The position numbers and the translations under genes are program-made. 64,000 bases of DNA from a virus (lineage: Duplodnaviria > Caudoviricetes): positions 1-64,000 of IMG/VR virus record IMGVR_UViG_3300031555_000648. The stretch is one strand, 5' to 3'. Positions 1 through 64,000 of the stretch are shown in pieces. How positions within the stretch are numbered: the stretch's first letter is position 1; the number at the start of each line of letters is the position of its first letter. The notes under the pieces were generated by a model, which saw only the letters and a list, made by a program, of their open reading frames with translations, was not told the DNA's origin and did not search any database.

Positions 1-161
1 TACAACAGGATATGTACTTTCTCTGCCTTAGTTGCTGTTCTGGTGCGTCTCATCATTTCCTCAAGTGCAGTCTCATTGTGTATTTCAATGAACTTGTTAA
101 CACCTTTGTAAATCTGTTCTAACGCTTCTTTTTCCTTGTTACTAATCATTGTGTTCTGCAT
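1..161 (-). CDS. Hypothetical early protein, runs off the left window edge (MQNTMISNKEKEALEQIY...)
   Basis: ATG at 161 with AAGGAG RBS; frame open to the edge; not in the ORF track. Confidence 0.6.
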   Translation of the reverse strand, partial: MQNTMISNKEKEALEQIYKGVNKFIEIHNETALEEMMRRTRTATKAEKVHILL

Positions 162-279
162 ATTCAACACTCCTTATTATTTTATTTGAGTCAGATAGAC
201 TCACTCTCACGCACCAAGCACTAAAGTCTTGATACGCAAGGTCAACCTACCTACAAGTTGAGTGAAAAGAGTGTTTATA

Positions 280-573
280 TCAATATTTTGTAGTATGCGA
301 TTTAATAACCTCACCTTTGTAGTACACATCAGTGTGCAGGTGTCTTTCAAACTCACCTGTCTCTTCATTGAGGTCTTCCGTTGAATACTGTCTTATCTTA
401 AAGGGAGTTGTAATTGCTCCCTCGTCTCTCTGGTGTATCTCAATAGTATGAGTACCATCTTTTCTAGCAGTTCCTCCTGCAAGTGGAGTCTTTCTGCCAT
501 CAATGTCTGCTTCGATATAAAAAGGTCTAACTGCCATAACACATTCCTCCTTTGGATAATCTTTCTCTTTCAA
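280..573 (-). CDS. Hypothetical early protein, 97 aa
   Basis: ORF track; tightly packed with neighbours. Confidence 0.7.
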   Translation of the reverse strand: MKEKDYPKEECVMAVRPFYIEADIDGRKTPLAGGTARKDGTHTIEIHQRDEGAITTPFKIRQYSTEDLNEETGEFERHLHTDVYYKGEVIKSHTTKY

Positions 574-742
574 GGTCTCTCACCATAAAGGTTAAAAGTT
601 GATTTACTGTGGACTCAAGCCTGTGGTCAGTAACAACTTCTGGTCTTCCTGTTAAGGAATTATTCACAACAGCACTCAAGCCATTGCGTGAATGTTCATG
701 CGTCCAATCTTTCATATCATCAAATATGGTTTCTCTTGACAT
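527..742 (-). CDS. Hypothetical early protein (MSRETIFDD...)
   Basis: Track ORF 527-790; AGGAGG at 750-755 favours ATG at 742. Confidence 0.65.
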   Translation of the reverse strand: MSRETIFDDMKDWTHEHSRNGLSAVVNNSLTGRPEVVTDHRLESTVNQLLTFMVRDLERERLSKGGMCYGS

Positions 743-838
743 ATACATTCCTCCTTGTCTTTCACTCACTCTAAACACTCTTTTGAACACCTTTAATGTT
801 CATTCATACACACCACTGTGTGATGTGCATGGTCAACA

Positions 839-1321
839 CTAAAGAATTGCCTTTACATATTGGTCATATAACTGAATAGCAATCTCATTCTCCACATCAA
901 AGTCTTCTCTAATCATTCGCCTTATCTGCTGTGACAATCTTTTAAGTACAGTCCACTTGTGGTCTTGTATCATTTCAAGTGTGGTGATTGCTACCTCTCT
1001 TGAAATTCTACCTGCTTTGTAGTCTCTCTTGGTCTCTTGCTCTTGCTTATCCATGTAGCAGTATTCTTCAACAGTCTCATTCAACCGCTGATTTAAGTAA
1101 GTTTCCTTATCTACATAAGCAATTCCCATGACTAAATAACCTCTGTCTTTCATGGACGCAAGTTCTAAGCGTCTTTCCAGAAATCTGGTCAATGAGTCAT
1201 CTGGCAGGAAGAACAGAGTTACCTTGTCCTCTGGGTTCTTTCTGTACATCTTGTAAATCATGTAGTTTCCTCTTGTCATGTTAAACACCTCTTCACTCTT
1301 ATTTTTGAGTTTAGCACTCAT
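839..1321 (-). CDS. Hypothetical early protein, 160 aa
   Basis: ORF track; GAGGTG RBS. Confidence 0.75.
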   Translation of the reverse strand: MSAKLKNKSEEVFNMTRGNYMIYKMYRKNPEDKVTLFFLPDDSLTRFLERRLELASMKDRGYLVMGIAYVDKETYLNQRLNETVEEYCYMDKQEQETKRDYKAGRISREVAITTLEMIQDHKWTVLKRLSQQIRRMIREDFDVENEIAIQLYDQYVKAIL

Positions 1322-1374
1322 TGGTACACCTCACCATGTGAGTGAGGTGCACTGTCAGTGTTAAACCTGTGGAA

Positions 1375-2226
1375 CTAAACTGCTCTGTAAATCTGGTATT
1401 CAACACCTCTGGAAATTCTCAAGCCATCTTCTTCTGCAAAGTCTGTAGGAAGTACCATATACATTGCTTCGGTGTACATTGAAATCTGGTAGGACACCAC
1501 ATTGTCATCTGATACATAGATACAGGTTGCCAAGTCAAGGTCATTGTCGAACTTCTTAGGTGCAGGAAGCAGACCACTATAATAAGGGAACTGTCTCAAG
1601 TGTCTTGCAGTCCAATAGTAAGCAAACACAATTTCCTCATCACTTGCAAGTGCTTTGTGTAAGTCCTCAATGGTCTTAATGTCATGAGCCAATTCATACT
1701 TAACGTCACCAACTTCAAGTGTCTCTGGAAACATCTTTGCCATCTGTACTGTCTTCTGGTTTTCTGAACCCTCAAGAGCAGTAACACCATCTTTAGACTT
1801 CTTTTCGCTCTTCTTGCCTAAAGACTTCTTCGCTGACTTCTTAGCGTCAACCTTTTCTTCAACTTCTGCTGTCTCTGTCTCACCAGACTCTTCGGTAGCA
1901 GGTTCTTCTTCCATGGACTTCTGCTTCTTGCTAACACCTTTTGCTAACTTCTTAACACTGTTTTCTGCCACAGGCTCAACAGGTGCTAAAGGTGCTTCCT
2001 GTGCTAAAGCAGGTTCAATAACCTTGTCACCAAGCAAGCTGATTACGGACTTAACTAAATCCACAAGGTCTTTTCTGGTTACCTTGCTATCATCTGTCTT
2101 CGCCATCTTGTCAGCGTAAGCAATCTGGTCAAAGAGGTCTTTGTCCTTTGCTTTAACAGCTTTCGCATTTGCTCCTAAGAAAGATTTTAACTGTTCCTTT
2201 GTTGTCTTTGTAGTGATTTTAAACAT
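1375..2226 (-). CDS. Hypothetical protein, 283 aa, with Lys/Glu-rich disordered middle
   Basis: ORF track; AAGGAGGT RBS. Confidence 0.8.
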   Translation of the reverse strand: MFKITTKTTKEQLKSFLGANAKAVKAKDKDLFDQIAYADKMAKTDDSKVTRKDLVDLVKSVISLLGDKVIEPALAQEAPLAPVEPVAENSVKKLAKGVSKKQKSMEEEPATEESGETETAEVEEKVDAKKSAKKSLGKKSEKKSKDGVTALEGSENQKTVQMAKMFPETLEVGDVKYELAHDIKTIEDLHKALASDEEIVFAYYWTARHLRQFPYYSGLLPAPKKFDNDLDLATCIYVSDDNVVSYQISMYTEAMYMVLPTDFAEEDGLRISRGVEYQIYRAV

Positions 2227-2323
2227 ATCAACTACCTCCTTAATATTTTATAGTGTGGATATGCCTATCCACTCACTGCACTTTTCAGTGCAGGAGTCCT
2301 GTGCTTTAGAAAACCCTGTGCTT

Positions 2324-2743
2324 TTAGGAAACTCTGTGATAATAGCCATCTGCTCTCTTCTCAAAGAAGCAATCTCCAAATTCTGAACACCAATCACTTT
2401 CAGTATTAAACACATAACAGAAAGCACAAGGATAACCACTGCCATAGTCTTCTTCAAACGGAGCAGGGAACTTCTCTTCCTCGTCTTCTGATGTGCTTGC
2501 CAACAGATAGGTGATACACTTCATACCATGTACTTTGTTACACACTAAATACTTGACCTCGTTGGTCTTGCTGTACTTCTGGATTGCATTCTCCAACAGG
2601 TCAACTAGCTTAGTGCTGTCTTTACCTATTGCTTCATAGATGTAAGAGGTCATCTGTTGCACCTCGTCATTGGTGCAGGTGACTACTTTACCCATCATTG
2701 CTAATTCACATCTTGTTGCCATTTCACTCTTGATTTTACTCAT
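2324..2743 (-). CDS. Hypothetical early protein
   Basis: Track ORF 2324-2752; AAAGGAG RBS favours ATG at 2743. Confidence 0.75.
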   Translation of the reverse strand: MSKIKSEMATRCELAMMGKVVTCTNDEVQQMTSYIYEAIGKDSTKLVDLLENAIQKYSKTNEVKYLVCNKVHGMKCITYLLASTSEDEEEKFPAPFEEDYGSGYPCAFCYVFNTESDWCSEFGDCFFEKRADGYYHRVS

Positions 2744-3148
2744 AATAAACACTCTCCTTTGCTTTGATAATCACTACCAAATGCAGTGAGTGCATAGGCA
2801 TAAGTGGTGACACCTCTGTGTTAGCAGGTGTCACTCACACCTAAAATAATAAGAGTGTGAGTAGTGCGACTCTTCCTTGGTTCTTCGTTTGCTCATTTCG
2901 ACCAATTTTAACATTTATAGCAGGTGGTGTTAATCACCAGACGGACAAGTCAACGTCTCTTTACTAAACGACTTCACCAATGTCTCTATGACTCTACTTC
3001 TTACTTACTCCACTTGGTCTTTGCTCTGGTGGTCTAACACGATACACAGGGCAGGTGTCCAAGTCTTGTGTTCATTTTCGATTTTCAAGGTGCTGTAGCA
3101 GGTCTCTGACCCCTGCTATGTAGGTCTGCAAGTCGTGCTTGCAAGTAT

Positions 3149-3177
3149 AGATTAACACAGGCTAACAGCGTTTGCAA
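3149..3177 (-). promoter_or_regulatory. sigmaA-type promoter TTGCAA-17-TAATCT
   Basis: Read on the minus strand; TGCAAGT occurs three times around it (3127, 3140, 3173 on +). Confidence 0.7.
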
Positions 3178-3253
3178 GTCGTTTTTTATGGTTTTATGTC
3201 GATTTGTGAAAACTATACAAAAACGCTGTAGTCTTTTTGTGCAATATGTCGAA

Positions 3254-3578
3254 TGGTGTCTGGTCTGGTGTCGTTGCTGTCTGGCTGTGCTGTGTGCTGT
3301 GGTCTGGTGTGGCTCTGTAACATGCTGTAAGGCTCTTTTAAGGCGTTTTTATGGCTTTATGGTGTATAGTGGCTTGATAGTGTTAAAAGGGCTGTATGGG
3401 GCTTGTGGTGCGTCTGGCAGGGTGTCATGCTGTCGGCAGGGTGTCGGCTGTGTGGTGTCTCTGTCTCTGGTGTGGTGCTGTGGCTTGCTGTGTGGCTCTT
3501 CTGGTGTGCTGTGCGTGGTGCTGTGTCTCTGGTGCTGTCGTGCTGTCTGGTGTCGGTCTCTTCTCTGGTCTGGTCTTT
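3254..3578. repeat. Low-complexity G/T/C tract of degenerate TGGTG/CTGTG/TGTC units with two A-free runs on +
   Basis: No A at 3254-3318 (65 nt) or 3439-3578 (140 nt). Confidence 0.9.
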
Positions 3579-3672
3579 AGTGTTGGCAGGTCTTACAAGG
3601 TTTATACACGAAAAAGACGAGTCCACACTAAAATGGCTCGTCTTCCTACTTTGCATATTCACACTATATCTA

Positions 3673-4416
3673 TTAACCTAATGACAACTTCTTAACACCC
3701 AACTTTGCTTTTGGCTTCACCACTTTGTTTAAGGTCTTCACCTCACTCTTTTTAGGTGCTTCCATAACAGGTCTCTGTATTTTGGTCTTTGCCAGTCTTT
3801 TCTTGGTCTTGTTAATTGGTTTGCTTTCCCTCACCCACTCTTCTAAATCATGGTAAGCAAGGTCTTCCATGTCTTCTATCTGGTCTTTATAGAAGTCACC
3901 ATATTCACTATACACAGCACTATATAACTCCCTCATTATTGGTGACACTCTAGGACACCTGCCCTCTGCTTTTTTCACTCTCTGGTCATGTGTTAAAGGA
4001 GTCCTGCCAAGATAAGTGGTCTCATAATAATCGTCGGAAGTAGTGTCCGATACATATTTAAAGTACTTCTTAGCACTTCCTTTATACTTAGTAATAATAG
4101 TATGGATTGCCTTAAGTGCTTTATTAAAATCACCTCCACATGACACACAGTGAAAGGTCATCTTATCCATCACCATATACCAATTCTCTGTTTCATCACT
4201 ACTTGGGTCATAACCACCTACATAAGACACATCACCACTCACTCTATTCACGAAACTTGGTTCAAGTCCTTTTCTATATTGTCCTTTTATTATGAAGAAA
4301 AGACCTCGCATAGAGTCGCCATTATGTGTAATAGATAGAGGGGGAGTAATAACCTGCTTTTTAGTAGTCTCCTTTGTAGGTGTTGCTTCCACCTTTTTGG
4401 TCTTTTTTAGTATCAT
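3673..4416 (-). CDS. Hypothetical protein, 247 aa, with Lys-rich termini
   Basis: ORF track; AAAGGAG RBS; own promoter. Confidence 0.8.
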   Translation of the reverse strand: MILKKTKKVEATPTKETTKKQVITPPLSITHNGDSMRGLFFIIKGQYRKGLEPSFVNRVSGDVSYVGGYDPSSDETENWYMVMDKMTFHCVSCGGDFNKALKAIHTIITKYKGSAKKYFKYVSDTTSDDYYETTYLGRTPLTHDQRVKKAEGRCPRVSPIMRELYSAVYSEYGDFYKDQIEDMEDLAYHDLEEWVRESKPINKTKKRLAKTKIQRPVMEAPKKSEVKTLNKVVKPKAKLGVKKLSLG

Positions 4417-4455
4417 ATCTATTATCTCCTTTCAGTGTTCTCAATCACTATATAC

Positions 4456-4484
4456 ATTATATCACAACACCTAAACACTTGCAA
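4456..4484 (-). promoter_or_regulatory. sigmaA-type promoter TTGCAA-17-TATAAT
   Basis: Consensus -10 and 17-nt spacer. Confidence 0.8.
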
Positions 4485-4667
4485 ATACGAGTGTTAGTGC
4501 ACCACACCACCTCCACTTGGTGTTCGATTTTCTCCTTTGTGTCTCCAACCGTCCTAGGTGACAGTACTAAATGGTACTAAAACAGAGTGGTGTTTAACAA
4601 CCTCATATCTCTATCTATCTTATTATATGCTATTATTACTATATCTATTCATTCTATTAAGCGTCCA

Positions 4668-5015
4668 TTAACTTTTGCCCGCAAATTTTTCGGCTCGTTT
4701 AGTTGGTAAAAGTTTATCCAAATTGACTTCTGGAATACTAAAGACTTCCTGTAGTGTCATTGGTTCTTCTCTATTATATTCATTATATCCTTTAGGTTCT
4801 GTTAGTGTTTCAATTATTACTCTTACTTCCACTTCTCTTGTGAAAATATCTTCGTGCATCCAGATTTCTTTTAACACATAGTCAAAGTCAAACTTATCAT
4901 TATGAAACACTACCTCATTATTTATTAAACTTCTTATATAACCATTCACATCTAACTCGGCTTTAATGTCTCTCATTTCCCACCATGGTATTTTGGTTCT
5001 TACTTGTATTTTCAT
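4668..5015 (-). CDS. Hypothetical protein, 115 aa
   Basis: ORF track. Confidence 0.7.
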   Translation of the reverse strand: MKIQVRTKIPWWEMRDIKAELDVNGYIRSLINNEVVFHNDKFDFDYVLKEIWMHEDIFTREVEVRVIIETLTEPKGYNEYNREEPMTLQEVFSIPEVNLDKLLPTKRAEKFAGKS

Positions 5016-5163
5016 TCTTCTCTTTCACCCACTTTGCACAACTTTCTCTCACAGGACATTTTACACACTCCAACACTTTCTTTTTCTTAGCTTTTTGTGC
5101 TTCTAGGTCTAACACCTGCACAAGACATAACTGTATCACTCTTTCACCCCACAATCTTTTCAC
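4963..5163 (-). CDS. Small Cys-containing hypothetical protein (CxxC...C)
   Basis: ORF track; fills the gap between neighbours. Confidence 0.55.
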   Translation of the reverse strand: MKRLWGERVIQLCLVQVLDLEAQKAKKKKVLECVKCPVRESCAKWVKEKNENTSKNQNTMVGNERH

Positions 5164-5434
5164 GTTTCAACACCTCTTCTAAAACAGTAATAAAATCTTG
5201 CTGTGAAAATCTGCCTGTGTATATGTCACAATTCTTATTCTTGTATAAGTAATACAAAGGTCTTCCACTACTCTTATGGTGTATGTAATATTCTGTTCCC
5301 ACAATCTGATACACTTCTACTTCATAAGTTCCGTCATTGTAGAAACTTCTTCCACCATAGTGTTTTGCTATATAGTACTTGTCATATTTTAACTCAAGAC
5401 CTAAAGACTCTAAATACTTTCTTATCTTATTCAC
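5144..5434 (-). CDS. Hypothetical protein, 96 aa
   Basis: ORF track; GGAGGTG RBS. Confidence 0.7.
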   Translation of the reverse strand: MNKIRKYLESLGLELKYDKYYIAKHYGGRSFYNDGTYEVEVYQIVGTEYYIHHKSSGRPLYYLYKNKNCDIYTGRFSQQDFITVLEEVLKREKIVG

Positions 5435-5474
5435 TTCTATTCACCTCCATAAATATTAAAAGGACGCACAACTT

Positions 5475-5621
5475 TCATGCACGTCCTCTTTTCTTATTCT
5501 TCTTTCTGTACACACGCTTGTTGTGATAACCACAGTAAGGACACTGAATGAACTCTTTGTCATCTTTCTTCACAATTCGTCCTCTGTGAAACTCATTTCC
5601 ACATTGCTCACACATAATCAC
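5475..5621 (-). CDS. Small zinc-ribbon protein, 48 aa (MIMCEQCGNEF...IQCPYCGY...)
   Basis: Translated by hand; GGAGG RBS; two CxxC motifs; below the track cutoff. Confidence 0.75.
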   Translation of the reverse strand: MIMCEQCGNEFHRGRIVKKDDKEFIQCPYCGYHNKRVYRKKNKKRGRA

Positions 5622-5638
5622 TGTTCTAGTCCTCCTTT

Positions 5639-6025
5639 TCAACATTTTCTCTCGAACTGCAAGTCAATCTTATATTCACCAGAGTAATACACTTCAATGT
5701 ACTGACCCTCTTTAACAGCTTGCTCTGCATAATAGTCACCTCTATTTAAGTGAGATAACACTCTCTTAATAGTGGTACTTCTGCTTGCTCTTTCGTCAAA
5801 AGCAATATATCCTGTGTCAAGGTTAATTAAAGAGCAATAACCTTGTGTAGCTTCTTTTGCTTTCTCTGTGGTAACACCTCTGTTATACCTAAATGAAGTG
5901 ACTAAATAAGCTCCAAGAACGTCTCCGAGTCTGTTTCTATGTATAACGAGACTACCATTAGTAAGACTGATTTTAGCTTCGTGGTCAATACCACATTTCT
6001 GATTGTTGATTGTTACATTCTGCAT
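5639..6025 (-). CDS. Hypothetical protein, 128 aa
   Basis: ORF track; GAGGT RBS. Confidence 0.75.
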   Translation of the reverse strand: MQNVTINNQKCGIDHEAKISLTNGSLVIHRNRLGDVLGAYLVTSFRYNRGVTTEKAKEATQGYCSLINLDTGYIAFDERASRSTTIKRVLSHLNRGDYYAEQAVKEGQYIEVYYSGEYKIDLQFERKC

Positions 6026-6063
6026 TACTGCTACCTCGCTTTCTGCGTTTATTTTATGGTTAT

Positions 6064-6101
6064 ATTATAAATGAGGACACTTGATTAGTCAAATGCCCTC
6101 A
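6064..6101 (-). terminator. nrdG terminator hairpin (6072-6101) overlapping promoter TTGACT-17-TATAAT
   Basis: 13-bp stem with G-U pairs followed by TTTAT; -35 at 6087-6092, -10 at 6064-6069. Confidence 0.75.
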
Positions 6102-6106
6102 CTATG

Positions 6107-6637
6107 TTAATCACACCACAGCACTATTCTATTTTCTGCTAAAGACTTCTTCACGTCTATAACATTCTGGTTACTACTTCCTCTCCACTTGAGTTGCAGG
6201 TCTCTAAGGTCTTTCTTGTACTCCCCATCTACAAGAACATCAACAAAGTTCATGACAATCTGCTTTCTCACATAAGGAAGTGTGCCCTCTTCATAATCTC
6301 TCATGATGGTCTCATAGGTGTACCCTGTGTACAACCAAATGGTCTTGTCTGGAAACTTCTCTTTAATCTCTACACAAAGGTTATGCACCTCTACAAGATT
6401 TGTGGCAAAGAAAGGGTCACCACCAGAGAATGTGATACCACTAATGTAATCTTTGCTCAATTCATTAAATAGTTCTTCTTTGTCTTCTTCTCTAAATGGA
6501 ATACCACTTCTCTTATCCCATGTCTGTGGGTTCTGGCACTCTGGACAATGGTGTGTACAACCACTCAAAAAGAGTGTTACTCTCAATCCATCACCATTGT
6601 TCTGGTCATCTTTCTTAATGTCATGATAATGCAACAT
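6107..6637 (-). CDS. nrdG: Anaerobic ribonucleotide reductase activating enzyme (radical SAM)
   Basis: NGDGLRVTLFLSGCTHHCPECQNPQTWD, FSGGDP and WRGSSNQ motifs. Confidence 0.95.
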   Translation of the reverse strand: MLHYHDIKKDDQNNGDGLRVTLFLSGCTHHCPECQNPQTWDKRSGIPFREEDKEELFNELSKDYISGITFSGGDPFFATNLVEVHNLCVEIKEKFPDKTIWLYTGYTYETIMRDYEEGTLPYVRKQIVMNFVDVLVDGEYKKDLRDLQLKWRGSSNQNVIDVKKSLAENRIVLWCD

Positions 6638-7078
6638 TTACTCTTTCCTCCATCTTCTAAATTCGTCTGTGTCTGGGTAATAAACTCCTATTGGAATTAT
6701 AGGTGCTACTTGCAAATCAAAGCCTATGTAGCTTTCAACTTCACTGCCATTGTATAGGTCTTTGTATGTAACAGCACATTGTGTATAAGCAACCTCATCT
6801 TTAAGCAAATAAATGAGGTACACTTCATTAGTATTCATTAACCTATTATCTAAGTATGGGAGAAGACCTAAATAGGTCATTGTCTCTTCATCTTTCACAA
6901 GCATAACCTTGGTTCTGTGGTCTATAGATACATTCAGAAAATGTTCGGACTTGTGGAGTCCTTTGATAACTGCACTAAAGTCATTGTATATCTCATGCAC
7001 CACTTCTCTATTGAGTCTTCTACCCACATACTTTTCTTGTACTTTATTCAATATTGCTGTCAATCTTTCTGGTTGCAT
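6638..7078 (-). CDS. Hypothetical protein, 146 aa
   Basis: ORF track. Confidence 0.7.
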   Translation of the reverse strand: MQPERLTAILNKVQEKYVGRRLNREVVHEIYNDFSAVIKGLHKSEHFLNVSIDHRTKVMLVKDEETMTYLGLLPYLDNRLMNTNEVYLIYLLKDEVAYTQCAVTYKDLYNGSEVESYIGFDLQVAPIIPIGVYYPDTDEFRRWRKE

Positions 7079-7087
7079 TTTGGTCTC

Positions 7088-7771
7088 CTACATCATAAGG
7101 TCTTTTAATGTGAGGTGGTCAAGGTATTTCTTCAATTCACCTACTGCGAAATTATAATAGTAATGCAACATTGGCTCTGAAATATTGTCCGGCTTAATGT
7201 TTGCACCTAACAAACTCTTATGTCTCAAAGTCTTCAAGATATTCACATTGTAAGTGGTTGTAGTGTACTCCACTTCTTTCAAAGGTTCATCTGGATTAAA
7301 AGGTTTTACTTCTGGGTCAAGAACAGCAACCTTAAATACAGGTAACTCACTCACAGAATACCACTTGTCGGTCTTTAAGTGAATGTCCTCTAAATGGGTC
7401 TCGGAAAACAATCTGGACTCATCATGGTTCTTCATGTAAAGAGTGATTTTCTTCTGTCCGTCTTTCTCTCTGTAAAAGTAATCCATATCAATGTTATTCT
7501 CTAAAAGCAGGGTCATGATAGCAATACCACTAAAGTTACTTGACTGCACTGTCTGTGCTAAAATCTGGTGGGGCAATGGAAGCACCTGCACCGACATATC
7601 TCTGTAACTGTATCTCTTTAAATAACCTAATTTATATAATATATAATTAGATAAATATTTAATTCGTTCTCTAAGTGCCTTGCACCAGAGAACAGTAATC
7701 ATCTTCACCTGCTTCAATCTTCTAAATCGAATTGGTCTTGTCATGTTATGAAACTTTGCTTTCTCACTCAC
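7088..7771 (-). CDS. Hypothetical protein, 227 aa
   Basis: ORF track; GTG start with GAGGTG RBS. Confidence 0.7.
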   Translation of the reverse strand: MSEKAKFHNMTRPIRFRRLKQVKMITVLWCKALRERIKYLSNYILYKLGYLKRYSYRDMSVQVLPLPHQILAQTVQSSNFSGIAIMTLLLENNIDMDYFYREKDGQKKITLYMKNHDESRLFSETHLEDIHLKTDKWYSVSELPVFKVAVLDPEVKPFNPDEPLKEVEYTTTTYNVNILKTLRHKSLLGANIKPDNISEPMLHYYYNFAVGELKKYLDHLTLKDLMM

Positions 7772-7925
7772 AAGTGGTCACCTCTTTCTTAAGATTTACA
7801 TTGACATTTACATTAGCACTGCCACTTCTTTCTTTTGGCACTTTAATGTCACACCAATGTTTTGCACTTAAATTGTGGTTTGGGTCTTTCATAATCTCCG
7901 AAATTGATACTGTACAACTCTGCAT
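7764..7925 (-). CDS. Small hypothetical protein, 53 aa (MQSCTVSISEIMKDPNHNLSAKHW...)
   Basis: Translated by hand; GAGGTG RBS; own promoter. Confidence 0.65.
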   Translation of the reverse strand: MQSCTVSISEIMKDPNHNLSAKHWCDIKVPKERSGSANVNVNVNLKKEVTTCE

Positions 7926-7950
7926 GATATTCACCTCTCTAAAATAAAAT

Positions 7951-7996
7951 AATAGCTGACACTGTACATTTTAGCACACTGTCAGCTATTCATCAA
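7951..7996 (-). terminator. Terminator after dpdA-like gene overlapping promoter TTGATG-17-TAAAAT
   Basis: 11-bp inverted repeat AATAGCTGACA/TGTCAGCTATT followed by a T-rich tail. Confidence 0.75.
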
Positions 7997-8002
7997 ATCA
8001 CC

Positions 8003-10072
8003 TTAATTTACGACATTTCCATCATTTGGGTCATCAGTACTGTCTTTTCCCATGTCACCAAAAATCTTCTCAAGAATACCACCTCTTTGTGGATTAGACA
8101 CTTGAGTGGTCATTTCTTGTGTACCATCTGCTCTCATGATTTTAGTCTGTCGAATAACTTCTTGGCTTCCTGTCTCATACATTCTTTGTAACTGTGCCAT
8201 ATAACCCCATGTCTGGTTCATCATGTTAGTTACATTAGGGTCTGGGAGACCTCCCTCCATGATTTCAGTAATCATACCTCTTTGTAATCTTTGCATTGAG
8301 AAGTCAGCTATACCTTGCATTGCTTGAATAATATCACTCATATCTCTGGTGTTAAAACGCTCAAACATTTTATTGTAGGCACAAGCATAACCTGCTTTAT
8401 ACTCTGGACACTTCTGTGCATTGATACAGCTATCACAAGCCATCTTAGGGTACTTAGCACTATATAATCTCTTAGGTTTTAACACTTGCTTCTGACCTTT
8501 GATAAATCGTCCTTGTGCGTCTCTGACAGGTTCAATACCCTCTTCTCTAAATATCTCATCATCAAGGTCTGAAATCTCTGGTGCATAACTTCCATCAACA
8601 GGTGCAGGAAGATATTTGAGCATAGTGTTTTGTAAATCCATTTCAGTCACATCTGTTGTCTCATATTCTTCGTCTGTAATATAGTCATCACGTTCTTTCA
8701 CCATTCGGTCAAAATTTGTGCCAAGGACAAGAAGTTTATCATTCTTACCTAAAAGAACTTCGGTGTAGAAGTGTTTAAGGTCTGCAATTCTTTCCTCATC
8801 ATCAGCTACAATTCTGTTCACCCACATATCATGAAGACTTTTGATAAGTTCTGGCTTATAAATGTCCTCAATGATTGGTTGGTACTCATCATCTTCCCAA
8901 TTCATGAAAATGGTGAGGTCAATGATACAGTTAATAGCTGTCATCTTGTCCTCTGTGGAAATGTTAAAGGATTTTGCATAGTCCTCCCAATCTAGTTCAT
9001 TACTTGCATTTTCAATCCACAGAATACTTGGGTATTTAATGGAGTCAAGGTCTGTTTCACTTCTCTCAACACTATCTGGTCTTAGCCAATACATACGAGA
9101 TTTTAGCTTCTCCTGCACAAATTCTTCGGCTTCAATAAAAGCATGAACATTAACTCTTACCATTTCTTCTTTGTCTTCATCAAGGAGTTTTTGTTCATCA
9201 AATCCCTTTGCAACAACTTGTGGTAACATAGCACCTTTCCACTTATCTTTCTTGAGCCGAGACATTTTCTTTCCTGTCCAGAAATTGATTTCACCATACT
9301 GCAATCCAACAAGCCATGTAGTAGAGTCAACTGTGTAGAATGGTAACTTGGTTAAAAGTGCTGTCTGTGTCATTCCCATACCATGAACTAAACTCTTGTA
9401 TTTTTCTGCAACTTTTAGTTTTTCAAAACACCACTTTAATGTATCAGAACTACCTCCTGTAACTAAAGATACTCCAACATAGGGGTATCTCTGACAATAT
9501 TGTTCCCATGAAAGTTTTGGTGCTTCTTCATGGTATATGAAACACACAGGAATGCCTGTCTCTAACATAAAAGGTTCAAAGTATTTCTCATTCCAAATCT
9601 GGACTTGCTCACCACCAACAAGAATTTCAAGGTCAAGGTTAGCAATAGCAAATATTATATCACTATTTTTTCTAGCCCATTTAAGATAACCCTCAATGTG
9701 TTTCTCCCACTGCTCAATAGTGTAATCTTCATAGTTAATATCATTCATATATGTGTATGCACCAGAGTCAACAAAGAACTTTACTCCAATTTCTTTATAT
9801 CTTTGAGTACTAAGGTGCTTTCTCTGTACATAGTGGTAAGAAATAAGAAAATTTCTAATACCCATGTCATACAGAATATTAAAATTCTTTTCATCTTCTA
9901 CACCAGAAAACATCATACTAAAAGGTCTTTGTAAGTCCATAACTTCTCTAAGGTTAGAATACTTTGGCTTCTGTTGGTCTTCTTTGCTCTTATTTTGACT
10001 AAATAAGGACTTTTTCTTAATAGGTTGGGTGTTTGGCTGTTCTGCCACTTTATTCATCTTTTTCAGCTTCAT
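8003..10072 (-). CDS. DpdA-like / TGT-fold guanine transglycosylase with a long C-terminal extension carrying a 4-Cys motif
   Basis: FFVDSGAYT and VHGMG...PFYTVDSTTW motifs match the two TGT aspartate motifs; lies next to folE/queC/queD/queE; C-terminal CDSC-x5-C-x8-C. Confidence 0.75.
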   Translation of the reverse strand: MKLKKMNKVAEQPNTQPIKKKSLFSQNKSKEDQQKPKYSNLREVMDLQRPFSMMFSGVEDEKNFNILYDMGIRNFLISYHYVQRKHLSTQRYKEIGVKFFVDSGAYTYMNDINYEDYTIEQWEKHIEGYLKWARKNSDIIFAIANLDLEILVGGEQVQIWNEKYFEPFMLETGIPVCFIYHEEAPKLSWEQYCQRYPYVGVSLVTGGSSDTLKWCFEKLKVAEKYKSLVHGMGMTQTALLTKLPFYTVDSTTWLVGLQYGEINFWTGKKMSRLKKDKWKGAMLPQVVAKGFDEQKLLDEDKEEMVRVNVHAFIEAEEFVQEKLKSRMYWLRPDSVERSETDLDSIKYPSILWIENASNELDWEDYAKSFNISTEDKMTAINCIIDLTIFMNWEDDEYQPIIEDIYKPELIKSLHDMWVNRIVADDEERIADLKHFYTEVLLGKNDKLLVLGTNFDRMVKERDDYITDEEYETTDVTEMDLQNTMLKYLPAPVDGSYAPEISDLDDEIFREEGIEPVRDAQGRFIKGQKQVLKPKRLYSAKYPKMACDSCINAQKCPEYKAGYACAYNKMFERFNTRDMSDIIQAMQGIADFSMQRLQRGMITEIMEGGLPDPNVTNMMNQTWGYMAQLQRMYETGSQEVIRQTKIMRADGTQEMTTQVSNPQRGGILEKIFGDMGKDSTDDPNDGNVVN

Positions 10073-10083
10073 AGCAGGTCACC

Positions 10084-10647
10084 TCACATTCTCTCTTTGA
10101 ACTCTTTGTAAGAGTCTTCAAATCCCTTATTCACTCTTTTGTAATTTGTGTGAGTACTACAATTACTTTCAGCACCTCTACACTTTACACACTGATGTGT
10201 AGCTTCTACCTCTACAAAGATTGCGTGTGGTTCTAAAAGGTCATATAAGTACTCCCCAATCTCTTGTGTCAACTGCTCCTGCAACTGTGGCTTCTTGCTA
10301 AAATACTTCACTACTCTTGGCACTTTAGAAAGACCAATAACTTTATCACTAGGAACATATCCCACAGTAACTTTTCCAGAGAAAGGCAACCAATGGTGTT
10401 CACAGATAGAGTCAAACTCAATGTCTCTTATGATAACCATATCATTGTCATATTCATTTGGGAAAGTTTTCATGCGTGAATTTAATTCCTCAATGTTGTT
10501 ATTATTTCTGTTGGCAAAAAGTTCATTACAGTACATCTTTGCCACTCTAAGAGGTGTTCCTTTATTACTCTCTGTAATAGGAATACCCAAAATTTTCATA
10601 ATGGCTTCAATATGTTCTTTAATCTCTTCTACCTTGTTATCAATCAT
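10084..10647 (-). CDS. folE: GTP cyclohydrolase I
   Basis: SICEHHWLPF, GLSK, PQLQE and HQCVKCRG motifs; AAGGAGG RBS favours start at 10647. Confidence 0.95.
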   Translation of the reverse strand: MIDNKVEEIKEHIEAIMKILGIPITESNKGTPLRVAKMYCNELFANRNNNNIEELNSRMKTFPNEYDNDMVIIRDIEFDSICEHHWLPFSGKVTVGYVPSDKVIGLSKVPRVVKYFSKKPQLQEQLTQEIGEYLYDLLEPHAIFVEVEATHQCVKCRGAESNCSTHTNYKRVNKGFEDSYKEFKERM

Positions 10648-10681
10648 TGATAAATACCTCCTTGATTTCATTGTAATTAAG

Positions 10682-10732
10682 ATTATACCTCAAAAAAAGC
10701 ACTAGGTCAATCATGAGACTTTCCTAGTGCTT
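10682..10732 (-). terminator. Terminator hairpin (10697-10732) overlapping promoter TTGACC-17-TATAAT for folE-dpdA
   Basis: AAGCACTAGG/CCTAGTGCTT stem followed by T run. Confidence 0.75.
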
Positions 10733-10736
10733 AAGA

Positions 10737-11330
10737 TTAAAACTGCTCAAGGTGCTCCACACACTTGCACATTTCATCAAATTGTGGCTTCAAGTGTGGT
10801 GGTGTCCATGGTGAAGAAAAGCAGATAAAGATTAAATCGAACTCTCCTTGTACTTCATCAATATCTGTAGTTGTGGTATAAGGGAACTCTCCTGTCAATG
10901 CTTCTGTGTCACTGTCTTCTCTCATCACCCACTTAATATCTGCGTCTGGTTTAAGGTCTGCAAGGAAACGCAACCAATTACCACAGTCAAGGGTGTTACC
11001 ACCTGTGATGTACATATCATGGTGAAAGTCAATATTGATAATCTCTAAATCCTCATCTGGCTTCACATTGTCAAAGAACTGTGCAATCTCTCTATGGCTG
11101 TCAGCAATTAAAATCTTCCCTGCTTGTCTGCTCTTTAAGAAGTCACACATCTTGTCGTAGTTTGCAATCACACCTAAGTCTCTGATATTGTCGTGGAAGT
11201 CATATCTACTGTTCCAGATAAATTGAGTCAAGGCAGGTGAGAAGTTATCATGACCATCTGGGAAACACATTACTCTTGTGTTCATGTCAGTGTCAATAAA
11301 GTAGTCAAAGTCAATACTTAGTATTCTCAT
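10737..11330 (-). CDS. Arginase/ureohydrolase-fold metallohydrolase (UPF0489-like)
   Basis: LSIDFDYF, DSHRE, INIDFHHD, DCGNW and ICFSSPWTPP motifs. Confidence 0.75.
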   Translation of the reverse strand: MRILSIDFDYFIDTDMNTRVMCFPDGHDNFSPALTQFIWNSRYDFHDNIRDLGVIANYDKMCDFLKSRQAGKILIADSHREIAQFFDNVKPDEDLEIINIDFHHDMYITGGNTLDCGNWLRFLADLKPDADIKWVMREDSDTEALTGEFPYTTTTDIDEVQGEFDLIFICFSSPWTPPHLKPQFDEMCKCVEHLEQF

Positions 11331-11395
11331 TTTGTACCTCCAAATATTTAATTATGCAAGTATTATTATAGCACTTATATCTATAAAACACAAAA

Positions 11396-11423
11396 CACCA
11401 CAGATGACTAATCATCTGTGGTG
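11396..11423 (-). terminator. Rho-independent terminator after the 59-aa peptide gene
   Basis: Perfect 12-bp stem CACCACAGATGA/TCATCTGTGGTG, 4-nt loop, followed by TTTTGTGTTTT. Confidence 0.85.
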
Positions 11424-11452
11424 CTTGCTACTTTTTGGAGTTAAGGTTTCAA

Positions 11453-11632
11453 CTATCGTCCATTAGGTCTTACGTTGTTTACACGTCTCCCATTGATAGC
11501 TTCGATACGACCAAATACAGAAGTACCTGCTCTACGCATAACCTGACCCTCGGTCTCACCTGCTCTACGTCTAGCTCTAGGGTTCTGTCCTACAGTCTCA
11601 CGACTACCACCCTCAGCGTATGCTTTCATCAT
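11453..11632 (-). CDS. 59-aa Arg/Gly-rich peptide MMKAYAEGGSRETVGQNPRARRRAGETEGQVMRRAGTSVFGRIEAINGRRVNNVRPNGR
   Basis: Translated by hand; AAAGGAGG RBS 8 nt upstream; own promoter and terminator; missed by the 60-aa cutoff. Confidence 0.85.
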   Translation of the reverse strand: MMKAYAEGGSRETVGQNPRARRRAGETEGQVMRRAGTSVFGRIEAINGRRVNNVRPNGR

Positions 11633-11727
11633 GGCAATGTCCTCCTTTCATATTTTGCAAGAGTTCATAGAACACTAGGGAATATGAAAAAACCTATGTG
11701 TTAATCCAATTATCTTGCGTTAAGGAT

Positions 11728-11756
11728 AATATACCATACATTGTTATGGTTTTCAA
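11728..11756 (-). promoter_or_regulatory. sigmaA promoter TTGAAA-17-TATATT (extended -10) for the peptide gene; ACCATA-N6-TATGGT palindrome in the spacer
   Basis: Read directly from the minus strand. Confidence 0.7.
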
Positions 11757-11762
11757 GAGGTT

Positions 11763-13430
11763 TTAATATAAAAATGAACATTTTTTACATTCTTCACCAC
11801 ACATTTTAGAATTACAGGTGGTTGTAATTTCATTTTTACCCTTTTTGATAAGATATTCTAAACTATGGTCTCTTATGTTTCCAACAGACAGTTGGTCATA
11901 GTTTTCACTAGACACTTCGGACGCACAACCTAGTAAATAACCATCTGGTGTTACAGTAACTTGATTTGCATATCTGCTACAACAGTCCTCAAGGAAAAGG
12001 ACAAAATTATCTAACACATAGTAGTTAAAGGTAAAGTCCAATACATCTAACATGGAAGATATTTCATTATCTTCGCCTTCAAACAGAACACTTTCATATT
12101 CTATTCCGATATTGAATGAGAAATTCACATCAGTGAATTTCTTTGCAGTGTCTAACACCTGCTTGTAAACTTCAATCAAATTCTCTTTAGAGAGAAGAGG
12201 AAGAAATTCTGCATTACCTATACTTCTGATAGTCCTAATGTAGAAAGACTTTACACACGAATATCTCCAAACTAGATAAGATATAATACTTGACACCTTA
12301 TCATAATTGTTGCTGTGCAGGTCAATAAATATTTCAACATCAATTCCTAATTTATCACATACAGTAAGTGCTTTATCTGTTACTCCTTGAACACTTCTAA
12401 CTCCATTAGTCAGCATAACATCATCAACACTCAAATAAAACTTCTTTAACCCACATTCCTTTAACTCTTTTGCATACTTAGGAATGGTAATTCCATTAGT
12501 AACAATGTCAAAAGTGATAGAAAGATTATCTTCTTTTATCTTGTGTGCATACCACAGAATATCATCATTAAACATTGGCTCTTTCCCAGAGAAGTGAATG
12601 TTTGATACTCCTAACTTTTCAGCTTGGAGAATAACATTATATAATTCTTCTTTAGACAGTACAGGTGACTTAGTTTCTTCAAATCCATAGAAACAGTGTT
12701 TACACCTCAACTGACACAAATTGTTTATAAGAAGTCTTACTTCTTCAATTTTTTGATTAGCAAGAAGACTAATAAAAACAGGGTTATTATAGTCATAACC
12801 ACTCTTAACTAATGCTTTATGATGATGGTCAACTTTCAGAATACCCTCAATATATTCAAGGTCTTGACAGTCGGCACACTTACCACAAGGCTTTCCATTT
12901 ACAGGAGTATCACAACTAAAATAATCTCCAATTTCTACCCCACATTTGTTTGCAAAATAGATAAGGTTTTCTTTTTCAAAAGTGGAAAAAGGTCTTACCA
13001 CCTCAATGTTAGTGAGTGGAATAGAGAAGCTGTTTATACCATCAAAGAACTTGTCACTTGTATCTGTATATCCATGACTATTTAGAGTAGCAAGATACAC
13101 TTTGTCTGCCCCAATAGCTTCTGCATAGGAAAGTGCGTAAGACAAGAAGATTAAGTTCCTATACTCTAAATACTGCTTGTCATACACATTTGAGTCTTTT
13201 GTATAGAACTCTCTGGAAGTCCAATCAATTTTTGGCAGTGTAATTACTTTATGTGTAGCACCAACTTCTTGACTCACTTTATAAGCACACTCACACTGCT
13301 GTTGTTCATTATTTTCTCCATAACAGAAATGCAAAGAATAGATTTCATCTTCCGTTTGGGTCATGTGTAAATACTTCATAAGTACTACACTATCAAAACC
13401 ACCGCTGTTTAATACTACGATTTTTGACAT
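11763..13430 (-). CDS. queC: QueC-like domain fused to a radical SAM + SPASM/Twitch domain, 555 aa
   Basis: VLNSGGFDS, RNLIFLS and SC-x8-CGKCADC; then CQLRCKHC, FSGKEP, VTNG and CCS...VTPDGYLLGC...VGNI; AGGAGG RBS favours start at 13430 rather than 13616. Confidence 0.9.
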   Translation of the reverse strand: MSKIVVLNSGGFDSVVLMKYLHMTQTEDEIYSLHFCYGENNEQQQCECAYKVSQEVGATHKVITLPKIDWTSREFYTKDSNVYDKQYLEYRNLIFLSYALSYAEAIGADKVYLATLNSHGYTDTSDKFFDGINSFSIPLTNIEVVRPFSTFEKENLIYFANKCGVEIGDYFSCDTPVNGKPCGKCADCQDLEYIEGILKVDHHHKALVKSGYDYNNPVFISLLANQKIEEVRLLINNLCQLRCKHCFYGFEETKSPVLSKEELYNVILQAEKLGVSNIHFSGKEPMFNDDILWYAHKIKEDNLSITFDIVTNGITIPKYAKELKECGLKKFYLSVDDVMLTNGVRSVQGVTDKALTVCDKLGIDVEIFIDLHSNNYDKVSSIISYLVWRYSCVKSFYIRTIRSIGNAEFLPLLSKENLIEVYKQVLDTAKKFTDVNFSFNIGIEYESVLFEGEDNEISSMLDVLDFTFNYYVLDNFVLFLEDCCSRYANQVTVTPDGYLLGCASEVSSENYDQLSVGNIRDHSLEYLIKKGKNEITTTCNSKMCGEECKKCSFLY

Positions 13431-13500
13431 AATAAATCCTCCTATAAATAAATGGACAGGTGCTATTAGTATAACACCTGTCTCTATTGTATCATATTTC

Positions 13501-13827
13501 TTACAATCTGCCAATCGTTGCAGGGTTATCACGTCTTGGCTTAAATTGAGGTGTAACAGTAGTGTTAGGAACTGCCTGTTGGAAGCCTCTCTGTGCTGTA
13601 TTGCTAGGCACTTCATTCTTCGGTACTTTAGGTAACTTCATACCTGCGACTTTTGCAATGCTTTCAGCCTGCTTAATCTCTTCGGAAGCAATCTCTTTAG
13701 CACCAATGATTGCACCTTGGTATCTCTCTTTGTCTGCCTTAATCTGCTCTGCCTGTGCTAACACCCTAGCGTCGTCTCGCTGTCTCCACTTCTTTTCATC
13801 TTCTGACATTTTTGCATAATAACTCAT
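13501..13827 (-). CDS. Hypothetical protein, 108 aa (helical N-half, low-complexity tail)
   Basis: ORF track; GAGGT RBS. Confidence 0.75.
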   Translation of the reverse strand: MSYYAKMSEDEKKWRQRDDARVLAQAEQIKADKERYQGAIIGAKEIASEEIKQAESIAKVAGMKLPKVPKNEVPSNTAQRGFQQAVPNTTVTPQFKPRRDNPATIGRL

Positions 13828-13830
13828 GGT

Positions 13831-14472
13831 TTATACCTCTCTTTCTTTGTAAGAAAATTCTCCAAACAACTCATCTTCCCAGAGTTGTCTCTGTTTAACT
13901 GCTTCTTCAAGTGTCTTGAAGTCCTTTGTTCTTCTTATGTCTTTACACTTAATATAAGCATTAAAAGAACCATTGTGTCTAATACGAACACCTTTAGGAA
14001 GAGGTCTATCTTCATTAGGTTTCATATTACAAGAATTTTGAGACTTAGTACATTTCCTTAATTGTGCTTTTCTGTTATCATCTTTGTTATGAAATTTATG
14101 GTCTACCACATCTGAATTAGTTGCTCTCATCACTACTCTATGTAACTGTTTGTGTGGTCTACTAATACACCAATATCCATCTGCATTTTTAGTCCAAGTT
14201 CGATTAAAGGATTTCAATAATGGAATGTCCTCTACATCTACTAAAGCAAAAATGGAGTGGTCTTTGCTCCACATTTTTGCATGGTCTTCATCAAACACTT
14301 CAAATTCATTGAAGCAACCTTTTGAGCAACCACAGTGTGTCTTTCCGTTTAACTCATGAGAGGTTGCATAAAAATAATTCCCACATAATCTACAATAACA
14401 CTTATGTACTTTTGTGCCAAACTCTTTCTTTTCAATACTGACAACATCATAGTGTAAATATCTGTTTTGCAT
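13831..14472 (-). mobile_element. Free-standing HNH homing endonuclease with AP2 DNA-binding domain
   Basis: HRVVM...VVDHKFHNKDDNRKAQLR (HNH); LPKGV...AYI...FKTLEEAVKQR...LFGEF (AP2); RBS favours start at 14472. Confidence 0.9.
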
Positions 14473-14474
14473 AA

Positions 14475-14522
14475 CATTTACCTCCTTAACACTATTATAG
14501 CATAAAGAGGTAAATGACGCAA
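14475..14522 (-). promoter_or_regulatory. RBS-sequestering hairpin (14475-14484 / 14507-14516) with promoter TTGCGT-17-TATAAT whose -10 lies in the loop
   Basis: Perfect 10-bp CATTTACCTC/GAGGTAAATG. Confidence 0.75.
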
Positions 14523-14542
14523 GCAATTTTTACATTAGCAAA

Positions 14543-15181
14543 TTATCTCACACCGATTAGTTTATGGATTTGCAACTGAACCCTTACATTAAGTCTATCT
14601 TCAATAATCCAATCTACTAATTCACTCCCAATGACTGCTTTCTGGTTCTGGTCAAACATAGGACTGACTAAAATAGAAGCCTGTGTTGGGTATTTCTGTA
14701 ACACTTTCTTCATGTAGTCATAGTCTTCTCTGCTACCAATAACAAACTTCACCTCGTCATTGTTCTGTAACTTAAGCAGATTATCAAAGAGGTTCTTTTC
14801 AGAAACCCCACTGCTAGGACATTTAATGTCCATCACATACTTAAAACTGCGTCTGTACCCAAGGTCTTCAATAGGAACACACCCACTTGTCTCAATGGAC
14901 ACTTTATAACCCATGTGCATGAGTTCCCATGTAAGAGGAATGACTTCTTTGTGAATAAGTGGCTCACCACCTGTAATACACACATATTTCACACCCTTAA
15001 ACTTGAGTACTTTATTGACAATGTTCTCAACCGAAATTCTCTTCTTTTGGTCTGGCTTCTGTGGTTGGTCACAGTATGAACACCCTACAGGACACCCAAA
15101 AAGACGGACAAAGACACAGGGAAGTCCACTGTCTGAACTCTCTCCCTGTATGCTACAGAATATTTCATCATAGTACATCAT
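14543..15181 (-). CDS. queE: 7-carboxy-7-deazaguanine synthase (radical SAM)
   Basis: EIFCSIQGE...GLPCVFVRLFGCPVGCSYCD, ITGGEP and QLQIHK motifs; ATGA overlap favours start at 15181. Confidence 0.95.
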   Translation of the reverse strand: MMYYDEIFCSIQGESSDSGLPCVFVRLFGCPVGCSYCDQPQKPDQKKRISVENIVNKVLKFKGVKYVCITGGEPLIHKEVIPLTWELMHMGYKVSIETSGCVPIEDLGYRRSFKYVMDIKCPSSGVSEKNLFDNLLKLQNNDEVKFVIGSREDYDYMKKVLQKYPTQASILVSPMFDQNQKAVIGSELVDWIIEDRLNVRVQLQIHKLIGVR

Positions 15182-15345
15182 TTTCTTCGTCCACCTTTCT
15201 TTCTCAAACACTTGAGGTAATACTTTCGGTTGTATTTCTTGCTGTAACGATATTTTCCACCACCAAGGTGTTCAACATCATAATACTCACCTGTAATCTC
15301 ATAATCAAAATACTTGTAGAAAAGTGCTTTTAATTTCTTTAACAT
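15178..15345 (-). CDS. Small Lys/Tyr-rich protein, 55 aa (MLKKLKALFYKYFDYEITGEYY...)
   Basis: Translated by hand; GGAGGTG RBS; stop overlaps the queE start. Confidence 0.7.
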   Translation of the reverse strand: MLKKLKALFYKYFDYEITGEYYDVEHLGGGKYRYSKKYNRKYYLKCLRKKGGRRK

Positions 15346-15356
15346 GGTAACACCTC

Positions 15357-15824
15357 CTAAGTGGCAGGTTTCATAACAGGTTGCATAACAGGTTGGTCTG
15401 CATACTTAAGAAGTCTTTCTAAAGTACTTACTCTGTCAAGAAGACTGTCCATGACAGGGTTAAACTCTGCATAGCTTGTAGATGTCTCCCATAACTTGCA
15501 GGACACTAAGTACTTGTCCTTAGGTAATTTAGAGATAATATCTACTCCAATCTGCTTCACCATGATTTCTGCTGTTGGATTAGGGAAGTAGTCATTAAGA
15601 AAAGCATGGTCATACCTATCCACTGCTACTTCATTCACGATTTTCTTGAGGTCTTTGAAGTCTAAAATCATGCCACACTTAGGGTCAGAAGTGCTTGTCT
15701 CAATACTACCACCTACAGTCACTTCTAATTTGTAAGAATGACCATGGAGATTGTGACAAGCACCATCATAGTGTGGCAGATTATGACACGCTTCAAAACC
15801 AAATACTTTTGTTACTGTAATCAT
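15357..15824 (-). CDS. queD: 6-carboxy-5,6,7,8-tetrahydropterin synthase
   Basis: FEACHNLP...CHNLHGHSY, LDFKDLK, DHAFLN, PTAE and LWETSTS motifs. Confidence 0.95.
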   Translation of the reverse strand: MITVTKVFGFEACHNLPHYDGACHNLHGHSYKLEVTVGGSIETSTSDPKCGMILDFKDLKKIVNEVAVDRYDHAFLNDYFPNPTAEIMVKQIGVDIISKLPKDKYLVSCKLWETSTSYAEFNPVMDSLLDRVSTLERLLKYADQPVMQPVMKPAT

Positions 15825-15838
15825 AATCTGCTACCTCC

Positions 15839-16117
15839 TTATTGGACTACAATTCTTGCGACCATTACTGTACGCTTCTCACCTTTAATATCTACTTCAT
15901 CATATCCCGGCTTGATAGTTAAATCAAGACCTCTTGAAGCAAAGATACTTCTGGCTGTTGCTACTGCCTTATACATCTGGTTTACACTGCTTGCTCCGAT
16001 TGCACGAAGTTCAATGTTTCTCTCACCATCATCATAGGCTTTCACAATGCTACCTGCTGTTTCTCTGGTTGGTGAACTACCACTAACCATTAACTGCTTT
16101 ACACTTTCGTTGCTCAT
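15839..16117 (-). CDS. spoVS: Stage V sporulation protein S homolog
   Basis: Aligns by eye with SpoVS: VSGSS...AGSI...IELRAIGASSVNQMYKAVATAR...GLDL..KPGY..VDIKGEKRT. Confidence 0.9.
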   Translation of the reverse strand: MSNESVKQLMVSGSSPTRETAGSIVKAYDDGERNIELRAIGASSVNQMYKAVATARSIFASRGLDLTIKPGYDEVDIKGEKRTVMVARIVVQ

Positions 16118-16144
16118 GATACTGCTACCTCTCTTTCACGATTT

Positions 16145-18319
16145 TTACATTGATTTTCTTTCTGCGATTTCTGCCATCTTAGCTGAATTGAGACGAGTAT
16201 CACCTTTCACTCTGGAATAACTCAAGTAACCATTCATTCTGTCAATCTTAGTTAAATTAGTGCTTCCACACTTAGGGCAAACGTCCATTTCTAACTCTTC
16301 ATATCCACAGTCATCACAATATGCGAGGGAAAGATTAACACCCTCATAGAACCCCATTTTCATGGCTCTTAACACAAGTGTCTTTACTGCTTCTCTGTTA
16401 TAGTTTAATGGGTATCTAACATACTGTATTTTACCACCATTTGCTAAATCCCAAAATCTCTTCTCTTTGTCTTGCTTCTCAATCGGTGACATATCCTCTG
16501 TCACATGACAGTGGAAACTGTTACTTACATAAGGTCTGTCAGAAACGTGTTCGATAGTACCAAACTCTTTTCTGAACTGCTCGATTTGGAGACCACAGAG
16601 ATTTTCAGCAGGAGTTCCATAGATAGCATACAAATGACCATCTTCTTTTTTGAACTCACTAATCTTGTTGTTTATATATTGTAACACCTCTAACGCAAAT
16701 TGTCCATCTTCTCTTATGGACTTTTTGTTATAAAGTTCTTGGAGTTCATTCAAAGCAGTGAAACCAAAAGAAGCTGTGGCACTCTTTAAGAGTGGTTTAA
16801 TCTTCTCATTAGGCTTTAAATGACCACCATAGAAACCTCCCTCACAGTACATGACAGGATTGATACTTGCTTTCATTTCACCTAAATAATCATAGGTTCG
16901 GCAATGAATTTGACGTATCATTTCAAGGTAGTAATCTAAGACCTCATAGAAGTCTCTGTTCTCTCTTCTGGCTTTTGCTAAAATCATAGGCAGGTGTAAA
17001 GACACAGCACCTATATTAAATCGTCCTACAAATACAGGAACGTCATTCTCATCAGCAGGTTCAAAACCTCCACGCTCAAAGTAAGGTGATAAGAACGCAC
17101 GACAACCCATAGGACTGATAACTTTCTTATACTTCTTGTACATACTTGCTACATAACCATCACCTGTTAAAGACAAGTAATCTGGGTACATAGTCTTACA
17201 GCTACAGTCAATTCCTGCTTCAAACACATCATGAAGAGGTTTACCCTCACCATGCAAGTCTTCATCATACAGGAACACTAATTTAGGGAATAACACAGGC
17301 TTCTTATTACCTTTCTTACCTTGACCTGCTTTATGCACTTCAAGGAATGTAAGTGAAGCCATCTTTTCAAACACTTTTGTTCCAAGTCCGAAAGTCATGG
17401 TGATAAAAGGATAATCACCTCTGGAAGACCCTACAGTGTTGAGTTTATACTCAATACCTTGGAAACCTTGCTCATAGTCTCTCTTGACTTTCTTCATAGC
17501 TTTTCGGTCAGCTAAAAGGTCAATGATAGGCTTGAACAGTCCTTTAATGAATGTAATGTGCAACTCTTGAAGAAGCTCCATAGCGTCTTCTTGATACTCC
17601 TGCACATATCTGTCATAACTCTTCTGTGCGTAAGGTGCTAATACTTTATCAACCTCTGGCACAGTGAAACCTCCATACTGCTGTGAAGCACTTGACAGAA
17701 TAATGTCACCCATAACGTCAAATGCAGTATCAAGGCTGTTAGGTTCATTATACCAGATGTTACCCATTTCAAATCCACCACTCATAATTGTGGACATATC
17801 ACATAAGCAACAATTCATAGTGTCCAATCTGGCACTCTGGTCATGAACATAGATGTAACCCTCTTTACAGGCTTGCAACTCATCTTTGGTCATAAAGAAC
17901 TTCCTGTAGAGTCTCTTATTTAATTCATTAAACACTAAACACCTCTTAGTGGCTACAAGAGCACTGTCTGTGTTACTGTTCTCTTTATCACCGATAAATC
18001 GAATACTTTGAGACGCTTCAAACACTTTGTCCATCATGTGTACAAACTCTTGCTTGTAGTTTCTGTAGTCTCTGTAACTCTTTGCAACCTTTGGGTCAAA
18101 CTCTTCAAGAGCACCCTCTACTAAATTGTGCATGGTCTGAATACTTACTTTCTCTTCTCCGATTTCAGCAAGTTTCTGTTCTACAAAAGACACCACGTTG
18201 TTCTTATCATCTTCTGTGAGTTCAACCATCATTCTCTTTGCTGACTTACTAATGGCTGTCTTAATTTTCTCTGGATTGTAAGGGTCAAGAGTTCCATCTT
18301 TCTTAACGATTATATACAT
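16145..18319 (-). CDS. nrdD: Class III anaerobic ribonucleoside-triphosphate reductase with ATP cone
   Basis: IVKKDG ATP cone, PMGCR, YGTPAENLC, YVSNSFH, CPKCGS and RMNGYL motifs. Confidence 0.97.
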   Translation of the reverse strand: MYIIVKKDGTLDPYNPEKIKTAISKSAKRMMVELTEDDKNNVVSFVEQKLAEIGEEKVSIQTMHNLVEGALEEFDPKVAKSYRDYRNYKQEFVHMMDKVFEASQSIRFIGDKENSNTDSALVATKRCLVFNELNKRLYRKFFMTKDELQACKEGYIYVHDQSARLDTMNCCLCDMSTIMSGGFEMGNIWYNEPNSLDTAFDVMGDIILSSASQQYGGFTVPEVDKVLAPYAQKSYDRYVQEYQEDAMELLQELHITFIKGLFKPIIDLLADRKAMKKVKRDYEQGFQGIEYKLNTVGSSRGDYPFITMTFGLGTKVFEKMASLTFLEVHKAGQGKKGNKKPVLFPKLVFLYDEDLHGEGKPLHDVFEAGIDCSCKTMYPDYLSLTGDGYVASMYKKYKKVISPMGCRAFLSPYFERGGFEPADENDVPVFVGRFNIGAVSLHLPMILAKARRENRDFYEVLDYYLEMIRQIHCRTYDYLGEMKASINPVMYCEGGFYGGHLKPNEKIKPLLKSATASFGFTALNELQELYNKKSIREDGQFALEVLQYINNKISEFKKEDGHLYAIYGTPAENLCGLQIEQFRKEFGTIEHVSDRPYVSNSFHCHVTEDMSPIEKQDKEKRFWDLANGGKIQYVRYPLNYNREAVKTLVLRAMKMGFYEGVNLSLAYCDDCGYEELEMDVCPKCGSTNLTKIDRMNGYLSYSRVKGDTRLNSAKMAEIAERKSM

Positions 18320-18683
18320 TCTCTACTTTCCTCCTTTGGTTTATAACTCTACACACTAGGTTCTTAGAAGATACATAACCATAATATCTACTGTCATAGC
18401 TGTGTTCTGGATTATCACCTAAACAGAAAAAGAACCGCTTTCCGTCTCTCTTCTCAATATGGTCAATCCTTTTAATCACTATTCGATTTTCTGTTGGACT
18501 TCGATAGATGATAACATCACCTTTTTTCAGCTTGGATTTGCGGTAGATTTTTGAACCAAAGATAATCTCTTCATCAAGATATGTTGGGTACATACTGTCA
18601 CCACACACTTGAATTACAGGAAATAAGTGATACACTAGCAACCCCACAATAACTAACACAATAATAATCTTCAATAACATCAT
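18303..18683 (-). CDS. Signal peptidase I (S26)
   Basis: N-terminal TM segment; GDSMYPT (Ser), IVIKRI (Lys), GDN...SYDSRYYG. Confidence 0.9.
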   Translation of the reverse strand: MMLLKIIIVLVIVGLLVYHLFPVIQVCGDSMYPTYLDEEIIFGSKIYRKSKLKKGDVIIYRSPTENRIVIKRIDHIEKRDGKRFFFCLGDNPEHSYDSRYYGYVSSKNLVCRVINQRRKVENVYNR

Positions 18684-19132
18684 TTTTTAAATACCCTCTT
18701 TCCTACGATTTTGTCTTTTTCTACAAGGCTAAAGAAGTCTTCAAGAGACAAACACACATAGTCCTTTGAAGAATTATGTTGGTGGAAGATAACCACAGGT
18801 GTTCTGTCTTCTGGACAATCTTCTTCGGCTTGAGCAATCCACTTAGGCATAGACCACTGCTTCTGATTTTTGCACTCAATATGTAAGAGTAACATTTGCT
18901 TGGTATCTACTATGGTAATGTCACCTCTAAAGTCATCTGCTTTCTCTGACTTCTTGGCAAAACCACCAGATTGAGGTGTTCTCTTAAGTTCTACTCCATA
19001 TCTGGCTTGGAACTTTTTAGCAATGTCTCTCTCATACTGACCACCTTTTCTTTTAGCGTTCTTACCCTGTCTGACAAGTTTTTCTTTTTGGTTTTTCTTC
19101 TCTTCACCTGTTGTAGTTGCTTTCAGTTTCAT
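18680..19132 (-). CDS. Hjc-like Holliday junction resolvase (PD-(D/E)xK)
   Basis: KGGQYER, RTPQSGG, GDI and IECK motifs. Confidence 0.8.
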   Translation of the reverse strand: MKLKATTTGEEKKNQKEKLVRQGKNAKRKGGQYERDIAKKFQARYGVELKRTPQSGGFAKKSEKADDFRGDITIVDTKQMLLLHIECKNQKQWSMPKWIAQAEEDCPEDRTPVVIFHQHNSSKDYVCLSLEDFFSLVEKDKIVGKRVFKK

Positions 19133-19182
19133 GATAATTACCTCCTATACTGCTATAATAATTTCCACAAGTGGTATTTCAT

Positions 19183-19246
19183 ATTATAGCCTTAAAGTTC
19201 AGATTAGTCAATTAAGAAAAGGGCAAGACTTTTTATCGTCTCGCCC
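19183..19246 (-). promoter_or_regulatory. Terminator (19221-19246) followed by promoter TTGACT-17-TATAAT (19183-19211)
   Basis: GGGCGAGAC/GTCTTGCCC stem plus T run; near-consensus promoter. Confidence 0.75.
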
Positions 19247-19265
19247 CAGATATTGTAGTTAGTGC

Positions 19266-20174
19266 TTATTCACAATACTCTCTATAGATTTTATCCCAAT
19301 CATTGGCAACAGACTCCATAACTTCTTTTTCACTAGCAACTAAATCTCTGACTCTCTTTACTTCATCAATATCCCAAAACTCTGTGACATTGTTTGTAAT
19401 AAGGTCATGGATAACTTTAGGCTCTAAAGCGTCTAACTCCCAACTCTCATCACCAAATCTCTGGATATAACTTCCACATCTGCTGTCTGTCAGCTTTGCA
19501 GGGTTTGGAGGTGGTGCAAACTCTTCAATCTGCTCCATGTTTAATGCAATTCTTCTAAAGTTGAACATGAATGTATCAACTCCAAAAAGTACAAGTCTTT
19601 CTTCAATATCACGACTCATATCAATACCACTAGGGTCATGGTCTCCTAAATGAATAAGGACAACATCTTTCCCTGCTTCTTGCTTACGTTTAAATCTTTG
19701 AGCCGCAGACCACATTTCAGACTGTGATACATAACCTCTGCAACAGAAGTATGGAACATCTAACTCATTGGCTACACGTCCTACTACATTGGCAAGTGCT
19801 TCTTTCTCTACCCACACTTCAACATAATACTCTTGGTTCTCCCAAATGTCTTTTCTGTACTGTTCGGAAGCACTCTCAATGATACTTTTAGGACTATCCC
19901 AATGTGCTAACTTATGTAAGTTTCTGGTTCTGTCTTCGATTGAATACCAATCAATAAGACCTGCTAAACGTGCGTCATTGATAAGGTTACCTGTGTTCTT
20001 ATAGCTTCTTTCGTTGTTCGGGATAATACCTCTTGCAACTAACTGATAATAACACTGACGGAGTGTAAGAGAATATCCCTGTAACTCATACTCATCAATT
20101 ACATTATTGATTTTGTCAATAAGTGCAAGACTCTCACTCCGAAAATTCTTTTCTACATAACATATTTTTGGCAT
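19266..20174 (-). CDS. Topoisomerase VI-A/Spo11-like protein (winged helix + TOPRIM; Mini-A/JetD-like)
   Basis: TLRQCYYQL (candidate catalytic Tyr), VWVEK, GDHDPSG, RIALN and WELDAL motifs. Confidence 0.8.
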   Translation of the reverse strand: MPKICYVEKNFRSESLALIDKINNVIDEYELQGYSLTLRQCYYQLVARGIIPNNERSYKNTGNLINDARLAGLIDWYSIEDRTRNLHKLAHWDSPKSIIESASEQYRKDIWENQEYYVEVWVEKEALANVVGRVANELDVPYFCCRGYVSQSEMWSAAQRFKRKQEAGKDVVLIHLGDHDPSGIDMSRDIEERLVLFGVDTFMFNFRRIALNMEQIEEFAPPPNPAKLTDSRCGSYIQRFGDESWELDALEPKVIHDLITNNVTEFWDIDEVKRVRDLVASEKEVMESVANDWDKIYREYCE

Positions 20175-20204
20175 AACTATTCCCTCCTATGGGGGATGAG
20201 ACAT

Positions 20205-20528
20205 TTAACTCACCCCATTTGCAATTTTATCTGTAATATCAATGTAAAGGTCATTAAGTCGGTCATACATCTTATGTATCTCATCTGGAACATAATCACC
20301 ATCACGTTCAATATCATGCTGTACATAATCAAGATACCATCTGGCTTTCTTAATGTCTTCTTCACCATTCTTGTTCTTGTATCTCCACAGATACTTAAAG
20401 GCATTACACAGGCAGAAGTCATACACTGCTTTAGCACCAAATGTAACTCTCATACATTCAATACACTCTAAAGAAGTGCTTCCTGCATAGTGCTGTGGAT
20501 TGTTTACATTATCGTGTGGTTTACTCAT
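20205..20528 (-). CDS. DUF3310 protein (T7 gp1.7-like putative nucleotide kinase)
   Basis: DNVNNPQHY, ECIE, NAFKYLWR.K.KNG.ED.KKA.WY motifs. Confidence 0.85.
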   Translation of the reverse strand: MSKPHDNVNNPQHYAGSTSLECIECMRVTFGAKAVYDFCLCNAFKYLWRYKNKNGEEDIKKARWYLDYVQHDIERDGDYVPDEIHKMYDRLNDLYIDITDKIANGVS

Positions 20529-20531
20529 GGC

Positions 20532-20690
20532 TTACACCTCCTTGAGATAAGTAATTATAGCACCACCATCAATCTGCACTCTAAGACTGTCTTTAGTCTC
20601 TTCAACCAATCTTGCTTTAGTGGTGTCCACTGCATACTTCTTTTCAAGAAATTCTCTTTGATTTCTAGTAAGTTTCTTAGTCTGCTTCAT
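20532..20690 (-). CDS. Small hypothetical protein, 52 aa (MKQTKKLTRNQREFL...)
   Basis: Translated by hand; start overlaps the thyX stop. Confidence 0.65.
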   Translation of the reverse strand: MKQTKKLTRNQREFLEKKYAVDTTKARLVEETKDSLRVQIDGGAIITYLKEV

Positions 20691-21727
20691 TACTGCACTC
20701 TACCTCCACTTAAAGTCTTCAATTCTTCATACCATGGTGTCATGACTTCTTTCATCTGTGGGTGTGGTGCTCCTGTTGTACCCTTACTTCTAAGGTTCAC
20801 AATATGTTGCCACTCTGTCTCATTGCAGGTCATGATGATTTCGGTCTTTAAAGAGTTAGGCAGAACACTTCTTGCTTCCTGTGCTGTACCACCATCAGCA
20901 ATAATTCTGTTGTAACTCTCTTCTGCTACTTCACAAGCGTGTCTCCATGCACCATATCTCTCACTCCAATTTTCAGTGGTCACTCTCTCACCATCTGGCA
21001 TGAAGAAGAAGGGTTCAATGACAGTGATTTCACCATCAAACTTGCCATGTGTGTAGTTGCAGTAACGTGTGGACTCCTGTGCAAAGGAAACAGGTCTGTG
21101 TCTCACAAGTTCATGAGAAACACCTCTGTCACACACAAAGAGAACAGTATGTGTCTTGTGCTTCATAAGTTCACCATTTACCCAACTTGGTACTCCCTCA
21201 CAAATATGGCAGTGCATTTCATCAATAAATTCATCTTCATCTTTATACACCTTAAAATGTTTTGTTACTCTGTAAGAAAGCTGATAAGGGGAAATCTCCG
21301 GATAAGCATTACCAATAGCTGATAACATTTCATCAACTAAAGTAGGTAAGACACTTTCATAACAGTATGCACCCTCATTCATCAATTCAAAGAAAGTTCT
21401 AAGAGGTGCAGAGATAAAAGTAGTGCCATAGTAGGTAGTCATTTTAAGATAACCTAATAACTCTCTAATTCTGATATTGTAGTCCTCAAACTCTCTAAAT
21501 GCTTTGAGTAATTCAGCATTATCTACATAACACAAAAGGTGAACCCAATGGTGTTCAATCATAGCATAATGCTGTCTCTGGCAAAGACCTTTAACAAACT
21601 TCACTGCACTGTCTTCTGTAATCTTGTCTTCGGACTTGTAGCAGGTTCTTCCAATCTTTTCTACAAACTGATAAGGTGTAAGACCTTTCTTGGAAATGTG
21701 GGTGTGACTTGGCTTAATAATCTTCAT
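20690..21727 (-). CDS. thyX: FAD-dependent thymidylate synthase
   Basis: RGVSHELVRHR..SFAQESTRY, AQEARSVLP and HPQM motifs; GGAGG RBS favours start at 21727. Confidence 0.93.
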   Translation of the reverse strand: MKIIKPSHTHISKKGLTPYQFVEKIGRTCYKSEDKITEDSAVKFVKGLCQRQHYAMIEHHWVHLLCYVDNAELLKAFREFEDYNIRIRELLGYLKMTTYYGTTFISAPLRTFFELMNEGAYCYESVLPTLVDEMLSAIGNAYPEISPYQLSYRVTKHFKVYKDEDEFIDEMHCHICEGVPSWVNGELMKHKTHTVLFVCDRGVSHELVRHRPVSFAQESTRYCNYTHGKFDGEITVIEPFFFMPDGERVTTENWSERYGAWRHACEVAEESYNRIIADGGTAQEARSVLPNSLKTEIIMTCNETEWQHIVNLRSKGTTGAPHPQMKEVMTPWYEELKTLSGGRVQ

Positions 21728-21740
21728 GGTAAGTTCCTCC

Positions 21741-22328
21741 TTAATATTCAAGATTGGAGAGTGCTTCATCAATAGCGTCTCCATACTTCTCTTCTGTAAG
21801 TTCTGACTTCTTCTCGTCAAACTCTTCTTGGTATTCCTCTTCGGACTCCCATTCTTTCTCTTCTGCGTCTGGGTCATACTCACCCATTTCAGACTCAACT
21901 TCACCCTCGGCTTCATTCTCACAGTCTTCCCATGAAATGTTATTGAGTCCATCAATAGTAGCGTCTAAAGAGTCAATTCTCTCCTGCAACATTGTACCTG
22001 TGTCACCATACTGCAAGTTCTCTGGCATATTGTCTAAAGAGTCCTGCTGTTGGTCTCTGATTTCTTCAAGTGCTGTTGCAATCTCATCTGCTGTGTTCTC
22101 ATTGAGACCGTAATCGTCTCTCCAATCTTCAACGATAGCACCAACATTCTTCACATACTCTGAACCAGAGGTCTCATAAGATTTAAGACCACACTTGGTA
22201 CATCTGATAATGGGTCTTCGTCTGTAAGGTGTTGCTTTAAGGTAAGGCATACCTACAGCAACCACTTCACCACACTTTGAACATTTCTGTTCTTTTCTTG
22301 CTTTGTTAATTCTTTCAATTCGTGCCAC
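21741..22328 (-). CDS. Hypothetical protein with N-terminal CxxC zinc finger and acidic tail
   Basis: ORF track; AAAGGAGG RBS. Confidence 0.8.
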   Translation of the reverse strand: MARIERINKARKEQKCSKCGEVVAVGMPYLKATPYRRRPIIRCTKCGLKSYETSGSEYVKNVGAIVEDWRDDYGLNENTADEIATALEEIRDQQQDSLDNMPENLQYGDTGTMLQERIDSLDATIDGLNNISWEDCENEAEGEVESEMGEYDPDAEEKEWESEEEYQEEFDEKKSELTEEKYGDAIDEALSNLEY

Positions 22329-22333
22329 AATAT

Positions 22334-22900
22334 TTACCTCCTTTGCACATTATAATCTCTACGCTCATTCTCAAAGTCACCTGTCCGTCTGCTGACTTCT
22401 CGGCTCAACATGAAAATAGCTTCCTCGATTGACTGAATGTTAAAATTCAGCAACTTAATTTTGTTCTTGTAGTCCACGTACTCTTCATAGCATGGAAGAA
22501 CATCTGGGTCTGAATTGACCTCTCTTTCTTTAGCTGTCTCGGACAACTTACTACCCAACAACTCTCTGTATCTTGACTCACTTGCAGACATATACTTCCG
22601 TCTTGCTTCTTCACAGAATAACTCGGCATATCCTACAAGTGTTCTCATGTACATCTTCTGTTGAGTAAAGGCATTGAGGTATTCACCTAAATCTCTGGCA
22701 GACACCTCTGTGATACTTTGTGGAAGAGAAAGATAGTCTTTGTCAATGTGTAAACTTCCACCATCTTCACTAGGCTTAAAGAAATCTACACCTTGGTCTT
22801 CTAACTCTTTCTGCATTGTGTCACTGTAACTACGCTTTTGATTTAACACCTCTTTTGGGTTAATCTTGCTACTTTTCTTTTCTACTTTTCGCAATCCCAC
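22334..22900 (-). CDS. Helical protein, possibly a UvsY-like recombination mediator
   Basis: Coiled-coil pattern and position in the recombination cluster; family call is weak. Confidence 0.5.
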   Translation of the reverse strand: MGLRKVEKKSSKINPKEVLNQKRSYSDTMQKELEDQGVDFFKPSEDGGSLHIDKDYLSLPQSITEVSARDLGEYLNAFTQQKMYMRTLVGYAELFCEEARRKYMSASESRYRELLGSKLSETAKEREVNSDPDVLPCYEEYVDYKNKIKLLNFNIQSIEEAIFMLSREVSRRTGDFENERRDYNVQRR

Positions 22901-22915
22901 AGTTTCACCTCCTTG

Positions 22916-23806
22916 TTACTGAATGTAACACTCATTTTTATAACTACACCATCTACAGATGTTGCAGGACTTACTTGTACCCTCTCTTGGTGGAAGTGTC
23001 TCTGTATCACAGCACTCATTTAAGTACTCATAATCTTCTAACACCTCTGTCAAGATAGGTTCAGTAGTCATATTTCGCTCTACAACAAACTCCTTTAACT
23101 CTTGGTTATTCTTATTCTCATAGAGGAAGATAACCTTAGTAATAGGCTTGTCTGTGTAGAAAAGAATGTTGTCAGCTAACATATTCAGCATGACCTCATT
23201 CTTAATCTTCTGCTCTCTGGTGTACTTTCTACCACCAACCATGTGCTGATAGTGACTCTCAAAGTAAGCATATCTCTCACTCCATGAAGCGTTAAATTCT
23301 TCTGGTGTCTTATAGTGCTCATGCAACCAAAGTCTTCTTTCTTCGGCACAATACAGGTAAACAAGACCCTGCTTCTTATGCTCGTCTTTAGCGTCTCTTA
23401 ACTGACTGTACTGATTGTCATTGATAGACTTAATCTCAAGGATTGCCACCTCTTCAATAAGGTTAATAAAACCATCAGTGTGTCCTTGGATATTGTACTC
23501 ATCATTGATAAGTGGAACTTCGTCCATGTACAGCAACTCCATGTCAAGTAAATAACCTTGGAGTCTTTCATGGGTGTATGTACCATTATCAAAAATACGC
23601 TGTGTTCTTGGGTCAATACTACCATCATTCTCGTACTGCATACGCATATAGTAATTAGCACGATTACACTTACCTGCTTGTGATGGTGCATTGACATTCA
23701 CTGCCCTGTCATTAGGTCTGTTAGCTTCTTCAAACAGGTATCTGTCTAAAGGTGCTGTAACATAACCCTCTTTCTTCATTGCTTGGAACATTTCTTTTAA
23801 TGCCAC
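22916..23806 (-). CDS. Cas4-like PD-(D/E)xK exonuclease
   Basis: PSQAGKC.R, GT..H, GHTDG, LEIKS, Q..VY and C..C.WC.Y...C motifs. Confidence 0.85.
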   Translation of the reverse strand: MALKEMFQAMKKEGYVTAPLDRYLFEEANRPNDRAVNVNAPSQAGKCNRANYYMRMQYENDGSIDPRTQRIFDNGTYTHERLQGYLLDMELLYMDEVPLINDEYNIQGHTDGFINLIEEVAILEIKSINDNQYSQLRDAKDEHKKQGLVYLYCAEERRLWLHEHYKTPEEFNASWSERYAYFESHYQHMVGGRKYTREQKIKNEVMLNMLADNILFYTDKPITKVIFLYENKNNQELKEFVVERNMTTEPILTEVLEDYEYLNECCDTETLPPREGTSKSCNICRWCSYKNECYIQ

Positions 23807-24288
23807 TGTAGTACCTCCTTGTATGCTTCTTCAAAATCTTTCTGCAACATTAAGCATATCGCATTATTCTTCTTTCCGCAAATGTATGTAACAATCATAG
23901 AGGTGTAATCACCAAACTCATCAACACCTAAGTCTTTTGCTCTGACTCTTACTGACTTTGGAACTTCTCTCACCATTATTCTGGTATCAATGTTTGGGTC
24001 AAAGTCTTTAGGTCTAAACACCACCACTCGGTCTCTGTCTTCAAGGTCAATAACCATAAGTGGTATTCTTAAATGGTCTCTGATTGCTTCTTGCTCAATC
24101 TTCTCCCACACTGTTGCTGTAAGAGAATAGTAGTCCTTTTCAGTGGTCTTGCACTCAATAAGGAAATTATCATTTCTCACATCAGCTTTCATGCCCCACA
24201 AAGCACCACTAGCAACTGTCACTTTTGCGTTGAAGTCTTTTGCTACACTTTTCTCCTGCTTCTGACTTCTTCGTTTTACTGTTTTCAT
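23797..24288 (-). CDS. Second Hjc-like PD-(D/E)xK nuclease
   Basis: SQKQEK, ASGA, KADV and IECK motifs. Confidence 0.75.
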   Translation of the reverse strand: MKTVKRRSQKQEKSVAKDFNAKVTVASGALWGMKADVRNDNFLIECKTTEKDYYSLTATVWEKIEQEAIRDHLRIPLMVIDLEDRDRVVVFRPKDFDPNIDTRIMVREVPKSVRVRAKDLGVDEFGDYTSMIVTYICGKKNNAICLMLQKDFEEAYKEVLQWH

Positions 24289-24689
24289 TGATTACCTCCA
24301 AGATACTTGTCAAATAGTGATTTCATAAACTTGTGATATTCAATGAGTTCCTCATCAGAGATTTTTCTCTCAATTATTTGTACATCATTTCTGCTACTCT
24401 CATCAATCTTGTATAGAATGTGCTGTAAGTCACTAAAGGTCTTAGCCACACTTGACTGTCTTTGTGCTTCTTCGTTTAGCACCACCAACTGTTTAGCTTC
24501 TCTCACATCAAGTTCAACACCACCACTTAAGACAAACTTAGTTCTCTTTGGTGTTATCCTCTCTATAGTCTTAGGACTAACAATAGGGTAGCGGAATATG
24601 CTTCTCCAACCAAAAGTGGGATAAGTGCAGTAACCTACTTTATCTCCTACTTTTAAGGTATCAATATCTACTCTGGTCAACTCACTCAT
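24285..24689 (-). CDS. Hypothetical protein, 134 aa
   Basis: ORF track; AGGAGG RBS. Confidence 0.75.
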   Translation of the reverse strand: MSELTRVDIDTLKVGDKVGYCTYPTFGWRSIFRYPIVSPKTIERITPKRTKFVLSGGVELDVREAKQLVVLNEEAQRQSSVAKTFSDLQHILYKIDESSRNDVQIIERKISDEELIEYHKFMKSLFDKYLGGNQ

Positions 24690-24807
24690 TTCTATCCTCC
24701 TAAATAGTCAAACTGAATACAATCATTATAGGCTTCTTCCACTTCACTCATTTCACAATAAGAGTGTCTGCTCCCATAACTACTATAAGAGTGTGGGTGG
24801 AAGTTGC

Positions 24808-25023
24808 CTAAGTAAGAATTTGTCTCTTGTCTGGCTCTTTGTCATAACCACGACTAAACATCTTACTCTTTGACTCGGATTTAGTTCTCCGTCTTTCTGC
24901 TCGGTCAACGATTTTATTGAATATCGACTTTTCTTCCTCTGTCAGATATTCAAGCACTTCTGCAACAGTTCTTACTTCATACTCACCACTTCCAAAGAAA
25001 GCGTCTTCATCATATACTCTCAA
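24808..25023 (-). CDS. Hypothetical protein, 71 aa, carrying MFSRGY
   Basis: ORF track; GGAGG RBS. Confidence 0.7.
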   Translation of the reverse strand: MRVYDEDAFFGSGEYEVRTVAEVLEYLTEEEKSIFNKIVDRAERRRTKSESKSKMFSRGYDKEPDKRQILT

Positions 25024-25289
25024 TCTAATCGTGACCTCCCATTCTTCTTAAATAACGACTGCTGTTCAGTCTTCATACTTGAACTTGGTCTCCATTTCAC
25101 ACAGTACACATTATTCTCTGTGACAACCATGTCATACTCTAATACTTCTTGGTTCTGACACACTTCTTCTTTATCACCACTTGCTTGAAAATAATAAGCA
25201 CAGTTAAAACAAGACCTTGTGTAGTAAGGGTTCTTAGCAAGTCTCTCTCGACTCTCTTTGTACCCTCTGGTAAAAATAGGTTTACTCAT
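25020..25289 (-). CDS. Small Cys-rich protein (CFNC...C...C) carrying IFTRGY
   Basis: ORF track. Confidence 0.75.
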   Translation of the reverse strand: MSKPIFTRGYKESRERLAKNPYYTRSCFNCAYYFQASGDKEEVCQNQEVLEYDMVVTENNVYCVKWRPSSSMKTEQQSLFKKNGRSRLD

Positions 25290-25298
25290 AAGCTACAC

Positions 25299-26447
25299 CT
25301 ACTTCTTTGCCATCATTTCTAACACCTGCTTCTCAAGGTCATGGATAATTTCTTCATTGTCTTTAATGTAATCAATGAGTTTATCTTTACCTTGGAACTT
25401 GTTGCTAGGGTCAGACGCTAAATAGAAGTAAGCACCACTTCTCTCAATGAGACCAAAAGACATTGCTTCAAGAATAATGGATAAGTAAATATCACAGAAC
25501 CCTTTCTTAATACCTGCACTGTTATTCTCATCAGTGTACATATCAAACTCACCATGACGACCTGCTGTAAAGGTCTTGTTCTTCTCTACTTTGAACTTCA
25601 CAACTTGACCTACAACAGTCTTGTTATCACCAGAACCCTCACTCAAACTGTCACCCTTACGGAGTCTAATACACACTGACTGTGCATAGTCTTTTGCTTT
25701 TCCTCCGGGAGCAAACTCTGGATTACCATAAGCACCAATCTTATCTTTCAACTGATTGATACCAATGATAGTGAATGGCATTTTGCCCTCTCTCTTGAGT
25801 TTGTTGTTCTTAGCTTGGAACTTTCTAAAGAACTCACCTAACAGCTTCGGTTTAACACCCATCATGATTGTATCGTCCATTTCGCTCTCATATTCTTTAA
25901 TAGGCACAAGTGCTTCAATAGAGTCAATGACTGCTAACTTGATATTGTCATCTTCCATAATGTCTAAAATCATCTGGGTAACTTCTTCAAGTCCTGTACT
26001 TGGGTTATACATGAAAAGGTCTTCATCAACATCAAGCTGATTGAAATATTCCTCTGTGTTTGTACCCTCTGCGTCACAAAATGCAACTACTTTTCCGAAC
26101 TTCTTCTGGAACTCTCTCACCATGTGAATAGTGGTGGTTGACTTAAAGGAAGAGTATGCTCCCTGCACTTCTATGTAGCGTCCTACAGGAATACCACCAC
26201 CTAGTGAAATATCAAGTGATGGAATAGAGGTGCTAAATCTCTGTACATTATACCAATCGTCTTCTGGCTTCTCTGCTTTAGGAAATCCTCTCATTAAAGC
26301 GTTCTCACCATACTTCTTTGCACAGTCATCAATAACTTTCTGCAATGTCTTTTCTCTTTGAGCGTCCATCTTCTTAGGTGTCTTTTCTTTAGCAGGTGCA
26401 GAAACCTTTGGTGTAGGCTTCTTTGTTGCTACTGTCTTTTTAACCAT
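25299..26447 (-). CDS. recA: RecA/UvsX-family recombinase
   Basis: [28 protein letters not shown] Walker A, VIDSI, INQL, PGGKA and KVEKNK motifs. Confidence 0.92.
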
Positions 26448-26643
26448 TGCTTTCTTCCTCCATTTCACTTCTAATTGTGAGGTCTCCCTCACGCTCCATC
26501 TGATTGATAATTGCTCTTGTCATAAAGTCTGACTGATTATCATTATTCTTTCTGACATGAACCCCTAATCTATCAAGAAGTAGCTTACTTGTCATGATAG
26601 TCGTTTTCTCCCTTACAGGTGGGTCTATCACTTGTCTCGCCAT
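26440..26643 (-). CDS. Small putative ribbon-helix-helix DNA-binding protein
   Basis: [14 protein letters not shown]...[10 protein letters not shown] pattern. Confidence 0.55.
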
Positions 26644-26675
26644 TTCAATCACTCCTTTCAATGACAGTGAAAAGT

Positions 26676-26737
26676 AATAAAGTCATACTTTCACTCAAGT
26701 ATGACTTTATTATATAACACAATATTTAATCCGTCAA
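26676..26737 (-). promoter_or_regulatory. Promoter TTGACG-17-TATAAT followed by a perfect 15-bp inverted repeat (26676-26690 / 26697-26711)
   Basis: AATAAAGTCATACTT-N6-AAGTATGACTTTATT. Confidence 0.8.
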
Positions 26738-26741
26738 ATGA

Positions 26742-27659
26742 TTAGGAATTAGTTGAACCAATACCACCTGTTCTCTTTGCTGTAGCATGGTCATCTTTTG
26801 TGATAAAGAACTCTTTAAACAATCCCTGCATATAACCCTCACCTGCTTTAATGAAGATTTCTTTGTCGGAGTTGTTGGTCATCTTACACTGAATATGACC
26901 CTCGTTGTTTTCATTGTTGTAGTAATCTGCGTCAATGATACCAACAGTATTGTCAAGGGTAAGTCTGTACTTAAATCCTAAAGAACTTCTAGGATATAAC
27001 TCAAGGACAAATCCCTCATCAATCTGGCACTTAATGCCTGTTGCAAGTTTCACTGTCTCATGTGGCTTAATCACAATGTCATGAGGTGCAAGGAAATCAT
27101 AACCTGCACTTCCTGCTGTCTTTCTCACAGGACACTGAATACTGTCATAACAACCATGTAACTCTTTGTCGGTGTCAAGCACCCACTGACTGTATTTTAC
27201 TTTCTCAAACTTTGCTACTGCTTTCATATCTACTGCTTCCTCCACTTCTTGTGCTAACAAATTATTGCCGATTTTAATGTCATAATTCTTATGAACAATA
27301 TGCTGACCAGAGTGAGGACATAACCACGCAATCAACTCACCTGTCTTTCGGTCATAAATCTGGTACTCTAACTTTTCCTCATCAAGCATAGGGTCAATAC
27401 AGCAAAGGACACTAAAGTCTTCTTTAATCCACACAAGTGTCTCATCACTATCTACATATTCACCATTAAGAGTGATATGTGTTTCTACTAAGGCTTTGCC
27501 ACAGCTTGACTTTGCGTTCTTACAGGCAACTAAAATTGCTTCTGGAACACCTGCTTTAAGACAGCACAGGTCTGAATTGGATAACTCAACTTCAATAGGG
27601 TCTCCTTTGTCTGCAAGCACATCAATAAGTACTTTCATTCTGTAAATATTATCTCTCAT
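26742..27659 (-). CDS. dut: Trimeric dUTPase with an in-frame N-terminal unknown domain of about 145 aa
   Basis: SAGYDF, PRSSLG, GIIDADY, GYMQG and RTGGIGST motifs. Confidence 0.92.
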   Translation of the reverse strand: MRDNIYRMKVLIDVLADKGDPIEVELSNSDLCCLKAGVPEAILVACKNAKSSCGKALVETHITLNGEYVDSDETLVWIKEDFSVLCCIDPMLDEEKLEYQIYDRKTGELIAWLCPHSGQHIVHKNYDIKIGNNLLAQEVEEAVDMKAVAKFEKVKYSQWVLDTDKELHGCYDSIQCPVRKTAGSAGYDFLAPHDIVIKPHETVKLATGIKCQIDEGFVLELYPRSSLGFKYRLTLDNTVGIIDADYYNNENNEGHIQCKMTNNSDKEIFIKAGEGYMQGLFKEFFITKDDHATAKRTGGIGSTNS

Positions 27660-27753
27660 TTCTTCCTCCTAAATAGAGACTTAATCTGGTGTTTGATAAT
27701 CCACCAGATTTGTCTCATATATGAATATTCTTGCTTTATCTTCATACACTCAC

Positions 27754-30057
27754 CTACTTTGCGTCTTGGTAAGAGTCACCCATGTCAAAGTCAGCTCTTA
27801 AATACTTCACTTGCTTTCTTGGGTCTTCACCAAATGGGTGCTCCATAAGGTGCTTAATGATAGTGATTGCTTCTTCACAGTTTTCTTCTGGACACTCAAA
27901 CACCAATTCATCATGGACTTGGATAAGCATTTTAGCACCTAACTCTTTCAGACGTTCTTCCTGCTGAACTCTAATCTGTGCATTGATAGTAATATCTCCT
28001 GCTGTACCTTGAATGGCACTGTTTACTGCAAGTCTCTCACAGTAGCTTGAAATCTTACCATCACTTGAGTTAATGTCTGGCAGTCTTCTCTTACGTCCTA
28101 AAATAGTGTACACGAACTTATTTCTGTGTCCGAATTTCTTCTGACTCTGAATGAACTTAGCAACACCACTGTAGGACTCAAAGTACTTGTCAATAAAGGC
28201 TTGTGCTACTTGCACACCATTTCTACAGTGATATGCTTCAAGGTACTCTTTGTCACCAAGGTCAAGTGGTGAATAATGGTCACTTCTCAAGTTCTCATAC
28301 AACAATGTTGCTCCACCACCATACATCAACAAGAAGTTGATTGTTTTAGCCGCTTGACGCAAGTGTGGATATTTCTTCTTACACTCCATAGGAGTACAAT
28401 CAAGATTAAACATATTCACTGCTGTAGAACCATGAGCGTCATCATCATTAGCAAACATTTCAGACAAGTTCTTATCACCACTAAAGTGGGTCAGACACAC
28501 CATTTCAAGGTTGTGGTAGTCAAGTGCAATAATCTTGTTTCTCTTACCTGTCTCTTCATTCATGCTACCAATAAACACACTTCTAATTTGGTACTTATCA
28601 TCTTCTTCTGCCTTAGGTAACTGCTGTAAGTTCGGCTTAGAACAGGAAAGTCTTCCACTGTCTGTACCAATCTGATTAAAGCTAGGGTGAGCTTTTCCAT
28701 CTTCATACAACTGCTCTAAGATACCATCTACAAAGGCTGTCTTTAACTTGGCAAGTTTCGCATACTCAAGCATATACTTACACATTTCAACACCCTGCTG
28801 TTTTCTCTTATTAGCTTTCTTGTATGTCTTCTGGCTCAATCTCCAAATAGCGTCACTGTCTGTACTTGGTGCACCACTCTTTGTTGTAGCTGTAGCACTA
28901 AATCTGAATGAGTGGTCAAGAAGTGTGCTGTTGTTAGCTTTGTAAATTCGACCACGTTCATCTACAGTGTAGCCTTTCTCTTCTAACAGGTCATAGTCAT
29001 CATCATGATATGCATGTTGCAAGTACTTAGGTAACTTTGCTAAATCAATAGCTTTCTGCTCTTTCTGGTAGCCGAATAACAATTCTGCTTTCTGCTGACT
29101 ACTTCCAATATTGAACTCAACACCTGCAAGTTCATAAATTTTGTACTGCAACTCATCAAGGTCTTCTTGCATATCAACACCCATCTGCTTTAACTTCTCA
29201 ACATCTACAGTAACACCCTGCTCTTCCATTTCAAACAACACGAACAGGAACGGAATATACATCTTATAATAAATCTTGTCCATTCCCTCTGAAACAAGTT
29301 CTTTCTCAAATCCGAGACAGTTGCACCATGTGTAAAATGCGTCTGCGATAGCATAAGGAGCACCATCTTCAATCAGCACTAAATCAAAAGTGACTTTAGA
29401 GTTGGCACTGTAGCCAAATGCTTTCTTCACCTCATTAGGTACTGTTTCTGTGGTCTCTTTAAAGTGAGTCTGTGGTATTCCCATCTTCTCTGTGGTATTC
29501 TCTTTCAAACCATTAGGTGTGTTCTCATCACACAACCATGAAGCTAACATACCATCAAACACATCTCTAGTCTTAATATCAATGCCAATACGCTTCAACA
29601 CATGGAAGTCAAACTTCAAGTTCCAACCATATATTCTCACATCTGGTCTTGCAAAGACTCTCTTCAAATACTTCACCACTACATCAATGGTCAACTGATT
29701 ATCAATGTCTTCGTCTCTCACATGACCTGTAGGTATGTAGTAGTTGTTATTCTCACCCCAAGAAAAACTAAGACCCACACACTTAAAGTTCTTATTCTGA
29801 CCAAGGACTTCTAAAGTGTTGGTCTCTGTATCATAAGCAAATGCAGGTATCCTCATCATTTCATCTGTCAACCACTTAAGTTCAGACAATGAGGTGATAA
29901 TCTCATACTCTTTCATCTGTGGCTTCCAAGGGAAATTACCTTTCCACTCACCTGTGTAATTAGGCAAGATTTTTTGTGGACTAAGAGGTACAGGTTTCAC
30001 CACTTTCTTAAGTTTAGGTTTCTTCTGCACACCACTCTGTACTTTCTTTAACTTCAC
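27754..30057 (-). CDS. polA: Family A DNA polymerase with 3'-5' exonuclease domain
   Basis: YDTET, WNLKFD, SGRLS..PNLQQ, DYHNLE, R..AKTINF..MYG, NSAIQG and QVHDE motifs. Confidence 0.96.
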   Translation of the reverse strand: MKLKKVQSGVQKKPKLKKVVKPVPLSPQKILPNYTGEWKGNFPWKPQMKEYEIITSLSELKWLTDEMMRIPAFAYDTETNTLEVLGQNKNFKCVGLSFSWGENNNYYIPTGHVRDEDIDNQLTIDVVVKYLKRVFARPDVRIYGWNLKFDFHVLKRIGIDIKTRDVFDGMLASWLCDENTPNGLKENTTEKMGIPQTHFKETTETVPNEVKKAFGYSANSKVTFDLVLIEDGAPYAIADAFYTWCNCLGFEKELVSEGMDKIYYKMYIPFLFVLFEMEEQGVTVDVEKLKQMGVDMQEDLDELQYKIYELAGVEFNIGSSQQKAELLFGYQKEQKAIDLAKLPKYLQHAYHDDDYDLLEEKGYTVDERGRIYKANNSTLLDHSFRFSATATTKSGAPSTDSDAIWRLSQKTYKKANKRKQQGVEMCKYMLEYAKLAKLKTAFVDGILEQLYEDGKAHPSFNQIGTDSGRLSCSKPNLQQLPKAEEDDKYQIRSVFIGSMNEETGKRNKIIALDYHNLEMVCLTHFSGDKNLSEMFANDDDAHGSTAVNMFNLDCTPMECKKKYPHLRQAAKTINFLLMYGGGATLLYENLRSDHYSPLDLGDKEYLEAYHCRNGVQVAQAFIDKYFESYSGVAKFIQSQKKFGHRNKFVYTILGRKRRLPDINSSDGKISSYCERLAVNSAIQGTAGDITINAQIRVQQEERLKELGAKMLIQVHDELVFECPEENCEEAITIIKHLMEHPFGEDPRKQVKYLRADFDMGDSYQDAK

Positions 30058-30144
30058 TTGTTAATCACTTCCTTTCACATAAAATAAGTAGCTTACAACT
30101 ACAGTATAATTATAAACTATTTATCGTCTGTGGTCAAATCACCA

Positions 30145-30423
30145 CTACTTATTCAGTTCTGCTTCAAGTTCGCTACCAACGCTGATTGCGAGTGTGTTCT
30201 TGTCTTCTGTCTTCCATGCTTTTCCATTCATGTTACCAGAACGACCTTTCTGAACTTTCTGCTTGATAGTGAACTGACCCTTAAAGGAAACTCCACCCTC
30301 TTTGCACTTGTCAGTGATAACTGCTACAGCGTCCTGCATAATGCTCTGTGCTTCTGCTAAAGAACAACCTCTCTTAGCTTTCAATGCTTCTGCACAATCT
30401 TTCATTCCTGCTACTTTGCTCAT
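30145..30423 (-). CDS. HU/IHF-like DNA-binding protein
   Basis: Size and pattern: helical N-half, VSFKGQF, GR.G.M, ELN. Confidence 0.7.
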   Translation of the reverse strand: MSKVAGMKDCAEALKAKRGCSLAEAQSIMQDAVAVITDKCKEGGVSFKGQFTIKQKVQKGRSGNMNGKAWKTEDKNTLAISVGSELEAELNK

Positions 30424-30507
30424 TGGCTTATCCTCCTTATGGAATATTATTTTTACAGTTCTCTACAGTCAAAGCCGAGTTTAATTGACTGCTAGGTACT
30501 GCTTGAC

Positions 30508-31326
30508 CTACTTCTTCAACAAAGTCTTTGCTCTAGGCTTAACACTATTCTGTGCTTTCTTGAACATAGACTTCTTCTTACCACCAGACGCAGACAACTT
30601 CTTCTTAGGTGCAACTTCTTCTTCCTCTTCATCTTCGTCATCATCAGTGATGAGTCTGCTACGACCTGTTGTATCTTCGTCATCATCTTCATCTTCGTCA
30701 TCTTCCGGTTCATAGTCCTTGGTCAACATCATAAGCTGTTCTTCAACAATGCTCATAAGGCTGTCCATTGTACCATCATACAAATCACGCAACTTCTCTG
30801 GAAGTAACTGCTCAATCTCTTTCTTGGTCAACTTCTCTTCTTCACCACGTTCAATAGTGTATGTAGTCTGTGTACCCTTTCCGAGACGAACGATAGTAAC
30901 ATCACGATTAGAAAGACCATACTTGTCAGAAATTCTGTCAAGCTGTGATACAACTTTCATACCCTGCACAAAGAGACGTACTTGGTTCTTACCTTTCTGC
31001 TTCTTACCATTCTGGTCAGTGTACTCATACTCACGTCTGTCAACAACAAGATATGCACCCTTGTATGTAGGTCTATCACCCTCATCACAGAAAGGACAAT
31101 CATCACCTGTACAAGCATACTGCTCAAATCTGTTGTCACCTTTCTTAAGGTTGTGCTCATAGAAATTCACAGGCTCTTCTGTGAGAAATCTTAAATCAGC
31201 TTCGTCTCCATCATCTGATAAGAAAAATCTCCACAACTTCTTACCTGCGTTCTCTCTAGCTTTGTCTTGTCGTGCTTTCTCTTCACGACTGGCTTCATAA
31301 CCTCTTGCGAACATTTTCTTTCCCAT
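30508..31326 (-). CDS. Single-stranded DNA-binding protein (gp32-like) with acidic then basic tail
   Basis: LRFLTEEP..F.EH, C....CPFC, I.R.GKGTQTTY; poly-Asp/Glu tract. Confidence 0.8.
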   Translation of the reverse strand: MGKKMFARGYEASREEKARQDKARENAGKKLWRFFLSDDGDEADLRFLTEEPVNFYEHNLKKGDNRFEQYACTGDDCPFCDEGDRPTYKGAYLVVDRREYEYTDQNGKKQKGKNQVRLFVQGMKVVSQLDRISDKYGLSNRDVTIVRLGKGTQTTYTIERGEEEKLTKKEIEQLLPEKLRDLYDGTMDSLMSIVEEQLMMLTKDYEPEDDEDEDDDEDTTGRSRLITDDDEDEEEEEVAPKKKLSASGGKKKSMFKKAQNSVKPRAKTLLKK

Positions 31327-31392
31327 AATCTCATTACCTCACTTTCTTCATAAATTCATAAATTCTATTTAATTATAGGAATTACAGTACAT

Positions 31393-31421
31393 ATACTATC
31401 ACACATAGAAAAGGTTGTCAA
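31393..31421 (-). promoter_or_regulatory. sigmaA promoter TTGACA-17-TAGTAT
   Basis: Consensus -35 and 17-nt spacer. Confidence 0.75.
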
Positions 31422-32456
31422 CTAAAGCCTTTTCAGCTTACGAATGTTGACACCTCTTGCTGTGCTTAACATTTCTTCAATCTCTTCATCAGACCAATCA
31501 CACACATCTTTACCATGGTTCGGATAATCTACAATCTTAAAGTCAATCTTGTTCTTTAATAACATTTTAGCTTTCTCACGACCCTCAAGACCTCTATCAT
31601 CATTGTCACCAATCCAGATAACACAATCACAGTTTGCACACAACCACTCTGCTTGTCTCTTTGACATATCATTAGTCATGATAGCATAAGTGTTTGTATG
31701 TCCTGCTCGGTGCATACGGATAACATCTAACTGACCCTCAACAATAATAGCAACACCTTTCTTTGGCTTAGACTTATCTAAAGGATATAACACCTTACTA
31801 CGCTCAAACTCATCATAGATTTTGTATCTCTGGTTCTTCTTTCGGTTCTTTGCAATATAACGACCAATCACACCTGCAAGAACACCATCTTCATAAAATA
31901 CAGGGATAGTGATTGTCTCATTATCAAGGTCACGACCTATCATGAACTTTCTCATTTCTTCTTTAGTGAAACCTCGGTCAAAGAAATACCCATAAGTCTC
32001 TTTACCACTCTTAAAAGGTGCTAACTTATATCGTGGCAATTCAACCCTCTTCTCGTCATCTTTCAGATACACATTTCTGGTCTGCTCATATCTCTTAACA
32101 TTCTTACTTCTTCTACCTATCTCATGATATTCTAACTCATATCTTAGTGCCAAGAACTCTCTGGCTTTTCTCTCTGCTCTAAATGCTGATGGATAGTTTA
32201 TCTTACCATCTGCATTGTATTTCAACCCAAACTCTTCTGGATTGGAGTATGCTAAGAGTTTAGCAAAGTTACCTGCAAAGTGACATGAGAAACAGTGACA
32301 TACTTGCTTCTCAATACTAATACCCATAGAGGGGTTACTCTCTCCATGGACAGGACAACACACTAACTTCTCTCCGTCTTTCCAATAATTAGGATTGCTA
32401 GTGTCTATATAATCTAAAAGGTCATCAACCTGTTCTTCTGTCATTCTGATACTCAT
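31422..32456 (-). CDS. dnaG: DNA primase (CHC2 zinc finger + TOPRIM)
   Basis: CPVHGE..PS...CHCFSC, IVEGQLDV and GDNDDRG motifs. Confidence 0.92.
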   Translation of the reverse strand: MSIRMTEEQVDDLLDYIDTSNPNYWKDGEKLVCCPVHGESNPSMGISIEKQVCHCFSCHFAGNFAKLLAYSNPEEFGLKYNADGKINYPSAFRAERKAREFLALRYELEYHEIGRRSKNVKRYEQTRNVYLKDDEKRVELPRYKLAPFKSGKETYGYFFDRGFTKEEMRKFMIGRDLDNETITIPVFYEDGVLAGVIGRYIAKNRKKNQRYKIYDEFERSKVLYPLDKSKPKKGVAIIVEGQLDVIRMHRAGHTNTYAIMTNDMSKRQAEWLCANCDCVIWIGDNDDRGLEGREKAKMLLKNKIDFKIVDYPNHGKDVCDWSDEEIEEMLSTARGVNIRKLKRL

Positions 32457-32457
32457 A

Positions 32458-32895
32458 CTAACACCAATCCTTACAACAATAGTTATCTGGGTCTTTAATG
32501 ACCATGTTGCTGTCAAAAGAGGACTTCTCAATGTTATTCTGGTAACACTTTGCCACGTTCTCTTCTAACTCTGTCTTTAATGTATTCTGTCTAAAGTTAT
32601 CCCAACACTTTCCGAACAGGTCATTGAACTCTCTTATTCTCTTCTCACTTAAATTGTAACCTCTAAGAAGATATTCTAACTCTCTGAACTCTTCAAGTTT
32701 AACACTACCCAAAGTCTCTTCTAAGCATTGGTCTAAATAACCATCTTCTGACACTTTATACACAGACAGGTCTTCTCCTGTGTCTAAGTGGTCTGTATTC
32801 ATACACTTTCCATTCTGGAAGTGGTGACACCATCTACAACACTTCTGCCAACTGTCATCACTAACAGGAACAGGCTGTACTTTTCTTAACTTCAT
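32458..32895 (-). CDS. Hypothetical Cys-containing protein
   Basis: Track ORF 32458-32916; GAGGTG RBS favours start at 32895. Confidence 0.75.
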   Translation of the reverse strand: MKLRKVQPVPVSDDSWQKCCRWCHHFQNGKCMNTDHLDTGEDLSVYKVSEDGYLDQCLEETLGSVKLEEFRELEYLLRGYNLSEKRIREFNDLFGKCWDNFRQNTLKTELEENVAKCYQNNIEKSSFDSNMVIKDPDNYCCKDWC

Positions 32896-32964
32896 TTCAA
32901 CACCTCTTTCGGTCATATTTTATAGTCTTATTATAACACAAAAGAACTAGGGAGTAAAATCTCC

Positions 32965-34302
32965 CTAGTCCACGCTCATAATCTTATCATTGGTATCTTC
33001 TGGCTCTGAATTGTCACTACTGTCATTACCATCACTGCTCTCTGAATAAATGCTCTTAAAGTTCATCTTATCAAAGTTCCAATTTATGATAACTTTACCA
33101 AGGACACCCTCACGCTGTTTAAGAACTTTCACACCCATTTCTTTATCATTTATCATGATTTCGTCTCTGAACAGTGCAAGCACGTTGTCACTATCTTGAC
33201 CAATACTCTGGGTGTACATGATAGACCCTAATTCTGGTCCTGTTTTCTTACTTGTGTTCTTATCTGCTTGTGTATTGATAACAATAGGTAAATGCCAATT
33301 CTTAGCTGTCTTCTTAAGGTCTCTGGTAATATGTGTTACTCTCAACCAATCATCTTTAGCACCCTGCTCATCTTCCATAAGATAAGCACCATCAACAAGT
33401 ACTAAATCTGGCTTCTCTCTTTCAATTACAGACACAACACTTGAGATACCTGTAGCTGTCTCAATGATAAGTGGCTCTAACTTCGGCAAGTCTTCCTCCA
33501 AGAACTCAAAATATGTATTCTCAGTCTCAATATCTAAGTTACCTGCTTTGAAGTTATTGTAACTAAAATCACCATACATCATACCAAACAGCATAGCTTC
33601 AAATCGGTCTTGCATGAGGTCTGTACTCATTTCTGTAATGAAACACACTACTTTATAACCATTCAGCATTGCATAAGCACCAAACAACACTAACAACCAA
33701 GTTTTACCAACACCTGTACCTGCGATTACTGTGGTCAAGGTCTCTTTGATAAATCCTTTAAGGATATAATCAAGGTGAGGAATACCTGTTGATATACCAA
33801 TCATACCTTTGTTCTTCTTACGCTCTAAATAGGCTTGCTTTCGGTCATCAGTATTCTTGGTAATATCCACACTACTGCTCTCAACAATCTCGTCTTCAAT
33901 CTTCCAGACACCTTGCTTCATGAGAGTATATGCTTCTTCTGTCTCACCATTATCAAGTTTCTCGGCAACTTCTTCGGTAATGTCTGCCATTCGATTATGC
34001 TTTGCTTTGGTTCTTAATTCTTTACACCAATATAATAAGGTCTCATCAGTGCCTACAACACTTTCGCCATCAATCTTGTGGCTCTCAAGTTCATAACTAG
34101 GAAACTTCTGCTTAATGACTCTAGGTGTTGGAACTTCACCTGTCTCTTTAAACACTTCCTGTATGTACTGAAAGACTCTTCGATTATCTCCTGTCAAAAA
34201 GAATGGCTGTATCTGTTGGTCTTTAAGCAACTTGAAGTCCTTACTTTCGACTAACTTTGATATAAAGCCACGCTCTACACTGTATTGTTTAACTTTCTTC
34301 AA
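32965..34302 (-). CDS. dnaB: DnaB-like replicative helicase
   Basis: AGTGVGKT Walker A, LVDGAYL, NTQA and QDSD motifs. Confidence 0.92.
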   Translation of the reverse strand: MKKVKQYSVERGFISKLVESKDFKLLKDQQIQPFFLTGDNRRVFQYIQEVFKETGEVPTPRVIKQKFPSYELESHKIDGESVVGTDETLLYWCKELRTKAKHNRMADITEEVAEKLDNGETEEAYTLMKQGVWKIEDEIVESSSVDITKNTDDRKQAYLERKKNKGMIGISTGIPHLDYILKGFIKETLTTVIAGTGVGKTWLLVLFGAYAMLNGYKVVCFITEMSTDLMQDRFEAMLFGMMYGDFSYNNFKAGNLDIETENTYFEFLEEDLPKLEPLIIETATGISSVVSVIEREKPDLVLVDGAYLMEDEQGAKDDWLRVTHITRDLKKTAKNWHLPIVINTQADKNTSKKTGPELGSIMYTQSIGQDSDNVLALFRDEIMINDKEMGVKVLKQREGVLGKVIINWNFDKMNFKSIYSESSDGNDSSDNSEPEDTNDKIMSVD

Positions 34303-34738
34303 AACGCTTTACTCTCCTTTTCAAGATAGTATTAAATTCATCAACGCTCACTGCATACCTGCTGTTCACGCTACTTCTGTCAAGTATATCATCTGAAACA
34401 TAATAGGTCAACTGTCCTGTATTCAACATCATAGTGACCTCGGATATACTCTTAAGTACAGTTCCTACTTGATTAAATGGAAAGTCGGCAAGGAATTTCT
34501 TAGCTTCCTCTGTGTAGTTTTTCTCATCAATAATAAGGACAACAGTGTATTCAGTGTTCCAATAAATGTAACTCATAAGTGATAAGACTTTCTGGTCAAC
34601 CTCTGCTCTGGCAGTCTTACCTCTAATAGCATTGGCAATCTTATCACCTATAGAGTCATCTTTGTATCGCAACAGGTTATTTTCACATCTAACACCTATC
34701 ACGAAACTTCTCTGATTAGATATATCACCATGGAGCAC
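34289..34738 (-). CDS. Hypothetical protein, 149 aa
   Basis: ORF track. Confidence 0.75.
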   Translation of the reverse strand: MLHGDISNQRSFVIGVRCENNLLRYKDDSIGDKIANAIRGKTARAEVDQKVLSLMSYIYWNTEYTVVLIIDEKNYTEEAKKFLADFPFNQVGTVLKSISEVTMMLNTGQLTYYVSDDILDRSSVNSRYAVSVDEFNTILKRRVKRFEES

Positions 34739-34743
34739 TACTC

Positions 34744-35100
34744 TTATACCTCCTTTAAGTAATCAGAATATGTCTTAGGTGGAATAGGTGTCATACTAAA
34801 GTGTCTCTGTGAATAGCCATTCTCTTTCTTAGGTCTTAAGTAAAGAGTTCCATTCTCACACTCAATTAAACACTTCTGCCACTTCTTGCTTCTTCCAGAC
34901 GGAATTTCTGCTAACACAATCTGACCTATTTTGAATGGCTTGATTTTGATTTCAAGCATTTCATTCTGCACCTGCTCTTTTCTCTGCTGTAATGCAAAAA
35001 TCTTCTTGTCAAGGTCAGTCACCTCACTCATCAGTTCTAAGAACTTTTCATCATCTTTTTCCTTTGGACTCACTGCTTTACTTGCTTTCTTCAATGCCAT
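34744..35100 (-). CDS. Hypothetical coiled-coil protein
   Basis: Track ORF 34744-35139; AGGAGG RBS favours start at 35100. Confidence 0.7.
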   Translation of the reverse strand: MALKKASKAVSPKEKDDEKFLELMSEVTDLDKKIFALQQRKEQVQNEMLEIKIKPFKIGQIVLAEIPSGRSKKWQKCLIECENGTLYLRPKKENGYSQRHFSMTPIPPKTYSDYLKEV

Positions 35101-35419
35101 GGTCTCTTCCTCCTTTAAATTTATTATAGTCATCTTCACTCACAAAATAGTGAGAATAATAACCCAACTCTGCATTGCAATTATAGTACTCATAATCACT
35201 TACTGACCTGTCAAACTTATTTATGTTATGCTCACAGGTTTTAACATTGATAGTTAATGGCTTTATCCAAGGACTTGACCCATCTACAGCACTATCATGA
35301 ACTTTACAAGGGAGTAACAAAATGCTACACCCCTGTCTATACATCTTTCTGGCAGTAGGTTTATTGACTCTCTTATAATTCACCTCTAAAAACCTCCTGT
35401 CTCTTATCTTCACTGTCAA
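35078..35419 (-). CDS. Hypothetical protein, 113 aa
   Basis: ORF track. Confidence 0.6.
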   Translation of the reverse strand: MTVKIRDRRFLEVNYKRVNKPTARKMYRQGCSILLLPCKVHDSAVDGSSPWIKPLTINVKTCEHNINKFDRSVSDYEYYNCNAELGYYSHYFVSEDDYNKFKGGRDHGIEESK

Positions 35420-35999
35420 TTACAATAACAGTCATATTCCCATTGATAAGGGAACACACACTTGCCCCATAAATCTCTTTAATGGTGGCAGGTGTTAAAT
35501 TGGTACAGATAATGGTCACAAGTCCATGCTCTTCTCTGTATCTCAAGAGGTCTTCCAGAATAGGCTTTGCAATCTTGCTGTCAATCTCTTTGCCAATCTC
35601 TTCAAGCACAAGGAACTCTACACCTTTATACTTATCTAATAGGTCTTGCTCAATTACATCACGCTCATCTTTATTAGCACCCCAACTTTCGGTATATGCA
35701 CCTATGTATGCACTAAAAGTTACTCTCCTGCATGAGTATCGGTGCTTGTACATTTCTTTAAGAATAATGCAGGAAAGAAAACTCTTACCCACACCATTAC
35801 TCCCAATGAAACAAATACCATTATTCTCATCAATGTTGGTCTCAAGGTCTGCAAGATACTTACTCACAAAATCCTTTATCTGCTTCAAGGACTTCTTACC
35901 AAAGGTGTCAAAGTCGTTTATAGTCTTATTACAAAACTTCTTAGGAACACCCATCATAATTAAACTGTCATTACTTACTTCTTCTCTTAAAGGTCTCAT
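35373..35999 (-). CDS. DnaC/IstB-like AAA+ helicase loader
   Basis: GSNGVGKS Walker A, LVLEEIG Walker B, TIICTN. Confidence 0.9.
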   Translation of the reverse strand: MRPLREEVSNDSLIMMGVPKKFCNKTINDFDTFGKKSLKQIKDFVSKYLADLETNIDENNGICFIGSNGVGKSFLSCIILKEMYKHRYSCRRVTFSAYIGAYTESWGANKDERDVIEQDLLDKYKGVEFLVLEEIGKEIDSKIAKPILEDLLRYREEHGLVTIICTNLTPATIKEIYGASVCSLINGNMTVIVIDSEDKRQEVFRGEL

Positions 36000-36135
36000 T
36001 ACTTTCCTCCGAACTGATTATTTCTTTATAACAAGGACAATTTTCATTAAGTGAACCCACATGGTCACATCTGTCATAGTATATAGGACACATAGGGCAT
36101 ATAAAGTTTACCATTAGGGTAAATATATCTTCCAC
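35971..36135 (-). CDS. Small Cys-rich protein, 54 aa (MEDIFTLMVNFICPMCPIYYDRC...CPC)
   Basis: Translated by hand; GTG start with AGGAGG RBS. Confidence 0.55.
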   Translation of the reverse strand: MEDIFTLMVNFICPMCPIYYDRCDHVGSLNENCPCYKEIISSEESNETFKRRSK

Positions 36136-36686
36136 TATAATGTACCTCCTATTACTACGTCATTTTTTGTCTTAGCAACATCTTTATCCCACTCACGCTG
36201 TTTTACACTCTTCTTTTTCTTAGCTTGTACACTGCGTGGAACATACTTATCATCAACCCACAACTGCATATCTGCATACACTGTGTTGACCCATGAACTT
36301 GCTAAAATGTTAGGACTTAATCTATCCTTATCAAGATAATCTTGGTCACTCTCATACAGGAACTCAATCATACCACAAATTTCTCGGTTGCTGTAACTTG
36401 CTCTAAGTCTCTTCATGATTGCCATGTCTTTCTTAATATTAGCAATCACATATTTCTGACCCTGCTCTTCTGCAATCTCTCTAAAATAGTAAACAAGGTC
36501 TCTTGTACCCAGATTGTCTATGGTGTTTTCAAGGTCATTATATTTTCTCAAAAAAGACTCATAAGGACTACTTGAAGCCTTTTTCTGTCTGGTTGGTGGA
36601 GTAGGAACTTCTTTCGGCTTTTCTTCACTCTGTCCTCTACTCATTCTAAATTCTGATAACAAAGCCTTTGTGTTGTTCGGTATCAA
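36135..36686 (-). CDS. Hypothetical protein, possibly a replication initiator or loader partner
   Basis: ORF track; lies just upstream of the dnaC-like gene; function inferred from position only. Confidence 0.65.
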   Translation of the reverse strand: MIPNNTKALLSEFRMSRGQSEEKPKEVPTPPTRQKKASSSPYESFLRKYNDLENTIDNLGTRDLVYYFREIAEEQGQKYVIANIKKDMAIMKRLRASYSNREICGMIEFLYESDQDYLDKDRLSPNILASSWVNTVYADMQLWVDDKYVPRSVQAKKKKSVKQREWDKDVAKTKNDVVIGGTL

Positions 36687-36725
36687 CTCTGTTACACTCC
36701 TTTCACTCTAAATTTCAACATAGCA

Positions 36726-36789
36726 ATTATATCATAAAATCATAAAATAGACAAATAAGACCATAACAGCTAGTCCACTGCTATGGTCT
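36726..36789 (-). promoter_or_regulatory. Terminator (36758-36789) and promoter TTGTCT-17-TATAAT
   Basis: AGACCAT/ATGGTCT stem; consensus -10. Confidence 0.65.
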
Positions 36790-36797
36790 CACTCTAC

Positions 36798-37127
36798 CTA
36801 CTTATACTGATTTACAATGTTCTGCAAGGTCTCATCTACAGTGCTAACAACTCTTTCATAAGCCTGTTGGGTTGTTTCACCCTCCTGCACTTCATCTGTC
36901 AACCACACATCTACTCTCAAACTCTCATAGTCTCCCATGTTAAGAGTTGTACCAATACTAACACCAACTGTAGGATTGCTTCCATCAAGGTGCTTTCTGG
37001 AATGGTCATTTGGCTTACCCTCTTTAAGAGTGGTCTGGTTCTTAGATGTACCTCTGGTAACTGTGGCATTTTCTTCTGCCTGTGCTGACAACGACTTCTT
37101 CAACGATTTGTTCTTTAAACTTGCCAT
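36798..37127 (-). CDS. Hypothetical phage protein, 109 aa (VGVSIGTTLNMGDYESLRVD)
   Basis: ORF track; AAGGAGG RBS. Confidence 0.8.
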   Translation of the reverse strand: MASLKNKSLKKSLSAQAEENATVTRGTSKNQTTLKEGKPNDHSRKHLDGSNPTVGVSIGTTLNMGDYESLRVDVWLTDEVQEGETTQQAYERVVSTVDETLQNIVNQYK

Positions 37128-37149
37128 GATAACTGCTACCTCCTTAAGA

Positions 37150-37500
37150 TTACTGCTCTACATACATTCCATGTCTGTCAGAGTCTTTGATTGTTACAGC
37201 AATTATAAACTCACTGTTCTCAAGAGTCAAATTCACCACTTTACCCTTGTCATTAAACTGACTCACTTTGTAGCTTGGGTCAAGGTTGAACTGACTAGAA
37301 ACTACCTGCGTAGCAAGTCTAAGTCTTTCAGTGTTAGCACCCTCGGACTGCTTCTTCTCTTCTGCTTTCGCAATAGCTTCTTTCTCGTCCTCATTCATAA
37401 CAGGTTCTTTCTCAACTGCTTCTGCGACAGTTTCTTCCACTTTTTCTTCAACTACAGCAGGTGTGGTCTTCTCTGCTTTCTTCTTTGCTTTCAGTGCCAT
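37150..37500 (-). CDS. Hypothetical protein with Lys/Glu-rich N-half
   Basis: ORF track. Confidence 0.75.
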   Translation of the reverse strand: MALKAKKKAEKTTPAVVEEKVEETVAEAVEKEPVMNEDEKEAIAKAEEKKQSEGANTERLRLATQVVSSQFNLDPSYKVSQFNDKGKVVNLTLENSEFIIAVTIKDSDRHGMYVEQ

Positions 37501-37503
37501 GTC

Positions 37504-37842
37504 TTAATCCTCTTCTTTCTTGAAAAATTTATCATTTATCTTCTGAAACTCCCTGTAGAGTTTATCAGTAAATGCTGTGTGACTAACCCTAGAGCCTTGT
37601 GTGATGTGTGAACTTTCAGCACACTTGACAATAGCGTCAATGTGTTCTTTGGAGTAGAGTCGTTTACCTTTCTGCTTAAAAGGTGTTGGTGGTATGATAC
37701 CTCCAACTTCCCACTTTCGGATAGTCTGTGAGGTTCTACCGAGTGCTTCTGCTACAACACCTATATTGTACAGTGTGGTCTTAACTCCTGTTGGTGATGT
37801 ATAGGGAATTTCTCTACCCCACGGAGTCTTTTCGTAACTCAC
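37504..37842 (-). CDS. MerR-like HTH DNA-binding protein
   Basis: YNIGVVAEALGRTSQTIRKWE..GIIP. Confidence 0.8.
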   Translation of the reverse strand: MSYEKTPWGREIPYTSPTGVKTTLYNIGVVAEALGRTSQTIRKWEVGGIIPPTPFKQKGKRLYSKEHIDAIVKCAESSHITQGSRVSHTAFTDKLYREFQKINDKFFKKEED

Positions 37843-37848
37843 TACTTA

Positions 37849-38352
37849 CTACTTCTTTCTTGCCACTTTAGCAGTAGATACTTCTACCTCTGGCATAGCT
37901 TCTTTCTCTTTAACAAGAACAGAATAGCTTACCTTAGTGTTAGTAAAGGCTTCTACTTCATCTAAAGTAATACGCTTGTCCTGTATTGCAGACTGCAATC
38001 TGTCCTCATTAACCGTCTTTGTGGTCACTACATCTACTACATCACCTAATCCCATAGACTCAAGTGTCTCAACAGCTTTGTCCTGCTCAATGCTAAATGA
38101 CTTCTTGGCTACTTTACCCATGATGTGGCTGTCACTCTCAAGGTAGAATGAACCCTTGTCATCTTTTACACCGAACTGTTCAGCACCATTCTTAATCTTC
38201 TCTGCAAGTGCTTTCTTCTGTTCTTCTAACTGCTTAATCTGTGCCGAAATATCAGCATACTCTCTACCCATCTTCGCAATGTCATCAGCAGAGAATAAAG
38301 GCTTAATCTTACTTTCGGCAGGTTTCTTTGATACTTTCTTCAATGTTGCCAT
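37849..38352 (-). CDS. Coiled-coil protein, possibly Gam-like
   Basis: N-terminal coiled coil; AAGGAGG RBS favours start at 38352; family call is weak. Confidence 0.55.
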   Translation of the reverse strand: MATLKKVSKKPAESKIKPLFSADDIAKMGREYADISAQIKQLEEQKKALAEKIKNGAEQFGVKDDKGSFYLESDSHIMGKVAKKSFSIEQDKAVETLESMGLGDVVDVVTTKTVNEDRLQSAIQDKRITLDEVEAFTNTKVSYSVLVKEKEAMPEVEVSTAKVARKK

Positions 38353-38384
38353 TTCAGCATACCTCCTTAATTTTATGTGGTAAA

Positions 38385-38413
38385 AGTGTAGCATAGATTT
38401 TCAATAGTGTCAA
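38385..38413 (-). promoter_or_regulatory. sigmaA promoter TTGACA-17-TACACT
   Basis: Consensus -35, extended -10. Confidence 0.75.
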
Positions 38414-39975
38414 CTGTTATAACCTCTGGTAAACATTCCTTTTCTCTTGGAATTAAAGGTTTCTTTAGAGTCCTTTATTTTATACTTGAGTCTTCTGTAT
38501 GCTGTCTGTCTGGTAGCATAATGACTTCCTAAAGAATAACACTTAGAATATCTTATATCATACACTTTAACAGGATTGAGTTTACCCTCTTTTCGTCTTC
38601 TGATACGACCTGTAGCTTGCTCTACATTTTTCTGGTTATTTACAGAAGACACTAAAAACTCTACTTCCCATGACTTCACATTTGTACCCTCTGTAGCTTT
38701 AGCGTATGTAGCAAGTGTGACAAGTATTTCTTTATTCTCTGCCTTTCTCATCATATCTTCGGACTTCTCTTTGCTATCACCATAGTACAGCATAATCTGG
38801 TCTTTTGGAATATAACGACAAAGGTGTCTATAATAAAGGTTAATATGCTCCTTTTGAGTGAACAGGGCAATGATAGAATGACCTTGATTATAGTGTTCAA
38901 TAATTTTCTTACACACCATAATTTTGGTCTTGGAACTTTTCACTGCTTCATCATCAATAGTTAAATAAGGAATACTTGGTCTCTCACCATGTGGCAGGTC
39001 TGACACAAACACTAAGGTCTCTGGTAAGTCTTCCTCTTTGAAGTCATGATAATTGAATACCTGCTTCTTAAATAGGAATGGCTTATATTCAAATGGACTG
39101 TCTAACACCTCAACTTCAACACTACAAATATCCTCATCATCTTCTGTGATAACGTGCTTATAACAAAGACCTCCAAAGAACAGGTCAAACACAAAATTCA
39201 GACCATCACTACGATTAGGTGTAGCTGATAGTCCTAATTTATACTTACTGCTAAACTGATTGATAATGTTAAAGATATTCAGTCCTACATGGTGACACTC
39301 ATCTTGTACTACAAATCCAAAAGCACCTATAAGGTCTTGTAATTCATGCTCACTCATTCTACTCAAAGTCTGGACTGTGGCAATAGTAATCTGCTTACCT
39401 ACTTTTCGGCTCTTTGCTTTAATGAGTCCTATGTCAATGTCATCACCAAAACATTTCTTAATGTCATTCTGCCAACCTACAACAAGGTCATCTTTGTGTA
39501 CTAAAATCAAAGTCTTCTGCCCCAACTTCTGTGCAATATGAAGTGCAAGAATACTTTTACCCTTACCTGTAGGTAATTGTATGATACATTTTGGGTGTAC
39601 TGCATAAGTGACTTCTTGCATATATTCTTTTTCGGCTCTAATTTGGTCATTTCGGAGTTCCAAAAGAAACTTAGGGAACTTTACTCGTACATCATGTCTT
39701 TTGTCCTCAAATGGCACAAATGGAACATCAAGTATCTTACTGACATTAACACCTATAGGAACTTCTAACACTTTCTTTCTCTCACCATCTTCATCTTTGA
39801 CACTAAATTCGCTGTAGTAGGTCAAGTAAGGTGGAATGGAAATGTATTTTGACCTAGAATATCTTTTGGCATTTTTATAAGCAGGATTGTCAAAAGTAAG
39901 TGCTTCCTTTATCTTCTCTCTCTGCTCACTTGTCAGACCATAAATCTCTTGGTCATTAGATTGTACTATATTCAT
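38410..39975 (-). CDS. Superfamily 2 DNA helicase (UvsW/Res-like)
   Basis: LRNDQ, LPTGKGKS, DECHH, GLSATP and QATGRIRR motifs. Confidence 0.92.
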   Translation of the reverse strand: MNIVQSNDQEIYGLTSEQREKIKEALTFDNPAYKNAKRYSRSKYISIPPYLTYYSEFSVKDEDGERKKVLEVPIGVNVSKILDVPFVPFEDKRHDVRVKFPKFLLELRNDQIRAEKEYMQEVTYAVHPKCIIQLPTGKGKSILALHIAQKLGQKTLILVHKDDLVVGWQNDIKKCFGDDIDIGLIKAKSRKVGKQITIATVQTLSRMSEHELQDLIGAFGFVVQDECHHVGLNIFNIINQFSSKYKLGLSATPNRSDGLNFVFDLFFGGLCYKHVITEDDEDICSVEVEVLDSPFEYKPFLFKKQVFNYHDFKEEDLPETLVFVSDLPHGERPSIPYLTIDDEAVKSSKTKIMVCKKIIEHYNQGHSIIALFTQKEHINLYYRHLCRYIPKDQIMLYYGDSKEKSEDMMRKAENKEILVTLATYAKATEGTNVKSWEVEFLVSSVNNQKNVEQATGRIRRRKEGKLNPVKVYDIRYSKCYSLGSHYATRQTAYRRLKYKIKDSKETFNSKRKGMFTRGYNS

Positions 39976-40573
39976 TAGTTATCTCCTTTCTATGTAAACT
40001 TCCTGTGTCTTCATCATATTCAACAGTCCACTCATAATGATTGTCTTTAAGGACTGCCAATACATCATCTAAAATTCTTCGTTCTCTTGGTCTATTCTTC
40101 TTTTGACCTCTGATTATTACTTCACCAGAAAGTGCTAACTCTTCAATGACTAAGGTAGCTTTAATCATTCTCTGTTTCTCCTTTTCAATCTTCTGCTTCT
40201 CGTACAGCATTTTGTTATACTCTTTCATATAGGATTTTCTGTATGCCTGTCTTTCTGGTTTAGCTTCATGTCTTGCTCTTCTAGCTTTACCTTTTTCTGA
40301 CTTCTCATATCTCTTAAATCTAGCCTTGGCAAACTCATTAGTATTCATTCTGTGTATCATTTCCTTACCTTTCGGAGTTTGTCTATATTTTGCTGTGGCT
40401 CTTGCCTTTGGGTCATCTATCTGTCTTATGACCTCTTGTCTTCTTTCAGTCTTTATGGAAGTCTCATAATCAACACTAAAACTAACCTCTTCTTCACTTA
40501 AAATGTCACTGTCATTGATACAGTCACTAAATTTGCAGTGAAGACAATCCATGTCACATATTTTCTCACTCAT
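39956..40573 (-). CDS. Basic helical protein with N-terminal Cys cluster and two RY/KY-x2-[ST]-x-KGK repeats
   Basis: ORF track. Confidence 0.7.
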   Translation of the reverse strand: MSEKICDMDCLHCKFSDCINDSDILSEEEVSFSVDYETSIKTERRQEVIRQIDDPKARATAKYRQTPKGKEMIHRMNTNEFAKARFKRYEKSEKGKARRARHEAKPERQAYRKSYMKEYNKMLYEKQKIEKEKQRMIKATLVIEELALSGEVIIRGQKKNRPRERRILDDVLAVLKDNHYEWTVEYDEDTGSLHRKEITNEYSTI

Positions 40574-40610
40574 GCTACAACCTCAACTTTCTACAATGGA
40601 GTCTTTGGCT

Positions 40611-40671
40611 ATTATAGCATATATTGCTAAACAAAGCAAAAGACCCAAGCAGTCCGAAACCACTTAGGTCT
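40611..40671 (-). terminator. Endolysin terminator (TTCG loop) next to promoter TTGCTT-17-TATAAT
   Basis: AGACCTAAG...CTTGGGTCT stem followed by TTTG. Confidence 0.7.
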
Positions 40672-40748
40672 GTAACTTAAATCTTTATTAAGTTCTATAA
40701 TATTATATAATTAAATAATTTATATTACAGAACTAAGAGCCGACACTC

Positions 40749-42230
40749 CTACTTCGCAATGACATTCTCTGCTTTAACAACACCTGTTACTGCACCTGTC
40801 TTCTTGGTACTGAAAATGACTCCCTTGTCATTAGTTCCTCTGTAGTAGAGAGTACTCTTAAACACCCAACTTGGAATGGTCTTTCCATTATAGTAGGTAG
40901 TTCCTGCTTTAAGAGTAATTACATCACCCTCTTTGAGTTCTTTCTTAACAGGAGCAGGGGCAACAGAAGTCTTCACCTTTATATACTCTGGGTTCTCTAA
41001 GTAGATATATCCATCTTTCTTAGAAGCATAGGACTTTAAGAGACCCCAACCATCTACAACTTCAACGATTGTGAATACACCCTTACCTGTCTGACCCACA
41101 ACATTGTCTCCCATTTTAGGCTCTTTTCTGATGTTAAGGTCATCAACTAAAACCTGTACAGAGAATGGTGTTGCAGGGAACTTCTGTGTCTCTTCTTTTA
41201 CTGTGCTACCACCAAGTCTAGCAGTAACAGTGTTTGCTAAACTCATAAGTCTTCCATAGAGATAATCCCCCGGACAACTCTTGTTAGCAAACCATCTGTG
41301 AACTGTTAAAAGCATTTCATCACTTGCAGGAACATAAGCAAGTGCTTTAGCCTTATCAGCAATCCAGATTAACTTGGTCTTCTTGTTACGCTTGCAAATA
41401 TCAACACATAAGTCCACCAACTTATTGTAAACAGTGCTGTTTACTGCATAAGGGTGTGTCTTGTCCGAAGCACACTCAATAGTAACTGCTCTCTGGTCAT
41501 TGGCACTAGAACTACTGCACCAACTTCTGTTTGCTTCATCAACACACAAAACAACTCTTCCGTCATAACCAATACCATAGTTACAACTTGCTTTTCTGCT
41601 AGGACTTGTAAAACAAGAACCAATTCTTTCAGCAGATAACTGTCCTACAACAACGTGTGGAGTAATTCTGTCAATCTTTTTAGTTCTCACACCACTGTGA
41701 TTAGGACTCATCACTCTGCAATTTACTAAACTACTATTGCTCATAGTCTTTTCCTCCTTTACTTTATCATATTTTGTCAAATCCCACTGCTCAAGCACTC
41801 TGTACACATTCTCAACATACTTGAGAGAAGTGGCATAGCCATCTTCTTTAATGAGTTCTAAGTACTTGTGTGGGTCTTCAACACCTTTGAGGTTCTCATA
41901 GTTTGGAATATTGATAAACTGAAAATATCCAAGGACACCATCTTTCATATTATCAAAAGCATACCATGCTGTTGTGTTAGGAAGAGGTGTATAAGAACCA
42001 TCTTTGTTCTGTTCTGAACCTCCATCTTCAAAATAACCACTGTTACAGGTCACTCTGTTCTTTCGGTATTTTAAGCCAAAGTAATTATGGTACTCCGCTT
42101 TCTTTGAAGTACCATAACCACTCTCTAAACACGCTTGTGCAATAATAGGACTACACACTTTAATACCGAACATTGGTGCAAACTCTTGTACATGACCTGC
42201 AATAGCTTCAATAAACTCTTGCTTTGTCAT
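40749..42230 (-). CDS. Endolysin: GH73 glucosaminidase + Amidase_2 + SH3-like binding domains
   Basis: IAQACLESGYG..NYFG...GYATS; ITPH..V...ASCNY...TIEC...HRWF.NKSCPG; DLNIR..P...GWG. Confidence 0.9.
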   Translation of the reverse strand: MTKQEFIEAIAGHVQEFAPMFGIKVCSPIIAQACLESGYGTSKKAEYHNYFGLKYRKNRVTCNSGYFEDGGSEQNKDGSYTPLPNTTAWYAFDNMKDGVLGYFQFINIPNYENLKGVEDPHKYLELIKEDGYATSLKYVENVYRVLEQWDLTKYDKVKEEKTMSNSSLVNCRVMSPNHSGVRTKKIDRITPHVVVGQLSAERIGSCFTSPSRKASCNYGIGYDGRVVLCVDEANRSWCSSSSANDQRAVTIECASDKTHPYAVNSTVYNKLVDLCVDICKRNKKTKLIWIADKAKALAYVPASDEMLLTVHRWFANKSCPGDYLYGRLMSLANTVTARLGGSTVKEETQKFPATPFSVQVLVDDLNIRKEPKMGDNVVGQTGKGVFTIVEVVDGWGLLKSYASKKDGYIYLENPEYIKVKTSVAPAPVKKELKEGDVITLKAGTTYYNGKTIPSWVFKSTLYYRGTNDKGVIFSTKKTGAVTGVVKAENVIAK

Positions 42231-42236
42231 ACTTAT

Positions 42237-42584
42237 TTACACCTCGTCTTTTTGATGATTATTCAGCTTTCCGTCATCTAACAAGTCCTTACACAAGTCA
42301 AACCACAACTGAATTACTTTTCTTAATAATTTTTCAGTAATGAACAGGTTAAAAGGACTCGGAATGGCACTTCTAGCCAACTGCACTACATACTCAAACT
42401 TCTGCTCATTCTCTCCATACTGAAACTCATGTTCAGCTTCAATGAAGAGGTTGTACACAGTCTTGCGGATTTTCTCCAACCCAACGTGTTGAACAAACTT
42501 CACCACAAGGAAGATTGCAAGTGCAAGGACAAGCACCAAAAAGATGATTGCTAATACAGGGTTTTCAATTAAGAAATTGTACAT
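42237..42584 (-). CDS. Putative holin (LL-H-like)
   Basis: N-terminal TM helix, EAE...G..KF motif, adjacent to endolysin. Confidence 0.7.
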   Translation of the reverse strand: MYNFLIENPVLAIIFLVLVLALAIFLVVKFVQHVGLEKIRKTVYNLFIEAEHEFQYGENEQKFEYVVQLARSAIPSPFNLFITEKLLRKVIQLWFDLCKDLLDDGKLNNHQKDEV

Positions 42585-42595
42585 ACTAACACCTC

Positions 42596-43099
42596 CTATA
42601 AGAATTTGTTTTCATGTAAACAGTGTTGGTACACGTCCTCTATGTACTTAAACTCACTGTCAATGAAATGGTTTGGTATATCATGGAGTTCACAGTAACC
42701 AACATAGTCACTGTAGTCTCTCATAATATTCTCAAAGTGATTTTGTGTGTGGTGGTCTCCACATCTGCATGAGTCAGCAAATTCGATAATTCTTGACCTT
42801 AATCTCTTAGCTTCTTTTTCGTCATCATCTTTCTGCTTCTCACTAAATTTTCTGTCCACCTTTTTATCTAACTCAATAATTGCTTCGTTGTTAGCTTTCT
42901 GTTGCTGTTCAATCTTGGTTAGCCTTGTATCTACATTATGGGTCAAACATTTGCCTATCCACTGTAATAAATGTGTCCAAGGCTTAAATGGTAGTTTCTT
43001 GGCTTTCTCAACAACTACACTAAGTACTGTGATTGTTCCCACTATGAAATAAATAATGTCTTTCAGTGTGATTGACTCTAAAAATGCAAAATCATTCAT
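42596..43099 (-). CDS. Membrane-anchored coiled-coil lysis-region protein
   Basis: N-terminal TM segment, KPW..W, R..I..F...C motifs; position. Confidence 0.65.
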   Translation of the reverse strand: MNDFAFLESITLKDIIYFIVGTITVLSVVVEKAKKLPFKPWTHLLQWIGKCLTHNVDTRLTKIEQQQKANNEAIIELDKKVDRKFSEKQKDDDEKEAKRLRSRIIEFADSCRCGDHHTQNHFENIMRDYSDYVGYCELHDIPNHFIDSEFKYIEDVYQHCLHENKFL

Positions 43100-43217
43100 A
43101 GTGACTCCTAAACTCCTTTCTTAATATTCTTAAGTTATGATACCACATTGAGAAAATAAAATCTATACAAATTTAAAAGACCCTACTGAAATTCTTCTCA
43201 ATAGGGTCTCTGTGGTC

Positions 43218-43361
43218 TTACTCTTCGTATTCAACACCTGTAATCTCATAGAACTCATCTTCGGTAATCTTGCCCTTTTTAACAGCATTTTTTACCATCT
43301 TGATGTTCCAAAGACCTTTATCATAGTACATCTTAATCTTGTCAAAATCTTTACTCTTCAT
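43218..43361 (-). CDS. XkdX-family protein, 47 aa
   Basis: MKSKDFDKIKMYYDKGLWNIKMVKNAVKKGKITEDEFYEITG; translated by hand. Confidence 0.85.
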   Translation of the reverse strand: MKSKDFDKIKMYYDKGLWNIKMVKNAVKKGKITEDEFYEITGVEYEE

Positions 43362-43524
43362 AATCTGCACCTCCCATTTCGGTCTCGTCCATTACTGGAA
43401 TTTCAACGTCTGCCATCATAGCAACATAGTCAAGCATAGCCTGTGTGTTTGCAAGGTCAGCTTGCATTGCTTCATACTTCCTCTGTTGAACAGGGTCGTT
43501 TTGTTTCTTATAAGGATTACTCAT
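43351..43524 (-). CDS. Small XkdW-like tail-associated protein (…LDYVAMMADVEI…)
   Basis: Track ORF 43351-43632; AAAGGAG RBS favours start at 43524. Confidence 0.65.
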   Translation of the reverse strand: MSNPYKKQNDPVQQRKYEAMQADLANTQAMLDYVAMMADVEIPVMDETEMGGADYEE

Positions 43525-43528
43525 GACT

Positions 43529-44563
43529 TTATTCTCCTTTCCATAAATCTGCATAGTATTTATCCATTCTCTGTAACAATTTAGTGGAGTTACCTTTACT
43601 TGCGTGGTTTCTCCAAGCGGAATAACATTCATCTACTTTGGCTCTGGTTCTTTCACCTTTCTTAGCAAGAGCAACAAGCCTATAGAGTTTCTTTCGTTCA
43701 CGCTTCACATTTTCTGGATTTAGTGTTTTTATCACCTTACCTGTCTTTGTGAGTCTGAATATGAACCCAAGAAAAAGTATTCCATCACTTATTGGATAGA
43801 CTCTTGTTTTCTTCTCATTAAATGTAAATCCCATCTTAGAGAGTTCTTCCCTTAAACGACACTTACACTCTTCAAGGTATTCAGCGTCCTCATGAATGAG
43901 AATAAAATCGTCCATGTATCTGATATAAAACTTAATGTGCAATACTTCTTTTACAAAGTGGTCTATGGGGTCAAGCACTGAAATTCCTGCTATCTGTATC
44001 ATCTGACTCCCCGGATTAAATCCTATGTCACCTGCATACTGTTCATCAAGGACTTTCTCTGCTCTGTTGTAGATACAAGCACCCAAACTCTTGCGAAATA
44101 TGTCTTTGGCTACACTGTGTTGCATATTGGGATAGTACCCATGTATATCACACTGTAACACTGACCAATTAAGACCTCTCTTTCTAAAACACTTCTGCAA
44201 GAAACAGACAAGTCTATCTCTTGCGTCATCAGTTCCCTTACCTTTCTGGCAAGCACAATTATCTCGTATGAACCTCTTGCTCATTGTTGGGTATATAGCG
44301 TTGTCGTTAAGACTTCTCTGATATATCCTGTCTCTAAAGGTGATACTCAATATGTCTCGTTCCTTTGGTGAGGTCACTTTAAACTTATAAGGCTTATTCG
44401 CTTTGTAGGTCTCATTCTTTAACTGTTCCTCTAAAGTCAGCGTTCTTTCAACACCATTCAAGAAGTAACTCTGGACTGACCCTTTCCACATAACACCTTT
44501 TCTGCACTTATACATTGACTGATACAAGGCTTCAAATCCAATAACATTCTCAAGATTATCCAT
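43529..44563 (-). CDS. DGR reverse transcriptase
   Basis: FRDRIYQ, ACQKGKGT, CDIHGYY, GSQMIQ, YIRYMDDF and FLGF motifs; adjacent to TR and avd. Confidence 0.96.
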   Translation of the reverse strand: MDNLENVIGFEALYQSMYKCRKGVMWKGSVQSYFLNGVERTLTLEEQLKNETYKANKPYKFKVTSPKERDILSITFRDRIYQRSLNDNAIYPTMSKRFIRDNCACQKGKGTDDARDRLVCFLQKCFRKRGLNWSVLQCDIHGYYPNMQHSVAKDIFRKSLGACIYNRAEKVLDEQYAGDIGFNPGSQMIQIAGISVLDPIDHFVKEVLHIKFYIRYMDDFILIHEDAEYLEECKCRLREELSKMGFTFNEKKTRVYPISDGILFLGFIFRLTKTGKVIKTLNPENVKRERKKLYRLVALAKKGERTRAKVDECYSAWRNHASKGNSTKLLQRMDKYYADLWKGE

Positions 44564-44733
44564 TCAAAATAGTTTCCGCAACGTGTATAGTTGTACCAAC
44601 TTTAAAGGTGATTAAAGTTGACAACATCATTGACAGTATTGTTTAGCCATAAGGCAAGGGTTTTCGGTTCTTTGTGCCATATTTCATAGTGCGTCACTTC
44701 TACAAAGTGACTTGTTGTGCCTATTATTTTTTA

Positions 44734-44856
44734 CACAATCCGGAGCACACCTATTCGCATTGATAGCGTTGTTGTTGTTGACATTACCAGAAGAGTTCAC
44801 ATTCCATGTATTGTTAGCATTACCACGATTACTGCTACGCAGTCGAACATTCTGCG
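44734..44856 (-). ncRNA. DGR template repeat (TR), 123 bp
   Basis: Differs from VR at 13 positions, all A on the minus strand; 14 AAY codons in the target frame. Confidence 0.97.
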
Positions 44857-44890
44857 TCCTTAACCTACACCCTATATAGTGAACGAATGG

Positions 44891-45304
44891 TTACTTAATA
44901 TCACCATAACGCTTACTATCTGACTCATTCCAACTACGGATTTTGTTTCGGACAGTGATTGTCTTCTCTCCCCAATACTTAATCCGTTTCGATTTAAGGT
45001 GGAACACTTCTTGTGCCAACTGCATTAAAGCTAAGAGGTTATTACAGTTCAAAGCAGATTGCTTCTGCAACCTGTTTCTTTCTTCCCAATCTTCTCTTGT
45101 CTTAACATAAATGTTATTAGCAGTCCAACAGTCCATGTAGATACTTTTCGCACAGCTTATTATATCATTGGTGATACCATTGTTATACTCTGGTAAGAAC
45201 ACGTTCTGATTTTTTGTTATCTGTATGGTGTATGTTGCCAAACTTCTTGCTAGAATGATGACTTCTAACTTACTGTGACTTCTTTCACCCTCTGGTACTG
45301 ACAC
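44891..45304 (-). CDS. avd: DGR accessory variability determinant (Avd, four-helix)
   Basis: 137 aa helical protein (…AN.I…R..LQ..A…) between VR and TR. Confidence 0.9.
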   Translation of the reverse strand: MSVPEGERSHSKLEVIILARSLATYTIQITKNQNVFLPEYNNGITNDIISCAKSIYMDCWTANNIYVKTREDWEERNRLQKQSALNCNNLLALMQLAQEVFHLKSKRIKYWGEKTITVRNKIRSWNESDSKRYGDIK

Positions 45305-45342
45305 GTCCGTTCCTCCTTTCTCTATTTAGTTTATATAATGCT

Positions 45343-45396
45343 CCACCATGTAGTGAGAACACCTCAATGGCATTCCCAACCTACATGGTGGTTGGG
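45343..45396 (-). other. Hairpin/cruciform downstream of VR, with two mutually exclusive stems
   Basis: CCCAACC-N8-GGTTGGG (45375-45396) and CCACCATGTAG...CTACATGGTGG (45343-45391). Confidence 0.7.
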
Positions 45397-45417
45397 GATT
45401 AAGTTAATGCCCTCTGA

Positions 45418-46653
45418 TTAGCACATGGCACAAACCGGAGCACACCTATACGCATAGATAGCGTTGCTGCCGTCGACATAACCAGAAGAGTTCACACTCC
45501 ACGTATTGCTAGCACTACCACGATTACTGCTACGCAGTCGAACACTCTGCGGAGAAGTAGGGTTCTCAATAGCAAATGTTCTCATCTGTGGGAATGTACC
45601 TCCCTGTGCTAAAGGAGTAGCTGACTCTGATACTCTCTTCCAATACTCAAAAATATCACCCTCACCTGCAAGCTGTGGATTGATGTGCATATTTACAAGA
45701 GCAGGTAAGAAGAATGTATCATAAGTGTCCTCAAGGTCATCATCTTCAATATCACCATCAGTAACAGTGTTAAGTGCTGTAGTCACTTTAACTTTACCTA
45801 AGGTCTTAAGGAAGTCATCACCATAGCCACTCATGAAACCTGCTTTGGTTGCTAATTGGTCTGGTGCTCTGTCGAATTGGTTCTGTGCAAGCCACCAAGC
45901 ATTTACATCAGCGTCACTGTTCAACCACTGTCTGATTGCACTTTGAGACCATCTGTTGTAACCATAACCTACTCTGTGCATTGCATTAAGTACTGCGTCT
46001 GCACTGTAAGGTGTGTTAGCACTAAGTGTACCTAAAGAAGTACCTGCACTACCCTCGGTTACTTTTACAGTCTCGATTGCTTCTGTAGCTGTAATGGACT
46101 CATAAGAAGATACTGTCCAAGTATTTGGTGCTTGGTCTGGCATTGCTCTAAAACCACAAAGAACACCACCTACAGGAACGTCTTTAGTCAATGTGAACTG
46201 ATATACTTTATCAGCTACTACATTATTGCCCCAAGAATTTCCCATGGTAATGTTGTAAGTACCTGCTTTAAGAACAGCGTCTTTGCAGTGATAAAATGCT
46301 TCATAGTTGTCAAACTGTACACCAAAAGGTGTTGCATAGTGCCACTGTAAAAACATTGCAGGAACTTCTTCACCATCTGCTAAAGTAACATTGCCAAAGT
46401 GTACAATGTCATGTGGCACTTGGTAAGTGATACCTGTTGCTTTGTCTGTCCAAGGCACTACAATCTGGTCTCCAATGTGGAACATATCTTGTGCTTTTCC
46501 TGCACGAACAATGTTATGAATGTCTTCCAGACTAGAAGTGTTTGCGATTGCTGTATTTGCGATTGCGTTCAGAAGCATATTCTGTGTCTGCAAGTGTTCA
46601 GCAATCTTCTTACCTGTTTCATCTAAGATGATAGGTTTCTGAACTTTACTCAT
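45418..46653 (-). CDS. DGR target protein, 411 aa, probable receptor-binding protein with C-terminal CLec-type VR domain
   Basis: VR encodes ...VRLRS...WSV...G.V......YRCAPVC; follows the baseplate and fibre genes. Confidence 0.9.
   Translation of the reverse strand: MSKVQKPIILDETGKKIAEHLQTQNMLLNAIANTAIANTSSLEDIHNIVRAGKAQDMFHIGDQIVVPWTDKATGITYQVPHDIVHFGNVTLADGEEVPAMFLQWHYATPFGVQFDNYEAFYHCKDAVLKAGTYNITMGNSWGNNVVADKVYQFTLTKDVPVGGVLCGFRAMPDQAPNTWTVSSYESITATEAIETVKVTEGSAGTSLGTLSANTPYSADAVLNAMHRVGYGYNRWSQSAIRQWLNSDADVNAWWLAQNQFDRAPDQLATKAGFMSGYGDDFLKTLGKVKVTTALNTVTDGDIEDDDLEDTYDTFFLPALVNMHINPQLAGEGDIFEYWKRVSESATPLAQGGTFPQMRTFAIENPTSPQSVRLRSSNRGSASNTWSVNSSGYVDGSNAIYAYRCAPVCAMC
45429..45551 (-). 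repeat. DGR variable repeat (VR)
   Basis: 123-bp copy of TR with 9 A>G and 4 A>T changes. Confidence 0.97.
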
Positions 46654-46666
46654 TTACTTTTCCTCC

Positions 46667-47293
46667 TTATTCTTCTTCAAAAGTAACACACATTTCGCCA
46701 CTCTCGTTTAATGATAAACCAAGGTCGGAAACAGGTGTCACTTTGTATTCATCAACAAAGCTGTTGAGGTCAGAATTAAATGAGCCAACCTCTACATACT
46801 TAGCTGTGTCTGTGTTACTAGGTACTTCTGCACCACACATCAATGTGTAGCAAACTGCCTTTCTGCGTGTAGTTTCAACAGGACTTCTGCTGTCTTGGAT
46901 TGGATTACTTACTGTAGCACCTGCTGTATTACCATAGGCTTTAAGAGTATCAGTTCTTGTCACATCAACTTCTTCCACCTTGAAGTAAGCATACTTGTTA
47001 GCATTACTTAAAGTAACCTGCACACTCTGAACATAAGCAGTAAGACCACTTTCTTCTAAGATAACAGTGTTCTTCACTGTCAGCACTTTTGTGTCCTTGT
47101 TGAACACTAATGAGTCATCTGCAAGTGGCAACACACAAGACCCAAACGCTTTAATTACTCTGGATAACTTGGTGGTCACAATCTGCTGTAACTCATTCAT
47201 TTCAACCTCAAGCAGTGGTTTGTTAGCACCAAAGACAACACTTGAAAAAGAGGTATTCTCATTGTAATTACTATGCTTTTCAAATCCGTTCAT
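46667..47293 (-). CDS. Tail/baseplate-associated protein (VVFGANKPLLEVEMNELQ)
   Basis: ORF track; N-terminal motif resembles tail-fibre attachment domains; position. Confidence 0.6.
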   Translation of the reverse strand: MNGFEKHSNYNENTSFSSVVFGANKPLLEVEMNELQQIVTTKLSRVIKAFGSCVLPLADDSLVFNKDTKVLTVKNTVILEESGLTAYVQSVQVTLSNANKYAYFKVEEVDVTRTDTLKAYGNTAGATVSNPIQDSRSPVETTRRKAVCYTLMCGAEVPSNTDTAKYVEVGSFNSDLNSFVDEYKVTPVSDLGLSLNESGEMCVTFEEE

Positions 47294-47297
47294 AGCG

Positions 47298-47325
47298 GTT
47301 TACCTCCTTATACTAAACTAAGAGT
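47298..47325. repeat. 28-bp direct repeat, copy 1
   Basis: GTTTACCTCCTTATACTAAACTAAGAGT, identical to 49171-49198. Confidence 0.95.
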
Positions 47326-47892
47326 AAATCTCATTGTACGCTCAATGACCATTTCCTCTGTCTTGGTGATTACTGCATGGTGTCTCTTGTTAATCATGAT
47401 ACCACTGTTTGCAACTGCTGTTGCATTTCCTCCGAAAATACCAAATTCTCTCCAAACACCATTACAATCAGAAGCACCAAAGGTGTGTTTGATTTGAAGA
47501 ATGTTTGTAGGTGTGGACACCACTTCATAATTGGCATTAAGGAATGATAACTCACTAGCACTGATAGGAACACGACCTAACTCTGCTGTGAGTCTTGTAG
47601 CAGTAATGTCTGGTGTTGGCATTGTGTTATCCCACGCTTCTGCACCACTACCTACTGCCCAATACTGAATACCTGCATATCCAGACTGTTGTTTCAACAG
47701 ACACATAACTAAATTCAAGAATGAGTTTACAACTAAATTCTGTCCTACTCTTTCTTCAACTAAGACACCATTCTTGAAAATTCGGTCAGTAATCTGTCCT
47801 GTCATGTGTACATTGGAAGCGTCACCTGCAAGTAACTTCACTGCGAGATTTTCACTATCCTGTTGACACATAGATACATTTTCTCTCATCAT
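47308..47892 (-). CDS. Tail collar/fibre-attachment-like protein
   Basis: NLVVN, YWAVGSG, T.L.AE..R, GVWREFGIFGG pattern; start 47892 by RBS. Confidence 0.7.
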   Translation of the reverse strand: MMRENVSMCQQDSENLAVKLLAGDASNVHMTGQITDRIFKNGVLVEERVGQNLVVNSFLNLVMCLLKQQSGYAGIQYWAVGSGAEAWDNTMPTPDITATRLTAELGRVPISASELSFLNANYEVVSTPTNILQIKHTFGASDCNGVWREFGIFGGNATAVANSGIMINKRHHAVITKTEEMVIERTMRFTLSLV

Positions 47893-47931
47893 GGTCTTTT
47901 TACCTCCTTGTGATATTTGTTGTATATAGAG

Positions 47932-47986
47932 AAAAGGTGATACCCTTAATATTATTAAGAATACCACCTTTTTGGCTTTTTAGCAA
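47932..47986 (-). terminator. Long hairpin (47932-47972) overlapping promoter TTGCTA-17-TATTCT
   Basis: AAAAGGTG...CACCTTTT outer stem and CTTAAT/ATTAAG inner stem. Confidence 0.7.
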
Positions 47987-48027
47987 GTAATTATTGATAT
48001 TGAATTGTACCTTAACATACTTGTCAT

Positions 48028-48540
48028 CTATTCAACCTTATAAATATACAAAGATGCATAACCATTAGTGCCTTTTGTAACATTGGCTGTAATTTCTACA
48101 TTTGCTTCAATATCGAATACCCAAGGCTCTGTCACCGTTCCTGTGGATACAAGAGTTGCTTCGGCCGGTATTGTCCATCCCATATTTTTAACAGAGCTGG
48201 CACTGGCTTCATCACCAGTATATCTTTGAAAATAATATATATTGCCACCAAAAATCAATACATTGCCATTTACCAATAATCTTTCTTGAACAGGCTCATT
48301 ACCACAACCTTGAAACCAAAACGCATATCTTCCACTCTCCAACACTTTCAAACTACCTGCTGTACTACCAACTGAAAAACCTTGATATTCTAAAGGTATT
48401 ATACCAAAACTATTGTTCTGACCGCAAAAAGCAAATACTCTATCGTTTACATTGTTTACAACCTTTTCATATATAGCGTCAATCTTTTCCTCTGTTTTAG
48501 CGTTCATACTTCCTCCACCACCATTGTTAAAATAAGCCAT
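48028..48540 (-). CDS. Beta-rich putative tail fibre/receptor module (MAYFNNGGGGS...)
   Basis: Track ORF 48028-48549; Gly linker followed by a beta-rich domain. Confidence 0.6.
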   Translation of the reverse strand: MAYFNNGGGGSMNAKTEEKIDAIYEKVVNNVNDRVFAFCGQNNSFGIIPLEYQGFSVGSTAGSLKVLESGRYAFWFQGCGNEPVQERLLVNGNVLIFGGNIYYFQRYTGDEASASSVKNMGWTIPAEATLVSTGTVTEPWVFDIEANVEITANVTKGTNGYASLYIYKVE

Positions 48541-49166
48541 TATAAACACCTCACTTTCACTGTTATATCTTTTTCTTGTGCTTCATACATTATTGTGATA
48601 CTTCCATTTGTCACCACAGGCTCTTCAACAGGACTAACACCCCAGACAGTGTAAATATCTACAATAGAGTCTTCTTTAATACGCTCATCTGTAAGTGTTA
48701 TAGAGGTCTCACCTGCTTTCAATTCACCGACAATGAAATTTAACATATCATTCTCTAAAGAGTTAATTTCACCCTCCAACACTTTCAGTTGACTCTCAAT
48801 ATTAGTAAGGTCAACCTTTTGTGTCTCAAGCTGTGCAATCTCATAGAAAAGACCTGTGTATGGGTCAACTTCATCTAACACTTTTGAAATCCACCAATCT
48901 GGTACATCAATCTCAACTATGTAGAGGTTGTCACCTACATTGTAAAGACCTTTGTTTGCTTCATCAGACAGGAATATCCTCATAGCTTCTGTAGTGTAGA
49001 AAACGTGTGCTTGATTTCTGCCTTTGGCAACTTTAAGTGCTGTGTCAACATTTTCGTTTGTTAAACTTAAAGAAACCTGCAAGTCATCAATTCCGTCTTG
49101 CAGGTTATCATATAAGTCTTTATTCATTACAGTAACATGGTCTGTAACTTCTCTCCTTGAATACAT
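48540..49166 (-). CDS. Tail fibre-like protein
   Basis: YDNLQDGI N-terminal motif, GDNLYIVE.DVPDWW, coiled coil. Confidence 0.65.
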   Translation of the reverse strand: MYSRREVTDHVTVMNKDLYDNLQDGIDDLQVSLSLTNENVDTALKVAKGRNQAHVFYTTEAMRIFLSDEANKGLYNVGDNLYIVEIDVPDWWISKVLDEVDPYTGLFYEIAQLETQKVDLTNIESQLKVLEGEINSLENDMLNFIVGELKAGETSITLTDERIKEDSIVDIYTVWGVSPVEEPVVTNGSITIMYEAQEKDITVKVRCL

Positions 49167-49170
49167 TATT

Positions 49171-49198
49171 GTTTACCTCCTTATACTAAACTAAGAGT
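49171..49198. repeat. 28-bp direct repeat, copy 2
   Basis: Identical to 47298-47325. Confidence 0.95.
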
Positions 49199-50440
49199 TT
49201 AATGGAGGATAACTGCCTTTTCGCCATTTGCGTAGGTGATGGTGTCATAATTGTTGATACCATTAGTGAAAAACCCTCCATTAAGCACATTATACTCGCT
49301 GTTAGTAAATGCGTCTATAGGTTGCACTAAACTACCAGAAACTACCATACTGTGTTCAATGTGGTCTTCTACAATATCAGCAATACCATCATCATAGGTG
49401 GCTAAAATACTCTCACCCATTATTGCTTCACCAAGAAGAGCATTATATTCAATTTTCTTTCCTTTTGACCAAATACTAACATTCTCATTATAGACATTTT
49501 TCACACAATTTGTCAAGTATTCAGACAAAATAACTTTTTGCTCTTCCAGAACAGGAACAGGCTTAAATATATCAAAGAACTCATCTACCCTTACAAAGTA
49601 GTTGAGAATACGTTTATCATTGGTGTTAAAGTTGTCATTATTCAACACACCGATAAGTGGTGTAAACTCTATGTCAAGACCTGCTTTTTCATTAAGGATA
49701 AAGGTAACACTGTCTTTGTGTTGGTCAACCTCAATATAAACAGGAACTTCATTCAGCACAAGGTCTCCATTAAGGACTTTTTCTGGGTCATTTAAAGTGG
49801 AGTCTTCTGACTGAATTGCAAGGTGTTGTAATCCACCTACTTCATCTTTGGTCTCTATAATCAAGTCTTCTAACCACTCTCTTGTGATAAGTCTCAAGTC
49901 CTCATAGAACATATAGGAATACACTAAGGATTTCTTTGAGTAGAATGGTAAAAACTTTTCCAAAATTCTGTTGAACTGTTCAACTTCTGGGAAGTACTCA
50001 CCAATGTTATAGTCCATTTCAAGTTTGACTTCAATGATAGGTGTAAATCCATCTTCATCAATAGTGGTGTTAGTGGTTACTTTAACACCAGACAGTGCAG
50101 AGGTAATAAACTCTACAACATCTAATGAGCCTTTCTTTGACCACGCTTCACCTAACTTTGGTAACAGGTATCTTAAGTAGTTCTCTGGAATACCATTAAA
50201 CGTCTCAAAGCCAAACTGACGCAAGAGAATGGGTAGGACTTTGGAGTCCACCCTTTCTGCGTCAATTAAAGTAGTGATACCATTTATGTCAGTGATAGTA
50301 GGACTAAAACCTCCGTCTGCTAATGCTTCTAAGTATCTCTTGAGTGCATATTTCTGGCTTACGTCATCTTCCCTATATTTCGGTGGAAATCTGTTATACA
50401 TTTTCAACCCAAAATCTTTGTCATTTAATGTATTTGCCAT
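49199..50440 (-). CDS. Baseplate wedge protein (P2 gpI-like N-terminal domain)
   Basis: RFPPKYREDD, LKRYL, DAERV....LPIL...FG, KKGS motifs; follows the J-like gene. Confidence 0.8.
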   Translation of the reverse strand: MANTLNDKDFGLKMYNRFPPKYREDDVSQKYALKRYLEALADGGFSPTITDINGITTLIDAERVDSKVLPILLRQFGFETFNGIPENYLRYLLPKLGEAWSKKGSLDVVEFITSALSGVKVTTNTTIDEDGFTPIIEVKLEMDYNIGEYFPEVEQFNRILEKFLPFYSKKSLVYSYMFYEDLRLITREWLEDLIIETKDEVGGLQHLAIQSEDSTLNDPEKVLNGDLVLNEVPVYIEVDQHKDSVTFILNEKAGLDIEFTPLIGVLNNDNFNTNDKRILNYFVRVDEFFDIFKPVPVLEEQKVILSEYLTNCVKNVYNENVSIWSKGKKIEYNALLGEAIMGESILATYDDGIADIVEDHIEHSMVVSGSLVQPIDAFTNSEYNVLNGGFFTNGINNYDTITYANGEKAVILH

Positions 50441-50457
50441 GACTCATCACTCCTTTC

Positions 50458-51924
50458 TTATAAGTATTCAGCAGTAATTGTTACAGTACCTAAGGTAAGC
50501 ACATTTTCTTCTGCACTAGGTCTAATAATATCCTCTGTTGGTGTGTTGATACGGAATGACAAGATACCATCAAAGGTGTTCTTAATCTCATTCTCAATAT
50601 CAGACTTTGTAAGTGTGTCTCCAAACTGTAACTCACCATAGTGGAATGTCACACCCTCTAAATAAGCTGTTGCATTTGCCACTAACTCATCTTTGTCATA
50701 GTCTGGGTCAACAAACATTTTAGCCGAAATATTTACAGGCTGTGGAACATAAGAATGTAACTCATGTGAGATACCTGCAATACATCTTGCACCAATGTAT
50801 GACATTATGTCTGACACTAGCTTATCTGTCATGCTATAACCATTTCTAAGCATATAGAAGAGGTCAACATTTCTCGGATTATTCACCTCATCTTTTCTCA
50901 TAGCTTTCACACACAGTAGGTCATAAAAGTTAATCCTTAAAAGGTCTTCATAGTCCTCAAAGGTGACTAATCGGTCTCTGGTTCGGAAACTTGCAGGTGC
51001 ATTTTGTTTAATGCTGTCAAGACTCTCTTTCTCATGACCTAACACTGTTGCTTCAAGGTTAAATGTGGACTCCACATAAGCAATGCTTGTATCTAACTCT
51101 GTGATGATATTAGCACTTACATTACCCACTTCACCACCACCAATTCTGTAGTTGGCAACAATACCATTTGGATATGCTGTAGGAACTTTACCTTTCAGAC
51201 CATTTCCAAACTCTACAGTACACACATTAAACTCATCAACGCTAGTCATGAACACCTTGCTTGTCTCATCATAGTCAAGGAAACTGTCAACTCTCTTCCA
51301 GAGTTCTTGACCTGTTCCCTCATTCACATAGAGTTCAATACTGTCAACTAACACTCCTGTGTAGTTTAACTTGAAAGACTGCAAAGGTGCACCAGATGAA
51401 GTTCCAATAACATCTTGGTACACACTAGACCCATGTTTAATTGTAGCTGTGTATAAGTACTTGCCATTCTTGTCTTGCTCATTACCAAGAGCACCACTTG
51501 GGATAATAAGGTCTTCCATGGTCTCAAAGTAAAGTGTAGCAAGGTCAGAAGAGTCTTTGGTCTTGACTACAGTTCCTTTAGGAATAACTGTTATCTCATC
51601 TCTAGGCTCACCTAAAACAAACACTTGCTCATACTCACTTGCTGTCTGATTATAAGGTGTGTAGCCTAAACACTTGGCAATAATAACTGCAAGACTTCTA
51701 TCCTGTGTAGTAGGAAGAAGCACATCATTTGCAATTATATCTAAATACAACGAAAGAATATCCAGACCATTTGCGAGTGCTTCAAGTATTACAATACCTG
51801 CGTCAGTACCACTTGTGTCTGTATATTCTGGCATTTTCTCCTGCAACTTTTGTATAAGCAGTTCTCTAAATGCTTCATAATCCCTGCTTGTGTAATCAAT
51901 ATTAGCTGTTGGTTTTCTACTCAT
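50458..51924 (-). CDS. Baseplate J / T4 gp6-like wedge protein
   Basis: IDYTSRDY, D.GIVILE, GYTP, YRIGGGE.GNV and RDRLVT.EDY motifs. Confidence 0.9.
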   Translation of the reverse strand: MSRKPTANIDYTSRDYEAFRELLIQKLQEKMPEYTDTSGTDAGIVILEALANGLDILSLYLDIIANDVLLPTTQDRSLAVIIAKCLGYTPYNQTASEYEQVFVLGEPRDEITVIPKGTVVKTKDSSDLATLYFETMEDLIIPSGALGNEQDKNGKYLYTATIKHGSSVYQDVIGTSSGAPLQSFKLNYTGVLVDSIELYVNEGTGQELWKRVDSFLDYDETSKVFMTSVDEFNVCTVEFGNGLKGKVPTAYPNGIVANYRIGGGEVGNVSANIITELDTSIAYVESTFNLEATVLGHEKESLDSIKQNAPASFRTRDRLVTFEDYEDLLRINFYDLLCVKAMRKDEVNNPRNVDLFYMLRNGYSMTDKLVSDIMSYIGARCIAGISHELHSYVPQPVNISAKMFVDPDYDKDELVANATAYLEGVTFHYGELQFGDTLTKSDIENEIKNTFDGILSFRINTPTEDIIRPSAEENVLTLGTVTITAEYL

Positions 51925-52333
51925 GACTCACTTCACCTACCTTTATTTTACTTGTGTAAAAAGTGTTGTACTTAATGATTTTGTATGAGATTAAAGCATA
52001 TAAGTACTCTACTCCATTATCATCTACTTCGACTTCAAACTCTATGCCATCTTCTTCACATTCAATTCTTCGCTCCAATCTGTCAAGGTCAGAAACAATT
52101 CTGGTCTTTAACACCTGCTGTAAGGTCAAGTCATTTGGCTCAAAAAGAAGTGAAGTAACAGTGGTATAAATATCTGCTTCCATAGGTCTTTCTAAATAAT
52201 TTGTGTTGAATATCTGTTGAATACTCTCCGCAATGTGGGTTGGGTCTGTTCTGCTTGTTGTTGACATTACACACCCACCACGATTACTTATACGGAAAGG
52301 ATAACTGATACCTGTAAATCCACTCTGTGGCAT
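51917..52333 (-). CDS. Baseplate gp25/W-like protein
   Basis: GISYPFRI...I.ESI.QI..T...ER.M motifs. Confidence 0.9.
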   Translation of the reverse strand: MPQSGFTGISYPFRISNRGGCVMSTTSRTDPTHIAESIQQIFNTNYLERPMEADIYTTVTSLLFEPNDLTLQQVLKTRIVSDLDRLERRIECEEDGIEFEVEVDDNGVEYLYALISYKIIKYNTFYTSKIKVGEVSHE

Positions 52334-52351
52334 AGGTCATTACCTCCTTTA

Positions 52352-53029
52352 TTATACAGGCAGTCCTGTCTCGTCACCACCTGTTGTAACACCACTGTGC
52401 TTGTGTGATGTAAGAGAAACATTGTTTGCAACAACGCTTGTAGTACCAAGTACTGTAGAACCTTTGACTTGTGCTGTAGCTGTCACATTCTTAGCAGATA
52501 CAGAAGCGTCAGCATTGATTGTACCTCCACCATTCTCACTTGCTGTAGCAGTAATATCTCCTGCTGAAACAGAATAAGCAGTGACTTTACCTTTAACTAC
52601 AAGGTTTCCGTCAACTGTCACTTTGTTGTGCTCTATCTTTAAATCACACACTCCTGCTCCAACATTTATGTCTATTGTACCATCTTTCATTGTGATTGTA
52701 CAGTCGGCATAACTAATAATTCTTACTTTGTCAACATCAGAATAGTTACCACCTAAAGGAGACATATTCTTCTGCCACCAACCACCAAAGTAAACAGGTC
52801 TATTAGCGTCACCTGCAATGAATTGAACCCACACTGTCTCATCTTTAGCAGGAATACAAAAATCACCACCATTATCATAGGCAACAGGAACTACAGGGTC
52901 ACACCATGCACTCTCCGTACTTCCTCCTAAAACTTCTGGACATTTAATTTTTATTCTTCCACGCTTCTCTGGGTCATTGATATTTGTAACAACACCTTGA
53001 TACATACCATAATATTTATTTTCTGCCAT
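52352..53029 (-). CDS. Baseplate central spike (gpV/gp5 OB-fold, HxH apex)
   Basis: GVV....DPEKRGRIK, P...E.VWV.F..GD..RP and HKHSGV motifs. Confidence 0.9.
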   Translation of the reverse strand: MAENKYYGMYQGVVTNINDPEKRGRIKIKCPEVLGGSTESAWCDPVVPVAYDNGGDFCIPAKDETVWVQFIAGDANRPVYFGGWWQKNMSPLGGNYSDVDKVRIISYADCTITMKDGTIDINVGAGVCDLKIEHNKVTVDGNLVVKGKVTAYSVSAGDITATASENGGGTINADASVSAKNVTATAQVKGSTVLGTTSVVANNVSLTSHKHSGVTTGGDETGLPV

Positions 53030-53040
53030 AACTATACCTC

Positions 53041-53664
53041 CTAAGGAATGATAAATACTTGACCCGGATAAATCAAGTTAGGGTTAGCAATCTTTCCTGT
53101 GTTTGCGTCAACAATCTTAGTGTACATAGAACCACTTCCATAAAATCTCTTAGCAATATTCCAGAGACAATCACCCTTAACAACAGTGTATGTTCTCTGT
53201 GCTGTACTTGCTTGAGGTGAAGAAGCAACTTTCTTCTCCACAGCAGGTTTCTGGGTAGTAGAAGAGGTAACTTTAAGAGATTTACCAAAGTCTGTTCTGA
53301 TAAGCACTGCACTATGAGAATAACCATTACTACTAATTTGTCTTGTCACTTCTTTTACATAATAATTACCACTTAAATACTTACCAAGACCCTCTAACTT
53401 TACAGTATCACCTGCTCTTAATTTTATGGTCTCTTCTGTAACAATGAAACTTAAAGTACCAGAGAGTGTGTTTAACTCAATGGTGTTATATTGTTTCTCT
53501 ACTGAACCTGTACTACTGTCTTTGTCGGAAGTGGAAGAAGTGAGGTTATCACCATTACTACTATTTTGGCTACTTGGGGAAGTATCAGTATCTTCTGTTG
53601 TAGTCGTACTCTTTGTCCATTCACCTGTACTTGGGTCATAGGTGTATGAAGAACTTCTTGGCAT
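53041..53664 (-). CDS. LysM-domain baseplate/tail protein
   Basis: [25 protein letters not shown]...[10 protein letters not shown]. Confidence 0.9.
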
Positions 53665-53676
53665 AATCTCACCTCC

Positions 53677-54522
53677 TTAATTCTTAGTCCACGTTCTTGT
53701 TGCAGGGTTATAAGTATAACCACCACTAGCACTCTGGCTAGAAGCACTACCATTCTCACTTGCACTACCACTTCCAGAACTGACTGTACCATTGGAAGTA
53801 GAAACACTCTTATCACTTGTGTTGACAGAAGCACCACTAATTTCAACTTTCTTAGTCTCTTTGTTAATCTTAGGACTAAAACTGATAACCTCATGTGGGT
53901 ACTTCTTGTAAGTCAAGGTCATTTTAGGTGTCTCTAATTTACCCATCTTCACATAGTAGAATGTATTTCCAACTAAACGTGCTGTAAATGGGTAAACTTC
54001 ATCACCTGCAAGTTTGGTAATGAAGTCAATATCTGTCTGGTTTGACTGTGTAATGGTCTCATGAGTTTTAAAGGCATAATCACTCTCAATAACACATGAA
54101 TAACCATAACTCTGCACAATCTTCTTAACCACGTCAGCATTTGTACAATTATTAAAGGTTGCGTCTTTCTTTGTCCTATTCATAATATGGGTGTTGTCCA
54201 TACAAGTAATAGTCAATTTCGGACTACCTGTATTTTCAAAGTTTATATCAATGGCACTAATGTACCCCTCAAAATTCACACGATAGGTGGTGTTATCCCA
54301 CCCCAACTTTATTTTGATAGAGTTGTCTTCTAAGAAGATGTTATCCTCTATAAAAAGAAACTCTGGGTCAGTGATAACAAGTGTTGCTGTATCACTGCCC
54401 TCAACTGTCTCTTTTATATCAATAGAGTTTATACAGGCTTTCTTATTCATTCCGAGTTTAGTACCACTAATCCAAACATCATAAATTATGGCTAAAATGC
54501 CACCTTGTTTATACTTAGACAT
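53677..54522 (-). CDS. Baseplate hub (gpD/gp27-like)
   Basis: IKLGW..., F.G.I, Q.NQTD.DF motifs. Confidence 0.85.
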   Translation of the reverse strand: MSKYKQGGILAIIYDVWISGTKLGMNKKACINSIDIKETVEGSDTATLVITDPEFLFIEDNIFLEDNSIKIKLGWDNTTYRVNFEGYISAIDINFENTGSPKLTITCMDNTHIMNRTKKDATFNNCTNADVVKKIVQSYGYSCVIESDYAFKTHETITQSNQTDIDFITKLAGDEVYPFTARLVGNTFYYVKMGKLETPKMTLTYKKYPHEVISFSPKINKETKKVEISGASVNTSDKSVSTSNGTVSSGSGSASENGSASSQSASGGYTYNPATRTWTKN

Positions 54523-54814
54523 TTACTAAACTCACCACCTCTTCATAATCTGGAATGAGAATAACATCACCACACTGTATGTCAAACTCTGTTCTGTATT
54601 TAGGGTTTGCGTCTAAAATCGCCCATCTTAGAGCACAAACACCATAGTAACGAAAAGCAACACCATCAAGTGTATCACCCTCACACCATTCATGGTTGGT
54701 GCAATTTTCTTGATTGAAAGTAAAACGCTTTCTCATTTCAAGTGTAGGACTATCCCACCCCAATCTGGTGGCTTGTCTTGTATGTAAGTATCTTGAATTT
54801 TCATATACTGCCAT
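54515..54814 (-). CDS. Tail X / LysM-like baseplate protein
   Basis: GDTLD.VA.RYYG...RW.I.DANP motif. Confidence 0.85.
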   Translation of the reverse strand: MAVYENSRYLHTRQATRLGWDSPTLEMRKRFTFNQENCTNHEWCEGDTLDGVAFRYYGVCALRWAILDANPKYRTEFDIQCGDVILIPDYEEVVSLVNV

Positions 54815-55263
54815 TATGCACCCACCTGCCTTACTGTTAATGTGAAACGTGTCATGAGTGGCTGACCATCTTCATTCAACCACTCATCATTCACGTCTAA
54901 GTGTACAAGTACTAAGGTCTTTACAAAGTAACCATAAGCAAAAGTGAATGTAGGTGGCTTTGTAAAAGACTCTTTATTCTTTTCTGGTGGTAAAAGACCC
55001 TCAAGGAACTTTCTTGCAGTGTTAATCTTACCACTATAAGGCTTATCATAATAAAACACTTCAAAAGAGAACTCTCTCACTTGACCTCCGACATATTGAG
55101 TTAAAGGATAACTCATGCCCGGACTTTCGATTGAAGTGTAGTTTGCCCCTCTTCCGTATGGAACGGAAGTAGGGTTAAACTGAAAAGTCATCTTTTTATT
55201 ATTGTCATTTCTGATAACATAACACCTTGTCTTTGCTCTGCTGTCTGCATTAAACTTACTCAT
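54814..55263 (-). CDS. Tube-initiator (CIS tube-like) protein
   Basis: FQFNP.S, P.TQYVGG..R.F, PP.F.F and G.P motifs. Confidence 0.85.
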   Translation of the reverse strand: MSKFNADSRAKTRCYVIRNDNNKKMTFQFNPTSVPYGRGANYTSIESPGMSYPLTQYVGGQVREFSFEVFYYDKPYSGKINTARKFLEGLLPPEKNKESFTKPPTFTFAYGYFVKTLVLVHLDVNDEWLNEDGQPLMTRFTLTVRQVGA

Positions 55264-55277
55264 CTACATTCACCTCC

Positions 55278-58200
55278 TTATGCGTAGTTCAACATTCTGT
55301 CTAACTCTTGTTGTCTTCTGATATATTCAAGCACCATTCTAGCAAACTTCATTGCTTCTTCCTCGGAAGCGTTCTGTACTGTTACTTGAATAGCACCCTC
55401 ATTGAACACTACGGAGTTGTCTGTGTCACCTTGGATTGTCTGGTTGTTTGTGGTGTTAGTTGTCAAATACTTCTGGTAGTTATTATCACCTTGAGTATTA
55501 GAAACTTGGCTAGTGGAATTGCTTACAGGCTCAATGCTACTCATTTGAGTAGAAATCATCTTAGCAAGGACTCCAATCCAACCTGTATTATTCTCAAGTG
55601 GCATAACTGCTTCTGCACCTGCTTCACCCACTACTGAAAGTGTAGGTGTGGTTACAACACCACCTTGTGCTAACTGTGGCACTTCAAGTTCAGTGATTTT
55701 AGTGATACTTACACCCGGAATTGCATTGATTACATCAATAGCACCATTCAGTGCACTGATAACACCATTGATAATTCCACAGATAAATTCAAGTACTGCA
55801 TTTACTGCTCCCTTAAGAACACTTGTGATTGTATCTGCTACAGTGTTAAATGCTGTGGTAATTCCCTCCCAAAGTGTACTAAAGAACTCTGAAATTGGTG
55901 TAATGATATTAGTACTAATCCACTCAACAATGGTCAACATTACTGACTTAACACTCTCAATGAATGAGGTCACACCTGTTACAATTCCCTCCCACAATCC
56001 ACTAAAGAATGTGGAAACAGGAGTTATGATGTTAGTGTTAATCCACTCTACGATTGTGCCAATTACAGCTTTCGCACTTTCTACAAAGGAAGTGATACCT
56101 GCTACGATTGTGTTCCAAAGTTCTACAAAGAAGTTCACAATAGGGTCAATCACATTTGCTTTAATCCACTGTACAAACACACTTACCAGAACTGTGATAA
56201 TCTCAACTACTTTCATCACGATTTCCACGATTTTTGAAACGATTGGGAATACAATATTGGTAAAGAAGTTCACAATAGGTTGGATAACATTTGTGTAAAT
56301 CCAACTTGCAATAGTGCTAAAGAAAGTCTTCACTTTATTTATTACAGTAGATACACCTGTCACAATTCCGTTCCACAAATTAACAAAGAATGTTGCTACA
56401 GGCTCAATTACATTGTCATAAATCCAACTTCCTATTGTACTAAAGAACTCACAAATCTTCGCCCAATTATCTTTAATTAAGACAATGGCTGTTGTAACAA
56501 CACCAATGATACCTGCAACGAGAGCCGCTATCGGTCCAGAACAGATACCTAAAATAACTGCTCCAACTGCACCTATAGCAAGACCTACCCACTTAATAAT
56601 CTCCCAGAACCAACTGAAACCATCAATAAGCTGTTTTACAAATCCTGTTACAGCCATTGCAATACCACCAACAAATGAAATGATACCTGCTACTGTAGTT
56701 CCAACAGAACCAAACACTATTGTAAGAGAGTCTTTTAAGCCAATACCACCAGAAGCAACTGCTTTAAATACTTCTAGTAATTTTGAGAAGAAGCCAACAC
56801 CTTGACCTCCTTTCAATACAGTAATCATTGCTCCAATTCCCTCGGCAATTTTTCCAAACACACCACCAAGTTTTAACTTAGAAACTCCTTGGAAAATAGC
56901 CACAATAGGTGTGAGGAATTTTGCAACAGCACCAATAGCTTTAACAATTCCATAGAATACTAAAGCGTCTGCTGTAAAGTTGGCAAAACTTTGTCCAAAG
57001 TCATACCATGCTTGTGTGTCACCACTTGCTAACTTCTGTAGGAACTCTGTGAGATTATCTACTAAAGACTCAAGTGCTGTTCCCTCAATATTATCAAGGA
57101 AACCCATTACTGCTGTCTTTACATTCTCACCGATTTGTTTCCAACCATCAATGAAGCCTTGCTTAAAGAAGTCAAATCTGTACTTGAGGTCAAGGATAGC
57201 TTCAACAAGTGGAAGAATACCTAACTCTTTTGCTTTCAAGAAATTCTCTTCACTTAGTGTGTAGTCATTCCAACCATCTGCTACAGCTTTAAACAACATC
57301 ATGACTTCCATGAGACCCACTGTGAGGTTACTAAAGAAGTCATCTTTACTATTCAAGTCTGCAAGAACTACTTTAAGGTCTTCAACACTTCCATTTACAG
57401 CTTGATATGCTGTTTTGAAAGATGTAACAAGACCATTTACAAAGAATGTGGTGTTGGTTCTAATTCCTGCAAAATCACTCTTCCAAGCAAGTGCAAGAAG
57501 ACCAATAGTTGCTGTAAGTGGTAACAATGTTCCAAGTATCTTCAAAGCACCTGTCTTAATAAGTGTTCCAATGCTACCAAAGGTCTTACCCATGGTCAGA
57601 AGCATTAAACTAAGACCAGACATAGCAGAGGTAACTTTAAGTGCTACACCTGCTAAAATCAAAAGGACACCTACTACTGCAACACCAATAGTTGCAATCT
57701 TAACTAATTCTGGATTATTTGCTACTAAACCTCTAAGACTATCTGCAAGTGCTAACACTTTGTCAATTACCCATTCTAAAGGAGTCATAATAGACGTTAA
57801 AGCACTACCAATCACATTTGCTATATTAGTTAATTCTTCATCTGGAATTGCAAATACATAATCCGAAATTTTTGTGATGAGGTCTGAAAACTTATCATAC
57901 ACACCACTTTCTGAAATTTTTGCAATGGTCTGGAAAAGAATGTCTCCCATATTAGAGAGTCTCTGCATAGGTGTACCTGCTAAAGAAGCGGTCATTCCAA
58001 GCATACCTAACTTTTCAATAAGGTCTGCAACTTGCTGTGCTCTAGCTTCCATAGTAGAACCTTTATCTTCTCCAAGAATACTTGTAATATCAATACCTGC
58101 ACCTCTCTTAAGTGATAGTGCATTTCCCTCTGCAATATACTCTCTAAGAGCACCCATAGCGGCTTGAATACCTGTACCATAAGCATTTCTCATTTGAGGT

Positions 58201-58694
58201 GCGAAAGCCGCTAAATCAGACGCATAATCCATAAGTGTCTGACTAGCACTACCTGTGCTAGTTGCAATCTCATCAAATGCTTCAATACCCACAGACTTTA
58301 AAGAGGTTACTACAGGAATGAGGTCTTCAAACGCAAATATGCTATTCTTAGCATATTCTTGAATTTTACCTAACATCATGTCTCCTGCTCCCTCACCTAA
58401 ATCGGAGTAGAGCATTTGTAACTGATTACCTGCGTACATTAAAGTAGTTCCTGTGTCAGTTACTTTTCTTATTACTTGACCTAGTGTAGATATGATGGTG
58501 TTACCCATACCTAAAAAGGCACTTCCTATCTGGTCAGAGACAACAGAAAGAGCAGACAACGAAGCCATCTGGTCTAAAGATGACGTTGCGTTCTCTGCTG
58601 TTTGTGTTAATGTGTTCAATGAATTTACAGCATTGTTAATACCTGCTGTCGCATTATCTGTAAAAGATAACACTAAACCTAGTCCGAAATCCAT
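55278..58694 (-). CDS. Tape measure protein, 1138 aa
   Basis: Long helical protein with W-spaced 11-mer-like repeats; follows the chaperones. Confidence 0.92.
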   Translation of the reverse strand: MDFGLGLVLSFTDNATAGINNAVNSLNTLTQTAENATSSLDQMASLSALSVVSDQIGSAFLGMGNTIISTLGQVIRKVTDTGTTLMYAGNQLQMLYSDLGEGAGDMMLGKIQEYAKNSIFAFEDLIPVVTSLKSVGIEAFDEIATSTGSASQTLMDYASDLAAFAPQMRNAYGTGIQAAMGALREYIAEGNALSLKRGAGIDITSILGEDKGSTMEARAQQVADLIEKLGMLGMTASLAGTPMQRLSNMGDILFQTIAKISESGVYDKFSDLITKISDYVFAIPDEELTNIANVIGSALTSIMTPLEWVIDKVLALADSLRGLVANNPELVKIATIGVAVVGVLLILAGVALKVTSAMSGLSLMLLTMGKTFGSIGTLIKTGALKILGTLLPLTATIGLLALAWKSDFAGIRTNTTFFVNGLVTSFKTAYQAVNGSVEDLKVVLADLNSKDDFFSNLTVGLMEVMMLFKAVADGWNDYTLSEENFLKAKELGILPLVEAILDLKYRFDFFKQGFIDGWKQIGENVKTAVMGFLDNIEGTALESLVDNLTEFLQKLASGDTQAWYDFGQSFANFTADALVFYGIVKAIGAVAKFLTPIVAIFQGVSKLKLGGVFGKIAEGIGAMITVLKGGQGVGFFSKLLEVFKAVASGGIGLKDSLTIVFGSVGTTVAGIISFVGGIAMAVTGFVKQLIDGFSWFWEIIKWVGLAIGAVGAVILGICSGPIAALVAGIIGVVTTAIVLIKDNWAKICEFFSTIGSWIYDNVIEPVATFFVNLWNGIVTGVSTVINKVKTFFSTIASWIYTNVIQPIVNFFTNIVFPIVSKIVEIVMKVVEIITVLVSVFVQWIKANVIDPIVNFFVELWNTIVAGITSFVESAKAVIGTIVEWINTNIITPVSTFFSGLWEGIVTGVTSFIESVKSVMLTIVEWISTNIITPISEFFSTLWEGITTAFNTVADTITSVLKGAVNAVLEFICGIINGVISALNGAIDVINAIPGVSITKITELEVPQLAQGGVVTTPTLSVVGEAGAEAVMPLENNTGWIGVLAKMISTQMSSIEPVSNSTSQVSNTQGDNNYQKYLTTNTTNNQTIQGDTDNSVVFNEGAIQVTVQNASEEEAMKFARMVLEYIRRQQELDRMLNYA

Positions 58695-58713
58695 CTAGGC
58701 ACTCTCCTTTCCC

Positions 58714-58956
58714 TTAATGACTTTCTTTGTATTTAGGTTTCTTAGGAGTTGTGCCACTATTACTGCCACTACCACTTTCGGCTTTTAACTGTTGTCGTAT
58801 TCTGTCATTGAACACCCCACGCTCTGTGCATGGAGTGTTCCAACATTCTTCTCTACTCCAATGATAGAAGTAAGCAAGGTTGTGTACTTCCATAAGTGTC
58901 ATGTCTATGTTAGTGTTGCACAATATGTCATCACTAACAAAAGACATTGCACCCAT
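58714..58956 (-). CDS. Tail assembly chaperone, frameshift (T) portion
   Basis: EVHNLAYFYHWS..E...P..ER motif; lies in the -1 frame of the upstream chaperone. Confidence 0.8.
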   Translation of the reverse strand: MGAMSFVSDDILCNTNIDMTLMEVHNLAYFYHWSREECWNTPCTERGVFNDRIRQQLKAESGSGSNSGTTPKKPKYKESH

Positions 58957-59801
58957 TATAAAAAATTTGACTGACCAACCTCACCACTAATATCTTGACC
59001 ACAAGTAGAGCAGACAATATCAATATTAGTATCAAGACCAAAAGTATTCTCTTTGATAATTTTCTCTAAAATCTCCCTGTCTCTAAGAGTCATTTCGTTT
59101 ACATTATTCTGTGTTACTAACGCACCATCATTAAATGCGATAAGACGTGTCAACATCATTGTCATAGCTGTGGACACATTCTTCTTGAACAGAGGTGTAA
59201 CAATCTCTCTGTCAAATCCATTAGGAAGACGAAGAACACCCTCTTTGTGGATTTCTCCCTTTCCATCTTTGTAACCACGCAAAAGCGTAAAGTTGATTGC
59301 AGACTGACCCTTGTATGGTTTAAGACCAAACTCATCAGTGCTTACAATAGTGGTCAACTTAGTCTTACAGCTAGGGCAAGTGTGTTGGAACTCTACTTCT
59401 TTACCCTTAGAGAGTTCTCTAATCTTAAATGCCATGTAGTCTAAATCACCACCGAGAAGTTCTCTGATGATAGTTCCCCATTGAGCACCGCACTCTTTCT
59501 TAGTGAGAGTACCAATCTGGACAACACATCTTTCAACAAGAACATTCACCATCTTTGCACCATTGGAACGAATGTCAGCTTTACTGATAGCTTCTTCATC
59601 TTTACCATTCATTTCACGATAGGTAAAGGTGTTGTGAAGATTTCCGTCTTTGTCAACGTAACCTGCAAGCATAGGCACGTCATGAACATAACCATCTTCT
59701 GAAACTTCAACCTCATTCAGATTTCTAATGCTCTCACTTTCAATCTGACTTACTACTTTCTCAAGTTCGTTTCCGTTGTTTGCTTTCTTTAATCCTGCCA
59801 T
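58956..59801 (-). CDS. Tail assembly chaperone (T4 gp26-like; two CxxC)
   Basis: YREMNGKDEE, GDLDY...IR.LS.G, CPSC and C..CG motifs; precedes tape measure. Confidence 0.8.
   Translation of the reverse strand: MAGLKKANNGNELEKVVSQIESESIRNLNEVEVSEDGYVHDVPMLAGYVDKDGNLHNTFTYREMNGKDEEAISKADIRSNGAKMVNVLVERCVVQIGTLTKKECGAQWGTIIRELLGGDLDYMAFKIRELSKGKEVEFQHTCPSCKTKLTTIVSTDEFGLKPYKGQSAINFTLLRGYKDGKGEIHKEGVLRLPNGFDREIVTPLFKKNVSTAMTMMLTRLIAFNDGALVTQNNVNEMTLRDREILEKIIKENTFGLDTNIDIVCSTCGQDISGEVGQSNFL
58959..58965 (-). other. -1 programmed frameshift slippery site T TTT TTA
   Basis: AAT TTT TTA TAA in frame 0; the -1 frame TTT TTT ATA ATG GGT continues into 58714-58956. Confidence 0.8.
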
Positions 59802-59843
59802 TATTCCTACCTCCATAACTGATATATTTATCTTGCTTCCTCT

Positions 59844-59883
59844 ATAATACTATAAAACCCCCACTTTTGCAAGTAGGGGTTTC
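59844..59883 (-). terminator. Tube-gene terminator hairpin containing the -35 of promoter TTGCAA-17-TATTAT
   Basis: AAACCCC...GGGGTTT stem. Confidence 0.7.
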
Positions 59884-59925
59884 ACAGCAACCATTATTTA
59901 ATTAAGTTGGGAGGAAGAACCTTTA

Positions 59926-60408
59926 TTACAGGAAGTACTCAAACTGCATTGTAAGAGTCTCAATGATTACATCATCACTTGTTGCGTCAAGGTCTCCGCA
60001 CTCATACTTACTGAACCAACATTCAGCAAGTTGGAACTCTCTACGAACATTACCAAAGCGGTCACAAACTTGGATAACCACAGTGCTTCTACAGTTGTTA
60101 TTGTTAAACACTGTTTCATACTGTGTCTGCAAGTAGTCATCAGCATACATACCTCTTTCAAAGGTAATCTCACCTACAGACTCTCTGCCCGGAAGTTTGT
60201 GTGCGTGTTCGTACATATTCTCCAAGTACTCAACAACTGCTACTTCTCTACTAAGACCTCCGACTTTCTGGAAACCAACACCTGTTGGAAGACCACTAAT
60301 CTGAACCTTAAACATAAAGGACTGTAAAGGGTCTTGCTCAATGGTTCTGGAAGCAAAAGCCTTAGTAGTAATAACGTCTTTCAAAATCTTTGCAAATTTA
60401 TTCATCAC
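59926..60408 (-). CDS. Tail tube protein (T4 gp19-like)
   Basis: DPL.SF.FKV.I, GFQKV.GL, KLPGR...GEITFERG motifs. Confidence 0.92.
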   Translation of the reverse strand: MMNKFAKILKDVITTKAFASRTIEQDPLQSFMFKVQISGLPTGVGFQKVGGLSREVAVVEYLENMYEHAHKLPGRESVGEITFERGMYADDYLQTQYETVFNNNNCRSTVVIQVCDRFGNVRREFQLAECWFSKYECGDLDATSDDVIIETLTMQFEYFL

Positions 60409-60419
60409 GCTTTACCTCC

Positions 60420-61844
60420 TTATTGTGCTTCAATAGAATGTGCTAACTTGATGATAACAAATTCAGCAGGTTTAACAGGAGCATATCCTACTTCGATATT
60501 CAACTGACCCTCTGCAATAGTGTCATCAGTGTTGTTAGAACTATCCACAGTTACATAGTACGCTTCATCAGCAGTACCTTTTAATGCCCCAGAGGTTCTT
60601 AAAGTCTCAAGGAACGCTTTGCAGGACGCTTGAACTTTAGACCAAAGTGCTTTGTCGTTAGGCTCAAACACTGCGAACTGTGTTCCATTGTACAGAGACT
60701 TCTTAATGTTGAGATTAAGCAAACCATCTGTTACATATCTCATGGTGCTGTCTTTAGCGTTAAGACTTCTTGCACCCCAAAGTACAATACCTGCATTTGG
60801 TCTGGAAGTCACACAGATAACACCTACAGGGTTAAGAGTGGAAATCTGGGTAGGAGTCAACTGATACTCCATTTCTACAAAACCTCTTACTACTGCGTCA
60901 ACACCTGCTGGTGCTTTATGAATACCTCTGCTCTCAATGATACGAGCGTAAACACCCATAACATGACCTGCTGTTGGTACAGCTTTAAGAGAGTTGGTGA
61001 GAGGGTCATTCATCTTACCCCAAGGGTGACAAAGAGCACCTGTAAAGGCACTGATACTCTTTCTGTATGCCTTTGTAGCTTCTGCTGTAGAACCCATAGG
61101 CATATCTAAGATAGGGAAAAGACCATTGTTGTCACAGTAAGCTAAAACAGCGTCATTTACCACCTTAGAGGTCTGTCCGGGAATTGCTACAAAAGTAACG
61201 TCATCAAGGACACTAATCATTTCCAAAGCGTCTGCGTAGTCACTGTCTGTAAGAGCAGAACCATCAGAACCCTCTGCAAGAGTAATAGTCTCTTCTTTAA
61301 GTTCAGTAGTTGCTTCATCTACAGAGATAACACTAATCCACTGCTTCACTTTGCTGTTAGTGAGAATATCACCAATAGTCTCAAGGGTAACATCAGTGAT
61401 TGTTACACTGTCACTTGTGCCAACTGCTACAATAACATCAAACACTTTGTTGTCATCTGCAAAATCAGCACCTTTCTTGAGAGTAACAGTAATTTCATTA
61501 CCCCACGCACCCTCTGTGGAAGCTGTCACAGTGATACCATTTGTGCTAGTCTTTGTAGCTTTAACTGCGTCTTTCTTAACACTGCCAATGTAAAGTTCTT
61601 TACCACCATTAGTGAAGAAGCCATGAACTGCATAAGGCAGGTAGCTGTTCTCTAAAAATGGTGTATCTAAGCCATTAGCATACTTAGAAATAAATTCTGT
61701 CCAAGAACCAATCTTCTGTGCAACACCTGTGACACCACTTCTGGTAACACCAATCATGATACCTACAGAAGAACTTGCTTGGGTAATGGACTGTGAACCA
61801 CTAACTACATCTTGTACATAAACACCCGGTGCATTGTAATTCAT
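60420..61844 (-). CDS. Tail sheath protein
   Basis: Y.APGVYV, PTAGHVMGVYAR, HKAPAG, LNPVGV, WGAR.L, FEPN and PVKPAEF motifs. Confidence 0.96.
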   Translation of the reverse strand: MNYNAPGVYVQDVVSGSQSITQASSSVGIMIGVTRSGVTGVAQKIGSWTEFISKYANGLDTPFLENSYLPYAVHGFFTNGGKELYIGSVKKDAVKATKTSTNGITVTASTEGAWGNEITVTLKKGADFADDNKVFDVIVAVGTSDSVTITDVTLETIGDILTNSKVKQWISVISVDEATTELKEETITLAEGSDGSALTDSDYADALEMISVLDDVTFVAIPGQTSKVVNDAVLAYCDNNGLFPILDMPMGSTAEATKAYRKSISAFTGALCHPWGKMNDPLTNSLKAVPTAGHVMGVYARIIESRGIHKAPAGVDAVVRGFVEMEYQLTPTQISTLNPVGVICVTSRPNAGIVLWGARSLNAKDSTMRYVTDGLLNLNIKKSLYNGTQFAVFEPNDKALWSKVQASCKAFLETLRTSGALKGTADEAYYVTVDSSNNTDDTIAEGQLNIEVGYAPVKPAEFVIIKLAHSIEAQ

Positions 61845-61847
61845 CTT

Positions 61848-62081
61848 TTATTCCTCCTTTTCTTTACTGTCTTTCTTAACAGCGTCTTTTTTCTTGGTCT
61901 CTGGATTAGAAACCTGTTGAATTAAAATCAAACCCTTAGTCACTAAATTCTTAATGTGAGGTGTGATTTCGTTATCCTTAATGGTCGTAGATTTCTTGTT
62001 ATCAAGTCTCAAGGTCTTACCCTTTACTGCAAGGTCACATACAATCTGACCACCAGAATTGTTTGTCAATTTATACGACAT
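61848..62081 (-). CDS. Small hypothetical virion-region protein
   Basis: ORF track. Confidence 0.7.
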   Translation of the reverse strand: MSYKLTNNSGGQIVCDLAVKGKTLRLDNKKSTTIKDNEITPHIKNLVTKGLILIQQVSNPETKKKDAVKKDSKEKEE

Positions 62082-62095
62082 AATCTTGTACCTCC

Positions 62096-62683
62096 TTATT
62101 GAGTCTCGCTTGTGTCAATACTTCTTTGAACAATCATAGGCTTATTATAACGTGTTTCGTCATCTAATTCTACCCATATCTGCAATTTTGTTAGAGAATG
62201 AAATAATCTTTCTCCATTCAGAACTAGGTCAGCTTTGGTAACACTACCTTTAACAAGACAGTTACAGCTTCTCTCAACACCACCATCATCAATGACTGTT
62301 AAGTTAAATTGACGGAAGTGTTTAGTCAACCATGTTCGTGTCATGGAGTCCATATCTGACTGATACTTCGCCCAGAAATCAATCTGGTACTCAAGATTAA
62401 AAGGAACAGCAGGGTCTTCTAAAATGACTTGCTTGTTCTCTAAATCTTCTCCTACTTTCACAGGGGCAGGATTATATCGGATTGGGTCATGCCTATGAGT
62501 AATATTGTATATGCTAACACATGGGAAAGTCTCAAACTTAAAATCCTCTTCTGGTTTTCTGACTACAAGTGCTTTGTCTTCTAATGCAACTAAAACACCA
62601 TTAGCATTTCTTACTCTAATAGTGTCTTTAATCTCTTTCAGAAGTCCTGTATTCACTTCTTCAAACCATACATTTGCTGACAT
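62096..62683 (-). CDS. Tail completion / sheath terminator-like protein
   Basis: FPCVSI, PVPFNL.YQID.W pattern; position before sheath. Confidence 0.75.
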   Translation of the reverse strand: MSANVWFEEVNTGLLKEIKDTIRVRNANGVLVALEDKALVVRKPEEDFKFETFPCVSIYNITHRHDPIRYNPAPVKVGEDLENKQVILEDPAVPFNLEYQIDFWAKYQSDMDSMTRTWLTKHFRQFNLTVIDDGGVERSCNCLVKGSVTKADLVLNGERLFHSLTKLQIWVELDDETRYNKPMIVQRSIDTSETQ

Positions 62684-62687
62684 TATA

Positions 62688-63167
62688 TCACTCCTTAATC
62701 AGTTCTTTCATCAAGTCTTTCCAATTATTCTTTAGAATATCTTCGACTTCTTCAATAGTGGGTTGCACAAGTGGTCTTGGTGGTATCTTATCTGTACCAT
62801 ACTCAAGCCAAATCATGAGTTCAGACATTTTCATTCCTCCCTCATGTCTCTTCCATGGTGAAGCACCTATAAACAAGGTGCTACCTTTAGCTGTGGACTT
62901 AATTCTTCTCACTGTGAGACCATTCTTCAATGCTCCTGTCTCAACATAGATGGTGTCATCACCACCTTTGAGTTCAATCGTTCTCTCTGCTAAAGGTGTC
63001 CAATTCAAGTCTTGGCTGTCAATATGACTTCTCATCTTTTCAAGTACAAACTGACCATCTTCCCACAACTGTGCTTCAAACGCAGGTTTCAGTCTTACAG
63101 CAAGGCTTCTTAGATATACACCTGCTCTATTCCAATCACCTGTTAGCTTTAATGACATATCACTCAT
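62688..63167 (-). CDS. Neck / HK97 gp10-like morphogenesis protein
   Basis: W.PL...TI..KG, ETG.L, EYGT.KIPPRP motifs. Confidence 0.8.
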   Translation of the reverse strand: MSDMSLKLTGDWNRAGVYLRSLAVRLKPAFEAQLWEDGQFVLEKMRSHIDSQDLNWTPLAERTIELKGGDDTIYVETGALKNGLTVRRIKSTAKGSTLFIGASPWKRHEGGMKMSELMIWLEYGTDKIPPRPLVQPTIEEVEDILKNNWKDLMKELIKE

Positions 63168-63654
63168 TTACTTCACCACCATTTTCTTCTGGTGTCTCTT
63201 CTGGCTCTTCAACTAAAACTTCTGTGACGTGCTTATCCTCTGTGCAAACAAAATGATACATCAAGAACACATCTGCAATATAGGCTTTAGGGAGTATGTT
63301 TTCTACAGTGTAATAAACACCATGGAACTCAATAACTCCCTTTCGCATTATATCTAAGTCTGCATTAGTCACTCCCAACTCATTCTCTTGTAATGACTTC
63401 AAAGGAACTACAAACACAGCTTTATCTTTTATGCCCTCAACATCTTGCTCACCCTGTGTAGGTGTAAGTCTTGCTTGTGCCACCAATAACTTAGGTTGCT
63501 TATACAATTTGAACTTTTGCTCACCATACACATTAGTCTTGGTCTTGTCACTCAACAGATATAAGTTTATGCCATCTGTAACACCATCATTAAACAGTGT
63601 TGTGAATATCTCATTAACACCATCTACAAAGTCTTTCTGAATACTTAAATCCAT
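63160..63654 (-). CDS. Head closure / head-tail adaptor-like protein
   Basis: NVYGE motif; position. Confidence 0.6.
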   Translation of the reverse strand: MDLSIQKDFVDGVNEIFTTLFNDGVTDGINLYLLSDKTKTNVYGEQKFKLYKQPKLLVAQARLTPTQGEQDVEGIKDKAVFVVPLKSLQENELGVTNADLDIMRKGVIEFHGVYYTVENILPKAYIADVFLMYHFVCTEDKHVTEVLVEEPEETPEENGGEVNE

Positions 63655-63670
63655 ACTAACACCTCATTTC

Positions 63671-64000
63671 TTACAAAGTGCTTTCAGACACTTCCTCTTC
63701 GTCTGGTAACAACTCTAAGGTTGTGAAAGACATTTCGGAATATCCAAAGACTTGGTTACGCTCAATAGAAATAACTGCAATATAATACACTTTCGCAGAC
63801 TCTAAGTTCTTCACCTCATGGAACACATTTCTGATGTTAGATGTGCTTACAAGCAACTTCGCTTCCTCACTAATCTTCTTATCATAGGTTGCTCCCTCTT
63901 GGTACATATCGACAATAGGTTCAGTACTAATGTACACCTTAAAACGACCAAAATGACTTGTGTTAGTCACTCCCCAATGGAATTTAACACTGTCACTTGT
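63671..64000 (-). CDS. C-terminal part of a virion protein with a fibronectin type III-like domain (truncated by the window edge)
   Basis: Frame open to the edge: TSDSVKFHW...FKVY...NLESAKVYYIAV...SFTTL. Confidence 0.65.
   Translation of the reverse strand, partial: TSDSVKFHWGVTNTSHFGRFKVYISTEPIVDMYQEGATYDKKISEEAKLLVSTSNIRNVFHEVKNLESAKVYYIAVISIERNQVFGYSEMSFTTLELLPDEEEVSESTL

Follow-up and report, generated by a model that had tools for sequence, protein, structure and literature searches.

The gene order of one gut phage raises the question of whether a short basic peptide takes part in 7-deazaguanine DNA modification and, if so, which enzyme acts upon it. The genome is 84.5 kb and approximately 98% complete and carries the deazaguanine cluster studied here; the window is the whole 64,000-nucleotide stretch that was analysed. 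An earlier note had described three adjacent genes in it as a unit: a QueC fused to a radical SAM/SPASM domain, an Arg-rich peptide and an arginase-fold enzyme. All three are real genes on the minus strand, and profiles and models uphold the domain assignments made for them. The features of the cluster are as follows.

8003 to 10072, minus strand: DpdA-like DNA transglycosylase, 689 aa (phrog_887, E 4.7e-73)
10084 to 10671, minus strand: FolE, GTP cyclohydrolase I (PF01227, E 2.2e-49)
10737 to 11330, minus strand: ORF197, minimal arginase-fold (ureohydrolase) protein (model, fold search, invariant metal ligands)
11393 to 11426, minus strand: terminator-like hairpin and T-run 3' of the peptide gene (15-bp stem)
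11453 to 11632, minus strand: 59-aa basic peptide with an N-terminal K-A-Y-A-E motif (family trailing QueC in the clade)
11633 to 11756, minus strand: promoter-like site and structured 5' leader of the peptide gene (nested helices, hairpin with a U-rich loop)
11763 to 12755, minus strand: radical SAM core and SPASM/twitch-like C-terminal domain of the fusion (profiles, model, fold searches)
12864 to 13430, minus strand: QueC domain of the fusion, residues 1-189 (PP-loop SGGFDS, Cys4 zinc site)
13501 to 13827, minus strand: ORF108, small conserved protein with a terminal N-P-A-T-I-G motif (relatives' loci)
13831 to 14526, minus strand: HNH homing-type endonuclease insertion (phrog_99, E 7e-24)
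14543 to 15211, minus strand: QueE, CDG synthase, radical SAM (phrog_2076, E 9e-39; PF04055)
15357 to 15824, minus strand: QueD, CPH4 synthase (PF01242, E 1.7e-28)

A homologue of the DpdA-type TGT clusters here with FolE, QueD, QueE and QueC, the association by which DpdA clusters are recognised, and described DpdA/preQ0 clusters likewise have these four and a DpdA-type transglycosylase together (PMC6884629; PMC10516641). For Bacillus phage BCD7 the phage-cluster papers list DpdA, FolE, QueD, QueE and QueC (PMC6884629; PMC10516641), and its synteny in common with the window extends over an S26 peptidase, SpoVS, QueD, QueE, QueC, peptides, FolE and DpdA. The DpdA-like protein has a TGT-like N-terminal half with the conserved DSGA motif in alignment and a C-terminal Cys4 region similar to the terminase small subunit. 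It is 42.5% identical to BCD7 gp021, which is listed as DpdA in Hutinet 2019 (PMC6884629). The flanks of the three genes are as had been claimed, with FolE and the DpdA-like gene on one side and QueE and QueD on the other, except that QueE is not an immediate neighbour of the fusion, since ORF108 and the HNH endonuclease stand between them. The endonuclease is missing or sited elsewhere in relatives, and the place of ORF108 inside the cluster differs among phages.

What sets the window apart from the DpdA/preQ0 clusters is the QueC-radical SAM/SPASM fusion. None of the described phage deazaguanine clusters was found to have it (PMC6884629; PMC10516641), a search of the GenBank phages, which may not have covered the window's own record, gave neither the fused form nor a homologue of ORF197, and the literature searched gave nothing relevant on QueC fused to SPASM or radical SAM domains. 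A search of the literature for BCD7 with deazaguanine also gave nothing relevant, and the BCD7 peptide genes gp023 and gp024 are not discussed in the two cluster papers (PMC6884629; PMC10516641).

The fusion has 555 residues (11763-13430, start Met at 13430, minus strand) and is a member of a large uncultured family. Pfam places QueC at residues 3-189 (E 5.5e-28), Radical_SAM (PF04055) at 236-338 (E 1.6e-16) and SPASM (PF13186) at 484-551, the last scoring 20.3 bits, just below the cut-off of 21.5. QueC was identified by the PP-loop SGGxDS and the zinc site C(x)8CxxCxxC; both are present, S-G-G-F-D-S, C173, C182, C185 and C188 being invariant in 35 homologues. The refined QueC signature consists of YxQxHxxE, VPxRN and YPDC and has the first zinc Cys followed by a Tyr, indispensable in E. 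coli as Y189 (PMC13082051). Of this the fusion retains the Tyr, R-N and Y-x-D and has changes elsewhere: the Q and H of YxQxHxxE are variable, the Cys of YPDC is Thr, and Asp follows the first zinc Cys where the canonical enzyme has Tyr. Most QueC types of the clade have Asp or Asn at this position and in this resemble Cap9, which has Glu.

The radical SAM cluster motif CX3CX2C (C239/C243/C246) and the motifs G-K-E-P and T-N-G are invariant in the same 35 homologues, and these intact catalytic motifs were counted in favour of peptide modification. The C-terminal domain was compared with the SPASM pattern CX9-15GX4C ... CX2CX5CX3C ... C, which has seven Cys and binds two auxiliary clusters. The fusion contains C484-x12-G-x4-C502, and the only invariant C-terminal Cys in the 35 homologues are C484, C502 and C551. 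By fold search the radical SAM model (pLDDT 85.8) is similar to both SPASM and twitch enzymes, the nearest being PqqE (Z 21.7), SkfB (20.9) and SuiB (20.7), followed by anSME (19.1), TigE (18.7) and MoaA (18.4). The best structural matches are thus in the PqqE/PqqA, SuiB/SuiA, SkfB and triceptide synthase systems (Z 20-22), and these structural neighbours, being peptide maturases, support the peptide-modifying role that had been proposed for the domain. MoaA, BlsE and viperin, whose substrates are nucleotides or small molecules, lie within about 3 Z units of the top matches, and MoaA is the best partial NCBIfam match and the best sequence-level PDB match of the core. These relationships and the three invariant Cys make a base substrate possible.

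The peptide gene (11453-11632, minus strand) encodes 59 residues, 12 of which are Arg. It has a ribosome binding site, AAGGAGG, 8 nt upstream, a promoter-like site, TTGAAA-17-TGnTATATT, at 11756-11728, and downstream a 15-bp hairpin and T-run at 11426-11393. Relative to the 83%-identity locus L105 its differences fall 7/7/19 by codon position, and 15 of the codon changes are synonymous and 9 non-synonymous, a bias from which it is concluded that the ORF evolves as coding sequence. An identity as tRNA or known RNA was rejected, as the region has no tRNA or Rfam match. The 5' leader is structured, and compensatory stem changes are seen when hairpins are inspected in each sequence. It has no Rfam match, and RNAalifold derived no consensus from 19 leaders, since MAFFT aligns such distant sequences poorly. 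Metatranscriptome contigs of one relative span FolE, ORF197, ORF108 and QueE and do not include the peptide, contigs being no measure of expression.

Peptides of this family are present in almost every phage of the clade, including the cultured Bacillus phage BCD7. They are 40-90 aa, very basic, of low complexity and free of Cys. Most have a motif of 5-10 residues ahead of a Gly-rich stretch, starting M-x-K-[AV]-[YFH]-A, and four lineages are leaderless, their peptides beginning M-A, M-S or M-P. Towards the C-terminus a short motif of the R-N-x-V-N-R type is conserved. Arg is not conserved at any position across the family; it is a Glx close to the N-terminus that is constrained. Several lineages have tandem duplicates. 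A profile search for the family gave only 14 matches, none of them named; the peptides diverge too far for sequence search. The [AV]-x-A of the N-terminal motif agrees with the -3/-1 rule. No enzyme that cleaves the peptide N-terminus was identified in the loci; the nearby S26 peptidase was rejected as a leader protease because a membrane helix at its N-terminus anchors it and loci whose peptides are leaderless encode it too.

At all loci where a peptide can be recognised, its gene lies 89-178 nt past the QueC stop (median 129 nt). Linkage in homologous loci, on which the earlier note had staked its proposal, was checked and holds in all of these. The adjacency is found with four QueC architectures, including QueC without a radical SAM domain, and as gp024/gp023 in BCD7, and around the pair ORF108, the HNH endonuclease, ORF197 and a flavodoxin-like FMN-reductase gene appear, vanish or shift. 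Throughout the clade QueC is regularly accompanied by this peptide family. Since the family also occurs without the radical SAM domain, its primary role is something other than that of a radical SAM substrate.

The radical SAM domain nevertheless leaves a mark on the peptide. Of 24 distinct peptides encoded beside a fusion, 23 have Glu or Gln immediately after the N-terminal K-[AV]-[YFH]-A, as against 1 of 36 that accompany other QueC types, the exceptions being a fusion with Gly (L071) and a stand-alone QueC with Gln (L069). On the DpdA tree the radical SAM label requires at least six changes. Six independent pairs differ in the domain, with Glu/Gln following it in 5.6 on average and never going the opposite way (sign test, p ~0.03, on six pairs only and a quickly built tree whose branches are long). 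By its QueC domain L004, a fusion, is sister to the stand-alone L019 (SH-aLRT 99), and L007 is sister to L063 (SH-aLRT 96); the peptides of the sister pairs keep lineage-specific features, either a C-terminal N-P-R-A or a V-H-A. The window peptide and that of L011 have the N-terminal M-M-K-A-Y-A in common. The sisterhood of the QueC domains and the lineage-specific features of the peptides indicate that the domain has been gained or lost in place, with the Glx changing along with it, and on this phylogenetic evidence the association is not a product of co-transfer. A functional coupling between domain and peptide, as had been supposed, is borne out in that the Glu/Gln tracks the domain across independent contrasts. 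In a RiPP pair the precursor lies beside its maturase and co-varies with it, and here there are both the adjacency and the covariation.

The FMN-reductase gene is between FolE and DpdA in approximately eight radical SAM lineages, and no locus from which the domain is known to be missing has it; two further matches are on contigs too short to show QueC. It is absent from the window. In L110 a stand-alone homologue of the radical SAM gene occupies the place between FolE and a DpdA-like gene. Both the restriction of the reductase to radical SAM loci and this homologue were counted in favour of peptide modification.

The third gene, ORF197 (10737-11330, minus strand, 197 aa), had been taken for a UPF0489-like arginase-fold hydrolase. 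The fold and metal motifs stand, but there is no match to PF12640: Pfam, PHROG and NCBIfam gave nothing even at E 10, so by HMM it is not a member of that family. Via fold search with its AlphaFold model (pLDDT 93.7), the top 19 rows are all ureohydrolases at middling Z scores of 5.2-7.0, including the peptide arginase OspR (8brp; Z 6.8, rmsd 3.3 Å over 121 residues). Foldseek against the PDB gave nothing at E <= 0.001, a PDB profile matched arginase at E 0.03, and in an ESM-Atlas neighbour cluster PF12640 occurs in 10% of members (score 0.87). Ureohydrolases are defined by an arginase fold with six Asp/His ligands at a binuclear Mn site, and ORF197 retains all six ligand positions, D7, D9, H79, D101, H103 and D105, invariant in 40 homologues. 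Its L-S-I-D-F-D-Y-F, His and D-F-H-H-D match the L-D-I-D-L-D-Y-F, E-E-H and DxHxD metal motifs of the UPF0489-related peptide arginases OspR and BipC (PMC10028609; PMC12707348). It differs from these in its length (197 against approximately 300 aa), in its permuted motif order with DxD first, and in having no evident dimerisation domain. ORF197 is probably an active peptide-arginase-like enzyme.

ORF197 is sporadic, occurring with or without the radical SAM domain and at two different cluster positions. It adjoins the fusion in about 2-3 of 18 fusion lineages and is missing from most fusion loci, and it lies downstream of DpdA in four lineages without the domain. In the window, L105 and L094 its neighbour is an Arg-rich peptide; the L054 copy is just upstream of FolE on a contig that ends before the peptide position. 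ORF197 is an optional accessory of the cluster. The three genes do not form the fixed triad that had been envisaged, as the peptide family too occurs with or without the radical SAM domain.

The reading favoured here, with confidence that is about even, is that 8003-15824 forms a BCD7-type phage module for 7-deazaguanine modification of DNA, within which the radical SAM domain modifies the peptide at its Glx. The identities of genes and domains, the synteny and the covariation are observed; the substrate, the kind of reaction and the part played by QueC are deduced from them. FolE, QueD and QueE would produce 7-carboxy-7-deazaguanine (CDG), and QueC and the DpdA-like DNA transglycosylase would complete the modification set. 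Directly after the sole, fused QueC comes a basic peptide predicted to be strongly expressed, and we infer that it is the substrate of the radical SAM domain, which would post-translationally alter the Glu/Gln next to K-[AV]-[YFH]-A. The most likely reaction would be a radical C-C cross-link from the Glx to the aromatic residue two positions upstream, akin to the Glu-Tyr cross-link of PqqE, which the constrained aromatic-X-Glx site recalls, or to the formation of a three-residue cyclophane. The site also recalls the aromatic-X-X motifs of such cyclophanes (triceptides). The flavodoxin-like FMN reductase may serve as reductant in radical SAM loci, and ORF197 may trim Arg on the same peptide. 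As in PqqE/SuiB-type systems, a short candidate precursor gene lies beside the enzyme gene. The fusion differs from peptide-modifying SPASM enzymes in its sub-threshold SPASM score, its three invariant auxiliary Cys, its joining to QueC and its lack of PqqD/RRE; no RiPP recognition element is evident, and the QueC domain may dock the peptide in its place. The peptide in turn is long, basic and without Cys compared with SPASM-system precursors, and it remains when the enzyme domain is lost. The literature searched yielded nothing that matches this reading.

A further possible activity of the QueC domain is ligation of CDG to the peptide, in the manner of Cap9 and QatC. In Cap9/Cap10 of type IV CBASS and in QatC/QatB, QueC-family enzymes ligate CDG to protein amines, the target being the N-terminal amine rather than side chains (bioRxiv 10.1101/2025.04.06.647259; PMC13279940). 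These systems and the phage module have in common QueC-family and TGT-family enzymes and a partner with a flexible Gly/Ser-rich N-terminal region, all encoded together. In contrast to Cap9/Cap10, the phage module has the full CDG pathway and a DNA-type DpdA, and its partner, 40-90 aa long, is a free peptide. The Cap9/Cap10 partners start M(G/S)G(G/S)GG, exposed by removal of the Met, whereas most of the phage peptides carry M-x-K-[AV]-[YFH]-A ahead of the Gly-rich part and the leaderless ones start M-A, M-S or M-P. By analogy, QueC-mediated deazaguanylation of the peptide is possible.

There is some chance, well short of even, that the substrate is instead the base: QueC would make preQ0, the radical SAM domain would act on the deazaguanine, free or in DNA, and a new 7-deazaguanine derivative would be inserted by DpdA or formed after insertion, leaving the peptide as an unrelated small nucleic-acid-binding or regulatory protein held by synteny. 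The fusion is the only QueC of this nearly complete genome, in which no QueF was found, and other QueC fusions bear base-tailoring domains, for example Gat-QueC (PMC10516641). The sequence matches of the core are to MoaA, a guanine-nucleotide enzyme that likewise has three auxiliary Cys only; the stand-alone homologue of L110 lies between FolE and a DpdA-like gene; and the peptide persists without the domain. This leaves unexplained a Glx constraint limited to radical SAM loci, over at least six contrasts and in vertically inherited peptides, and the first-ranked structural neighbours are peptide maturases. A peptide that is packaged or regulatory, be it an internal-head or DNA-condensing protein or an Arg-rich RNA-binding regulator of its own leader hairpin, with the N-terminal motif a propeptide or targeting tag and co-expression the only link to QueC, is considered unlikely. 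Its very basic, low-complexity sequence, strong expression signals, tandem duplicates, C-terminal R-N-x-V-N-R-type motif and compensated leader structure all suit such a protein, and the M-A, M-S and M-P starts of leaderless forms suit a need for a processed N-terminus. However, adjacency to QueC is invariant amid surrounding rearrangements, the covariation speaks for a link beyond co-expression, and no cleavage enzyme was identified, the nearby S26 peptidase being discounted above.

The scheme of the earlier note, in which the arginase turns peptide Arg into ornithine, QueC attaches CDG to the resulting amines and the radical SAM domain tailors or cleaves the product, gains no specific support here and is highly improbable. 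The peptide-arginase-type motifs and fold of ORF197, its place beside an Arg-rich peptide in three loci and the ability of QueC-family enzymes to ligate CDG to protein amines all fit it, but most fusion loci lack ORF197, four lineages without the radical SAM domain have it in another position, no Arg of the peptide is conserved, and known deazaguanylation is N-terminal. A bolder scheme by analogy, itself improbable, would have QueC ligate CDG to the peptide and the oversized DpdA-like enzyme swap DNA guanine for the peptide-bearing base, with radical SAM and arginase-like tailoring being lineage-specific. If true, cationic peptides would be covalently tethered in the DNA major groove and, before or after tethering, would be altered at Glx by the radical SAM domain and at Arg by the arginase-like enzyme.

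The 7-deazaguanine DNA modifications of phages are a main escape route from restriction and CRISPR, and to our knowledge all eight known phage derivatives are accounted for by small-molecule enzymology. That a ribosomal peptide is the obligate neighbour of QueC throughout a phage clade suggests that the deazaguanine pathway has a peptide-dependent step not described so far, and the co-evolution of a radical SAM domain of the peptide type with a single residue of that peptide also points to it. Bacillus cereus phage BCD7 belongs to the family and is cultured and tractable, so that the question is directly testable. On the phage side, the step may correspond to the deazaguanylation of proteins recently found in the CBASS and Qat defence systems.

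The earlier note had proposed a RiPP-like triad made up of a fusion of QueC with a radical SAM (rSAM)/SPASM-like domain, an Arg-rich peptide and an arginase-like hydrolase (ORF197), and these three open reading frames are confirmed where it had placed them. Between 5 and 20 kb in the window every gene is on the minus strand. The features of the cluster are:

18303-18683: S26 signal-peptidase-I homologue (126 aa, membrane-anchored, G-D-S-M-Y-P-T catalytic motif)
16145-18319: anaerobic ribonucleotide reductase NrdD
13831-14526: HNH homing-type endonuclease
13501-13827: ORF108
13430 to 11763, minus strand: fusion (555 aa; Pfam QueC at residues 3-189, Radical_SAM at 236-338, and a SPASM match at 484-551 slightly under the Pfam cut-off)
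11633-11725, minus strand: 5' leader of the peptide gene
11632-11453, minus strand: peptide (59 aa, 12 Arg)
11330-10737, minus strand: ORF197 (no match in HMM libraries)
8003-10072, minus strand: DpdA-like protein (689 aa, approximately twice the usual size)
6107-6637: NrdG-like activase

FolE and the DpdA-like protein flank the three genes downstream, with ORF108, the HNH endonuclease, QueE and QueD upstream. The virus genome is 84,457 bp, estimated to be 98% complete; its single QueC is the fusion and QueF is absent from it.

Relatives of the fusion make up more than 120 cluster representatives (38-83% identity) on metagenomic contigs of 70-90 kb, annotated at source as 7-cyano-7-deazaguanine synthase and nothing further. 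About 110 related phage loci (L-numbered here) were gathered using the fusion and the DpdA-like protein as queries, the latter being unbiased as to QueC type. Common to all is the gene order PDDEXK nuclease, S26 peptidase, SpoVS, QueD, QueE, QueC, small ORF(s), FolE and DpdA. The nearest cultured member of the clade is Bacillus cereus phage BCD7, whose genes have been given as DpdA, FolE, QueD, QueE, and QueC (Hutinet et al. 2019, PMC6884629). Four QueC architectures are found in the clade: the rSAM/SPASM fusion (533-571 aa), a stand-alone form (about 200 aa), a separate QueC lineage (242-267 aa), and a form of about 446 aa fused to an unrelated C-terminal domain of ~240 aa with no Pfam match. 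One subclade has the 446-aa form (L017 at 4021-5364, L018, L070, L072, L074-L076, and L087), with two or three peptide genes in tandem that begin M-K-V-F-A-[TVI]. No description of a QueC-rSAM fusion or of the peptide family was found in the literature available.

Wherever a peptide could be recognised, the locus has between one and three small basic ORFs rich in Gly, Arg, Asn, and Ser that start 89-178 nt past the QueC stop (median 129 nt), BCD7 gp024 and gp023 among them; the window has no second copy. In most, M-x-K-[AV]-[YFH]-A at the start leads into a Gly-rich stretch; the motif is missing from four lineages, which begin M-A, M-S or M-P. A short R-N-x-V-N-R-type motif recurs near the C-terminus. 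The gene in the window is preceded by a strong Shine-Dalgarno and a promoter-like site whose -10 is extended, and a terminator hairpin of 15 bp comes after it. It differs from that of locus L105 by 15 synonymous and 9 non-synonymous codon changes, mostly at third positions, and therefore evolves as coding sequence. Since the peptide is present beside all QueC types, it is tied to QueC and not to the rSAM domain specifically. The invariable unit is QueC and the peptide.

What co-varies is the rSAM domain together with one residue of the peptide and, often, an FMN reductase. The residue following [YFH]-A is Glu or Gln (Glx) in 23 of 24 distinct peptides adjoining a fusion and in 1 of 36 by other QueC types, where Gly, Ser, Thr, Lys, His, Val or Ile is found; L071 and L069 are the exceptions. 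The DpdA protein tree requires at least six changes of rSAM architecture, and across six independent rSAM-discordant pairs Glx was concordant in 5.6 on average and opposite in none (sign test, p about 0.03). Co-transfer of the two adjacent genes is ruled out by the QueC-domain tree, which pairs fusion with stand-alone forms as sisters (L004 and L019, support 99; L007 and L063, 96), and by the sister peptides, which retain lineage-specific traits: a C-terminal N-P-R-A common to both, V-H-A likewise, or the M-M-K-A-Y-A that the window and L011 have in common. The rSAM domain thus came or went in situ, and the Glx constraint followed. About eight rSAM lineages carry a flavodoxin-like FMN-reductase gene (PF03358/PF02525), placed between FolE and DpdA; no locus known to be rSAM-free has it, and two other matches are on contigs too short to show QueC. 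The window lacks this gene. Its sites include:

L002: 10726-11292
L107: 7044-7583
L108: 6885-7424
L004: 8495-9016
L042: 7453-7992
L077: 7334-7858
L080: 5330-5833

The CX3CX2C and SAM-binding motifs of the rSAM domain are invariant, and C484, C502, and C551 are the only invariant Cys of the C-terminal domain. Sequence searches gave partial matches to MoaA, PqqE, and others. The AlphaFold model of fusion residues 190-555 (pLDDT 85.8) is nearest to PqqE (Z 21.7), SkfB (20.9), SuiB (20.7), anSME (19.1), and TigE (18.7), then MoaA (18.4), followed by BlsE, DesII, and viperins. The domain shows no evident RiPP recognition element. When 1.8 billion representatives were searched with a profile, ~75 fused clusters were found, along with stand-alone relatives of 355-412 aa, one of which sits between FolE and a DpdA-like gene.

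The PP-loop and zinc site of the QueC domain are intact. Following the first zinc Cys, canonical QueC has Tyr (Y189A is inactive in E. coli; PMC13082051), whereas Cap9 has Glu and the fusion, 200-aa and 446-aa forms have Asp or Asn. Cap9 and QatC ligate 7-carboxy-7-deazaguanine (CDG) to the N-terminal amine of a partner with a Gly/Ser-rich tail, and the TGT-like Cap10 binds the product (bioRxiv 10.1101/2025.04.06.647259; PMC13279940). The phage set of QueC, TGT, and peptide parallels that of Cap9, Cap10, and partner, a likeness to protein deazaguanylation that is suggestive only.

In 40 ORF197 homologues D7, D9, H79, D101, H103, and D105 are kept, corresponding to motifs of the peptide arginases OspR and BipC. 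The top fold matches of the model (pLDDT 93.7) are all ureohydrolases (Z 5.2-7.0), OspR being second; there is a PDB profile match to arginase (E 0.03), and ESM-Atlas neighbours are named arginase family. In the window, L105, and L094, ORF197 comes after the peptide and before FolE; in L054, where the contig ends before the peptide position, it is directly upstream of FolE. It is downstream of DpdA in L028/L043, L038, L061, and L063, all without the rSAM domain. Most fusion loci lack it and its distribution does not track that domain. Because ORF197 keeps close to the cluster, it could plausibly act on the Arg-rich peptide, as an optional extra.

Other features of these loci were noted. The leader of the peptide gene folds into nested helices, both in the window and in the region ahead of the peptide ATG of L001, L006, L011-L013, L049, L053, L069, and L105-L108. 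Its inner hairpin has 6-9 bp and a U-rich loop of 11-15 nt, often ending (C/G)-A-U-A-U-U-C, and stems vary from locus to locus with compensatory changes (ACAC-TAGG/CCTA-GTGT versus GCAG-TAG/CTA-CTGC and GGTGGG/CCTACC). Rfam gives no match for the leader, which may be a cis-regulatory RNA, perhaps bound by the Arg-rich peptide itself. ORF108 precedes QueC here and follows the peptide in other phages. Besides the peptide, two more small conserved ORF families are within the cluster. The first combines a helix of the D-W-E-T-R-E-D-A type with R-R-x-N-P-A-T-I-G at the C-terminus, and the second has N-K-A-T-x-G and the C-terminal end Y-x-K-K-x-K. Their members are ORF108 in the window, the ORFs at 6267-6485 and 6088-6255 in L107, and ORFs between the peptide and FolE in L006, L007, L028, and L041. 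In its C-terminal half the DpdA-like protein has a conserved C-D-x-C ... C-P ... C motif. A weak PHROG match to terminase small subunit (E 2.4e-5) hints that a DNA-binding module has been added. HNH insertions are also at 5412-5810 in L015/L024 and 6207-6866 in L042; these differing positions indicate frequent local rearrangement around a stable QueC-peptide pair. The S26 homologue is a core gene clade-wide, adjoining SpoVS and the deazaguanine genes. NrdD, between S26 and SpoVS, is also in L013-L015 and L108; with the NrdG-like gene and strong Shine-Dalgarno sites, it fits an anaerobic Firmicutes host.

The three genes of the proposed triad are therefore present and real, but do not form a fixed triad, with ORF197 missing from most fusion loci and found in rSAM-free ones. 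The arginase-like gene is accessory. The finding itself is real, and its interest differs in kind from, and exceeds, that first proposed.

Follow-up and report, generated by a model that had tools for sequence, protein, structure and literature searches.

The stretch of DNA analysed here (the window, 64,000 nucleotides) carries a phage 7-deazaguanine DNA-modification cluster on the minus strand, in which a small gene for a 59-residue arginine-rich peptide lies 131 nt downstream of a gene for a QueC-family domain fused to a radical-SAM/SPASM domain (QueC-rSAM) and upstream of the genes for FolE and a DpdA-like transglycosylase (Table 1). The peptide gene is accompanied by its own promoter-like site, leader and terminator, and the cluster also encodes QueE and QueD, giving a full FolE-QueD-QueE-QueC set. 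The peptide contains 12 Arg and 1 Lys and no Cys, Trp, Leu, His or Asp. It contains RRAG twice, encoded by the 12-nt repeat CGTAGAGCAGGT on the coding strand, and NGR twice. The original prediction described a hidden monocistronic gene with these features, a structured leader and a ribosome-binding site, and the features it listed are all present in the sequence.

Table 1. Positions of the peptide gene, its expression signals and associated phage genes (window coordinates unless stated; ↓ marks the predicted cleavage site).
Feature	Coordinates	Strand	Description
Promoter-like site	11728..11756	-	-35 TTGAAA (11756-11751), 17-nt spacer, TG (11736-11735), -10 TATATT (11733-11728)
Leader RNA element	11633..11721	-	Conserved; no Rfam family matches
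Leader helix P1	11718-11713 with 11662-11657	-
Leader helix P2	11702-11693 with 11679-11671	-	Hairpin loop 11692-11680
Leader pseudoknot	11689-11681 with 11654-11646	-	Loop bases with tail bases
Shine-Dalgarno sequence	11645-11641	-	GGAGG
Peptide gene	11453..11632	-	59 aa
Predicted propeptide	11632-11618	-	Residues 1-5
Predicted mature N-terminus	11617-11615	-	Ala6
Residue 7	11614-11612	-	Glu; position that tracks the radical-SAM domain
Intrinsic terminator	11393..11426	-	Terminator of the peptide unit
QueC-rSAM	11763..13430	-	555 aa from the Met at 13430; Pfam and NCBIfam matches; at least 194 homologous clusters; AlphaFold2 pLDDT 90
197-aa protein	10737..11330	-	Directly downstream of the peptide terminator; no Pfam, PHROG or NCBIfam match and no tblastn match in phages; absent from the same position in most related loci
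GTP cyclohydrolase I (FolE)	10084..10671	-
DpdA-like DNA guanine transglycosylase (TGT family)	8003..10072	-	689 aa; phrog_887, E 4.7e-73; 42.5% identical to the Bacillus phage BCD7 homologue
QueE (7-carboxy-7-deazaguanine synthase)	14543..15211	-	TIGR04349, E 5.4e-63
QueD	15357..15824	-	TIGR03367, E 1.1e-25
Tail tube protein	59926..60405	-	phrog_4542; N-terminal motif ..TTKAF↓ASRT
Major head protein	64970-65992 of the genome		Outside the window; ..AVKAF↓ADTT
Scaffold-like protein	66029-66850 of the genome		Outside the window; ..SLRAF↓ADEG

We first assessed whether the ORF is a genuine gene. The peptide had no match in Pfam, PHROGs, NCBIfam, PDB sequences or the ESM Atlas, and searches of the phage collection with the region (megablast) and with the peptide (tblastn) found nothing. 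Single-protein and peptide-alignment scans of IMG/VR and JGI metagenomes, as well as a search with a back-translated DNA pattern, also returned no hits. Related loci were instead reached using an alignment of the QueC-rSAM fusion. In these, one or two small basic peptides lie 90-180 nt downstream of QueC and upstream of FolE-DpdA in 69 of 70 evaluable loci, which come from a family of gut and Bacillus phages that includes the cultured Bacillus phage BCD7, where the peptides are gp023 and gp024, and in which QueC identity falls to about 33%. Homologues of 56-68 aa share 49-85% identity, and dN/dS is 0.13-0.44 in most lineages, indicating purifying selection, although the tail of the peptide evolves fast (dN/dS up to 1.4 in one lineage). 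For the closest homologues (P0002-P0007), which were seen as proteins only, linkage to fusion proteins is inferred solely from the equal size of the contigs that carry the two. The RRAG and NGR repeats are not conserved in the more distant homologues P0006 and P0007 or in other lineages; the conserved mid and C-terminal motifs are x-R-x-G and R-x-R-G-R. A search for fused or longer forms of the peptide found none, which is weak evidence. The AlphaFold2 model of the peptide monomer has a pLDDT of 52.8 with no confident fold, consistent with disorder.

Each expression signal was then compared with chance and with related loci. Matches to the promoter pattern are as common as chance in this AT-rich DNA (28 found, 26.5 expected). 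However, a promoter-like site recurs at this position in relatives, with an extended -10 in 21 of 37 distinct leaders compared with 7.7 in shuffles. The 6-bp palindrome in the spacer (ACCATA/TATGGT) is present but is not seen in relatives. The terminator is strong (z = -5.15, 0 of 200 shuffles), and a terminator-like hairpin (a stable stem followed by a T-run) follows the peptide gene in 18 of 23 related loci examined.

The two pairing arms that the original prediction named in the leader appear in the minimum-free-energy fold, but the folding energy is no better than that of shuffles (z = +0.15), so the structure is not more than chance from this one sequence. RNAalifold on a plain MAFFT alignment of the leaders gave no structure, as the helices were out of register, and we therefore used covariance models. 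A model built from 4 sequences found the element directly upstream of the peptide ATG in 11 further loci (E 1.6e-8 to 9.5e-3). Helices P1 and P2 are 94-98% paired, and all 14 pairs show changes on both sides. Comparison also supported a pseudoknot that had not been predicted, in which the hairpin loop pairs with the bases directly 5' of the Shine-Dalgarno sequence: the loop-tail helix is 78.6% paired compared with 62.7% in shuffles, with covariation of 0.314 compared with 0.109, and each loop's own tail ranks 1-3 of 15 in 12 of 15 lineages. In a variant class, the loop pairs with the Shine-Dalgarno sequence itself. The leader occurs with very different peptide tails. No Rfam 15 family matched, with no hit at E up to 10 in the window region or at E up to 1 in 10 related loci, and these searches covered the preQ1 riboswitch families (RF00522, RF01054, RF02680). 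No second strong copy was found in the phage genome, and none was found in 150 sampled Clostridia-class genomes. Like preQ1 riboswitches of classes I-III (PMC11625349), this is a pseudoknotted 5' leader in a 7-deazaguanine pathway context whose pseudoknot helix abuts or includes the Shine-Dalgarno sequence. It differs in its architecture, a long P1-P2 hairpin of about 75 nt whose loop pairs with the stretch just before the Shine-Dalgarno sequence, and in preceding a peptide gene rather than que or transporter genes.

The N-terminus of the peptide (MMKAY↓AE) carries a motif also found near the N-termini of phage structural proteins. The family consensus is M-h-h-[KN]-[AV]-aromatic-A-x, in which Ala is invariant in 24 aligned members and the preceding residue is Y, F or H in most, but can be Cys, Leu, Gln or Asn. 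In seven phages (the phage studied here, G000; BCD7; and five further phages), the motif of the peptide matches, lineage by lineage, that of the same phage's major head and scaffold-like proteins, and in G000 and BCD7 a tail-tube protein carries it too. The motif resembles the site cleaved by Prp in ribosomal protein L27, MLxx(D/N)LQ(F/L)F'A(S/H)KK, and the capsid and scaffold sites of phage 80alpha (PMC9405229, PMC5744158), where a short hydrophobic extension likewise ends in an aromatic residue followed by Ala. It lacks the full L27 motif, being K-A-[FY]↓A without the N-L-Q core in this phage, although one relative's capsid has NLQTF↓AG. A profile comparison (hhalign) of the peptide family with L27 found no homology (probability 0.05%). 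Prp (PF04327) is absent from G000 and BCD7, and no head-module ORF that was searched matched a prohead protease, although this search was not exhaustive for other protease families; the scaffold-like ORF has no PHROG match. Prp and long L27 are encoded in two metagenome-assembled genomes in which related phage contigs were binned. The mature peptide therefore probably starts at Ala6, with cleavage itself inferred from the shared motif, and tail-tube proteins and a small non-structural peptide would be newly proposed substrates.

Residue 7, the second residue of the predicted mature peptide, tracks the presence of the radical-SAM/SPASM domain. It is E/Q in 19 of 20 lineages where this domain accompanies QueC and in 1 of 24 without it. 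The exceptions are L019 (domain present, Gly) and L041 (no domain seen, Glu, on a 1.2-kb contig). On the QueC tree, the domain changes state at least 10 times and residue 7 changes 9 times; in 5 independent pairs on well-supported branches, residue 7 moves the same way in 4.8 and the opposite way in 0 (sign test, p = 0.06). Capsid and scaffold sites carry E/D/A/G at the equivalent position whether or not the domain is present, and the constraint is therefore specific to the peptide and not set by the protease.

In Foldseek searches with the predicted structure of the fusion, the radical-SAM part is nearest to SkfB, SuiB, PqqE and CteB, and the QueC part is nearest to Cap9, then QueC. A MoaA-like three-Cys auxiliary cluster, which would imply a nucleobase substrate, was considered, but the C-terminal Cys pattern and the fold matches fit SPASM peptide maturases better. 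The QueC domain is atypical in lacking parts of the canonical signature (YxQxHxxE, VPxRN, YPDC and the Tyr after the first zinc-binding Cys; PMC13329287). By sequence, however, it is closer to canonical QueC (2pg3, E 2.5e-11) than to Cap9 (E 0.002), and it keeps the equivalents of three mutationally essential residues (Tyr35, Arg99, Tyr131).

Considering these data together, the observation of a hidden peptide gene with its own expression unit is confirmed. Its proposed interpretation, a monocistronic gene with a structured leader encoding either a precursor with repeated cores or a protamine-like packaging peptide, is supported only in part: the gene and its leader are supported by conservation of the peptide, promoter, leader and terminator across many phages, the repeated cores are not, and packaging is not excluded. 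We tentatively favor, while regarding it as less likely than not, a reading in which the peptide is a trimmed, disordered, strongly basic accessory of the 7-deazaguanine module and the substrate or partner of QueC-rSAM. In this view, the first five residues would be removed by the same protease that trims this phage's capsid, scaffold-like and tail-tube proteins, most likely the host's Prp-type L27 protease, exposing Ala6 followed by a flexible Gly/Ser-rich stretch. The new N-terminal Ala-Glu would be the substrate, or at least the docking site, of the adjacent enzyme, whose QueC-family domain would ligate 7-carboxy-7-deazaguanine to the free N-terminal amine and whose radical-SAM/SPASM domain would then act on or near the second residue. 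The Arg-rich tail (net charge about +7) would bind nucleic acid and so bring the modified N-terminus, or the enzymes, to phage DNA where DpdA works. Synthesis would be set at the level of translation by the leader, with a pathway metabolite or the peptide as possible triggers. While the gene, its synteny and the leader structure (by covariation) rest on the comparisons made here, the remainder is inference: cleavage from a shared motif, ligation and radical-SAM action from synteny, covariation and analogy, nucleic-acid binding from composition alone, and the translational switch itself.

The precedent for this reading is that QueC-family enzymes conjugate a deazaguanine to the disordered N-terminus of a neighbouring partner protein, with a TGT-family protein binding the product (10.1101/2025.04.06.647259; PMC13279940). 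In the Cap9-CdnD-Cap10 system of type IV CBASS (Wassarman et al, 2025), a QueC-family enzyme is likewise encoded next to a partner whose conserved, unstructured N-terminus ends in a small residue followed by a Gly/Ser-rich stretch, with a TGT-family protein in the same cluster. Here, by contrast, the cluster is for phage DNA modification rather than defence, the partner would be a free basic peptide rather than an enzyme, the full CDG pathway is encoded alongside, and many members carry the fused radical-SAM/SPASM domain. The M(G/S)G(G/S)GG or MGTS motif with Gly2 as acceptor is absent; known acceptors start with Gly exposed by Met removal, whereas the predicted acceptor here is Ala exposed by endoproteolysis. 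In QatABCD, the QueC-family protein QatC is paired with QatB, which has a long disordered N-terminal tail and a conserved terminal motif essential for function, and where the chemistry is also still unproven; QatC has a remodelled active site and its own extensions, and QatB has a folded helical domain and an MGTS start (PMC13279940). Some evidence weighs against the favored reading. The predicted acceptor residue differs from the known ones, the QueC domain looks fairly ordinary by sequence, and the covariation of residue 7 with the radical-SAM domain is imperfect. Ordinary preQ0 synthesis by the full enzyme set would explain QueC without any peptide, the peptide also occurs with plain QueC (including in BCD7), so the radical-SAM domain cannot be its only reason for existing, and the invariant Ala is already explained by the cleavage motif and is not independent support for N-terminal chemistry.

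Phage deazaguanine clusters have been annotated as FolE-QueD-QueE-QueC-DpdA, and the papers we read mention no peptide, yet a small basic peptide is a near-universal, separately regulated member of the cluster in one large phage lineage. If the reading is correct, the recently found nucleobase-on-protein chemistry (2025-26) would extend from bacterial immunity into phages, which would use protein or peptide deazaguanylation, possibly as a step towards a new DNA modification. The leader is a candidate new regulatory element, and the shared motif suggests that Prp-type processing extends well beyond staphylococcal phage capsids, to tail proteins and non-structural peptides. A more far-reaching version, unlikely but not excluded, is that DpdA exchanges a peptide-bearing deazaguanine, ligated to the trimmed N-terminal alanine and tailored at the adjacent Glu, into phage DNA, decorating the genome with covalently attached arginine-rich peptides, and that the leader is a new riboswitch class that senses a 7-deazapurine intermediate.

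Two alternatives are unlikely but survive about equally well. First, the peptide may be a packaged, protamine-like internal peptide, packed and perhaps injected with the modified DNA to neutralise charge or to counter restriction enzymes that depend on the modification. T4 internal proteins with capsid-targeting sequences are small basic proteins whose N-terminal signal and cleavage motif are shared with head proteins, although the gene location and expression signals differ here. The motif shared with head and scaffold-like proteins, the net charge, a pI of 12, probable disorder, and a strong promoter and terminator suggestive of abundant expression are consistent with this. However, the same motif on a tail-tube protein suggests that the protease acts in the cytoplasm and that the motif need not mark head contents, the gene lies inside the QueC/FolE/DpdA cluster and never in the head module, and the radical-SAM covariation and the regulated leader would be left unexplained. 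Second, the peptide may be an unmodified arginine-rich accessory or regulator that binds DNA to help DpdA reach its sites, or binds RNA as arginine-rich motif peptides do, including its own leader for autoregulation, with residue 7 only a docking contact with the radical-SAM domain. The Arg-rich blocks (RARRRA, RRAG), the conserved mid and C-terminal motifs, probable disorder and a structured leader that could be a protein-binding site are consistent with this, and the absence of the leader from the sampled Clostridia-class genomes suggests a phage-private regulator more than a general riboswitch. However, this gives no reason for tight synteny with QueC in particular, and it is the leader and the N-terminus, rather than the tail, that are conserved.

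A classical RiPP, with repeated cores cross-linked by the radical-SAM/SPASM enzyme and released as a bioactive peptide, is very unlikely. The adjacent domain has a predicted maturase-like fold, a peptide residue covaries with its presence, and Y/F/H-A-E/Q formally fits the triceptide aromatic-X2-X3 motif (PMC11499958), such that a cyclophane on Y-A-E was considered. However, the repeats are not conserved, the aromatic position is variable and, as the P1 residue of a predicted cleavage site, would be removed, the domain is fused to QueC, the peptide family also exists where no radical-SAM domain is present, and no RiPP recognition domain, dedicated peptidase or exporter appears among the cluster's proteins in Pfam, PHROG or NCBIfam; the peptide does look like a precursor in another sense, in its predicted propeptide, its position next to the radical-SAM/SPASM domain and the residue that tracks that domain. 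Still less likely is a decoy for the host Prp protease or a mimic of the L27 N-terminal tail that interferes with host ribosome maturation, as the resemblance to L27 (aromatic↓Ala followed by a Gly-rich basic stretch) and the strong expression signals are offset by the lack of homology, the fact that the phage's own capsid would need the same protease, and the unexplained link to QueC and the radical-SAM covariation. A chance ORF, suggested by its short length below usual calling thresholds and lack of family matches, is effectively refuted by amino-acid conservation with synonymous change, conserved Shine-Dalgarno sequence, promoter and terminator, and the syntenic position.

The window is the first 64 kb of an 84,457-bp IMG/VR virus record (98% complete, 38% G+C) whose genes lie almost entirely on the minus strand. 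The original prediction of a short arginine-rich peptide gene held: a minus-strand ORF encoding 59 residues is present, with the composition and the two short repeats described. Its interpretation was only partly supported, as set out below. The ORF lies inside a 7-deazaguanine cluster that, in transcription order, reads QueD, QueE, an HNH endonuclease, a 108-aa ORF, QueC fused to a radical-SAM/SPASM domain (QueC-rSAM), the peptide, a 197-aa protein with no family match, FolE and a 689-aa DpdA-like transglycosylase. As QueE is encoded separately, the radical-SAM domain fused to QueC is an extra enzyme. The HNH endonuclease (phrog_99), which sits between QueE and the QueC block, looks like a mobile insertion, and one relative (L012) has one between the peptide and FolE. 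The mechanical ORF of QueC-rSAM extends 62 codons upstream of the likely start (Met at 13430) and overlaps the 108-aa ORF, but this extension is probably not translated.

Coordinates of features in the window, in the rest of the genome and in related loci (L numbers denote loci collected through QueC-rSAM; empty cells, not stated)
Feature	Sequence	Coordinates	Strand
QueD	window	15357-15824	
QueE	window	14543-15211	
HNH endonuclease (phrog_99)	window	13831-14526	-
Second small-protein family	window	13501-13827	-
Second small-protein family	L004	7157-7546	
Second small-protein family	L019	4976-5212	
Second small-protein family	L040	1452-1679	
Second small-protein family	L043	5241-5480	
Second small-protein family	L078	5223-5441	
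Upstream extension of the QueC-rSAM ORF	window	13431-13616	-
QueC-rSAM	window	11763-13430	
Leader pseudoknot, loop strand with tail strand	window	11689-11681 with 11654-11646	
59-aa peptide	window	11453-11632	-
FolE	window	10084-10671	
DpdA-like transglycosylase	window	8003-10072	
Weak match to the leader models	window	35098-35193	-
Tail tube protein	window	59926-60405	-
Major head and scaffold-like proteins	genome, outside the window	64970-65992 and 66029-66850	
Third small-protein family	L003	7077-7304	
Third small-protein family	L004	7105-7275	
Third small-protein family	L040	1269-1412	
Third small-protein family	L043	5036-5227	
296-aa ORF with propeptide motif	L018	393-1280	+
217-aa protein with WVTINGVHV motif	L078	4567-5220	+
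Separate radical-SAM gene	L040	2238-3128	+
QueC with other C-terminal extension	L014	4021-5364	+
QueC with other C-terminal extension	L079	1328-2818	+

We first assessed whether the ORF is a gene, and it is. Sequence searches of two very large protein collections found a small family of 56–68-aa proteins that are 49–85% identical and known only from metagenomes, while no relative exists in Pfam, PHROG, NCBIfam, PDB or the ESM Atlas. Loci were collected through the neighboring enzyme: QueC-rSAM has at least 194 homologous clusters, and an alignment of 36 of these retrieved 15 IMG/VR loci, 57 metagenome loci and 9 genome loci. Considering the 70 loci that hold a QueC of this family and enough downstream sequence, 69 have one or two small basic ORFs (41–95 aa) located 90–180 nt after QueC and before FolE-DpdA, whether or not QueC carries the radical-SAM domain. 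Cultured Bacillus phage BCD7 has two of them, annotated as hypothetical gp024 and gp023. Two of the loci (L038 and L063) are copies of the QueC-peptide region about 69 kb apart on the same 137-kb contig (BNJT01002654.1), which could be a concatemer or an assembly duplication. Pairwise dN/dS is 0.13–0.44 in most lineages and higher (0.4–1.4) in one. The family alignment has three conserved blocks, namely an N-terminal motif with an invariant Ala, a middle x-R-x-G block and a C-terminal R-x-R-G-R block, whereas the RRAG and NGR repeats emphasized in the original prediction are peculiar to the window's subfamily. AlphaFold2 gives no confident fold for the peptide (pLDDT 52.8).

For the expression unit, the promoter match on its own is no better than chance in this sequence. 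Nevertheless, a promoter-like site recurs between QueC and the peptide in relatives, with an extended -10 in 21 of 37 distinct leaders (7.7 in shuffles) and a -35/-10 pair in 15 (5.7 in shuffles). The terminator is strong (z = -5.15), and a terminator-like hairpin (a stable stem followed by a T-run) follows the peptide gene in 18 of 23 loci examined. The reading of the gene as monocistronic is therefore supported by conservation.

Folded alone, the leader is no more stable than shuffles (z = +0.15). However, lining up the leaders of distant loci showed a common plan, consisting of an outer helix P1, an inner helix P2, a 12–16-nt loop (UKUUU..AUAUUC) and, directly after P1, a stretch that is the reverse complement of the loop, followed by AAAGGAGG. 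A covariance model built from four sequences found the element immediately upstream of the peptide start codon in 11 further loci (E 1.6e-8 to 9.5e-3) and found one copy in the window, and a second model aligned 20 copies. On that alignment P1 and P2 are 94–98% paired and all 14 pairs change on both sides, with a covariation score of 0.607, against 0.184 +/- 0.020 in shuffles (0 of 500) and at most 0.118 when the partners are slid, although it should be considered that the alignment was fitted to the model. The pseudoknot was tested in two ways. First, the duplex of each loop with its own tail averages -4.8 kcal/mol, against -2.3 with tails from other lineages, and the own tail ranks 1–3 of 15 in 12 of 15 lineages. 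Second, on a pseudoknot-fitted alignment it is 78.6% paired against 62.7% in shuffles, with covariation of 0.314 against 0.109 (0 of 500), and 6 of 8 pairs change on both sides. In the window, the pseudoknot ends one base from GGAGG, and in a variant class the loop (CCUUUCA) is a direct anti-Shine-Dalgarno sequence. Rfam 15 has no match in the window or in ten related loci. There is no second strong copy in the phage, where a weak match to the leader models (E 0.04–0.08) probably arises from the Shine-Dalgarno and start-codon part of the model, and there is none in 150 sampled Clostridia-class genomes. The logic resembles preQ1 riboswitches, which are all pseudoknots acting on the ribosome-binding site (PMC11625349), but the element fails membership of these families; any trigger could be a metabolite, the peptide or temperature.

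The N-terminus of the family reads M-(hydrophobic)1-4-[K/N]-[A/V]-[Y/F/H]-A-x. Searching the whole phage for this motif showed it near the N-termini of three structural proteins, the major head protein (..AVKAF'ADTT, where the apostrophe marks the predicted cleavage position), the scaffold-like protein next to it (..SLRAF'ADEG) and a tail tube protein (..TTKAF'ASRT). BCD7 shows the same pattern, as its head protein has LFQNVF'AD, gp101 has MFMTVH'AE, tail tube gp092 has LFMNVH'AD, and the two peptides have MLFMNVF'AT and MLFLNVY'AT. Five further phages show lineage-matched motifs on the capsid, the scaffold-like protein and the peptide, with one capsid having NLQTF'AG. In addition, a 296-aa ORF upstream of QueC in locus L018 starts with the same propeptide motif (MLFINAH'AD) followed by WVTINGVHV, and locus L078 has a 217-aa protein with the WVTINGVHV motif right after its peptide; neither has a Pfam match. 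This is the pattern of the Prp system: Firmicute L27 carries the extension MLxx(D/N)LQ(F/L)F'A(S/H)KK, and phage 80alpha, which has no prohead protease, has the same site on its capsid and scaffold proteins, which are cut by host Prp (PMC9405229). Two genomes in which related phage contigs were binned encode long L27 (..NLQFF'AHKKG and ..NIQLF'AHKKG) with Prp next to it, while this phage (G000) and BCD7 encode no Prp. The K/R-A-F'A propeptides of the structural proteins suggest Prp-type processing in this phage group, including of a tail protein. From these motifs we infer, without direct evidence of cleavage, that the peptide is trimmed to a 54-residue form starting at Ala6, with a pI of 12 and a net charge of about +7. 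Apart from this short motif, the peptide is not homologous to L27.

We next tested whether the presence of the radical-SAM domain tracks a residue of the peptide. The residue after the invariant Ala is Glu or Gln in 19 of 20 loci that have the domain, including one locus where the domain is a separate gene, the exception being L019. It is Gly, Ser, Thr, Val, Ile or His in 23 of 24 loci without the domain, the exception being L041, a 1.2-kb contig. On a QueC-domain tree, the domain changes state at least 10 times and the residue 9 times. In five independent pairs on well-supported branches, the residue moves the same way in 4.8 and the opposite way in 0 (p = 0.06, the best that five pairs can give). 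The predicted capsid and scaffold cleavage sites carry E, D, A or G at the equivalent position whether or not the domain is present, and the constraint therefore belongs to the peptide and not to the protease. In one lineage (L040) the radical-SAM protein is a separate gene after FolE and is not fused to QueC, and the peptide there has Gln at the tracking position. The QueC proteins of loci L014 and L079 have other C-terminal extensions of about 240–300 residues that match no Pfam family and have no CxxxCxxC motif, and their phages carry two peptides with Thr, Val, Ile, Gly or Ser at the tracking position.

The fusion protein models with high confidence (pLDDT 90). In the predicted structure its radical-SAM part is closest to the peptide maturases SkfB, SuiB, PqqE and CteB, and its QueC part is closest to Cap9, followed by canonical QueC, while the C-terminal cysteines fit a SPASM domain. 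Cap9, a QueC-family enzyme of type IV CBASS, ligates 7-carboxy-7-deazaguanine to the free N-terminal amine of its neighboring partner protein, which has a flexible Gly/Ser-rich N-terminus, and the TGT-family Cap10 then holds the modified N-terminus in its base pocket. QatC and QatB appear to follow the same logic. A 2026 survey of the QueC family defines the canonical signature and mentions neither phage peptides nor radical-SAM fusions. The phage QueC domain keeps the P-loop, the zinc site and the equivalents of three mutationally essential residues, but it lacks the Gln, His and Glu of YxQxHxxE, the Val-Pro of VPxRN and the Pro and Cys of YPDC, and it has Asp where canonical QueC has an essential Tyr after the first zinc-binding Cys (Cap9 has Glu there). 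By sequence it is still nearer canonical QueC than Cap9. The phage system therefore has the cast of a deazaguanylation system, with a QueC-family enzyme, a partner with a predicted flexible small-residue N-terminus and a TGT-family enzyme, although it fails the defining Gly motif and the chemistry itself is only inferred by analogy.

Overall, the analysis establishes a real gene belonging to an undescribed family tied to phage QueC, with comparative support for its promoter-like site, leader structure and terminator, whereas the mechanism we propose is inferred. Tentatively, we consider it most likely that the peptide is trimmed by a Prp-type protease, that it is the substrate or partner of QueC-rSAM at its new N-terminal Ala-Glu, and that its production is gated by a pseudoknot at the ribosome-binding site. 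A packaged protamine-like peptide, as raised in the original prediction, and an unmodified nucleic-acid-binding regulator both remain possible. The classical RiPP reading with repeated cores is unlikely.

These clusters also contain two further small-protein families. The second conserved family, present in the window and in five of the related loci, has a helical N-terminal part (YDWxxREDAxxL..) and a C-terminal R-R-N-P-A-T-I-G-x-L motif, with the window copy ending ..RRDNPATIGRL, and has no Pfam or PHROG match. The third (47–75 aa) has an N-K-A-T-V-G-x-L motif and lies between the peptide and FolE in several lineages, and the R-E-T-V-G-Q-N stretch of the window peptide faintly resembles it.

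Follow-up and report, generated by a model that had tools for sequence, protein, structure and literature searches.

A gene in the 64,000-nucleotide stretch of phage DNA analysed here (the window) encodes a genuine two-part enzyme, in which a QueC-like domain is fused to a radical SAM (rSAM) half, within a 7-deazaguanine module of the type carried by Bacillus phage BCD7. While this type of module was already known from BCD7, no published description of the fusion was found in the literature open to search. A covariation between the presence of the rSAM and the identity of one residue in a small basic peptide encoded next to it is a new result. Judged from the sequences compared, this covariation points to a peptide or a peptide conjugate, more than to a free base, as the candidate rSAM substrate.

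Results

The fusion gene and its relatives

The open reading frame that begins at the first ATG spans 11763..13616 on the minus strand. The actual start, however, is the ATG at position 13430, 7 nt downstream of an AGGAGG, which yields a protein of 555 amino acids and exactly the coordinates at which an earlier note on this DNA had placed a fusion of QueC to a radical SAM domain (11763-13430). That call is borne out by Pfam, which finds both QueC (aa 3-189) and Radical_SAM (aa 236-338; E-values in Table 1), along with a SPASM match at aa 484-551 that falls slightly below the 21.5-bit cut-off (E 7e-4, 20.3 bits). The AF2 model of the protein (pLDDT 94.2, pTM 0.90) predicts a fixed packing between the QueC and rSAM domains, and residues F219, E230 and R232 of the interdomain linker are conserved among relatives of the fusion.

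Full-length relatives number at least 119, share 38-83% identity and lie on phage contigs of 70-92 kb. The fusion is found in at least 80 clusters at 50% identity: when 50%-identity representatives were compared with the rSAM half, most of the roughly 100 best matches proved to be fused proteins of 500-585 aa. The INPHARED phage collection held no isolated phage with a full-length match to the fusion. Many of the fusion-bearing contigs come from human-gut metagenomes. The earlier note, which knew of no QueC-rSAM fusion, had reckoned with the architecture proving common and already characterised; it is common in related phages, but no description of it was found in the literature open to search.

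The earlier note had also allowed that the fusion might be an artefact absent from relatives. The sole cue that two adjacent genes were merged by a sequencing error is the existence of split forms elsewhere: in L013, L023-L026 and L055 the rSAM is encoded separately, as a protein of 310-370 aa between FolE and DpdA. Since this module can also carry the rSAM as a gene of its own, however, the fusion is not an assembly artefact, and an uninterrupted frame of 544-585 aa is present in more than 100 independent assemblies (Logan, ENA, JGI and NCBI). Together with the conserved linker residues and the confident AF2 model, this reduces the chance of an assembly or annotation artefact to a negligible one.

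Searches whose positive control detects homologues down to about 30% identity found no rSAM homologue in four genomes with a stand-alone QueC and a completeness of 91% or more. Lineages without the rSAM are interspersed with fused ones on the DpdA phylogeny, which is a quick tree, and on the tree of the QueC domain; the rSAM part was gained or lost at least five times. It is an optional addition to the module, mostly fused, sometimes a separate gene and missing in sister phages. Where present, it is found solely inside the CDG/DpdA module, in three different architectures.

Table 1. Features of the fusion gene and its surroundings (positions in the window).
Feature	Coordinates	Strand	Details and evidence
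Oversized DpdA-like TGT-fold protein, 689 aa	8003..10072	-	phrog_887 E 4.7e-73; 42.5% identity to BCD7 gp021
FolE, GTP cyclohydrolase I	10084..10671	-	Pfam E 2.2e-49
Arginase-like protein, 197 aa, optional module member	10737..11330	-	ESM Atlas feature match to 'Arginase family protein' clusters, score 0.95
Terminator-like hairpin, 15 pairs, with T-run, after peptide gene	11393..11426	-	3 such sites versus 0.7 expected
Basic peptide gene, 59 aa	11453..11632	-	pI 11.9, 12 Arg, N-terminus MMKAYAE; RBS AAAGGAGG; homologues downstream of QueC
Promoter-like site TTGAAA-17-TATATT ahead of peptide gene	11728..11756	-	Consensus match only; number of such sites not above shuffles
QueC-radical SAM-Twitch fusion gene, 555 aa + stop	11763..13430	-	RBS and ATG; Pfam; 119 relatives; AF2
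Twitch-like auxiliary-cluster domain (predicted), aa 470-555	11766..12023	-	C484-x12-G497-x4-C502 and a further conserved Cys close to the C-terminus
Radical SAM core, aa 228-440	12111..12749	-	C239-x3-C243-x2-C246; SGKEP SAM-binding motif; Pfam E 1.6e-16
QueC-like PP-loop/Zn domain, aa 1-200	12831..13430	-	Pfam E 5.5e-28; alignment to QueC 2pg3 and 3bl5; VIA-align; residue statistics
Conserved accessory protein, 108 aa, upstream of QueC	13501..13827	-	Same-position homologues in L007-L012, L047, L049, L054, L064
QueE, 7-carboxy-7-deazaguanine synthase	14543..15211	-	TIGR04349 E 5.4e-63; phrog_2076 E 9e-39
QueD, CPH4 synthase	15357..15824	-	PTPS Pfam E 1.7e-28; TIGR03367 89.8 bits, cut-off 89.25
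Small S26/S24-type peptidase, just upstream of module	18303..18683	-	Pfam Peptidase_S26 E 6.7e-18

The QueC-like half

In translation, the QueC-like half carries SGGFDS (residues 9-14), YGENNE (37-42), LEYRN (88-92), GYTDTS (120-125) and the zinc-site cysteines C173, C182, C185 and C188, with no Arg following the CxxC, and it also retains Y37, R91-N92, Y121-x-D123 and K153. The SGGxDS motif and four-cysteine zinc site recognised in the earlier note hold throughout the family: among the 119 relatives, S9-G-G-F-D-S14 is conserved in 100% and the cysteines of the C(x)8CxxCxxC site are invariant, with R91, N92, Y121 and D123 conserved in 98-100%. Elsewhere the same relatives deviate from the canonical motifs. 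At the YxQxHxxE site the Tyr is kept in 97%, and the His position is Asn in 79%, Ser in 14% and Thr in 5% but never His; the VP of VPxRN is replaced by LE (E89 in 99%); the Cys of YPDC gives way to Thr in 93%; and the equivalent of Tyr189 (position 174) is Asp in 87%, Asn in 13% and never Tyr. YGENNE itself is limited to the nearest relatives of the window, the family consensus being YGQxN.

In canonical QueC (PF06508 cluster 1; Libby et al. 2026, PMC13329287), Y35, R99 and Y131 are essential, and the Y189A substitution abolishes preQ0 synthesis by the E. coli enzyme. The fusion retains the SGGxDS motif, the zinc site and the equivalents of Y35, R99-N100, Y131-x-D and K165, and it too has QueD and QueE in its neighbourhood; it differs in the loss of the YxQxHxxE His, in the changes of VP to LE, Cys to Thr and Tyr189 to Asp, and in an extra radical-SAM extension of 350 aa. 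On the evidence of these residues, the QueC half appears to retain all that serve ATP and deazaguanine binding and adenylation of the CDG carboxylate, and to lack three positions of the canonical preQ0-synthase signature. It scores above the cut-off of Pfam PF06508 (98.4 versus 22 bits) and below that of the equivalog TIGR00364 (81.1 versus 150.3 bits).

The earlier note had read these motifs correctly, and had taken the deviations for a mark of new chemistry in the fusion. This second part is not supported, since the stand-alone QueC of sister phages, whose complete genomes lack any rSAM, shares the same deviations; active-site residues show no consistent difference between fused and stand-alone forms. 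Thr for Cys in YPDC was rejected as a marker of the fusion, as it is also found in the rSAM-less L047, L054 and L059 and is missing from the fused L001 group, which retains Cys. The C-domain of L014-type QueC has no PHROG or Pfam match.

Among solved structures, that of Cap9 comes nearest to the QueC half (9nto_B; VIA-align Z 22.6, rmsd 2.0 over 177/181 residues), ahead of two QueC structures (Z 20.2 for 3bl5 and 20.0). Cap9, from type IV CBASS, and QatC are QueC-like enzymes that attach CDG to the N-terminus of a protein through an amide bond (Wassarman et al. 2025; PMC13279940). The Cap9 signature reads LxSGGxDS, Y/FxQ(x)5E, YxDCxxxF, RN, PF(x)4K and CE(x)6CxxCxxCxD (PMC13329287), and the fusion family consensus reads LNSGGFDS, YGQxNxxQE, RN, PF(x)4K and C-D(x)7CxxCxxC, with E39 and Q45 swapped and Thr for Cys in the window. 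Both proteins are compact in this part (about 190 aa), carry an acidic residue after the first zinc Cys (CE in Cap9), lack a His in the YxQ motif, and are encoded with a TGT-fold partner and a protein with a conserved N-terminus. Unlike Cap9 and QatC, however, the fusion is accompanied by no QatA, QatB or QatD and by no CD-NTase among the neighbours scanned, the phage carries the entire CDG pathway, and the putative acceptor is a basic peptide of about 60 aa.

The radical SAM half and its C-terminal domain

Among the 119 relatives, the rSAM core never varies at C239, C243 and C246 or at H279, G282, E284 and P285, and many invariant polar residues line this half of the protein. The core scores above the PF04055 cut-off (61.4 versus 29.5 bits). 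The best of its listed NCBIfam matches (MoaA, PqqE, Tes and NirJ) fall well short of the family cut-offs; the MoaA match (E 1e-20; 73.2 bits against a cut-off of 325 for TIGR02668, and 70.4 against 231 for NF001199) covers the N-terminal 110 residues only, and MoaA is also the best PDB sequence match of the core (1tv7, 3.3e-9). By VIA, the structural neighbours of the rSAM half are SuiB (Z 24.0), SkfB (23.7), PqqE (23.0), anSME (22.2) and the triceptide synthase ChlB (21.7), with the small-molecule enzymes BlsE, MoaA, DesII and viperin (Z 20.3-20.6) a small margin below the peptide enzymes. As modelled, then, the rSAM half is closest in structure to peptide-modifying SPASM/Twitch enzymes. No RRE-type leader-binding domain is present in the fusion.

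The C-terminal cysteines of the window protein lie at 483, 484, 502, 539, 544, 548 and 551. Across the 119 relatives, C484 and C502 are conserved in 100%, the C551 column in 82% and the remaining cysteines in less than 70%, leaving C484 and C502 (CX12GX4C) together with a single Cys close to the C-terminus; the four distal cysteines of the window protein are not common to its relatives. The tail does not match the seven-Cys SPASM motif, CX9-15GX4C ... CX2CX5CX3C ... C. It does show the hallmarks of a Twitch domain, namely a conserved CX9-15GX4C and, in the AF2 model, a beta-hairpin at 490-500, and VIA alignments extend to the C-terminus for SkfB, BtrN and MoaA and up to residue 555 for SuiB, SkfB, PqqE and anSME. 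Because only three C-terminal cysteines are conserved, the tail is predicted to be Twitch-like, with one auxiliary [4Fe-4S] cluster on those three residues, rather than a full SPASM domain. What the earlier note had described as CxxxCxxC followed by a Cys-rich SPASM/Twitch tail is accordingly narrowed to CX3CX2C and Twitch, a full SPASM being at odds with the three conserved cysteines and the sub-threshold Pfam match.

The deazaguanine module

The source genome (84,457 bp, 98% complete) encodes FolE, QueD, QueE, QueC and DpdA together, the combination that defines a phage cluster of DpdA with the preQ0 pathway. The module follows the order seen in BCD7 (NC_019515; PMC6884629), which is S26 peptidase, SpoVS, QueD, QueE, QueC, small basic peptide(s), FolE and oversized DpdA. 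BCD7 is the best isolated-phage match (QueC 35%, DpdA 42.5%), but differs in having a stand-alone QueC of 215 aa and no second radical-SAM enzyme. Its peptides share the N-terminal motif (..NVFAT.. and ..NVYAT..), with Thr where the window has Glu. No report of the BCD7 DNA base was found in the literature open to search.

The DpdA-like protein is assigned to TGT by PHROG and predicted fold only (AF2 model, Foldseek: TGT fold E 5e-5, TMt about 0.5), and matched no PDB sequence either by single sequence or by a 15-sequence profile; its BCD7 homologue, gp021, was classed as DpdA in Hutinet 2019 (PMC6884629). The absence of QueF and ArcS from the window, reported in the earlier note, extends by profile searches to the whole 84,457-bp genome, where the QueF model matches only the FolE T-fold (22 bits, below cut-off) and ArcS (DUF5591, PF17884) is missing, control genomes being positive.

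The arginase-like protein, which has no Pfam, PHROG or NCBIfam match, was rejected as a third rSAM partner, as it occurs with the fusion in L018 and L049 and without a locus rSAM in L047 (where the contig ends in FolE). A flavodoxin-like FMN reductase lies beside the rSAM in L020, L023 and L028; it was rejected as an obligatory partner, being absent from the window's genome and found in some relatives only. DpdL, a QueD paralogue, is unrelated and was discarded as a lead to a QueC-like tailoring enzyme. The S26 peptidase gene adjoins SpoVS and QueD in L018-L020, L028-L030 and BCD7, and any link between the peptidase and the basic peptide is speculative.

A basic peptide that covaries with the rSAM

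Downstream of QueC, nearly all related loci that extend far enough encode a peptide with a strong RBS and a [VA]-[FYH]-A-X motif, preceded by a leader of just 1-9 residues. Judging from the second residue, its Met is probably not removable by MetAP. In every lineage the peptide is linked with both QueC and DpdA. Rfam searches of 7500-16500 (E up to 1) gave no preQ1 riboswitch or other RNA in the 120-nt leader of the peptide gene.

The residue at X, which is Glu in the window, follows the presence of the rSAM. In distinct fused lineages it is Glu in 11, Gln in 4 and Gly in 1, and in the split lineages it is Gln, Gln, Asp and Val, whereas the 9 rSAM-less lineages have Gly, Thr, Ser, Val or Ile and never Glu or Gln. 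X is therefore Glu, Gln or Asp in 18/20 rSAM-bearing and 0/9 rSAM-less lineages (Fisher's exact p = 5.5e-6), the two exceptions being the fused L032 with Gly and the split L013 with Val, and this covariation is accompanied by at least five independent switches on the tree. In 15/16 fused lineages the motif takes the form [FYH]-A-[EQ], which matches, as a pattern only, the aromatic-X-X form of triceptide precursors. As the peptide family is present in every rSAM-less relative, BCD7 included, the peptide must also have some function independent of the rSAM.

Discussion

In light of these data, we tentatively propose that the rSAM half acts on the basic peptide, or on a deazaguanine-peptide conjugate, and that the product serves the phage DNA-modification module. 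In the module, FolE, QueD and QueE make CDG, and the TGT-fold DpdA comes next. The rSAM would abstract a hydrogen from the peptide Glu/Gln that follows [VA]-[FYH]-A, and the side chain could then be coupled to an aromatic acceptor. This might be the Phe, Tyr or His two residues upstream, giving a triceptide-like aromatic-X-X motif, or else a deazaguanine ring amide-linked to the peptide by the QueC-like half, much as Cap9 and QatC act on protein N-termini. What the module then uses would be the whole peptide or a piece released from it. To our knowledge, none of CDG, ADG and preQ0 has an sp3 C-H from which a 5'-deoxyadenosyl radical could take hydrogen, so that a classical 5'-dA radical would need an appended moiety. 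Weighing against the peptide proposal are the presence of the peptide family in phages lacking the rSAM, the two exceptions to the covariation (L032 and L013), the small structural margin over small-molecule enzymes, the rank of MoaA, an enzyme of purine nucleotides, as best sequence-family match, the lack of an RRE and of the full SPASM domain of known triceptide synthases, the very short leader, and QueC active-site residues that do not set fused forms apart from stand-alone ones in any consistent way. A specific form of the conjugate, which we regard as very doubtful, would have the QueC half link CDG to the peptide, possibly after the phage S26 peptidase has clipped the short [VA]-x-A leader, and the rSAM cross-link Glu/Gln to the ring; DpdA would then swap the peptidyl-deazaguanine into DNA as a covalent peptide hypermodification or, alternatively, the peptide would be a scaffold that releases a new tricyclic base.

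The earlier view was one of free-base tailoring, which is possible, if on balance unlikely. Here the QueC half would make ADG, preQ0 or another 7-carboxamide from CDG, the rSAM would convert it to an uncatalogued 7-deazaguanine, and DpdA would insert the product. In MoaA, three Cys hold the auxiliary cluster, whose free iron binds the guanine ring of GTP, and an open-site auxiliary cluster in the fusion would hold the guanine-like ring in the same way; the three conserved auxiliary cysteines fit such a site-differentiated cluster. Phage DpdAs, moreover, accept several bases (PMC10516641). The fusion of the rSAM to QueC and its confinement to the CDG/DpdA module in each of its architectures also agree with a free base, as do the many invariant polar residues, the rank of MoaA as best sequence-family match, and the FMN reductase of three lineages as a plausible reductant. 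Against this, the candidate bases CDG, ADG and preQ0 lack an sp3 C-H, the Glu/Gln covariation in the neighbouring peptide is left unexplained, the MoaA scores lie far below family cut-offs, and close sisters with and without the rSAM have DpdAs that are about 65% identical, with no obvious switch.

We consider it distinctly unlikely that the QueC half makes ordinary preQ0 or ADG for DpdA while the rSAM matures the peptide for an unconnected purpose, such as DNA condensation or anti-defence, with the fusion ensuring co-expression only. Such an arrangement would be in keeping with the shared QueC residues of fused and stand-alone forms, with the dispensability of the rSAM in sister phages and with a covariation that implicates the peptide and not the base. 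However, the fusion has been stable over at least 80 clusters and the split rSAM stays strictly within the module, which argues for one shared pathway; the predicted fixed packing of the domains and the link of the peptide itself with QueC and DpdA throughout the lineages likewise speak against it.

Action of the rSAM on the peptide would have its closest parallels among enzymes that crosslink side chains. PqqE and SuiB form a bond between a side-chain carbon and an aromatic ring, and known triceptide synthases have full SPASM domains. The triceptide synthases ChlB and HaaB likewise join an aromatic ring to a side-chain carbon, within short motifs (PMC11499958). The [FYH]-A-[EQ] of the phage peptides resembles their aromatic-X-X motif, although the fusion differs from all of these in having one predicted auxiliary cluster, no RRE, almost no leader, a single motif per peptide and a nucleobase-activating domain joined to it, the crosslink being hypothetical. 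For the rSAM core, MoaA (GTP 3',8-cyclase) gives the best sequence-family matches, but scores are far under cut-offs, nothing suggests a ribose-bearing substrate, and genes for MoaC or for molybdopterin are absent. The likeness to ArcS with RaSEA, a radical-SAM step on an amine adduct of a 7-deazaguanine, and to Gat-QueC, an additional domain fused to QueC, is conceptual: the genome has no DUF5591/ArcS, QueF or glutamine amidotransferase domain, and RaSEA is not among the 25 NCBIfam matches listed for the fusion.

Eight 7-deazaguanine DNA bases have been catalogued, along with the tailoring enzymes QueF, ArcS, Gat-QueC, DpdL, DpdM and DpdN, and we know of no catalogued pathway to such a base that uses a second radical-SAM enzyme. 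The product, be it a novel base in DNA or a peptide that is crosslinked or linked to a deazaguanine, would represent new biochemistry and would probably serve to evade restriction. Two fields may meet here, namely protein deazaguanylation by QueC-like enzymes in anti-phage defence and peptide crosslinking by radical-SAM enzymes. The fusion is the hallmark of a large group of uncultured, BCD7-like phages of roughly 70-92 kb, whose gene content, with SpoVS and an anaerobic ribonucleotide reductase, suggests anaerobic Firmicute hosts.

The fusion gene and its module

The genes flanking the QueC-radical SAM (rSAM) fusion constitute a deazaguanine module, all encoded on the minus strand. The first-ATG ORF in the ORF list runs 11763..13616 (-), but since AGGAGG stands 7 nt before the ATG at 13430 in the DNA, the gene was taken to span 11763-13430, in agreement with the earlier note, every quoted motif of which was found in the translation. 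Pfam matched QueC to residues 3-189 (E 5.5e-28) and Radical_SAM to residues 236-338 (E 1.6e-16), together with a SPASM match (484-551) marginally below the curated cut-off. The absence of QueF and ArcS, previously noted for the window, extends to the whole source virus genome (84,457 bp, 98% complete), in which neither QueF nor the ArcS core domain was found.

Features of the window
Feature	Position	Strand
PDDEXK_15 nuclease	18680-19132	-
S26/S24-type mini peptidase	18303-18683	-
NrdD	16145-18319	-
SpoVS	15839-16117	-
QueD	15357-15824	-
QueE	14543-15211	-
HNH endonuclease	13831-14526	-
Conserved protein, 108 aa	13501-13827	-
Promoter-like site and hairpin	13455-13514	-
QueC-rSAM fusion, 555 aa	11763-13430	-
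Peptide, 59 aa	11453-11632	-
Arginase-like protein (p197), 197 aa	10737-11330	-
FolE	10084-10671	-
TGT-fold DpdA-like protein, 689 aa	8003-10072	-
NrdG	6107-6637	-

The nearest cultured phage, Bacillus phage BCD7, has the gene order of this module but lacks the rSAM. Its homologue of the 689-aa protein is listed as DpdA (Hutinet et al. 2019, PMC6884629), and the module belongs to the known phage DpdA and preQ0 class. The AF2 model of the 689-aa protein (mean pLDDT 72.6; N-terminal half mostly >80) matched TGT structures in Foldseek (E about 5e-5).

Directly before the fusion-gene RBS stand a promoter-like TTGGCA-17-TACAAT and, after it, a hairpin of 12 bp; judged from sequence, this may be a regulatory leader, and no Rfam family matches it. 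The HNH endonuclease (phrog_99, E 7e-24) sits between the 108-aa gene and QueE, and since its homologues in the related loci L006, L011 and L017 are placed differently, it appears to be a mobile homing endonuclease. p197, which had no match in Pfam, PHROG or NCBIfam, is closest in ESM Atlas features to viral 'arginase family' clusters (score 0.95), and is present in relatives with and without rSAM, independently of it.

The fusion is widespread yet optional

Searching 5.8 billion proteins yielded at least 119 full-length relatives of the fusion (38-83% identity), nearly all of 544-574 aa and many on 70-92 kb contigs; the few that are named are annotated '7-cyano-7-deazaguanine synthase'. When the rSAM half alone was used in an exhaustive search, most of the roughly 100 best cluster representatives were again fused proteins (500-585 aa), and stand-alone forms (318-412 aa) were also among the matches. 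The latter lie in the same module, in the context FolE, rSAM, flavodoxin-like FMN reductase and DpdA-like protein (L023-L026) or in the order QueC, peptide, FolE, rSAM, DpdA (L013, L055), a Rosetta-stone pattern that links rSAM with the module even apart from the fusion. Given the many full-length relatives and these split forms, an artefact, which the earlier note had considered, is virtually out of the question. In sister phages QueC is a stand-alone protein of about 210 aa, and no rSAM homologue was found in four such genomes, each at least 91% complete; in control genomes the same search detected both forms, fused and split, at identities of 29-37%. On the DpdA and QueC-domain trees these rSAM-less lineages fall among fused ones in at least five places. 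The fusion protein is a real, conserved two-domain enzyme of the CDG/DpdA module, with rSAM as an optional add-on.

The earlier note knew of no such fusion and had reckoned with a common, already characterised architecture. It is indeed widespread, yet we found no published description: the papers that could be searched, among them the eight-base catalogue of 2023 and the QueC-family survey of 2026, describe neither a second radical-SAM enzyme in such a module, fused or associated, nor the coupling of rSAM to a conserved peptide.

The slot between FolE and DpdA, empty in the window, varies among relatives: it holds a second rSAM besides the fusion (L039:4464-5333), a PAPS-reductase-family PP-loop protein (L029:9028-9972) or a flavodoxin-like FMN reductase (L020:10044-10583, L023:4163-4750, L028:8726-9292). 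In a third architecture (L014:4021-5361, L015:6995-8338, L072-L084), QueC carries a C-terminal domain of about 250 aa with no Pfam or PHROG match, and these loci have two tandem peptides beginning MKVFAT and no rSAM. L052 and L081 are two module copies on one 137-kb contig (BNJT01002654.1), where QueE, QueC, FolE and DpdA are each split over several frames, which suggests a concatemer or indel errors from long reads, not true pseudogenes.

Features of the QueC and rSAM halves

The AF2 model of the whole fusion was of high confidence (pLDDT 94.2, pTM 0.90). Compared with the refined canonical signature (Libby et al. 2026, PMC13329287), the fused family retains SGGxDS and the Zn site, along with Y37, R91-N92, Y121-x-D123 and K153 (97-100%). 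The His of YxQxH is never present (Asn in 79%), the Pro of VPxRN is Glu, the Cys of YPDC is Thr in 93%, and the equivalent of Tyr189 is Asp or Asn; in E. coli the Y189A substitution is inactivating (Libby et al. 2026, PMC13329287). The TIGR00364 equivalog model gave 81 bits, its cut-off being 150. The structure closest to the QueC half was Cap9 (Z 22.6, rmsd 2.0, 177 residues), ahead of two QueC structures (Z 20.2 and 20.0). Cap9, from CBASS, joins CDG through an amide bond to the N-terminus of a protein (PMC13279940); as in the QueC half, the His is missing and the first Zn Cys is followed by an acidic residue. The deviations listed in the earlier note are present but not fusion-specific: the His loss, LEYRN and the absence of the Tyr recur in the stand-alone QueCs of sister phages, so the divergence is a trait of the phage lineage, and no position cleanly separates fused from free forms.

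The CX3CX2C motif of the rSAM half has invariant cysteines, and further downstream conservation is confined to C484, C502 (CX12GX4C) and a single Cys close to the C-terminal end. Of the 'SPASM/Twitch tail' originally proposed, this argues for a Twitch-type domain with a single predicted auxiliary cluster, probably site-differentiated, and not for a 7-Cys SPASM domain. The best sequence-family matches (MoaA, PqqE, Tes, NirJ) were all far under cut-offs. Among structural neighbours, peptide-modifying enzymes rank first by a small margin: SuiB (Z 24.0), SkfB (23.7), PqqE (23.0), anSME (22.2) and ChlB (21.7), followed at about 20.5 by BlsE, CteB, MoaA, DesII and viperin.

Covariation of rSAM with one residue of the neighbouring peptide

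A AAAGGAGG RBS and a promoter-like site precede the 59-aa peptide gene, and a terminator-like hairpin of 15 bp follows it. Equivalent peptides (40-90 aa; basic, Gly/Arg/Asn-rich) directly follow QueC in nearly every related locus extending far enough downstream, in fused, split and rSAM-less lineages alike, BCD7 included. In the alignment, conservation is limited to a basic C-terminal end and an N-terminal motif of the form hydrophobic-x-[VA]-[FYH]-A-X.

We scanned 64 further metagenome loci, scoring residue X blind to rSAM state and leaving out two ambiguous loci (L056, which has Glu at X and lies on a contig of 1.2 kb; L047, whose contig ends inside FolE). In the 16 distinct fused lineages X was Glu (11), Gln (4) or Gly (1); the four split lineages had Gln, Gln, Asp and Val, and the nine rSAM-less ones only Gly, Thr, Ser, Val or Ile. 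Residue X therefore co-varies with rSAM presence, being Glu, Gln or Asp in 18/20 rSAM-bearing versus 0/9 rSAM-less lineages (Fisher's exact p = 5.5e-6), with switches scattered across five or more positions in the tree. The sole fused lineage with Gly, L032, is sister to a large rSAM-less Gly clade.

Candidate substrates of the rSAM half

Our leading but tentative reading is that the substrate of rSAM is the peptide or a conjugate of it. Since CDG, ADG and preQ0 contain no sp3 C-H, a group would have to be attached before a classical 5'-deoxyadenosyl radical could act; the C-H could be supplied by a Glu or Gln side chain of the peptide, which the covariation makes the best candidate site. PqqE links a carbon atom of Glu to the ring of a Tyr. 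The peptide's [FYH]-A-[EQ] has the form of the aromatic-X-X motif cyclised by triceptide synthases (PMC11499958). Alternatively, the Cap9-like half would first attach CDG to the peptide and rSAM would then couple the Glu or Gln side chain to the deazaguanine ring; formation of a peptidyl-deazaguanine, possibly written into DNA, seems quite improbable.

Against rSAM action on the peptide stand the occurrence of the peptide without rSAM, the lack of an RRE, the prediction of only one auxiliary cluster and the two exceptions to the covariation. Tailoring of the free base, for which the missing sp3 C-H is an obstacle, is somewhat unlikely, and we consider it unlikely that the peptide is matured independently of a QueC half whose product is ordinary.

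A second small-ORF family lies between peptide and FolE in several relatives (L003:9077-9304, L004:9105-9275, L020:9016-9255, L029:8172-8423, L030:8112-8240), with C-termini like IDPxxTPxxxY[IV]KK and N[PK]AT[IV] motifs; the 108-aa window protein ends in RRDNPATIGRL and may be related to it. The [VA]-x-A of the peptide motif is similar to a signal-peptidase-I cleavage site. The mini peptidase, SpoVS and PDDEXK_15 nuclease form a block kept directly upstream of QueD in all relatives and BCD7. The phage also encodes an anaerobic ribonucleotide reductase and activase (NrdG and NrdD), bringing its radical-SAM enzymes to three, which suggests an anaerobic host, and SpoVS suggests a Firmicute.
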